From an uncultured virus (IMG/VR IMGVR_UViG_3300033148_007826) (taxonomy: Duplodnaviria > Heunggongvirae > Uroviricota > Caudoviricetes), in IMG/VR virus record IMGVR_UViG_3300033148_007826: DNA of 20,000 nt. The stretch is one strand, 5' to 3'. Numbering within the stretch: position 1 is the stretch's first letter; the number at the start of each line of letters is the position of its first letter. The notes beneath the pieces are model-generated. The model made no database searches. It was not told where the DNA came from and saw nothing but the letters and a program-made list of their open reading frames with translations. The translations under genes and the position numbers were made by a program. Below, piece by piece: positions 1 to 20,000 of the stretch.

Positions 1-7
1 TAGTTAA

Positions 8-27
8 TATATATAAGTTTGTAATCA
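8..27 (-). promoter_or_regulatory. Class II promoter motif (TGATTACAAAC + TATA box) for a gene left of the window
   Basis: Minus strand reads TGATTACAAACTTATATATA; near-identical copies at 8689-8710, 11722-11741 and 14580-14599. Confidence 0.6.
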
Positions 28-31
28 GAAG

Positions 32-106
32 CGGGCGTGGCAGGATTCGAACCCACGAACTGCGACTCCGAAGGCCGCCGCACTATCCAGGCTATGCCAC
101 ACGCCC
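32..106 (-). tRNA. tRNA-Arg(TCG)
   Basis: Acceptor GGGCGTG/CACGCCC, anticodon arm GCGGC-CTTCGGA-GTCGC, T-loop TTCGAAT; CCA not encoded. Confidence 0.95.
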
Positions 107-159
107 ATGTGCTATCATTTTAGATAAAGTATATAAAGTCCCTGAACTTTCTGAAATCT

Positions 160-294
160 ATGAACTTTCAATATGTTGTATGGATGGACCCCTTGGATAA
201 TGTTTGGAAAGATTATATTCCTACTGGGGCAGCCAGAACGTTACTAGATAATATCAATGAGACTGATGGGTGTTTTCTGATACTATTGATGTGA
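160..294 (+). CDS. Small hypothetical protein, 44 aa (MNFQYVVWMDPLDNVWKDY...)
   Basis: Hand-translated ORF about 20 nt downstream of a class I promoter (TATAAAGTCCC, 132-142), consistent with a leaderless mRNA. Confidence 0.5.
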   Translation: MNFQYVVWMDPLDNVWKDYIPTGAARTLLDNINETDGCFLILLM

Positions 295-296
295 AG

Positions 297-368
297 TCTG
301 GGGAGAGAGAGTCGAACTCCCGAGGAATGGGTCTACAATCCACCGCCATACCACTTGGCTATCCCCAG
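297..368 (-). tRNA. tRNA-Tyr(GTA), archaeal type
   Basis: Acceptor CTGGGGA/TCCCCAG with C1-G72 and A73, loop TTGTAGA, short variable loop, A31-C39 mismatch. Confidence 0.9.
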
Positions 369-379
369 ATTGAATAGGA

Positions 380-437
380 AAGCGTGTCGGGAATCAAACC
401 CGATTGAACAGGGCTCATTCCAGTCACCCTCACGCTT
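380..437 (-). ncRNA. D-armless tRNA-like element
   Basis: 7-bp acceptor-like stem AAGCGTG/CACGCTT, T-arm TCGGG-TTTGATT-CCCGA, single middle hairpin AGGGT-GA-CTGGAAT-GA-GCCCT. Confidence 0.5.
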
Positions 438-471
438 ATGTTATATACTATTTGTTACCAGATTTGGAAAG

Positions 472-545
472 TGGAGGAGGGGAGATTTGAACTCCCGACA
501 TTTCAATTTTCAGTCGAACGGACCCCCAGGCTGTCCTACTCCTCC
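472..545 (-). tRNA. tRNA-Phe(GAA)
   Basis: Acceptor GGAGGAG/CTCCTCC, anticodon arm TTCGA-CTGAAAA-TTGAA, T-loop TTCAAAT. Confidence 0.92.
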
Positions 546-555
546 GTGATATTGA

Positions 556-630
556 TGAGCCCGGAGGGATTCGAACCCCCGACACCTGGATTAAAAGTCC
601 AGTGCATTATCCTAGCTATACTACGGGCCC
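556..630 (-). tRNA. tRNA-Lys(TTT)
   Basis: Acceptor GGGCCCG/CGGGCTC, anticodon arm CTGGA-CTTTTAA-TCCAG, T-loop TTCGAAT. Confidence 0.95.
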
Positions 631-633
631 ACA

Positions 634-969
634 TTATGCATAGGCTGGGTCGGATTCTTTAGCTCCATCCCATTTTTCCTCATTTGCGAGGATTATCTCG
701 TATGTGGTATCGCCAACTTCAGCCTCGAAAACGTGCCCATAACTGTCTTTGAAACCTAGCATTAGGTCAGCAGTGAGTCGGCAGAACAATATCTGTGAAC
801 CTTTCTCAATGGATTCGGCCTGTGCAATAGCCACTTCACGGGTTATAATTGGGTTGGCAATGATGACATAAATTGGCCCTTCTGGTGTCCTATGCTTAGA
901 CACATACATTCCAGCGGGTGGCTGTAGAAGATGCATGAGCCTGGCTGGAAATCTGATTAAGAGCTTCAA
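634..969 (-). CDS. Hypothetical protein
   Basis: 111-aa ORF whose TTG start overlaps the upstream stop (TTGA). Confidence 0.7.
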   Translation of the reverse strand: MKLLIRFPARLMHLLQPPAGMYVSKHRTPEGPIYVIIANPIITREVAIAQAESIEKGSQILFCRLTADLMLGFKDSYGHVFEAEVGDTTYEIILANEEKWDGAKESDPAYA

Positions 970-1424
970 TTGGCTCGCCTCAATGCCGTATCAGTGATGA
1001 TGTGTTCGCATCCCCCGCAGATGTAGTACCTGCTGGACCATCTTTCCACCTTGCCTTGTTCTGAACATCTTGGGCAGACGAGCTTCCCGTATATGTTGAT
1101 GCCTTTCTTCTTAGCCGCCAGTTCCTTTATCTTCCAACGTGGAAGGGTGGAAATATTGAGAAGGCCGACCAATACGCCGATTATTATGAGCGCACATATG
1201 AGTAGGTTCAACCCCGAATGTTTAAGCAGGGTTCCGTCCTGCCAGCATATGAGTGTGCCCAGAGCCAGGAATATTAGCGAAACTACGCACATGACTATCC
1301 CAAAGCCGATGGCAAGGGCCTTCATTCCAGCTTCCGCCCCCAACATGGGACTGTCGAATTCCTCGCCGACCTTACCTGCGACTTCGGCGGCAAATCCAGC
1401 GGGTCCGCCTGATTTTAACGGCAT
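966..1424 (-). CDS. Two-TM membrane protein with C-terminal zinc ribbon
   Basis: Two hydrophobic segments, then CPRC...CGGC; RBS GGAGA. Confidence 0.8.
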   Translation of the reverse strand: MPLKSGGPAGFAAEVAGKVGEEFDSPMLGAEAGMKALAIGFGIVMCVVSLIFLALGTLICWQDGTLLKHSGLNLLICALIIIGVLVGLLNISTLPRWKIKELAAKKKGINIYGKLVCPRCSEQGKVERWSSRYYICGGCEHIITDTALRRAN

Positions 1425-1439
1425 CCTGTCATCTCCTGC

Positions 1440-3194
1440 CTAAGTATCGTGTTCCATCTCTACTATGATGTTGACATCCTGGTTGTAGGATGATGACCCC
1501 GTTGCGAACATGATAAGGACGAAATCTCCCACCTCGTAGGCATACGGCCTTGAATTCGCATAGGCGTAGAATGTGAAATGCTGGTGCAAGGTGCGTTGGA
1601 CCACCACGGTCATGTTCAGTGTGGCATTGTATTCCGTATCATTTATAGTTACAGTGAAATCGAGCTTGATTTCCCATTCGGTAGTGCCATTGACGACGTA
1701 GTTATACATTGATGTTATGGTCCCATTGATGGCGCACAGTGTCTCATTAGTCACACTGCCTGGGAGAGATGAGCCATTTATGAGTTCTATGTATTCTGGA
1801 AGGACATCGGCGAGTGTTTCGCCCATTACCACCGTTGAGGATACGTCGTCGGCCCTGAGTAGGCTGACCCTCTGTAGGATGTTGTTTTCAGATAGTATGG
1901 GGCAGAACCATGTCTCCACGCCGTCTATGATTAGGAACATGGGCTGTGTAGCGTACCAACCGTCGAAGTTCTTTATTTTCGATGTGGCGACCTCTATGGC
2001 CCCGTCGCCATTCGCCATGCCCTCGACGTTGTAGAAGCTCATCTGACCCGTCTTGGTATCGGTCAGCATATATCCGACCATGGATTTGTCCGAACCTGAC
2101 GGACTCGTGAAATCTGTGAACCAGTAGGTACGGCCATCATTGGCGACAATCATGAATACGTCGCTCTCCTTGATTGAGTCATCCCCTTCGGAATTGGTGG
2201 CTCTTTTTGTTGGTATCTTCACATCGTCCTCCGATAAGACGGTGTTCCAGTAGCCGTGAACATATTTGCCCCACCATTGACAGTAATCCTCGGTCAGTTC
2301 CTCGGGGAACGCATTGTCAATCCATCCTGGCTGTGAGCCGATATTATATTCTGCTATGCTTAGATTGACCGGGGAAACCACCAATATCTTCGATACCACA
2401 TCACCATCGTAAGTGACGGTAGGGGTGCAAAGAGTCACGATGACCCATGGCTGACCTGATTCATCTATCTCGAATGTCCAGTATTGATGATATTGAGAAT
2501 AATCCCGGTATATTATCCTACCCATGTATTCTCCGAAGTATTCTCCATCATAGGCATAGTCAATAGAGTATTCGTTGACGAGTACGGCATCCGCATTGGG
2601 GTCTTCGGCATCCACGAGGACGTAACCACCCGTCACATGATACTCCCTGGCTTTCCAGAAGCCACGATGTACTAACGGACCCAACCACGTTAATGTGCCG
2701 TTATACATGATTATTTCCATCTCCCCTATCTCGACACGGTTTCCGAGAGAACCGATTACCTTGTCTGCCTTCCAGCGGGCGTATTCATAGTTGACCTGGC
2801 GGAGATGCGTAGTGTCAATCCCGTTGGGCTGGTCCTCGTATGTGCTCACATTCGGGATTCCGTATAATCTGGATGTGACGAAAATCGGAGAGAATAACCC
2901 GACGAGTAGAATCACCACGCACAGGATTCCGATTATTACTCTGGCTACGTCTTCGGAATCGTTTGCACTTGAGCCACAGAATATGATGCCAAGAAATACA
3001 CCTAGCACGGCTGTCATCACCATCGAGAAAGCGTATGTATTGAACATCATCAGGTAGTTCACGATTGCTATTATTACGAAGAATGTCATGGCCATGAGCA
3101 GGCCCCATACTACTTTCACCTTTGTTCTTCCCAATAATGCGATTGTTATCAGGATTGCCACCGCACATATGATAGGTATTATCCAACCGGACAT
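1440..3194 (-). CDS. Membrane-anchored protein (about 4 N-terminal TM helices, large extracellular domain), function unknown
   Basis: 584 aa; RBS AGGTGA; class I promoter at 3221-3240; many N-x-S/T sequons. Confidence 0.85.
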   Translation of the reverse strand: MSGWIIPIICAVAILITIALLGRTKVKVVWGLLMAMTFFVIIAIVNYLMMFNTYAFSMVMTAVLGVFLGIIFCGSSANDSEDVARVIIGILCVVILLVGLFSPIFVTSRLYGIPNVSTYEDQPNGIDTTHLRQVNYEYARWKADKVIGSLGNRVEIGEMEIIMYNGTLTWLGPLVHRGFWKAREYHVTGGYVLVDAEDPNADAVLVNEYSIDYAYDGEYFGEYMGRIIYRDYSQYHQYWTFEIDESGQPWVIVTLCTPTVTYDGDVVSKILVVSPVNLSIAEYNIGSQPGWIDNAFPEELTEDYCQWWGKYVHGYWNTVLSEDDVKIPTKRATNSEGDDSIKESDVFMIVANDGRTYWFTDFTSPSGSDKSMVGYMLTDTKTGQMSFYNVEGMANGDGAIEVATSKIKNFDGWYATQPMFLIIDGVETWFCPILSENNILQRVSLLRADDVSSTVVMGETLADVLPEYIELINGSSLPGSVTNETLCAINGTITSMYNYVVNGTTEWEIKLDFTVTINDTEYNATLNMTVVVQRTLHQHFTFYAYANSRPYAYEVGDFVLIMFATGSSSYNQDVNIIVEMEHDT

Positions 3195-3220
3195 TTGTTC
3201 ACCTAAGTCTTTCTAATATC

Positions 3221-3240
3221 CGGGGACTTTATATGCTTTT
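3221..3240 (-). promoter_or_regulatory. Class I promoter (A-rich BRE, TATAAA, GTCCCC)
   Basis: Minus strand AAAAGCATATAAAGTCCCCG; nearly identical at 6671-6690, with about 12 further variants upstream of genes. Confidence 0.7.
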
Positions 3241-3249
3241 TGAAAGGAA

Positions 3250-3338
3250 TGGTGCTGGAGGGAAGATTCGAACTTCCGACGTTGCCTATGTAGTGATTCC
3301 TAAGACCACCGCATTCGACCTGGCTCTGCTACTCCAGC
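3250..3338 (-). tRNA. tRNA-Leu(TAG) with encoded CCA
   Basis: Acceptor GCTGGAG/CTCCAGC-ACCA, anticodon arm GTGGT-CTTAGGA-ATCAC, long variable region. Confidence 0.92.
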
Positions 3339-3340
3339 TT

Positions 3341-3859
3341 TTAATGTGTGTCGTTATATTCCTGACACCAGTTGATGATGGTTTCCTCAGTCCATTTGAA
3401 ATGACGATTCTTCCGTATGTTTCGAGATTGAATCTTTCCGACAAGCTCTGCCCGCTTCTTCATATCAACCATGTCGTAACCCATATATTGATTTCGTCTT
3501 CCAATTGGCCCCATTGAAATGTATTCGAGCATAACCCCGATATGTGGTTTTTTTATTACTGAGTAGGGAGATATTGTAGTTAATAATTTCTTTAATGATG
3601 GTCTTGCATAAATGCTTATTTCTGCCATTTTGCATCCTGTTCCGTAAGTACGAAATCGGGTATTGTAATTGAGGCCCAGGTCATCAAATATATGTTTAAT
3701 GGTTTGGAACCATTTTCCTTCGGACATAGCGATGCTAAACGAGGGGGTGATGGCTATCCGATTCCCAAATTTTCTTTTTGATTTTCGTGTGATGACGTTG
3801 AAATAAATTGAGCCTTCGCCATCAATCAATCCCGCCATCCAAGCTATTGTGGTAGACAT
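3341..3859 (-). CDS. Free-standing single-motif LAGLIDADG homing endonuclease
   Basis: N-terminal AWMAGLIDGEGSI motif; basic 172-aa protein; lower GC than neighbours; own TATA motif near 3890-3905. Confidence 0.88.
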   Translation of the reverse strand: MSTTIAWMAGLIDGEGSIYFNVITRKSKRKFGNRIAITPSFSIAMSEGKWFQTIKHIFDDLGLNYNTRFRTYGTGCKMAEISIYARPSLKKLLTTISPYSVIKKPHIGVMLEYISMGPIGRRNQYMGYDMVDMKKRAELVGKIQSRNIRKNRHFKWTEETIINWCQEYNDTH

Positions 3860-3911
3860 TGTTATACACCTATGATATTATGATATTGTGGGTTTATATG
3901 GTTTATCATGA

Positions 3912-3985
3912 TGAGGGTGACAAAATTCGAACCTGGGGTCACTCGGTTATGAGCCCACCGCATTACCGGGCTCTGCTACGCCAGC
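3912..3985 (-). pseudogene. Mosaic or degenerate tRNA with CAT anticodon
   Basis: Intact D-arm, CTCATAA loop and TTCGAAT loop, but acceptor (GCTGGCG/CACCCTC), anticodon stem (GTGGG/CCGAG) and T-stem (CCAGG/TTTGT) pair poorly. Confidence 0.75.
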
Positions 3986-4541
3986 ATTTACCTATAAAGA
4001 AGTTGATGATAATATCAATCTTCCAGTTGATGAGGGTTCCTAAAGTCGGCCTGAAGATTTTCAATACGCTTGGGGGTATCGTTCCAGAGGGTTTGACCTG
4101 AACCGATGGGATACCCCGGAACAAGCCAACGTCCACACCATTGATGCTGACCGGGAATGTTGGTTCTTTATCCTCTGCCTTGATGTTCGCATCTGGTTCT
4201 ATTGTGCAGCCTTCTTTCAATAGGGTTTCCGCCTCGCATGATACTATCAACACTTTCCCCAGGACTCTTAGACCCCACCAGTTGTGTCTACTTTTCTTGA
4301 CCCGCATCTCACCCCAGGCATATGCTATATTTTCTTTGGTCGTGAAATACAGCATATCTTCTTCCGATTCTGCTTTCCAGGTCTTATCGACCCCCGGACG
4401 CATCCCTTCCCTGGCTATCTTAAGGGCCGTTTTCTTATCAGTGCCATGGTACAATGTGGTTGGCGTGTTGTTCGCCAGCCATGCGGTAAGCTCTGGAAGG
4501 CTTCTGTTCGGGGCAATCACATTTAATGGTATCGGCGTCAT
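3963..4541 (-). CDS. ADP-ribosyltransferase-fold protein (Tpt1/KptA C-terminal-like or PARP-like)
   Basis: LYHGT-x5-LKIAREGMRPG, LYFTT-x3-IAYAWG and VLIVSCEAETLLKEG follow the NAD-binding ART/Tpt1 pattern; RBS AGGTGA. Confidence 0.7.
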   Translation of the reverse strand: MTPIPLNVIAPNRSLPELTAWLANNTPTTLYHGTDKKTALKIAREGMRPGVDKTWKAESEEDMLYFTTKENIAYAWGEMRVKKSRHNWWGLRVLGKVLIVSCEAETLLKEGCTIEPDANIKAEDKEPTFPVSINGVDVGLFRGIPSVQVKPSGTIPPSVLKIFRPTLGTLINWKIDIIINFFIGKCWRSRAR

Positions 4542-4549
4542 TTGCTCAC

Positions 4550-4765
4550 CTATTGACCTCTCGTTCCTGGCGTCCTCTTGTAGCCATGGTGTTTATCGTG
4601 ACAATCCCTACAGAGAATCCTCCAGTTGGATGGAGTGTCCTCGCCACCTTTGGATAAAGGCTTGATATGATGAATGGATAGGTTATTTTCAGCTCCGCAC
4701 TTTGAGCATATCCCTACACGGAGCATTCTGCGGCGTTGCCTGTTAATGTAATTGATGTGACTCAC
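4550..4765 (-). CDS. Small HNH endonuclease
   Basis: CSKCG...IHHIKPLSKGG..TPSNWRILCRDCHDKHH; likely GTG start overlapping the ligase TGA, with GGTGA RBS. Confidence 0.88.
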   Translation of the reverse strand: MSHINYINRQRRRMLRVGICSKCGAENNLSIHHIKPLSKGGEDTPSNWRILCRDCHDKHHGYKRTPGTRGQ

Positions 4766-5433
4766 GCCATCACCACGTTGAATCGGGGAGTTCTGCCCGT
4801 CCAATGTGATTCTTCAGCCAAGTCGTCCAAGAACTCCTGAACGACGAGCTTGCCGAACTGCTTGACCGTATCGGCCTTCACGACGATGCCTTCCATGTTG
4901 GCCACGGTGGAGAATGCCGACCTCTTGTTCTCACAGAGGGGAAGCAGGTCATCGAACTTGACCTTCCCCCTGAACATCACGGGAGCTGTCGTGAATCCGA
5001 GCCCGTTGAGGATTTTTATCTTGCGGTCCTGAGAGATGATGCGGCCAATACCTTCTTCGATAATGTCGAAGGCGATGAACCTGTCTGGAAGCCTGTCATA
5101 CACGATATTGTGCTGAACGTGCGCCCACTCGCCGACGACCCTGGTGTGCCTCGGTATTCCCTCGACCTTTTCGATGTTCGTCCATACCCAAGGCCACGCT
5201 CCTTTGAACTGGGTGCATTTGTCATATTCGGATAAATGCCTGTTCCGAGTGTAGATGACTGGCTTGCCGTTCTTGAAAGCAATAGACATCTGGGAGCCGT
5301 CAATCTTCTCCTCAATTCTGGTATCCCCCTTCAGTAACCTCTTGACCTCACTGGGGTTGAGATAACGCTTATCGTGCCTTGCGGATATGGCGGAATGAGG
5401 TATTCTCAGTGGTTTAGGATACTTCAGTTGCAT
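4762..5433 (-). CDS. ATP-dependent RNA ligase (Rnl2-like nucleotidyltransferase domain)
   Basis: Motif I EEKIDGS, motif Ia YTRNR, motif III GEW, motif IIIa FIAFDI, motif IV EGIVVK, motif V GKLV; no OB-fold domain. Confidence 0.85.
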   Translation of the reverse strand: MQLKYPKPLRIPHSAISARHDKRYLNPSEVKRLLKGDTRIEEKIDGSQMSIAFKNGKPVIYTRNRHLSEYDKCTQFKGAWPWVWTNIEKVEGIPRHTRVVGEWAHVQHNIVYDRLPDRFIAFDIIEEGIGRIISQDRKIKILNGLGFTTAPVMFRGKVKFDDLLPLCENKRSAFSTVANMEGIVVKADTVKQFGKLVVQEFLDDLAEESHWTGRTPRFNVVMA

Positions 5434-5965
5434 TGTCTTCCTCTCTGAACTCTTTGAGCTTTAAAAGCACGGCGAGTTCCGTTTCAGTCGTTTTGATGGA
5501 GTTATCCAGGTGAGTTCGGTTTCTCCTCATGCGGAAGTACCATTTCAACTGTTTTAAATCACCCTCACTGCCACTCAATTCGATGAGAATGGCGATTAAT
5601 GCCATTCCAACAACCATGAGTCGTCCTATAGCTGGTGTGAAATTTGCCTGAAATGTCCAGGTGGACATGAAGATTACCAGGCTAATGTATGAGGTTAAAA
5701 TGAGGACTGGACATCCGAATAGAAAGCCTGAAAGACTCAACTCCAGATAATGGTCATAATCGACCCGTGCATACTTTACTTGGTCTTCTGCACCACAACT
5801 ACCGGAGTCTGGTGTCACGACGAACTTTATCTCGGACTCTGGTATGTATCTTCTATAAGCCACCCAATGTCCAAGCTCGTGGACGATGGTATTCAATATC
5901 ATTCCAAGGAGGTATGTCCCTGTTATTGCCATCAAGACCAAGAGTTCGTGTGTGCCTTCTGTCAT
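5414..5965 (-). CDS. Membrane metallopeptidase-like protein (M50/site-2 protease-like)
   Basis: HELGH (HExxH) at the end of a TM helix, further TMs and a distal GD motif; RBS AGGTGA before ATG at 5965. Confidence 0.65.
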   Translation of the reverse strand: MTEGTHELLVLMAITGTYLLGMILNTIVHELGHWVAYRRYIPESEIKFVVTPDSGSCGAEDQVKYARVDYDHYLELSLSGFLFGCPVLILTSYISLVIFMSTWTFQANFTPAIGRLMVVGMALIAILIELSGSEGDLKQLKWYFRMRRNRTHLDNSIKTTETELAVLLKLKEFREEDNATEVS

Positions 5966-5984
5966 ATTATTCACCTGAATGTGA

Positions 5985-6059
5985 TGGGACCAGACGGATT
6001 CGAACCGACGACTACCCGGTTATGAGCCGGATGCTCTGACCAGACTAAACTATGGTCCC
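5985..6059 (-). tRNA. tRNA with CAT anticodon, probably tRNA-Ile2 (otherwise elongator Met)
   Basis: Acceptor GGGACCA/TGGTCCC-A, arm TCCGG-CTCATAA-CCGGG; GGG start and overall sequence resemble archaeal Ile2; lacks the initiator A1-U72. Confidence 0.88.
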
Positions 6060-6635
6060 CTAAGTTGGTGGGGAAAACTCCCCGATTACAGGACCGTAGT
6101 AGTCCCCTATTGTTTTCATACCGCCATCATCAGTGGATTGCGTGTCTCCTATAGCGTGTAGAGAGGTGAACAATGATACCCATTTGGCACTGTAATTCGT
6201 TTCATAATCCAGTGTGGCCCCATTCCAGCAAAAATTGGTCAGGTCATAACTTCCACCCGGAACAGCCGGGAAGCCTTTTATTGATTCGATTACTGTGCCA
6301 TCGTCAAAGGTCGTCATTATGACAATCCTCTCAACACTCCGATTCTCTATTCGCTCTTTTACTAATTGAGAATCGTTTACGAAGTATTGGAGCCTATATC
6401 TCCAGCCCCCTTCTAGTTCCATGCCCATTACATTCAGGTTCACTATCTCTGTGGAACAGTTGGCGTAGATGATTTTCCCCATTCCCTCATTTGTGGGGGT
6501 GATGATGAGTTCGGGCTGTTCTTCCGCCTCATTCGTCGTATGCTCATAGACGAATAGCCCGTATGTCGTTGCCATCCCCATGATGAATACACACATGAGA
6601 GCAATGCCCACCGTGATTCTTTCCTTGCCTTTCAT
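6060..6635 (-). CDS. Membrane-anchored or secreted hypothetical protein
   Basis: Likely start MKGKERIT at 6635 (RBS GAGGT); N-terminal TM; the longer listed ORF runs into tRNA-His. Confidence 0.8.
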   Translation of the reverse strand: MKGKERITVGIALMCVFIMGMATTYGLFVYEHTTNEAEEQPELIITPTNEGMGKIIYANCSTEIVNLNVMGMELEGGWRYRLQYFVNDSQLVKERIENRSVERIVIMTTFDDGTVIESIKGFPAVPGGSYDLTNFCWNGATLDYETNYSAKWVSLFTSLHAIGDTQSTDDGGMKTIGDYYGPVIGEFSPPT

Positions 6636-6692
6636 TTTATCAACCTCTTTCGTGTAAGATTGACTAAGGCCGGGGACTTTATATGGTTTTAG

Positions 6693-6764
6693 GGGAAAGA
6701 GCGGGAGTCGAACCCACACTTACAGGGCCACGGTCTGTGGTGCTACCATTACACTATCTTTCCC
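6693..6764 (-). tRNA. tRNA-His(GTG) with encoded G-1
   Basis: G(-1)-GGAAAGA/TCTTTCC-C73; anticodon loop CCGTGGC with atypical C33; T-loop TTCGACT. Confidence 0.88.
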
Positions 6765-6809
6765 ATAGTAATAACGTATTTATATTGATTCATCCATTAT
6801 GTAGGCTCA

Positions 6810-6974
6810 ATGGCATTTCCTGAACCCGTACCAGTCCTTACCGGAGAGCAAGCCGAGGAGTTCGCCCGAAGACTTCGTGATTTCAAGTTGACCGATGAGC
6901 AGAAGGCGTTTTACAGAGAGGCCATGCAGATTCATAGACGACATAAAGATGATGGAAAAAAATACATAAGATGA
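6810..6974 (+). CDS. Small protein, 54 aa (MAFPEPVPVLTGEQAEEFARRL...), possibly antitoxin-like
   Basis: Hand-translated; TATA box (TATTTATAT) about 25 nt upstream. Confidence 0.65.
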   Translation: MAFPEPVPVLTGEQAEEFARRLRDFKLTDEQKAFYREAMQIHRRHKDDGKKYIR

Positions 6975-6975
6975 T

Positions 6976-7207
6976 TCATTCCTCTACTACCGTTTCATTC
7001 ATTTCATCTCGCAGCCATTCGACGAATTCCTCGTCGGTTCGATTCTCGACGAACTTGGCGTAGATTGCTTTGGCGAGATTTTCTCTCGGCTTCGTGTAGC
7101 AGAGGTTTCCGAACGGGTATCCGCTCTTTCCTCCTGGTTGGCGACCTTCTCGTGCTATCTCATCGGTGAAGGCGTAGCCATTCCAGAACGTCCTTTGGAC
7201 TATTCAT
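6976..7207 (-). pseudogene. Small hypothetical gene interrupted by an apparent +1 frameshift
   Basis: Strong RBS GAGGTGA and ATG give only MNSPKDVLEWLRLHR*; the +1 frame continues DEIAREGRQPGGKSGYPFGNLCY...FVEWLRDEMNETVVEE*. Confidence 0.5.
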
Positions 7208-7239
7208 GGCTGTTCACCTCGTTTGTTTTAAAGTGATGA

Positions 7240-7517
7240 TGCCGGGAGCAGGATTTGAACCTGCGATGTTTACCCTACGGTACAGATTTCCCAGAAACAA
7301 GACCATTTGAGTTTGCTCCTCTTTTAAGTTCAAGCCCCAGAGAGCATGGGCCGCACTTTGGTCCGGCCCGGCTATAAAGTTGTCCCTCGGTCCTCTACTC
7401 GATTCATAGAGGGGGTTGTCTCCATAGTCCCCAGGAGTTTACTTGCTTCCGCCTGAGTGCGGCGGAGTCCATGCTCTACTCGGTCTGCTCCAATCGACCT
7501 GGCTCTGGCATCCCGGC
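7240..7517 (-). tRNA. tRNA-Leu(TAA) with two BHB introns (7330-7484 at 30/31; 7288-7322 at 37/38)
   Basis: Acceptor GCCGGGA/TCCCGGC-A; T-arm GCAGG-TTCAAAT-CCTGC; Leu-type variable arm ACCGTAGGGT; removing both introns gives GCAGA-CTTAAAA-TCTGT. Confidence 0.85.
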
Positions 7518-7519
7518 AT

Positions 7520-7830
7520 AAATTAAGAGGCGTGTGACCAACCTGAAGGGGTCCACCCTCATATCATAAGGTGCTAACTTCAGGTCAGGCCAAAAGAGTC
7601 CTCTGTCGCACAGAAGCCGAAACAACGAAACACGGTGACGATATGTTGAAAACAACCCCGGCACAACAAGGAGCCCTTCTAGCAGGCAATTATTGGTGTT
7701 TCCACCAATGAATTCCTAGTATGGATAAAGGAACTCCCGGCGAGATAACGCTTACCCTCGACAGGGCGTTTCGTAAACGCCGAGGGCATTCGTCTATCCC
7801 ATTGTGCCAGTTTCATGTTCCTCATCTCCG
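7520..7830 (-). ncRNA. Unrecognised ~300-nt highly structured RNA
   Basis: At least 8 nested helices with G-U pairs on the minus strand, a GAAA tetraloop, and an upstream TATA promoter at 7851-7870. Confidence 0.65.
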
Positions 7831-7957
7831 AGGTATTCTGTGGTATGTCGTGGGGGTTTAAAAAGATTTCGACAGTCATGCAAACTGTCTTCATCTCGCC
7901 TTAAACGTCACTCTCTTTCTTCTTCCAGTATCATGGTCTTTAACGTAAAATGTGACG

Positions 7958-8419
7958 CTACGGTGTTTCTTCATCATTTATGACCGCCACCCTGAACTTC
8001 CCCCCACTGGCTATCCATTCTTGTAGGATTTCCTTTGAGAGTTCGTCGTAGTAGGTTTCCCGCTCTACGACTATCTCTTGAATCCCCGCCTCTATGAGTT
8101 CCAGCATACAGTCTTTGCATGGGACACCCATAGCGGAGTAAAGAATAGCCCCATGGGTGCATCCGCTACCTATTGCTGTGACCAATAAGACTTTTCGTTC
8201 TGCGTGAAGGGCTCGACAATCCGCATGACCCGCCCAGTCTTTCTTCGTTCTACGACAGCTCTCACAGGGTTTTAGCGGAAGCGGTGGGCCGTTCCAGCCT
8301 GGGATAAGTCTCCCACTTCGTAGTTCGAGAACGCACCCCAAATGTTTCTTTTTACAAGTTGAATTCTTGGAAGCGTTCCTGGCTATTGCCATCCGATTAG
8401 CATCAGTTCTCCCCGTCAT
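7958..8419 (-). CDS. dCMP deaminase family (ComEB-like) zinc deaminase
   Basis: STC..KHLGCV, GWNGPP, LHAE, PCKDC and AGIQEIV motifs. Confidence 0.9.
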   Translation of the reverse strand: MTGRTDANRMAIARNASKNSTCKKKHLGCVLELRSGRLIPGWNGPPLPLKPCESCRRTKKDWAGHADCRALHAERKVLLVTAIGSGCTHGAILYSAMGVPCKDCMLELIEAGIQEIVVERETYYDELSKEILQEWIASGGKFRVAVINDEETP

Positions 8420-8465
8420 GCTTTGGTATTATCTTTGGAGGTTTATATGAATTTCGGGTTGATTT

Positions 8466-8669
8466 TCAGCATCCTTTGGGCGGCGGGGAAACTTCGATAG
8501 ACAAATCACAGACGAATAACCCTTGGTCATTCGCTACAACGGAGCAACCCGCCCCCGTCACTGTTGCATTAGGGCCTAATCCATCCTCAAATTCATTTCT
8601 GAAGCCGTATGCTTCATCCAAAGTTTTTCCTGAAACATGAACCCGGATTTGGGACGTTCCATTTGCCAT
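8466..8669 (-). CDS. Small hypothetical protein
   Basis: 67 aa; leaderless position downstream of the class II promoter at 8689-8710. Confidence 0.7.
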   Translation of the reverse strand: MANGTSQIRVHVSGKTLDEAYGFRNEFEDGLGPNATVTGAGCSVVANDQGLFVCDLSIEVSPPPKGC

Positions 8670-8688
8670 GCTAATTGATTGATGTAGT

Positions 8689-8710
8689 TATATAAATACG
8701 TTTGTAATCA
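8689..8710 (-). promoter_or_regulatory. Class II promoter motif
   Basis: Minus strand TGATTACAAACGTATTTATATA, about 20 nt before ATG 8669. Confidence 0.7.
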
Positions 8711-8713
8711 AAA

Positions 8714-8890
8714 TCAATGGTGCTCCCGAGGTGATGGCTTGCTTATCTTCTGGCATTTAGCAAGTCTGCCCTCTGGGTGCTTCACAAGATGCTTGGTAGC
8801 TATTCCCCAGATGCAGTTATCTTCTTCCTTGAACCTGCACCCGGAGCAGTTCTTGGTCAGATAGATGGGGAATCCGTCCCATCTACTCAA
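8714..8890 (-). CDS. Small Cys-containing protein, 58 aa (TTG start; ...KNCSGCRFKEEDNCIWG...)
   Basis: Hand-translated; GGAGGT RBS upstream of TTG; overlaps the stop of the upstream gene. Confidence 0.6.
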   Translation of the reverse strand: MSRWDGFPIYLTKNCSGCRFKEEDNCIWGIATKHLVKHPEGRLAKCQKISKPSPREHH

Positions 8891-9296
8891 CTTGGGTGAC
8901 CTCCCCCGTGGTACTGTTTATCTCAAAGGTCATTTTCGTTGTGAACCAACCGGGGTTAGGTTCGGCCTCGTAGATAACCTCGTACCAGTCCCAGAACCAT
9001 GTATGAGAGTCCCAACCGCAATATTTCACGTTGTATGTCCCATTGACCTCCAGTTTCGACCACACGTTCCGGTCTATGGCGTGTTGTCCCTTCATGTGTA
9101 CGTTATCCACCTCGAAGACACGGCCATCCTCTGTGACGAGCATATAGAAGCTCTCATCGCCGTTGTTGTCTATGTACTTCTCCTTCACGGTCAGCGTGGT
9201 CGTTTCCGTATGATACCATGACGCCGATATTGATATTGCGGCGATTATCACCAGAGCCACCACGATTATGATTCCGATAGTCTTTTTTTCCATCAT
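8883..9296 (-). CDS. Membrane-anchored or secreted hypothetical protein
   Basis: N-terminal TM followed by a beta-rich domain; RBS GGTGA; class I promoter at 9319-9336. Confidence 0.8.
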   Translation of the reverse strand: MMEKKTIGIIIVVALVIIAAISISASWYHTETTTLTVKEKYIDNNGDESFYMLVTEDGRVFEVDNVHMKGQHAIDRNVWSKLEVNGTYNVKYCGWDSHTWFWDWYEVIYEAEPNPGWFTTKMTFEINSTTGEVTQVE

Positions 9297-9326
9297 GTCA
9301 CCGATGGTACTGTAGGTTCGGGGACT

Positions 9327-9677
9327 TTATATTGGTATCGTTCCGCTTTCGACATCGGCGATAATTTCACTGATTTTATCGTGCATCTGCTTAATTAGTT
9401 CTCGCCGCTCCTTGAATGTCAAAGACTGAACAACCGAACCGCCGCCTGAGAATATAGCATAATGTACCCTTTCATCACCATTGACCAGGAATGTGAATGA
9501 AATATCCTTCCCGAGCTTTGTGTCGAACCTAACTTCTGAGAGGCTTTCGTCAACACATCGGATGCATATGTCTGCAAAACCCATCTCACGATTAGTGAGT
9601 TCGTAGGTGGGTGGAAACAGGCCACCCCATGTTCCCATCAATGCACCGCATCTCTGACAAAGGACCGTGACGCTCAT
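9327..9677 (-). CDS. Hypothetical protein with CxxC...CxxC zinc-binding motif
   Basis: CQRC...CIRC; class I promoter at 9694-9712. Confidence 0.75.
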   Translation of the reverse strand: MSVTVLCQRCGALMGTWGGLFPPTYELTNREMGFADICIRCVDESLSEVRFDTKLGKDISFTFLVNGDERVHYAIFSGGGSVVQSLTFKERRELIKQMHDKISEIIADVESGTIPI

Positions 9678-9701
9678 GATAATGCTTAGGTATTGGGGAC
9701 T

Positions 9702-10637
9702 TTATAAGGATTTCCTCATCTCGTATACTCTCTTAATGAGTTCCCCGTCACCCTTGATGAACGGGAAGACCCAGATGGCTTCTCCTTGCTTGTTCTTGTA
9801 ATAGTCACTGGTTAGGTGTCTCCAATGTCCCCGGACCCAGAAGGCGTGTGATGGGGAACTTCTCTTAGTAATCGCCGCAACAGCATCTAAATAGCACTTT
9901 GTTTTTCCCGTTACTGTGATTTTCATTCTGGACGGCATGATGGGTTTTCCCTTCTTTATTCGCTTTTCATTTGATTCTGCCCTTGGTCTACGGGTGCGGA
10001 CCTCGACATCGGGATGATTCAAATAATCCACAGAATTCCAGAACAATCGGTCCATATTCCTTACCAGCACTCGATAGTTTTTCCTTGTTTTCACTTCTTC
10101 AAATGCGGGGTCATATTTGCATATATGGCCATGAGGTGAGTACGCTCTTATTTCGAGAAGTTGTCCGACATCTCTTTCTGATAGTGAGAATAATGCAACC
10201 TGTGGCATATAATCTACTTTATTTTCTTCAATATATTCTCTAACTTTATCCCTATATCGTCTATCATTTTCAGATTCCGTTACAATGTGATATTCAACTG
10301 ATGCCAGTCCACTGAGCCAATTGCCATTATATCCGAGCTTTAATGGCATATACATGAATCGGAAAGGGGTTGGTCTTGCAAAATGTTTATTATCCGTTAG
10401 GGAAAGCAATTTTAATATGTCAGGTCGAGGTGAGAAAGTATGGTATGAGCTGGATGTCGAAGAAGCGTCATTATATATCATCTGGGTAATCGCTTCTTCC
10501 GGTGTCTCTGCACTGAGGACTTCTTCTTCAAACCTCGGGTCATTAAAGCTCTTTTTCAATAATTTGGTTATGATGGCTAGGTTTTTAGCGGCCTCACCTG
10601 GATTCATGACCTCTACATGAATGTCGTCGGGGTTCAT
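9702..10637 (-). CDS. Virus-type hypothetical protein
   Basis: 311 aa with C-terminal HAFWVRGHWRHL...IWVFPFIKG, a motif I recall from uncharacterised phage proteins. Confidence 0.8.
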   Translation of the reverse strand: MNPDDIHVEVMNPGEAAKNLAIITKLLKKSFNDPRFEEEVLSAETPEEAITQMIYNDASSTSSSYHTFSPRPDILKLLSLTDNKHFARPTPFRFMYMPLKLGYNGNWLSGLASVEYHIVTESENDRRYRDKVREYIEENKVDYMPQVALFSLSERDVGQLLEIRAYSPHGHICKYDPAFEEVKTRKNYRVLVRNMDRLFWNSVDYLNHPDVEVRTRRPRAESNEKRIKKGKPIMPSRMKITVTGKTKCYLDAVAAITKRSSPSHAFWVRGHWRHLTSDYYKNKQGEAIWVFPFIKGDGELIKRVYEMRKSL

Positions 10638-10684
10638 CGAATATAAGAAGAGGTTGCGGCTTTATATGGGTTTCTGAGAATTGT

Positions 10685-10864
10685 TCAGGTGTATGGTAGA
10701 AAAGTCGAGTCGTTCTTGCTATCGGGCATGGGGTGGCTTCCGAACTCCTCCTCTTCACCTTCATCCTCCATCATCATGGTGAGAATGAAATTCACAGCGT
10801 TACGCATATCTTTGACTTCTCGCTTGAGTTCTTTGACCTGCTTGAGTAGTTCCCCATCGCTCAT
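10685..10864 (-). CDS. Small acidic coiled-coil protein, 59 aa (MSDGELLKQVKELKREVKDMRNAVNFIL...)
   Basis: Hand-translated; class I promoter at 10883-10900. Confidence 0.7.
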   Translation of the reverse strand: MSDGELLKQVKELKREVKDMRNAVNFILTMMMEDEGEEEEFGSHPMPDSKNDSTFLPYT

Positions 10865-10937
10865 AGGATTGGCTATGTCATGGTGGGTTTATATCCGTTT
10901 CTATAACTTCGAGAGGAAATGTAGTCAGATTGAGTCC

Positions 10938-11261
10938 TTATAGGTTAATAAGGGCCCCGAAGTATATTATCGCCAATCCTATCCCCATGATGATTCCACC
11001 GCCGATGATTCCTTTGATTCCCAATGGTGGTAGAATCGGTATGAAGATGATTAGCCCGAGGAGGAAGAGGCCGAGGCCGAATAGAAGAATCCAGAATTCG
11101 GCGTACTCATAACTCACACGGGTTTCCTCAGCTTCACGCACTGAGGAATTGTATATGAGCATACTCATAGATATGACGAGTATGACTAATAAGACCGCCA
11201 TTACTGCGATAACCCTGTTGCTCGTCCTGCAATCGCATTTATCGCCCTTTTTTTCAGGCAT
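10938..11261 (-). CDS. Small membrane protein (about 3 TM)
   Basis: Hydrophobic segments; RBS GGAG. Confidence 0.75.
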   Translation of the reverse strand: MPEKKGDKCDCRTSNRVIAVMAVLLVILVISMSMLIYNSSVREAEETRVSYEYAEFWILLFGLGLFLLGLIIFIPILPPLGIKGIIGGGIIMGIGLAIIYFGALINL

Positions 11262-11267
11262 CGTTGT

Positions 11268-11693
11268 CTACTCCGGTGTCTTGGGCTTCTTCTCGCAGAT
11301 TATGGGGGCTGTCTTGCAGATTTCCGGGTTGACGGCCTCTATCGCCCTGAGATGTACGATGGCGGCAACGATGCAGAAGATTGTCACCGGAATCAGGATG
11401 ATTGTGAGTATGTAGATGAGGCTCCCGAAGGCACTGACAATCCAGAATGCGACGAGAAGATATACGGCAAGCCTACTCCGCTTCCATGCAAAGAATAGAA
11501 TGACGGCGAACAGGAGGGTCAGGAGAGCCAGCCCGAATACGAAGACCCAGAGGACCATACCGAAAGGTATGCCAACTATTGTGACGTTCAGTAACAGTCC
11601 GAGAACAAAGCCCAGTATCATGACTCCTACTGATGCGATGATTGCGAAAACGTCCATCACTAGGGCCATCTTGAATGCGGTTTCCGACTTCAT
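11268..11693 (-). CDS. Membrane protein (about 4 TM)
   Basis: Very hydrophobic 141-aa ORF; class II promoter at 11722-11741. Confidence 0.8.
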   Translation of the reverse strand: MKSETAFKMALVMDVFAIIASVGVMILGFVLGLLLNVTIVGIPFGMVLWVFVFGLALLTLLFAVILFFAWKRSRLAVYLLVAFWIVSAFGSLIYILTIILIPVTIFCIVAAIVHLRAIEAVNPEICKTAPIICEKKPKTPE

Positions 11694-11797
11694 GTTATCA
11701 AATCTCCAATTTCATAGAAGGTATATATATGTTTGTAATCAATTATGGCATCGAAGGTCTTATAAAGCCCCAAATGTCTTTATTAATTGGTGACACG

Positions 11798-12157
11798 ATG
11801 GAAATGATAGGTCTATTAATCCTGGGGCATTTGGTCGGCGACTATCTGTTTCAGAACAAGCGCATGGCTGAGGCAAAAGGTTTTTTCACCCTAAGTGGCT
11901 GGTTCTGGTGCGGCCTGCATTCGGCAATCTATTCCATGACCATCTGTTTCTTCTTGTGGAATTTCAATCCCTGGCTGTTCGTGCTGATATTCCTAACACA
12001 CTTTCCGATAGACAAGTTTTCAGTAGCCAGTTGGCTTTTCAAGTTGAAATATCGTGAGAGGGTCGATTTCGATAAGCCAGGACATCTCTTCATCTATGCG
12101 GCCAACGATAATGCGCTTCATCTACTGTTGATGTGGGCTGTCGTGGTGGTGATGTAA
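11798..12157 (+). CDS. DUF3307-family membrane protein
   Basis: GHLVGDYLFQ..MA..K, LHSAIY, THFPID, DNALHL; likely start at 11798 (RBS GGTGA; class I promoter 11752-11771). Confidence 0.8.
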   Translation: MEMIGLLILGHLVGDYLFQNKRMAEAKGFFTLSGWFWCGLHSAIYSMTICFFLWNFNPWLFVLIFLTHFPIDKFSVASWLFKLKYRERVDFDKPGHLFIYAANDNALHLLLMWAVVVVM

Positions 12158-12639
12158 TGAAGACAGCAATCTTTCCAGGGACTTTCGACCCATTTACAAT
12201 CGGACATTTGCATTTGCTTGAGTTCGGTCTTCAGATGTTCGATGAGGTCGTCATCGCTATCTTGGCCAATCCGGGTAAGAAGTCCCGATTCTACATCAAG
12301 GACCGTGTTTCTATGATTTCCGCCGTCATTGAGAAGAACAATTGGCAGAACGTAGAAATCCATGTAAGCAACAAATTGCTCGTGGAAGTGGCCGAGCAAT
12401 ATGGAGCTGATGCCATACTCCGTGGCGTTCGTGGTGCTGAAGACTGCATGATAGAGATTGAAATGGCCCGTGTGAATGCATTACTTAAGCCCGGTTTGAA
12501 GACCGTCCTAATCCCTGCTGATATATCTATCATCAATGTCAGCTCATCCCTTGTACGACTTCTACTTAAGGCAAAGAGATATGCTGATGCTACAGCTCTT
12601 GTCCCCACTCCCGTGCGTCCCTACCTCAAAATGGGGTGA
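12157..12639 (+). CDS. coaD: Phosphopantetheine adenylyltransferase, bacterial type
   Basis: MKTAIFPGTFDPFTIGH, NPGKK, RGVR...D...E..MA.VN, VSSSLVR; TAATG coupling to the DUF3307 gene. Confidence 0.9.
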   Translation: MKTAIFPGTFDPFTIGHLHLLEFGLQMFDEVVIAILANPGKKSRFYIKDRVSMISAVIEKNNWQNVEIHVSNKLLVEVAEQYGADAILRGVRGAEDCMIEIEMARVNALLKPGLKTVLIPADISIINVSSSLVRLLLKAKRYADATALVPTPVRPYLKMG

Positions 12640-12757
12640 TGGGCCGCCAGGGTGATGGGAGGACGATATGGCCCCGGCGACCCTGCCTTTGGAACCGTTG
12701 AGAGGGTTGTCGTAGGACCGCCCACCCCAGGCGATTGGTTATCCCATGCCGTCCTGT
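12631..12757 (-). ncRNA. GC-rich structured intergenic or 3'-UTR RNA element
   Basis: Helices GGGTCGCCGGG/CCTGGCGGCCC and AGGACGGC/GCGGTCCT, with complementary loop segments ATGGGA/TCCCAT. Confidence 0.4.
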
Positions 12758-12764
12758 GTAGTTA

Positions 12765-13547
12765 TTAGCGTTTGCAGACTTTATTCCTGCCATCCCAAGT
12801 TCCGCCGTTCCTCTCGCACTTTGCTTTGGGGTCTTTGGTCGCAGGAACGCAGGCTTCGTTGGCTTGGTCGAAGTATTCACCCTCGGGGCACATCATTGCG
12901 TCAGCCTTCGACTTCTTGAGGAACCAGTATATCAGGAATATGACGATAAAGACGGCGATTACGGCGACGACTAGGATGACCCAACCGTATGTGCCTAATG
13001 AGGCTAGGATGCCCTCTGATGGGGCCCTCGTCCCGGCCTCGGCGATGTCGAGGTCTGGTACGGAGTCGTACAGAAGTACGCCATCTCCGGCCCCTGTGAA
13101 GCCTTCCTCGTGGAACTTCACATACAGGGAGAAGGTGGCGGGGTTCGTAACCGTAGCGTCGATGGAAATCGCCTGGAGGATGACGCTTATCCCTGCGAAA
13201 TCCCTCAATTGATGAGTGAACCATTCGGCTACCTCGAAGTCTTCCTCGCCGAATATCTGTATCGCACCGGAACCGTTTGAATACAAGACGTACTTCATGT
13301 CTCCGTAAGCGTGAGTGGAGTCGTATACGAGGATGCTGTCAACCGAGATGCGGAATCTGTAATCGTCGAGTGCGGAATGCAGAATCTTAGTGCCAATGAT
13401 GCATCTGAGCCCATTGTTATCCATGATTGCTGTTCGTGAGGAGCCATTGATGAGTGTGTCGGACCTGTTCTCGCCGATTGCGAAATATTCAACCGCCACA
13501 GGCTCGCTCGTGGTCCATTGGAAGTTATCTTCCAACTCGCCCGTCAC
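12765..13547 (-). CDS. Probable C-terminal part of a surface protein, with TM anchor and Cys-rich tail
   Basis: Acidic beta-rich region, TM (WVILVVAVIAVFIVIFLIYWFL-KK), then CPEG...C...C...C; no clear RBS; overlaps the upstream ORF. Confidence 0.75.
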   Translation of the reverse strand: MTGELEDNFQWTTSEPVAVEYFAIGENRSDTLINGSSRTAIMDNNGLRCIIGTKILHSALDDYRFRISVDSILVYDSTHAYGDMKYVLYSNGSGAIQIFGEEDFEVAEWFTHQLRDFAGISVILQAISIDATVTNPATFSLYVKFHEEGFTGAGDGVLLYDSVPDLDIAEAGTRAPSEGILASLGTYGWVILVVAVIAVFIVIFLIYWFLKKSKADAMMCPEGEYFDQANEACVPATKDPKAKCERNGGTWDGRNKVCKR

Positions 13548-14544
13548 ACGCTCTGTCCACTACATGGTCCGTCGGCGTTGAGATGCTCTCATAGTCCCAG
13601 TTATCGAATGTGTTCGCTACTGAGGCGGTGATGTTGATGTCCGCATCCACGAAGACGTTGTTGCGGGCCGTCATTATCGAGTAGACCGTCAGGTTCAGGT
13701 CTTCCGCCAGGTAACTCCTGTTCTCATAATCCGAGGCGTTCATCAGGAACTCCGTGTGGTTGATGTCTAGGTACATCCATGGAATCTCGATGATTGCGGT
13801 GTAGTTGTCCACGGACCAGTTCAAAAGTGCATAATCGGTTGCGTCTTCCGGGTCAGTGACGATTTCGCCAGTGGCGTTGTGAGAGGCGTACACGATGGCA
13901 TATATCGTCGTGGTGCTGTCTTCCTCGGCGTAATCCATGAAGTCCAGGTAGAGGCCGGACTCGTTCTCGAAGAAGAAAAGCTCCATGTGGTAGTTCACGC
14001 CAAATGTGAAGTTCTCTGTCTGCCTCGTAACTGGTAGGAAGAAGCCAGCATCAGCGTATGTGGTCATGGTGATGACGTAGTTCTCCGTCACGTTATCGGC
14101 AAAGACCCGCACTCTCTTGATGTCGATGTCCTGGGCGGTGACATTGTATTCGTAGTTAGCCCACTTGTAGTGCAGGTTGTCCTCGTCACTGGCGTTGTTC
14201 TCGTTGGTGCGGGAGTCTTCCACCTGGATATAATTCACATCATCATAGCTATCAATGAGAGACTGGTTGGCAAATAGGGTAGTGTTCTCAAGTGCGTCCA
14301 GGGTGAGGTTGGCAGGGTCTTCGAAGTCCGTGGTGTTGGCGATGTCCTGGTCATCTATTCCGCTGAGTGTGTCATTGTAGTCCTCGTCTAGCGTGTCGTT
14401 CACGAAATCGTCGGTCCAGTCGAAGTCATGGAATTCTTCTTGGGTTTCGGCGGCGATTCCGTCTTCGATACAGCCAGTTAATGCAACAATCATCAGCAAC
14501 AGTACGGCCAGGATGCTAAATATCTTCTTGAGCATGGAGTTCAC
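13525..14544 (-). CDS. Acidic surface lipo/glycoprotein (N-terminal part)
   Basis: Signal peptide with lipobox LTGC; D/E/N/T-rich with many N-x-S/T sequons; RBS GGAGTGA; class II promoter at 14580-14599. Confidence 0.85.
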   Translation of the reverse strand: MNSMLKKIFSILAVLLLMIVALTGCIEDGIAAETQEEFHDFDWTDDFVNDTLDEDYNDTLSGIDDQDIANTTDFEDPANLTLDALENTTLFANQSLIDSYDDVNYIQVEDSRTNENNASDEDNLHYKWANYEYNVTAQDIDIKRVRVFADNVTENYVITMTTYADAGFFLPVTRQTENFTFGVNYHMELFFFENESGLYLDFMDYAEEDSTTTIYAIVYASHNATGEIVTDPEDATDYALLNWSVDNYTAIIEIPWMYLDINHTEFLMNASDYENRSYLAEDLNLTVYSIMTARNNVFVDADINITASVANTFDNWDYESISTPTDHVVDRACDGRVGR

Positions 14545-14627
14545 TCCTTGTAATATATTTATGCGAAGATTTTAGAATGTATAAATAGGTTTGTAATCAA
14601 TTCGAAGGAGTTCTCGTATCGCTTCAT

Positions 14628-15035
14628 CTATGCTGGAGGCTTTGGAGTTGTAGCCCCACAGTCCCGACATTTTATCTCGGTGAACACATCATTGACCTTC
14701 TCGCCAGTGTGTTCAACTTCATTCGACCCGCACTCTCCACATATGCTTTTCTTTACCATGTCGTCTGGCTTTGGTTCTTCTGACACTTCCCCAGGAGGTA
14801 TCTGTGACTGGTCTGGCTTATCGAGTATATGGTCTGAATAGCTAATGCTCATGCCATCTTTGTGAACCACAGCACCATCGAGGCCAGCCATGTGTTCAAT
14901 TATCCTATTAAGAGGACAACACTCGATACAATTCATCCCATGGTTGTCGTTCTTGTGGGGGCATTTTTTACACAACTCCTTTCTCTTAGCGTTCAGTTCT
15001 CCGAGTGCATACTGTTGAAATTCATATCTGTTCAT
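14628..15035 (-). CDS. Cys-rich zinc-ribbon protein
   Basis: CKKC..C..CC and CGEC...CRDC; likely start MNRYEF at 15035 (RBS GGAGG). Confidence 0.75.
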   Translation of the reverse strand: MNRYEFQQYALGELNAKRKELCKKCPHKNDNHGMNCIECCPLNRIIEHMAGLDGAVVHKDGMSISYSDHILDKPDQSQIPPGEVSEEPKPDDMVKKSICGECGSNEVEHTGEKVNDVFTEIKCRDCGATTPKPPA

Positions 15036-15369
15036 CTTCAATCCTCCTGTCATCTTCCCTCGTTGACTGTGCTTCGATTTCTTTATATTCCCATAACTGA
15101 TGACCGTTTACCCAGAACTGGTAAGTGTGGTTTATCTTGATGTTGTGATTGATGCCGACAAGTTGAAACACGGTTCCATCATCTAACTGGATAGTTGTTC
15201 GGTCTTGCCAATGGTAATCCAGCTCCATGTCCATCACCATACCCTCATATGTAGGACACCCACTCATTTCGTCTTCGGCCTCATCAAATATTATGAATAT
15301 TCCAGCGAACCATAGAATACCGCACAATACAATACCTATCAATATAGGGGTTATATCATCCATCTTCAA
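15022..15369 (-). CDS. Membrane-anchored hypothetical protein
   Basis: N-terminal TM; RBS GGAGG. Confidence 0.75.
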   Translation of the reverse strand: MKMDDITPILIGIVLCGILWFAGIFIIFDEAEDEMSGCPTYEGMVMDMELDYHWQDRTTIQLDDGTVFQLVGINHNIKINHTYQFWVNGHQLWEYKEIEAQSTREDDRRIEDEQI

Positions 15370-15653
15370 TCCTCCTTCTTGTTCATACTGGGTTGGTTTC
15401 TGACCATGACTTCGTTAGCGTATCTCATGTAATCTTGAATCTGCGTTGCCCTGCGGGAAATCTCACGTTCTATATATTTTAAGAACTCCTTAGAATCAAA
15501 TGTCGGATTAACACACTCGCAGAATAGGCATTTCCCCCTCTTGGGTGGTTGAGTGGTATCGTGAGTTATCTTCCCCGTCGTGCTATCACAGTGATACTCC
15601 TGATGGTCTTCCATCCCATGCCCACAAATACATAATTCGTGCTTGATTACCAT
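15366..15653 (-). CDS. Cys/His-rich hypothetical protein
   Basis: CICGH...H...C...CLFCEC; abuts the upstream stop. Confidence 0.75.
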   Translation of the reverse strand: MVIKHELCICGHGMEDHQEYHCDSTTGKITHDTTQPPKRGKCLFCECVNPTFDSKEFLKYIEREISRRATQIQDYMRYANEVMVRNQPSMNKKED

Positions 15654-16202
15654 CTATCCACGCTCCTTAATGTCGCCTTTGCTCGCAGACCTCGCTTTAT
15701 CGGACACGCTCCGAAACATTCTGAGTTCAATATCGCCATTCAGATAGAGAGGATGCTTTGGTCGTCCAGTCTTATTGTGTCCAAGGCAATAAACCTCGCC
15801 AAGAATGTTCAACACTTCCATGTCACGCCCGAGCAGTTCACCATCATTTCCCCAGCACACCACGACCTTTTCAACCTGATGAAGTGACGCCTGAATCCAC
15901 CAATCGTTATCTGGCCCTACCGGGTCTTTAACAGTTCGAAGCCGTTCTCGCTTTGTGGAGCGGTAGGCGAATAGATTGAGCATGACCAGGCCGCCGAATC
16001 CCCAGCTTTGTGCGAACGAGATGCAACGCTTGATTGTTGGGTCGTCTACGACTTCATCGGCAGTGCTGGGGTTAAGACCCACAAAAGCCACCAATGGCTT
16101 TTCCGAGTCCCATACTCGCTCCAGGGTGTATCTGTAGAGCTTGTCCTTGCTGAAAGTCGCAGAGGCCGCCTTAGCCCCTCCGAGAAGTGTCTGAGGGTTC
16201 AT
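15654..16202 (-). CDS. DUF1643 family protein
   Basis: YRYTLERVW, FVGLNPSTADE..DDPTIKRC, NLFAYRST, VVCWG and PKHPLY motifs. Confidence 0.9.
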   Translation of the reverse strand: MNPQTLLGGAKAASATFSKDKLYRYTLERVWDSEKPLVAFVGLNPSTADEVVDDPTIKRCISFAQSWGFGGLVMLNLFAYRSTKRERLRTVKDPVGPDNDWWIQASLHQVEKVVVCWGNDGELLGRDMEVLNILGEVYCLGHNKTGRPKHPLYLNGDIELRMFRSVSDKARSASKGDIKERG

Positions 16203-16242
16203 CGTACCTCATAAAACGTTTGGGACTTTAAGTGCTTTTGGT

Positions 16243-17622
16243 TCATTCGAATAATTCTTTCCATGTGACCTTTTTACTGTAGTCCCTTGGTGGTTTGATG
16301 TCTATTATGACTGGAACCGTGTCCGTGACCTTGATTATTTGTTTTCCCTTCTTGGCAAACACGCCTTTGTCTGTTATCATGAATGAGCCTCCTTTTGTCT
16401 TGGCCTTGGTCAGCTCTGGGATGATGTTTGGCTCCATAGTGATTATCCACCGACGACCATCTTTCAGTTTCCAGGCGAACCCGCCATAAACCGAGAAAGA
16501 GTATTTCTCCCCAGAGTAATATGTCTCTTTGAGATTGTCGCTGTATGCATTCTGGATGTCGTTCTCTTGAAATTCACAGAAGCCGATGTCGCCAGGATAT
16601 TTATCAATGAGCTTGAGAACTTTTAGGTCGGTGGTGTTCCTCGCTAACAGGAAGTGGATTTCTGCTACCTTTCCTGCCTTGAATCTCAATGCACGACCTA
16701 TCATTTGGATTAGGTAGTCTTCCGTGAGTGCTGTGGAGATGATGACGACGGCATCAGTATCCACATCATCGAAGCCCATCTTGAGCATATTCACTGATGA
16801 CATTACCTTGATGTTTCCCTTCTTGTAATCATCCATACCCTCGATGTTCTCGTAATGGCACACTCCGCACCCGACCCCCTGGCTTTGGAGCTTTGCCCGA
16901 ACCGTATTCGCCTGCTCTACCCTCCTGCTGATAAGCAATATTTTACGACCTTTGGAAATGAGCGTTTTTATTATTTCCATAGATTTGTCGATTCTGTTCA
17001 CAGCGGAGTAGACTACTCCCCTCCTCTTGTATAAAATGGCTTTCTTGATTTGCTGGAGTTCTTTTTCTGGTATGTCGCCATTGTTCCTGCACAACGATTT
17101 GAGTTGTCCCGTAAGTTCTTCATATTCGTGTCTCTCGACTGAATTTAACGAGATGCCGTGGAAATGAAGCCCGAATGGGCAGACCTTTGCTTCATCGTAG
17201 TCAATTTCGATGAATGGTTCACCACAATACTCGATAGATAGGTTGTTTGGCGTTGCGCTGAGTCCGAGAATCATCTTGTACTTGACCTTCTCGTATAGGG
17301 TCTTGAACACAGGTGATACGGACAGATGGCACTCGTCCACAATTAGGATGTCGGTTTCGTACTCGATGTCCTTTGTTCCAACATCATAGAACGTCCTTAC
17401 ATCCCAGTATGGGATGTCCGAGTCGGGCAGTATTGCTTTCCATTGGTTCTGCAACGTCACAGAATTCGTTAGTATAAGGGCTGATTGGACCCCTTTTGAT
17501 TCGGCAATGCCAATTGCTGATAATGTCTTCCCTGCCCCCGTAACGGCCTTGATGATGCCTTTACCATCATATTTTTCAATGGCATCCAATTGCCATTCGT
17601 AGCCTTCGCCGCCTATTTCCAT
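16243..17622 (-). CDS. Superfamily 2 DExH helicase (UvsW/XPB-like)
   Basis: YEWQ Q-motif, TGAGKT, DECH, LSATP, GFD and QMIGRALR motifs. Confidence 0.92.
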   Translation of the reverse strand: MEIGGEGYEWQLDAIEKYDGKGIIKAVTGAGKTLSAIGIAESKGVQSALILTNSVTLQNQWKAILPDSDIPYWDVRTFYDVGTKDIEYETDILIVDECHLSVSPVFKTLYEKVKYKMILGLSATPNNLSIEYCGEPFIEIDYDEAKVCPFGLHFHGISLNSVERHEYEELTGQLKSLCRNNGDIPEKELQQIKKAILYKRRGVVYSAVNRIDKSMEIIKTLISKGRKILLISRRVEQANTVRAKLQSQGVGCGVCHYENIEGMDDYKKGNIKVMSSVNMLKMGFDDVDTDAVVIISTALTEDYLIQMIGRALRFKAGKVAEIHFLLARNTTDLKVLKLIDKYPGDIGFCEFQENDIQNAYSDNLKETYYSGEKYSFSVYGGFAWKLKDGRRWIITMEPNIIPELTKAKTKGGSFMITDKGVFAKKGKQIIKVTDTVPVIIDIKPPRDYSKKVTWKELFE

Positions 17623-17710
17623 CGTGTCACCGAATAACCATAGGGTTTGGGGCTATAAATAGATTTTTGGTTATAAACATATTTATACTTCCTCGGTAAT
17701 TTTGAGTTGC

Positions 17711-17806
17711 ATGGCAAAAAGGAAGTCAGCCAAAAGGAAGAAGTGCCCACGAGGAAAGAGGAAGGACGGGAAGTGCAAGAGAAAGCCTGGGCCAAAGCGG
17801 AAGTAG
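17711..17806 (+). CDS. Very basic 31-aa peptide (MAKRKSAKRKKCPRGKRKDGKCKRKPGPKRK)
   Basis: Hand-translated; class II-like promoter (TGGTTATAAACATATTTATAC, 17668-17688) about 22 nt upstream; T-tracts downstream. Confidence 0.75.
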   Translation: MAKRKSAKRKKCPRGKRKDGKCKRKPGPKRK

Positions 17807-17829
17807 ATACCATCACGATTCATTCTTGA

Positions 17830-17907
17830 TTTTTCTACTTCCTTTTTTTCATTTTTTTATCATCTATAGTAATTTGAAAAAGAATGAAAATATAAAAAAA
17901 ATAGAAA
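17830..17907. terminator. Bidirectional oligo-T terminator region
   Basis: T-tracts on + (17830-17858) and A-tracts (17877-17907) between convergent genes. Confidence 0.55.
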
Positions 17908-17927
17908 GGAGGGGGTTATCGGGATGT

Positions 17928-18995
17928 TTATTCCTTGTCTTCGTCATCTTCCTCTTCGTCCTCATCATCGTCATCGCCAGAGTCGTCGTCCCCGTCATCA
18001 TCCGGGGCTTCATCTCCTTCTTCGTGTCCGTCCTCGGGGCCATCCTCTTCTTCCTCATCCTCGCCCATCGGGTTCGGACTCTCGCCGTGGACGTATTCCG
18101 TCACGGTGTCCTCCGAGATGTCCTTGGTCGGCGTGATGGACAGTACGAAGGCGTCCCCGGCGTTCACCATGATGGTCGGCATATCGCCGATGGGGTGGAC
18201 GCCGTAGAGCATCAGCTTTCCGTCCTTGGCGACGACACGACCATTCTCGATGTCATCGAGGAGGGGGCCTGCGGGGACTCCTTCCTCGACCTCGATGGCG
18301 ATGATGCTGTTGTTGAGTAGACTGGCGTATTCCTCCATGTAGTCCTTCTGGAACTCGTCCAGGGGCATGGGGAGCTTCGCCTGTATCTCATCGCACTTGG
18401 TCTTCTTCTCGACCTCTGCCTTCAGCTTCTCGGCGTACTTGGTAACGTAGTCGTCCAAGTAGGATTGGCTGATTCCTTGGCCGTTCAGGTGGTAGTTTCC
18501 ACCGCCTGTCCTGCGAGTCACCACGAGGCCGCTTCCCATCGGGTGGCCTATCTGGTGTCCATCGTCCTTGTCGTAGACGGTGAGTGCATCCATGGGGAAC
18601 ATACCCCGGATGAGCTTGGCATTGCGGAGCCCGATGAGAACTATCGCCATCTTGTCCTTGTAGCCGATGACGGTCCCGTACCTTCCATGCTCGGAGGTGG
18701 AATAGCTCTTGTTGAGCGGGGTCACCACGTTCTTCCCGATGCCGGGGAGTCCTCTTGGGTGATGCGGTTCGCCCTTGGGTATCTTGATTCGGACCTCAGT
18801 GCCTCCCCGTAGGAACGTCAGCAGTGAGGCGTTCTGGTTCAGCCCCTTTTCCTTGAGTTCTCCGCCCAGGAGTGAGAGGTTGTCACTCAGCAGAGCCGGG
18901 GAAATCCCTTCTGCCAGCCTCGCCTCGAAACCCTTTCCTTTCTCCACCAGAGCGGATACAAAGCCCACTATTGCCAGATATATGTCAGTGTCCAT
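17928..18995 (-). CDS. Hypothetical protein with long D/E-rich C-terminal tail
   Basis: 355 aa; RBS GGTGA; high GC3; class I-like promoter at 19022-19040. Confidence 0.85.
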   Translation of the reverse strand: MDTDIYLAIVGFVSALVEKGKGFEARLAEGISPALLSDNLSLLGGELKEKGLNQNASLLTFLRGGTEVRIKIPKGEPHHPRGLPGIGKNVVTPLNKSYSTSEHGRYGTVIGYKDKMAIVLIGLRNAKLIRGMFPMDALTVYDKDDGHQIGHPMGSGLVVTRRTGGGNYHLNGQGISQSYLDDYVTKYAEKLKAEVEKKTKCDEIQAKLPMPLDEFQKDYMEEYASLLNNSIIAIEVEEGVPAGPLLDDIENGRVVAKDGKLMLYGVHPIGDMPTIMVNAGDAFVLSITPTKDISEDTVTEYVHGESPNPMGEDEEEEDGPEDGHEEGDEAPDDDGDDDSGDDDDEDEEEDDEDKE

Positions 18996-19070
18996 CGTGT
19001 CACCAAAATTACCTAATAGCTTGGGGGTTTAAGTACATTTTGTTTGTTATCTATTTTGAGGCGAGGGGGA

Positions 19071-19421
19071 ATGGACGAATATGACCCATGCCCTAACGGG
19101 TTTGAACTCGATGAAAGCCTAAATAAATGTGTGAAGAAGGTTCCAGGTGGTGCTTCTGATGGAAATGCGGTCCAATCTTATCAAGGGGAGCCATATCTGG
19201 GTGGAACAAAGAATGGGCATAAACCACAATATCTGAGAATCTCTGTTTCCATCGCATTCTTCTTATTTGGTGTATTCTCAGTTTTAGCAACGAGAACATA
19301 CCCGAATATTCAAAAAGATTTGTTTACGTTCATCACGTTTCTTATTTATTCAGCCATTTCAGTCATAATGATATGTTGGTTGTTTTGGACTTGGATGAGA
19401 TGTAGCAGGCAATCTCGCTAA
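19071..19421 (+). CDS. Two-TM membrane protein with N-terminal CPNG...C motif
   Basis: Likely ATG start at 19071 after GAGGGGG. Confidence 0.65.
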   Translation: MDEYDPCPNGFELDESLNKCVKKVPGGASDGNAVQSYQGEPYLGGTKNGHKPQYLRISVSIAFFLFGVFSVLATRTYPNIQKDLFTFITFLIYSAISVIMICWLFWTWMRCSRQSR

Positions 19422-19528
19422 ACCATCCATTTCTGCATAAGAAGATACAGTATTTCACCTGTAAATACTCCTAAAGCGGTAATAAGCATTATTTTGCCAA
19501 TATATCTCCATGTCATTTCACAAGTCAT
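19418..19528 (-). CDS. Small single-TM peptide, 36 aa
   Basis: Hand-translated MTCEMTWRYIGKIMLITALGVFTGEILYLLMQKWMV; RBS GGAGG. Confidence 0.45.
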   Translation of the reverse strand: MTCEMTWRYIGKIMLITALGVFTGEILYLLMQKWMV

Positions 19529-19713
19529 AAACTATCCTCCATACTGATTGGGGGGTGGGTTGGTCACAACATGGTAGAATCATGTTCCCACCCCCTTGGT
19601 GTTAATAGATTCCTGTGATTGGTGAAATCCGGGCCATGGTCGCCCCAAATGGTCATCCTTATATAGCTGGTCAATTGGCACTTAGTCAATTAGCTACCCC
19701 CGTAGCATTGTAA

Positions 19714-19977
19714 TCACTTCCCCTTATCGTCCTTGACGTAGAGCGGCCTGCTTCCGTTCTCTGACTGAGCCCAGCATGACGGGCAAAGCACTGCTGTTCC
19801 CACGAACATCCGTTGCGCCGTACAATCCTTATTGGGGCAGCTATCCGTGAACTCTTGACACTCTTTTACCTCCCGCTCGAATCTGGATTGTGTTTGTGAC
19901 TCGTATTGTTCCAGTGGATATACATTGTATTCCCACCGCATTTTCCCCCAGTATATCACAATGACCTCATTATCCAC
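19714..19977 (-). CDS. Hypothetical protein with CPxxxC...CPSC motif
   Basis: 87-aa ORF; start uncertain near the window edge. Confidence 0.6.
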   Translation of the reverse strand: MDNEVIVIYWGKMRWEYNVYPLEQYESQTQSRFEREVKECQEFTDSCPNKDCTAQRMFVGTAVLCPSCWAQSENGSRPLYVKDDKGK

Positions 19978-20000
19978 CTGGACGGCGTGGGTGAAAAGGT

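Follow-up and report, generated by a model that had tools for sequence, protein, structure and literature searches.

Introduction

According to a primary paper (PMC5829648) and a review (PMC6379350), non-canonical, relaxed and multiple tRNA introns are linked to forms of the splicing enzyme EndA with a specificity loop, namely the (αβ)2 and ε2 types. In the same papers the introns of the 'Cluster II' Euryarchaeota, which possess α'2, are regarded as canonical with hardly any exception. Efficient cutting of relaxed motifs is described there as limited to the (αβ)2 and ε2 enzymes, and the α'2 type is reported, there and in the review PMC4090602, to cut such motifs poorly or not at all.

Several described tRNA genes resemble the locus treated here. 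Those of Thermoproteales, other TACK archaea and ARMAN have two or three BHB-type introns at non-canonical positions with relaxed hBH or HBh' motifs, as given in the reviews PMC4090602 and PMC6379350. The corresponding EndA is a broad-specificity (αβ)2 or ε2 enzyme with CSL/ASL loops, whereas the lineage linked to the present locus is apparently without them. On the euryarchaeal side, the pre-tRNA-Glu(UUC) of Methanopyrus kandleri combines a relaxed HBh' intron at 20b/21 with a canonical intron at 37/38 (PMC5829648). Similar to our locus, one non-canonical HBh' and one canonical intron meet an EndA without specificity loops. The extra intron of M. kandleri is located in the D-loop, whereas here it interrupts the anticodon stem, with the canonical intron only 7 nt away, placing the anticodon on a micro-exon. 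The enzyme of M. kandleri is (αβ)2 and the gene chromosomal; the related genomes in our case encode a single two-unit (α'2-like) protein, and the gene belongs to a virus-like tRNA array. A large viral-type array is likewise known from the archaeal tailed virus HGTV-1 with 34 tRNA genes, one of them with an intron; only this single intron is reported there (PMC13532342), in contrast to the two introns found here. Our literature search returned no two-intron or non-canonical-site tRNA for an archaeal virus.

Here we describe a locus in a stretch of 20,000 nucleotides, referred to below in its entirety as the window. It is quite likely to be a working class II tRNA-Leu(UAA) gene with two protein-spliced BHB-type introns, situated in the tRNA array of a virus-like archaeal mobile element.

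Results and Discussion

The two parts of a class II tRNA-Leu are found on the minus strand at 7240-7517, the 5' one 33 nt and the 3' one 48 nt long, with 197 nt between them. An earlier note on this DNA had divided the locus into three exons and two introns; the position of each element was confirmed on the minus strand, and all motifs named there (GAGC/GCUU, AG^A, GA^A, the inner stem, CUUA/UGGG and AA^A) are present in the sequence (Table 1). The uninterrupted sister gene tRNA-Leu(UAG) served as reference for the class II body. Identity as class II tRNA-Leu follows from a 17-nt variable region, A73, the anticodon UAA and a D-loop shared with this sister gene. The 3' part ends at the discriminator A73; CCA is not encoded and TCA comes next. 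For the two-intron model, the predicted spliced junctions read GCAG|ACUUAAA|AUCUGU. Two homologues were available for comparison, L041 in the archaeal chromosome G063 and L050 in a metagenome contig.

Table 1. Coordinates of the twice-split tRNA-Leu(UAA) gene, its splice-site elements and its sister gene (window positions).
Feature	Position	Length	Strand	Description	Basis
Exon 1	7517-7485	33 nt	minus	acceptor 5' strand, D-arm, position 26, anticodon-stem 27-30	sequence; ARAGORN cloverleaf of in-silico spliced product
Intron 1	7484-7330	155 nt	minus	tRNA position 30/31	
Intron 1, helix	GAGC 7490-7487 / GCUU 7335-7332	4 bp	minus		sequence, pair table
Intron 1, bulges	AGA 7486-7484, GAA 7331-7329		minus		sequence, pair table
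Intron 1, inner stem	7483-7469 / 7349-7336		minus	CCGAG-U-AGAGCAUGG / CCAUGCUCUCUGGG	sequence, pair table
Micro-exon	7329-7323	7 nt	minus	ACUUAAA, tRNA positions 31-37; carries U33 and anticodon UAA	
Intron 2	7322-7288	35 nt	minus	canonical position 37/38	
Intron 2, helix	CUUA 7328-7325 / UGGG 7293-7290	4 bp	minus		sequence, pair table
Intron 2, 5' bulge	7324-7320	5 nt	minus	AAAGA	follows from conserved inner-helix register
Intron 2, inner helix	GGAGCAA 7319-7313 / UUGUUUC 7300-7294		minus	conserved	pair table
Intron 2, 3' bulge	7289-7287		minus	AAA	sequence, pair table
Exon 3	7287-7240	48 nt	minus	A38, anticodon-stem 3' strand UCUGU, 17-nt variable region, T-arm, acceptor 3' strand, A73	
tRNA-Leu(UAG), uninterrupted	3250-3338		minus	D-loop AGCCAGGUCGA same as in twice-split gene, variable region similar	

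With two 3-nt bulges and a 4-bp helix between them, intron 1 shows the bulge pattern of a strict BHB. Its inner stem contains a G.G mismatch in addition to the bulged U; this mismatch, the missing outer helix and the terminal AC repeat described below are absent from the earlier note. The window version has a single base pair in place of an outer helix and L041 and L050 have none, compared to at least 2 bp in a strict hBHBh' motif. The central 4-bp and inner helices being present, the outer helix absent and the site not 37/38, the intron belongs to the relaxed HBh' form; from the previous assignment as BHB intron the site 30/31, the bulges and the helix are retained, while the full BHB is replaced by this relaxed form. 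Since an AC repeat is present at each end of the intron, cuts at 30/31, 31/32 or 32/33 yield the identical product; among these equivalent sites the BHB geometry fits 30/31 alone. Enforcing the intron 1 fold in the window sequence gave -109.4 kcal/mol in comparison to an MFE of -111.2 kcal/mol (a cost of 1.8 kcal/mol), and in L041 the enforced fold lies 4.0 kcal/mol above the MFE. Further copies of intron 1 were detected neither in the window nor in the other loci compared.

For intron 2, the canonical site, the CUUA/UGGG helix and the AAA bulge on the 3' side agree with the earlier reading. Its 5' bulge of 3 nt, as read before, exists solely in a register that the homologues do not maintain, and the conserved register gives 5 nt. 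In the primary transcript the outer helix of this intron, which is the anticodon stem, is limited to 1 bp; it reaches 5 bp only once intron 1 is removed. UGGG pairs perfectly with CUUA, and a G or A at position 34 would mismatch; the helix thus matches the micro-exon rather than the pseudo-loop that starts intron 1. In nearest-neighbour folding the MFE structure is without a cloverleaf and has the D-arm paired with intron 2. The fold comprising cloverleaf and intron 2 lies 17 kcal/mol above it.

Loose BHB look-alikes are common, with 664 helix-plus-bulge candidates in 278 nt. One- and two-intron solutions with perfect 4-bp helices were judged by what they restore, requiring a 5-bp stem, U33 and R37. 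In this exhaustive enumeration one solution for the window regains the canonical anticodon loop CUUAAAA, namely the two-intron model, and the same single two-intron solution was obtained from L050. Among 600 dinucleotide-preserving shuffles of the spacer, any valid one- or two-intron solution occurred in 45 cases and a Leu anticodon in two. Once both predicted introns are removed, the exons fit a canonical cloverleaf whose anticodon loop has 7 nt, as expected for a multi-intron tRNA.

The gene escapes the standard tools. ARAGORN called nothing there in default mode. With the intron option, as proposed in the earlier note, its sole result for the precursor was a Ser(GGA) reading with C33, and only the product after in-silico removal of both introns was called as tRNA-Leu(UAA). 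Single-intron readings were rejected on this C33 and because the enumeration held no perfect-helix solution with one intron. Rfam returned no match at the locus at the gathering score and, at a relaxed threshold, a partial tRNA match only (15.6 bits) to the 3' part at 7240-7295. The core of the earlier proposal, a tRNA-Leu(UAA) in which introns at 30/31 and 37/38 flank a micro-exon of 7 nt, is supported by the unique canonical enumeration result, the ARAGORN call and the two homologues.

Similar to the window gene, both homologues have an exon 1 of 33 nt, and their micro-exon ACUUAAA is identical at 7/7 positions, which is not striking as exons and intron 2 are about 70-78% identical. Intron 1 is a 31-nt hairpin in L041 and L050, the window version being internally about 124 nt longer, and intron 2 measures 45 nt including a 14-nt tandem duplication. 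The junction ...CUGGGAA|AUCUGU is common to all three sequences. Between window and L041, 22 of 33 positions of exon 1 are identical, the acceptor and D stems having changed in a compensatory manner, and in exon 3 identity extends to 38 of 49 aligned columns. Pairs were counted by script at hand-set homologous positions of the three precursors because a MAFFT alignment had misplaced the large indel. In total, six exon-stem pairs are changed on both sides (acceptor three, D two, T one). The intron 1 helix is paired at 4/4 positions in 3/3 sequences with two one-sided changes, and its inner stem is altered on both sides at a single pair (C-G to U-A), with a 1x1 mismatch kept at the same place. 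The intron 2 helix is invariant and its inner helix is preserved via two G-U to G-C changes. These covariation counts are small: with just 3 differences between L041 and L050, only two independent lineages are represented. The retention of this odd layout in two related sequences suggests a working gene.

The homologues also bear on the nature of the spacer. Bacterial group I introns classically reside in tRNA-Leu(UAA). The spacer might thus be self-splicing, either as a group I intron of the kind known from this tRNA in cyanobacteria and plastids or as a different ribozyme, and the element would then be a bacteriophage. The strong structure of the spacer (z = -2.99) and the homing-endonuclease ORFs nearby would fit such an origin. 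We regard it as extremely improbable, however, as no Rfam intron or ribozyme match was obtained over 7100-7700 at E values up to 10, no single contiguous intron restores the loop CUUAAAA, the homologue spacers (31 + 45 nt) leave much too little room for a group I core, and the setting is archaeal.

A single long intron at 37/38 using the same 3' splice site (190 nt in the window, 76 nt in the homologues) has to be weighed as well. Its product, instead of or beside the UAA form, would have the loop CCGAGUA and be a tRNA-Leu(GAG) in the window, or CUAAGAA and a tRNA-Leu(AAG) in the homologues; the junction predicted from this reading is GCAGACCGAGU|AUCUGU. When one helix mismatch is allowed, this arrangement is found in the window (cuts 40/230; helix 3/4, outer 5 bp, inner 3 bp) and in L050 (cuts 40/116; helix 3/4, outer 6, inner 5), and L041 has the same reading among the matches listed. 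The outer helix would be the intact anticodon stem, favoured by a narrow EndA, both readings give a Leu anticodon, and the homologue loop possesses U33 and A37. Codon usage is compatible with it, CUC and CUU together making up 41% of the Leu codons in the window; with CUC at 27.7% and UUA at 10.6%, no special need for a UAA anticodon is indicated. Nevertheless, the window loop would carry C33 and U37, both of which are to our knowledge nearly unknown in working tRNAs, and the homologue Leu(AAG) would need A34, which as far as we know is not used by archaea. Positions 33, 34 and 37 of this reading all vary from one lineage to the other, in contrast to the invariant micro-exon, and the variation tracks the pairing of the intron 1 inner stem (C-G to U-A). 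The helix contains a G.G or A.G mismatch in contrast to the perfect pairing of UGGG with the micro-exon, and the fold is costlier than that of intron 1 by 13 kcal/mol in the window and 7 kcal/mol in L041. Overall, the single long intron appears quite improbable.

Both products could in principle originate from one gene by two mutually exclusive folds, tandem local motifs leading to Leu(UAA) and long-range pairing to Leu(NAG), a proposal to which we assign a very low probability. For the UAA product the start of intron 1 would pair locally through the inner stem and GAGC/GCUU, giving the order inner stem, bulge, helix 1, bulge, helix 2, bulge, inner stem. Each 4-bp helix would then stand in for the missing outer helix of the other, and this borrowed helix might let a narrow two-unit EndA excise the non-canonical intron. 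In the other fold the same nucleotides at the start of intron 1 (C-C/U-G/A-A-G) would form long-range pairs with UGGG in intron 2, and a single canonical 37/38 intron would be removed. Owing to its inner stem of 13 bp, the 155-nt intron 1 of the window would commit the gene to the UAA product.

Further copies were searched for in viral contigs and in genomes. A pattern of the 3' acceptor and T-arm matched four unrelated viral contigs, comprising three tRNA-Tyr and one tRNA-like stretch uncalled by ARAGORN. Of three tRNA-derived patterns, two had no match in viral contigs and one had 12 chance matches in coding DNA. The genome searches were run on samples of class, order, family and phylum. BLAST against the class sample gave matches in 7/401 genomes at E <= 0.001, with a homologue in G063 alone; the six other matches are short and cover the T-arm/acceptor end of ordinary tRNA genes. 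In the family of G063 one of five genomes and in its order one of six was matched, in both cases G063 itself, and the micro-exon pattern was found in 0/401 genomes of the phylum sample. BLAST of the pre-tRNA against five genomes with relatives of the 584-aa ORF of the window returned chance matches of 15-19 nt only, and no tRNA array was present near these relatives in the MAG contigs.

The surroundings point towards a mobile element. The T-loop motif GTTCRAMTC occurs eight times in the window compared to 0.92 expected, corresponding to the seven annotated tRNAs and the twice-split gene. The tRNA array is accompanied by HNH and LAGLIDADG ORFs, and PHROG matches comprise a helicase, a dCMP deaminase and an RNA ligase. 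The 584-aa ORF has distant relatives in Lactobacillus myophages; its alignment against the viral contigs yielded none. Pfam and PHROGs revealed no capsid, terminase or portal protein among the 25 ORFs of the window. The array, the endonuclease ORFs, the PHROG matches and the myophage relatives are indirect signs of the 'probable virus' of the earlier note; with no capsid or terminase gene found in the window, the element is likely, though not certain, to be viral. Phage records contained no DNA match to 6000-9000 and no protein match to ORF 17928-18995. Among the viral contigs scanned, the neighbouring ORF 6060-6719 had no relative and the dCMP deaminase gave short distant matches only. ORF 3963-4541 has no sequence relatives except one repeat-bearing 3,923-aa protein.

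The setting is archaeal, the host being probably of the Thermoplasmata/Methanomassiliicoccales kind. Relatives of the 584-aa ORF occur in MAGs labelled accordingly, and the tRNA-Tyr of the window is class I with C1-G72, which we take to mark archaeal and eukaryal Tyr tRNAs. The homologue in G063 sits in a chromosomal tRNA island. Among the tRNA genes found in 20 long-match loci of that chromosome, 17 of 21 have introns in ARAGORN intron mode. Its tRNA-Leu(CAA) (L079) and tRNA-Leu(UAA) (L075) share with the present gene the 3' strand of the anticodon stem, the 37/38 site and a similar intron 3' end, that of tRNA-Leu(CAA) reading ...UGGGAC|AUCUGU much like intron 2. Both have one intron and an anticodon loop contiguous with exon 1, whereas the present gene is twice split.

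The earlier note expected such a gene to constrain the EndA type of the host, naming lineages with a relaxed-specificity enzyme, or to imply splicing enzymes brought by the element itself. A relaxed-specificity host EndA is not confirmed in the genomes compared. G063 and three MAGs of the same class with relatives of a window protein encode one two-repeat (α'2-like) EndA each (360-371 aa), the only EndA found in these genomes. In a residue-by-residue comparison of the G063 protein alone, its catalytic unit is without an insert where the chains of A. pernix, S. tokodaii and ARMAN-2 have extra residues. Neither endA nor rtcB was found in the 20-kb window, which encodes an unrelated PF09414 RNA ligase. 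Intron 1 should be hard to cut for the splicing enzyme of the likely host.

This difficulty speaks for a dead or dying gene, in which an ordinary 37/38 intron is joined by an anticodon-stem insertion not removable by a narrow-specificity host EndA, so that no mature tRNA would arise. The missing outer helix of intron 1, the two-unit EndA without a specificity-loop-like insert, the restriction of efficient cutting to (αβ)2 and ε2 enzymes in the cited papers (PMC6379350, PMC5829648) and the extra 124 nt or so in the window version all agree with this explanation. On the other hand, lineages differing at 11/33 positions of exon 1 retain perfect acceptor, T and anticodon stems via the six both-sided changes, and both splice-site helices and the micro-exon are retained too, which is not expected of a pseudogene. 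Further, the M. kandleri EndA without loop still matures the two-intron tRNA-Glu with its HBh' intron, albeit inefficiently (PMC5829648). Decay of the gene is hence considered unlikely.

For the working two-intron gene, we infer from the sequence that a transcript would be cut by host EndA in the bulges and its exons joined by host RtcB. Intron 1 would present its 4-bp helix, two 3-nt bulges and long inner stem in the relaxed HBh' form. Upon its removal the anticodon stem would close and intron 2 would become an ordinary anticodon-arm BHB, the micro-exon supplying A31, U33, the anticodon UAA and A37. Since all four cuts before ligation would lose the 7-nt exon, the introns would have to be removed successively, most likely with intron 1 first. 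The ordered splicing expected in the earlier note is plausible but not forced: the enumerator accepts both orders, and a cloverleaf can also be folded around intron 1 as an inserted domain.

Conclusion

A relaxed anticodon-stem intron is common to a virus-like element and to a chromosome in which a two-unit EndA is the only one detected. If this intron is spliced, either two-unit enzymes take more substrates than assumed, or a neighbouring canonical motif lends the missing helix. As ARAGORN and Rfam missed the twice-split gene and several irregular tRNA genes in the related island, tRNA sets of archaeal viruses are under-counted by standard finders. The 7-nt exon would set a kinetic rule for splicing: cut, ligate, cut again.

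Results and Discussion

The 5' and 3' parts of the tRNA gene are separated by a spacer of 197 nt, in which all elements listed by the earlier note, two introns at 30/31 and 37/38 around the 7-nt anticodon micro-exon ACUUAAA, were located (see the table). The D-loop is identical to that of the uninterrupted tRNA-Leu(UAG). Judged from sequence, the locus is probably a tRNA-Leu(UAA) gene with two introns.

Coordinates of the gene and of other features in the window
Feature	Position	Strand	Remarks
Exon 1	33 nt from 7517	minus	acceptor 5' strand GCCGGGA, U8-G9, D-arm CCAG / AGCCAGGUCGA / UUGG, A26, GCAG
Intron 1	7484-7330	minus	155 nt
Micro-exon	7329-7323	minus	ACUUAAA
Intron 2	7322-7288	minus	35 nt
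Exon 3	48 nt down to 7240	minus	A-UCUGU, 17-nt variable region, T-arm GCAGG UUCAAAU CCUGC, UCCCGGC, A73
Stretch with 7-nt pseudo-anticodon loop	7469-7483		start of intron 1; pre-tRNA positions 35-41 in L041 and L050
tRNA-Tyr	296-368	minus	class I (72 nt), C1-G72 pair; Rfam
tRNA-Leu(UAG)	3250-3338		uninterrupted
LAGLIDADG ORF	3341-3859	minus	interleaved with tRNA genes; directly upstream of tRNA-Leu(UAG)
192-aa ORF	3963-4541	minus	ADP-ribosyltransferase-like fold; adjoins RNA ligase in tRNA array
HNH endonuclease ORF	4550-4804	minus	interleaved with tRNA genes
RNA ligase ORF	4762-5433	minus	PF09414, E 7.6e-22, weak match to Pab1020; interleaved with tRNA genes
CoaD-like ORF	12133-12639	plus	pantetheine-phosphate adenylyltransferase; TIGR01510, 135 bits vs cut-off 103
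GC-rich ORF	17928-18995		no family match, no phage match

Standard finders miss the gene. ARAGORN and Rfam at gathering score report the identical seven other tRNAs, and at a relaxed threshold Rfam adds a 15.6-bit partial tRNA match to the 3' part only, with no intron or ribozyme family at the locus even then. The window holds eight copies of the T-loop motif GTTCRAMTC (0.92 expected), corresponding to the seven annotated tRNAs and the interrupted gene. ARAGORN in intron mode, a check proposed earlier, took the precursor for Ser(GGA), with C33 and an intron of 190 nt; the product with both introns removed in silico was called as tRNA-Leu(UAA).

A loose definition of the bulge-helix-bulge (BHB) motif (a 4-bp helix in which G-U is permitted, two bulges of 3 nt and one flanking helix of 2 bp) yields 664 helix-plus-bulge candidates within 278 nt, so a single motif is no evidence. 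The body parts of the tRNA were therefore kept fixed, and all one- and two-intron combinations were enumerated that leave a stem of 5 bp and a loop of 7 nt between them. With perfect 4-bp helices, U33 together with a purine at 37 is obtained solely with the two-intron model of the earlier note, in either order of removal, which supports its two introns and micro-exon; one other combination gives the non-canonical loop GACGAAA. When the spacer was shuffled with preserved dinucleotides, some valid solution arose in 45 of 600 cases and a Leu anticodon in 2 of 600.

Homologues were sought by BLAST of the precursor against 401 genomes from the class of MAG G001. Seven genomes matched (E <= 0.001). 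In six of them the match was short and covered the T-arm/acceptor end of an ordinary tRNA gene, which ARAGORN called as tRNA-Leu(CAA) in five. Only the archaeal genome G063 matched through intron 2 into exon 3, with 81% identity over 69 nt. A pattern built from the window and this chromosomal locus (L041) retrieved one metagenome contig (L050). Three positions distinguish L050 from L041; two of these lie where intron 2 begins at its 5' end, the third in the variable loop. Viral-contig scans, the family and order of G063 and a 401-genome phylum sample gave no further homologues.

Both homologues possess a 33-nt exon 1, a micro-exon identical to that of the window and the common junction CUGGGAA/AUCUGU. 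Their intron 1 has 31 nt, the inner hairpin alone, and their intron 2 has 45 nt with a 14-nt tandem duplication. Identity to the window is 22/33 in exon 1 and 38/49 in exon 3, and the differences respect the cloverleaf: pairs are changed on both sides three times in the acceptor stem, twice in the D-stem and once in the T-stem. These compensatory changes argue against a dead gene. All four pairs of the intron 1 helix form in each of the three sequences (GAGC/GCUU in the window, GGGC/GCUC in the homologues); the inner stem of this intron shows a C-G to U-A exchange and retains a 1x1 mismatch in an unchanged position. In intron 2 the helix CUUA/UGGG is invariant, and the inner helix GAGCAA / UUGUUU or UUGCUC is preserved, with G-U replaced by G-C at two pairs. 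The most parsimonious reading is that both introns were already present in the common ancestor and that the tRNA gene has been under selection since (n = 2 independent lineages). A group I intron was excluded, given the lack of a Rfam intron or ribozyme match, the lack of a single-intron solution with perfect 4-bp helices and homologue spacers of 31 and 45 nt.

The introns differ in part from their earlier description. Intron 1 contains the helix and bulges named for a BHB, but its outer helix has a single base pair in the window and none in either homologue, so that it is the relaxed HBh' form. For intron 2, the proposed 3-nt 5' bulge does not hold, as two of the four inner-helix pairs in that register are broken in the homologues. 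The conserved inner helix lies directly next to UGGG, and five nucleotides stay unpaired, AAAGA in the window and AAGGU or AAAGC in the homologues; both differences between L041 and L050 within intron 2 fall in this bulge.

A possible alternative is one long intron at 37/38 with the same 3' splice site and a 4-bp helix with one mismatch. The start of intron 1 mimics a Leu anticodon loop, CCGAGUA (GAG) in the window and the canonical CUAAGAA (AAG) in the homologues, and the commonest Leu codons in the window are CUC and CUU. However, the window loop has C33 and U37, positions 33, 34 and 37 vary between lineages, this variation tracks the intron 1 stem, and UGGG is better matched to the micro-exon. 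The long-intron fold is also costlier than the intron-1 fold, by 13 (window) and 7 (L041) kcal/mol. Its alternative use in the homologues is possible.

Enforcing the intron-1 fold of the two-intron model gives -109.4 (window) and -50.2 kcal/mol (L041), compared with unconstrained minima of -111.2 and -54.2 kcal/mol. In the window, both 4-bp helices together reach -101.0 kcal/mol and the cloverleaf plus intron-2 motif -93.9 kcal/mol. In the unconstrained minimum of either sequence, the exon 1 D-arm is paired to the 3' half of intron 2 (7488-7508 with 7289-7311 in the window), which may be chance or an intron-exon pairing that delays folding. One position of this pairing changes from C-G to A-U between them.

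Removal of intron 1 first is a reasonable order, as the 5-bp outer helix of intron 2 becomes available only once intron 1 is gone; the sequence does not force the order that had been postulated. Four cuts before any ligation would be impossible, since the 7-nt exon, held by A31-U39 alone, would be released.

Besides seven further tRNAs the window encodes a dCMP deaminase, a helicase and DUF1643. Neither capsid nor terminase genes, nor endA or rtcB, for which a search had been suggested, were found in this 20-kb part of the ~135-kb element. The contig on record for a 584-aa ORF measures 135,265 nt. Relatives of this ORF (45-51% identity) lie on contigs of up to ~120 kb, in MAGs that carry the label Thermoplasmata, Methanomassiliicoccales or Methanobacteriota, and distant ones occur in Lactobacillus myophages. 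Class I tRNA-Tyr with C1-G72 is the archaeal/eukaryal form and supports an archaeal host. Based on these relatives and the tRNA-Tyr type, the window likely belongs to a large mobile element, viral or otherwise, of a Thermoplasmata-like archaeon.

The 192-aa ORF has DUF3990, DUF4433/DarT, Arr and RNA 2'-phosphotransferase as Atlas neighbours and an NCBIfam match to Tpt1/KptA (E 0.0018 over 27 residues); by sequence it is related solely to a repeat within a protein of 3,923 aa. Positions 18001-19000, covering ORF 17928-18995, have a G+C content of 58% compared to 42-53% elsewhere in the window.

The G063 homologue lies within a 3-kb island of ~20 tRNA matches and an HNH ORF, flanked by ordinary surface-protein genes. 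A small opposite-strand ORF of the island matches the window HNH frame 4553-4813 (tblastn, 42.6% over 61 aa). Several island tRNAs missed by ARAGORN carry insertions of ~25-90 nt (810-1014, 1408-1532 and 1632-1728 in locus L049, 18571-18731 in L048), some of them, by eye, outside the anticodon loop; an Ile(UAU)-like and a Gln(UUG)-like gene, for instance, have ~30 nt in the variable region. These may be further non-canonical introns; a strict-BHB scan gave no clean solutions. Elsewhere in G063, a class II tRNA, Ser(GCU) by eye, has a ~20-nt D-arm insertion (L074), and a bacterial-looking tRNA-Leu(UAA) occurs (L082).

Among the cases in the literature excerpts consulted, the two-intron tRNA-Glu of M. 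kandleri is closest (PMC5829648), with the multi-intron tRNAs of Thermoproteales and ARMAN as the wider class (PMC4090602, PMC6379350). An intron-bearing tRNA of the archaeal virus HGTV-1 is on record in the excerpt of PMC13532342; the literature searched yielded no virus-borne tRNA with two introns or a non-canonical site.

The earlier note tied such genes mainly to lineages whose splicing endonuclease (EndA) has relaxed specificity, which would lead one to expect a host of that kind. In G063, and likewise in three of four MAGs that were searched, a single ORF each (360-371 aa) carries two PF01974 repeats. The G063 protein can be aligned end to end with the fused β-α M. kandleri chain 5X89, and no gap interrupts the alignment of its catalytic half to the greater part of the M. 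jannaschii α4 chain. About 10 residues are missing from the G063 protein at the site of an insert in the A. pernix, S. tokodaii and ARMAN-2 chains; this insert would correspond to the specificity loop. According to the excerpts of PMC4090602, PMC6379350 and PMC5829648, α4 and α'2 enzymes have narrow specificity, efficient cutting of relaxed motifs is confined to (αβ)2 and ε2 enzymes that carry CSL/ASL loops, and the M. kandleri enzyme, which has no such loop, acts weakly on the HBh' intron of its own organism. Since relaxed motifs are tied to looped enzymes and the G063 EndA is without the insert, the expectation does not hold where checked. This tension between a relaxed intron and a presumably narrow EndA is the most interesting aspect of the finding. 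One way out would be that the central helix of intron 2 replaces the missing outer helix of intron 1, as CUUA directly follows the 3' bulge of intron 1 and pairs with UGGG.

Follow-up and report, generated by a model that had tools for sequence, protein, structure and literature searches.

The window analysed here, by which we mean the whole 20,000-nucleotide stretch of DNA of an uncultured virus, carries seven plain tRNA genes and an eighth, at 7517-7240, which is found by ARAGORN when introns are allowed. The open reading frames (ORFs) of the window include those encoding an RNA ligase, a LAGLIDADG endonuclease, a dCMP-deaminase-like protein, a helicase, a DUF1643 protein and a CoaD-type adenylyltransferase, and a family assignment is absent for most of the window ORFs. 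The proteins encoded in the window are themselves recorded in databases, on two contigs, with lengths of up to 135 kb. On the minus strand, between the deaminase gene and the intron-bearing tRNA, lies the stretch of about 316 nt that is the subject of this work and that is called the leader hereafter. The elements of its predicted transcription unit are the following:

7852-7863, minus strand: promoter box TTTTAAACCCCC, TATA-like, one of the 11 matches to WTAWAAASYCCC with at most one mismatch
7832-7834, minus strand: predicted transcription start, placed from the box end at 7852 and the 17-19 nt spacing of the other boxes
7518-7833, minus strand: predicted leader RNA, about 316 nt, from the predicted start to the base preceding G1 of the tRNA
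7240-7517, minus strand: tRNA with a long variable arm, A73 and a 190-nt intron in the anticodon loop (ARAGORN with introns)
6976-7206, minus strand: small downstream ORF, in the same predicted transcript as the leader and the tRNA
6956-6962, minus strand: T7 run, the likely terminator, first run of at least five T after the predicted start

The 12-base box WTAWAAASYCCC, with at most one mismatch allowed, is present in 11 copies in the window against 1.05 expected, and none of 200 shuffles reaches 11. ORFs stand downstream of all 10 copies other than the one at the leader: the sequence 17-19 nt downstream begins with ATG in five cases and with GGTG in four, and the remaining one has a longer 5' leader with a GAGGT site. 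In genes of the GGTG class the ATG follows the box by 24-28 nt. Archaeal promoters have a TATA box centred near -26, which results in a fixed distance between the box and the ATG when the ATG is leaderless. The initial annotation had placed a promoter upstream of the RNA, at 7851-7870, and the recurrent box is indeed found there, at 7852-7863 on the minus strand, where it overlaps a T5 run (7860-7864) located 3' of the deaminase gene.

Runs of at least four T on the minus strand are limited, between 7833 and 6900, to two T4 runs (7652-7649 and 7595-7592) and the T7 run at 6962-6956. Since there is no run of five or more T from 7833 to 6962, the leader, the tRNA at 7517-7240 and the small ORF form one predicted transcript. 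The ATG frame of this ORF (6976-7206) ends after 15 codons, and the +1 frame, with a codon score of 0.457, looks coding. The RNA had been described as ending just before the tRNA, in agreement with the tRNA 5' end at 7517. Because the leader is contiguous with the tRNA, it is reasonable to infer that an RNase P cut at the tRNA 5' end would free an RNA of about 316 nt.

The thermodynamic stability of the region is strand-specific. The predicted folding energy of 7520-7830 is -120.4 kcal/mol on the minus strand, whereas 100 dinucleotide shuffles average -93.3 +/- 5.9 (z -4.61) and not one equals it; on the plus strand the z value is -1.89 and three of 100 shuffles are as good. The comparison with dinucleotide shuffles had been named as a check of the initial annotation, which had also deduced the minus-strand orientation from irregular pairs that are G-U on this strand and A-C on the other, and both points are borne out. 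Of the 105 pairs in the leader's minimum-energy fold, 19 are G-U, a share that fits the asymmetry between the strands. Moreover, in a scan with 120-nt windows the minus strand exceeds the plus strand in stability all through 7581-7940.

This asymmetry, with its dependence on G-U pairs, argues against a DNA-level element, namely an origin, a packaging site or an attachment site beside the tRNA. According to PMC4090602, archaeal viruses commonly integrate at tRNA genes, which speaks in favour of such an element; however, no integrase family is present among the window ORFs scanned, and 6700-8200 contains only three short two-copy repeat families (11-22 nt), none of them beyond chance and none repeating the leader. 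We consider this explanation extremely unlikely.

The background of the virus itself was estimated in two ways. In 132 windows of 300 nt on the minus strand, the mean z is -0.33 (sd 1.40) and five windows fall below -3, four of which are adjacent and cover 7201-8100. The fifth, 10951-11250, lies inside a clearly coding ORF, 10938-11261, plausibly for a three-helix membrane protein, and reaches z -4.26 in the same scan; stability alone is therefore no proof of a non-coding RNA. In 86 non-overlapping sense windows of 147 nt, taken from 23 genes, the mean z is -0.22 (sd 1.13) and the minimum is -3.10. The stretch 7831-8110, which takes in the 3'-terminal part of the deaminase gene and the gap ahead of the promoter, has a z of -3.68 and contains a hairpin followed by the T5 run. 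The structured parts of the leader, as predicted from single-sequence thermodynamics, are these:

7658-7810, minus strand: domain 1, predicted multi-helix core with most of the signal (z -5.68; z -4 is reached by 0 of the 86 gene windows)
7741-7800, minus strand: predicted long arm of domain 1, with GGGAUA/UAUCUC, UGCCCUCG/CGAGGGUA and GCGUUU-ACG-AAACGC (pair probabilities 0.93, 0.90 and 0.86)
7692-7709, minus strand: predicted hairpin AUUGGUG-GAAA-CACCAAU with a GNRA-type tetraloop (pair probability 0.98)
7536-7592, minus strand: predicted domain-2 hairpin, in which an internal loop separates an 8-bp stem from a 6-bp stem that carries the loop AUGAUAUG (pair probabilities 0.99 and 0.85)

Domain 1, evaluated on 7661-7807, is more stable than all of 200 shuffles, and its z values are well outside the range of the genes of the virus. 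Within it the arm 7741-7800 has a z of -5.50 against shuffles. The hairpin 7536-7592 is also more stable than all of 200 shuffles (z -3.45). Domain 2 as a whole (7520-7657) is not significant, with z -1.74 and 10 of 200 shuffles as good. Of the two-domain structure that had been proposed, domain 1 and this hairpin carry the significant signal. The leader contains a real, strand-specific and unusually stable RNA fold, composed of about 150 nt and one hairpin.

Ten of the 11 helices listed in the initial annotation were located by script, three of them confirmed by coordinate (7810-7802/7666-7658, 7788-7781/7760-7753 and 7585-7578/7548-7541), and the remaining one, the GUUG/CAAC hairpin, is present in the fold of domain 2 alone; its pair-probability value is invalid because the script matched a wrong copy of GUUG. 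In the ensemble predicted for the whole leader, the mean pair probability is at least 0.68 for seven of the 11 listed helices. The helix closing domain 1 (7810-7802/7666-7658) has a pair probability of 0.10 in the whole leader and is present when the domain is folded in isolation; UUCUG/CAGAG and UGGCC/GGUCA, both of domain 2, do not exceed 0.12 in the whole leader. A long imperfect helix, pairing about 7687-7660 with 7618-7589, is predicted as a competitor.

The hairpin at 7536-7592 was also compared by eye with guide RNAs. An H/ACA guide RNA has a K-turn or K-loop and a guide pocket, with its ACA box at a distance of 14-16 nt from the latter. Here the loop could form a K-loop (UAU-GA-UAU-GA) and ACA follows the stem, at about 18 nt from the internal loop, whose strands are short. 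Inspection of the leader by eye, against the C/D consensus, revealed no box C/D pair.

The tRNA that follows the leader is itself unusual. Its D-loop is identical to that of the tRNA-Leu(UAG) of the window, and the fold of the pre-tRNA has a z of -4.19. ARAGORN reads it as Ser(GGA) with an intron at 7480-7291. Group I introns have a U at the end of the 5' exon that is paired to a G, and a G at the end of the intron; a group I reading was rejected, as no splice choice examined by eye yields a 7-nt anticodon loop together with the U-G pair and the terminal G. A search of 7230-7530 against Rfam at E<=10 returned nothing relevant to the intron, and neither this piece nor 6900-8200 gave an Intron_gpI match at that threshold. 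In a bulge-helix-bulge motif a 4-bp helix is flanked on either side by a 3-nt bulge at a splice site, and the intron pairs with the first two bases of the anticodon (PMC4090602). Read in this way at the canonical position 37/38, the intron is 7477-7288 and the tRNA is Leu(GAG); the 4-bp helix then contains one G-G mismatch, and the anticodon loop would be CCGAGUA, in which C33 and U37 are unusual. The intron has 190 nt, whereas 11-129 nt are given for archaeal tRNA introns in PMC4090602. Two direct relations between the leader and its neighbour were considered and rejected: a duplex of the leader with the pre-tRNA is matched in quality by 79 of 512 shuffles, and the sequence likeness of the leader to the intron is inside the shuffle range.

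Bulge-helix-bulge motifs are about equally common in shuffled sequence: 6900-8000 contains nine perfect ones against 8.3 in shuffles, and 205 against 172 when one mismatch is allowed. Therefore only the 37/38 position supports the bulge-helix-bulge reading of the tRNA intron. The same lack of specificity weakens the idea that all or part of the leader RNA is excised at such motifs by the tRNA-splicing endonuclease of the host and then circularised. Perfect motifs occur in the leader, for example with cuts after 7653 and 7594, and the intron of the adjoining tRNA suggests that the virus relies on this enzyme; but within the predicted transcript neither domain 1 nor the whole leader is enclosed by a perfect motif, and the motif 7841/7622 begins upstream of the predicted start. 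Excision of this kind is very unlikely.

The host of the virus is probably archaeal, on account of the promoter grammar, of the tRNA-Tyr and of the anticodon-loop intron without group I signature. The tRNA-Tyr of the window has 73 nt, a short variable arm and a C1-G72 pair, and short-arm tRNA-Tyr with C1-G72 is of the archaeal/eukaryal type. Two observations point in the other direction: the CoaD match is a bacterial equivalog, and the sole organism name among the relatives of the deaminase is a Pedobacter MAG, at 56% identity. The attribution to an archaeal virus made in the initial annotation is thus supported by the first three features and opposed by these two.

The leader also contains a short reading frame, which overlaps the structured core and offers a different reading of the whole unit:

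7679-7825, minus strand: 48-codon ORF, whose ATG follows the predicted start by 8-10 nt, overlapping domain 1

According to this reading the leader would be the mRNA of a small basic protein, of 48 residues from the ATG at 7825 or of 71 residues from an ATG at 7894 by read-through from the deaminase gene, and its structure would be incidental or would tune translation or stability. The position of the frame is in its favour. The ATG at 7825 is 26 nt after the box end, within the 24-28 nt range of the GGTG class, and, as noted above, every other copy of the box precedes an ORF; in only 105 of 5000 leader shuffles (2.1%) does an ATG within the first 12 nt open an ORF of at least 48 codons. Other tRNAs of the window also stand directly 3' of ORFs, as in the case of 3341-3859, followed by tRNA-Leu, and of 6060-6635, followed by tRNA-Met. 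When the position of the ATG is left free, however, an ATG-initiated ORF of at least 48 codons is found somewhere in the leader in 522 of 2000 shuffles. Moreover no GGTGA site is present, and a GGAG abuts the ATG with zero spacer.

The composition of the frame argues against a protein. Its codon score, -0.007 bits per codon, lies at the median of 1588 random ORFs, 49% of which have the same score or a higher one, and a score as low as this is found in only 1.8% of 166 chunks of 48 codons taken from real genes. The box-driven small ORF at 160-291 on the plus strand scores -0.002, random-like as well, and is likewise uncalled; either tiny genes score random-like in this virus, which would make a low score normal for a frame of this size and would favour the mRNA reading, or ORF 160-291 is no gene. 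The 48- and 71-residue products are absent from a collection of 15 billion proteins and from the gene calls of the source, although ORFs of 54 and 59 residues are called there, and the 54-, 59-, 107- and 116-residue products of the same contig are present in that collection. A phmmer search with the 71-residue form against 1.84 billion representatives retrieved no true homologue. Its two matches, at E about 1e-5, are giant Ig-repeat proteins with summed repeats, rejected as spurious (pairwise BLASTP E 0.028, no self match). AF2, run without an alignment, gives the 48-codon product a pLDDT of 54 and no secondary structure, against a pLDDT of 76 and a long helix for the control, the 59-residue ORF of the same virus. 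Finally, the ORF-sized stretch 7679-7825 has a z of -5.56, beyond all 86 gene windows. Taken together, we regard the small-protein mRNA as a possibility on the unlikely side, and translation of the leader ORF in itself as somewhat improbable; such translation would not exclude a functional fold.

The leader matches no known RNA family. No Rfam family matched it when the window was searched at the gathering score, and at E<=10 nothing was found for it in 6900-8200, nor was there any match for 7500-7850 taken alone. The initial annotation had seen no RNase P, SRP or group I core and had indicated a cmscan search against Rfam as the way to check the novelty of the RNA; the outcome of the search agrees with it on both counts.

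It had also suggested that relatives be sought in IMG/VR and archaeal metagenomes. DNA homologous to the leader was found in none of the searches described here, which covered IMG/VR, phage records, metagenome loci and genomes. In a blastn search, 6764-7960 had no match among 50,697 phage records. In IMG/VR, an 18-base string from the hairpin gave nine loci, all with seed-only matches; the 3' exon of the tRNA gave four loci, again seed-only, three of them in tRNA clusters with a long-arm tRNA-Tyr; and a 16-base promoter string gave 16 loci on 16 different contigs, none alike. A covariance model of domain 1 retrieved only domain 1 itself in the window. The leader was matched in none of 401 genomes from the phylum of a Nitrososphaera MAG; in that scan the match in 11 genomes is confined to the final ~50 bases of the tRNA, and the five best of these sites, when inspected, are tRNA-Cys genes. 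A scan of the species genomes with a D-arm pattern gave 115 sites, mostly tRNA-Ser(GCU) of Acidimicrobiia and chance sites, and was not informative.

The proteins of the virus are equally isolated. In IMG/VR the deaminase gave 10 loci with short weak segments, and its best non-self protein is 61% identical; 24 metagenome loci with deaminase relatives showed no match to the RNA, no tRNAs and no other gene in common. The RNA ligase gave two IMG/VR loci at 27-32% identity and the helicase none. The ORF at 6060-6650, between tRNA-His and tRNA-Met, retrieved only itself among 5.8 billion proteins, a protein search with the ORF downstream of the intron-bearing tRNA found nothing, and tblastn of two large ORFs against phages gave at most 28% identity. 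Judged from these sequence searches the virus is an orphan, and therefore neither covariation nor conservation of the ORF can support one reading of the leader or another.

The orphan state of the virus, with no relative of the region in any search, speaks in favour of a leader without a function of its own, which would be the remnant of a decayed gene or of a mobile insertion, or a cis-acting spacer degraded after the RNase P cut, with stability as a by-product of local hairpins. The structure does continue into the 3' end of the deaminase gene and its terminator hairpin, and the central part of the leader is subject to competition between alternative folds. The odd tRNA, with C33 and U37 or an ambiguous anticodon, and the frameshifted ORF downstream suggest that the locus may be in decay. 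A decayed sequence, on the other hand, would not be expected to surpass its shuffles in folding by 4-5 sd, and on one strand only, and the unit has retained a promoter box that matches its family. We therefore hold a functionless leader to be rather improbable.

The explanation that we favour, tentatively and with a probability of about 0.45, is that this stretch forms the long, highly structured 5' portion of a viral pre-tRNA transcript and in all likelihood persists as a free non-coding RNA. In this scheme an archaeal-type promoter (box 7863-7852) would start transcription near 7833 and, as no terminator-like signal precedes the T7 run at 6962-6956, the leader, the tRNA and the small ORF would be made as one RNA. 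The host RNase P, by cutting at the 5' end of the tRNA, would then release the leader of about 316 nt, so that the tRNA would act as a built-in signal for processing of the leader 3' end. In the released RNA the 5' half (domain 1, about 150 nt) would be a compact multi-helix structure and a stable hairpin would stand near the 3' end; this fold would protect the RNA, which may act as such on some target. The start site in this scheme is predicted from the spacing of the boxes, and the release, the stability of the product and any function are our own inferences from the arrangement of the locus.

Several known RNAs resemble the leader in part. The analogy with GOLLD and ROOL drawn in the initial annotation holds for the position, directly 5' of a tRNA in a tRNA-rich viral contig, and fails for size, for complexity and for the covariance models, which give no match at E<=10; in fact, with these RNAs of bacteria and prophages the leader shares only the location near tRNA genes in viral DNA. 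The average size of ROOL is 581 nt (PMC5737381). At about 316 nt the leader has roughly half the size of GOLLD and ROOL, and only about 150 nt and one hairpin are clearly structured. GOLLD and ROOL contain many multistem junctions and pseudoknots and their hosts are bacterial, whereas the leader belongs to a virus whose host is apparently archaeal and has no relatives.

The tRNA cluster of phage T4 gives rise to two stable RNAs of unknown function, species 1 and 2 (rnaC and rnaD). These RNAs are co-transcribed with tRNAs and matured by the tRNA enzymes of the host, as is proposed for the leader, but they are shorter and come from a bacterial phage. In the MALAT1/mascRNA type, the 3' end of a non-coding RNA is made by RNase P at a downstream tRNA-like fold. 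The maturation proposed for the leader follows the same logic, with RNase P acting at the 5' end of a tRNA fold; MALAT1/mascRNA, however, is eukaryotic and nuclear, and the leader adjoins a real, if unusual, tRNA gene at which cleavage is predicted. In their logic the T4 RNAs and this eukaryotic type come nearest to the proposed scheme. A further precedent is a box C/D sRNA that is nested in the intron of archaeal tRNA-Trp and is released by tRNA processing (PMC4090602). Here the likeness is that of an archaeal pre-tRNA carrying a second RNA; the tRNA-Trp sRNA is intronic and has C/D boxes, whereas the leader lies 5' of its tRNA and shows no such pair. Among the titles and abstracts covered, nothing on point concerning structured RNAs of archaeal viruses near tRNAs was found.

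In a bolder form of the favoured explanation, archaeal viruses would possess a new class of structured RNAs, of which the leader is the first example seen. Such RNAs would be transcribed at the 5' side of a pre-tRNA, freed by the host RNase P and active in infection, where they might serve, for example, as decoys or scaffolds for host proteins of RNA processing or of defence; they would be the counterpart of GOLLD, ROOL and the stable RNAs of T4. This form we consider unlikely. The leader is a good orphan candidate and not an established RNA class.

The main value of the locus is as a well-delimited candidate, in a case that rests on one sequence from an orphan virus, and its small core of about 150 nt would be easy to probe. 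GOLLD and ROOL are large folded RNAs that lie by tRNA genes in bacterial phages, and their function is still unknown. If the favoured explanation is true, the arrangement would be shared between domains, since an archaeal virus would also make a stable RNA with the help of the host tRNA machinery.

The intron-bearing tRNA directly follows the leader, a folded RNA with a predicted length of about 316 nt, and lies on the minus strand among the following features:

7958-7960 (-), stop codon of the deaminase gene
7956-7903 (-), hairpin closed by CGUCAC/GUGACG, between the deaminase stop and the leader's promoter
7889-7871 (-), second hairpin, between the same stop and promoter
7240-7517 (-), tRNA with an anticodon-loop intron of 190 nt
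6976-7206 (-), ORF directly after the intron-bearing tRNA; GAGGTGA site, ATG at 7206

The length of this intron is above the range of 11-129 nt that is quoted for archaeal tRNA introns (PMC4090602). The pre-tRNA has a z (folding energy relative to dinucleotide shuffles) of -4.19, and the intron itself is strongly folded. The anticodon of the tRNA is ambiguous, being Ser(GGA) according to ARAGORN and Leu(GAG), with A73, when a bulge-helix-bulge splice motif is placed at the canonical 37/38 site; position 33 is a C under both readings. The odd anticodon loop of tRNA-His(GUG) at 6692-6763 (-), drawn with C33 and with an anticodon stem whose closing pair is an A-C mismatch, resembles that of the intron-bearing tRNA.

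Upstream of the leader, a T5 run (7864-7860, -) lies downstream of both hairpins and overlaps the promoter box, a recurrent 12-base TATA-like element, and in region 7860-7957 (-) a terminator and the promoter after it seem to have these bases in common. Near the leader's 3' end, the stable domain-2 hairpin at 7536-7592 (-) carries the apical loop UAU-GA-UAU-GA, enclosed by a stem of 5-6 bp; this resembles an L7Ae-binding K-loop, and an ACA triplet is located 3' of the hairpin.

Elsewhere, the relevant features are:

131-142 (+), perfect promoter box between tRNA-Arg and tRNA-Tyr, on the opposite strand
3250-3338 (-), tRNA-Leu(UAG)
3341-3859 (-), free-standing LAGLIDADG endonuclease ORF
10938-11261 (-), 107-residue ORF with three hydrophobic segments
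12133-12639 (+), CoaD-type pantetheine-phosphate adenylyltransferase (NCBIfam bacterial equivalog, 135 bits against a cut-off of 103)

The 107-residue ORF occupies the sole other 300-nt window below z -3 (z -4.26; -3.60 for a 341-nt fold), so coding RNA of this virus can be highly structured. Transcription from the plus-strand box would continue into the tRNA-Tyr/Phe/Lys genes in antisense orientation; an ATG 17 nt after the box opens a 44-codon ORF (160-294, +) that has random-like codon usage and is absent from the called genes. The CoaD-type gene, whose neighbour encodes a DUF3307 membrane protein, is an odd auxiliary gene in an apparently archaeal virus.

In the ORF at 6976-7206, the ATG frame stops after 15 codons and the +1 frame, whose codon usage is gene-like (0.457), stays open for 74 codons, both encoding a similar V/L-EWLR peptide; a frameshift, recoding or an error in sequencing may account for the break, and a homologue search for this ORF found none. 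Only 2 nt separate the end of the LAGLIDADG ORF from tRNA-Leu(UAG), and tRNA-Met directly follows an ORF at 6060-6635; in this virus, co-transcription of tRNAs with ORFs appears to be the norm.
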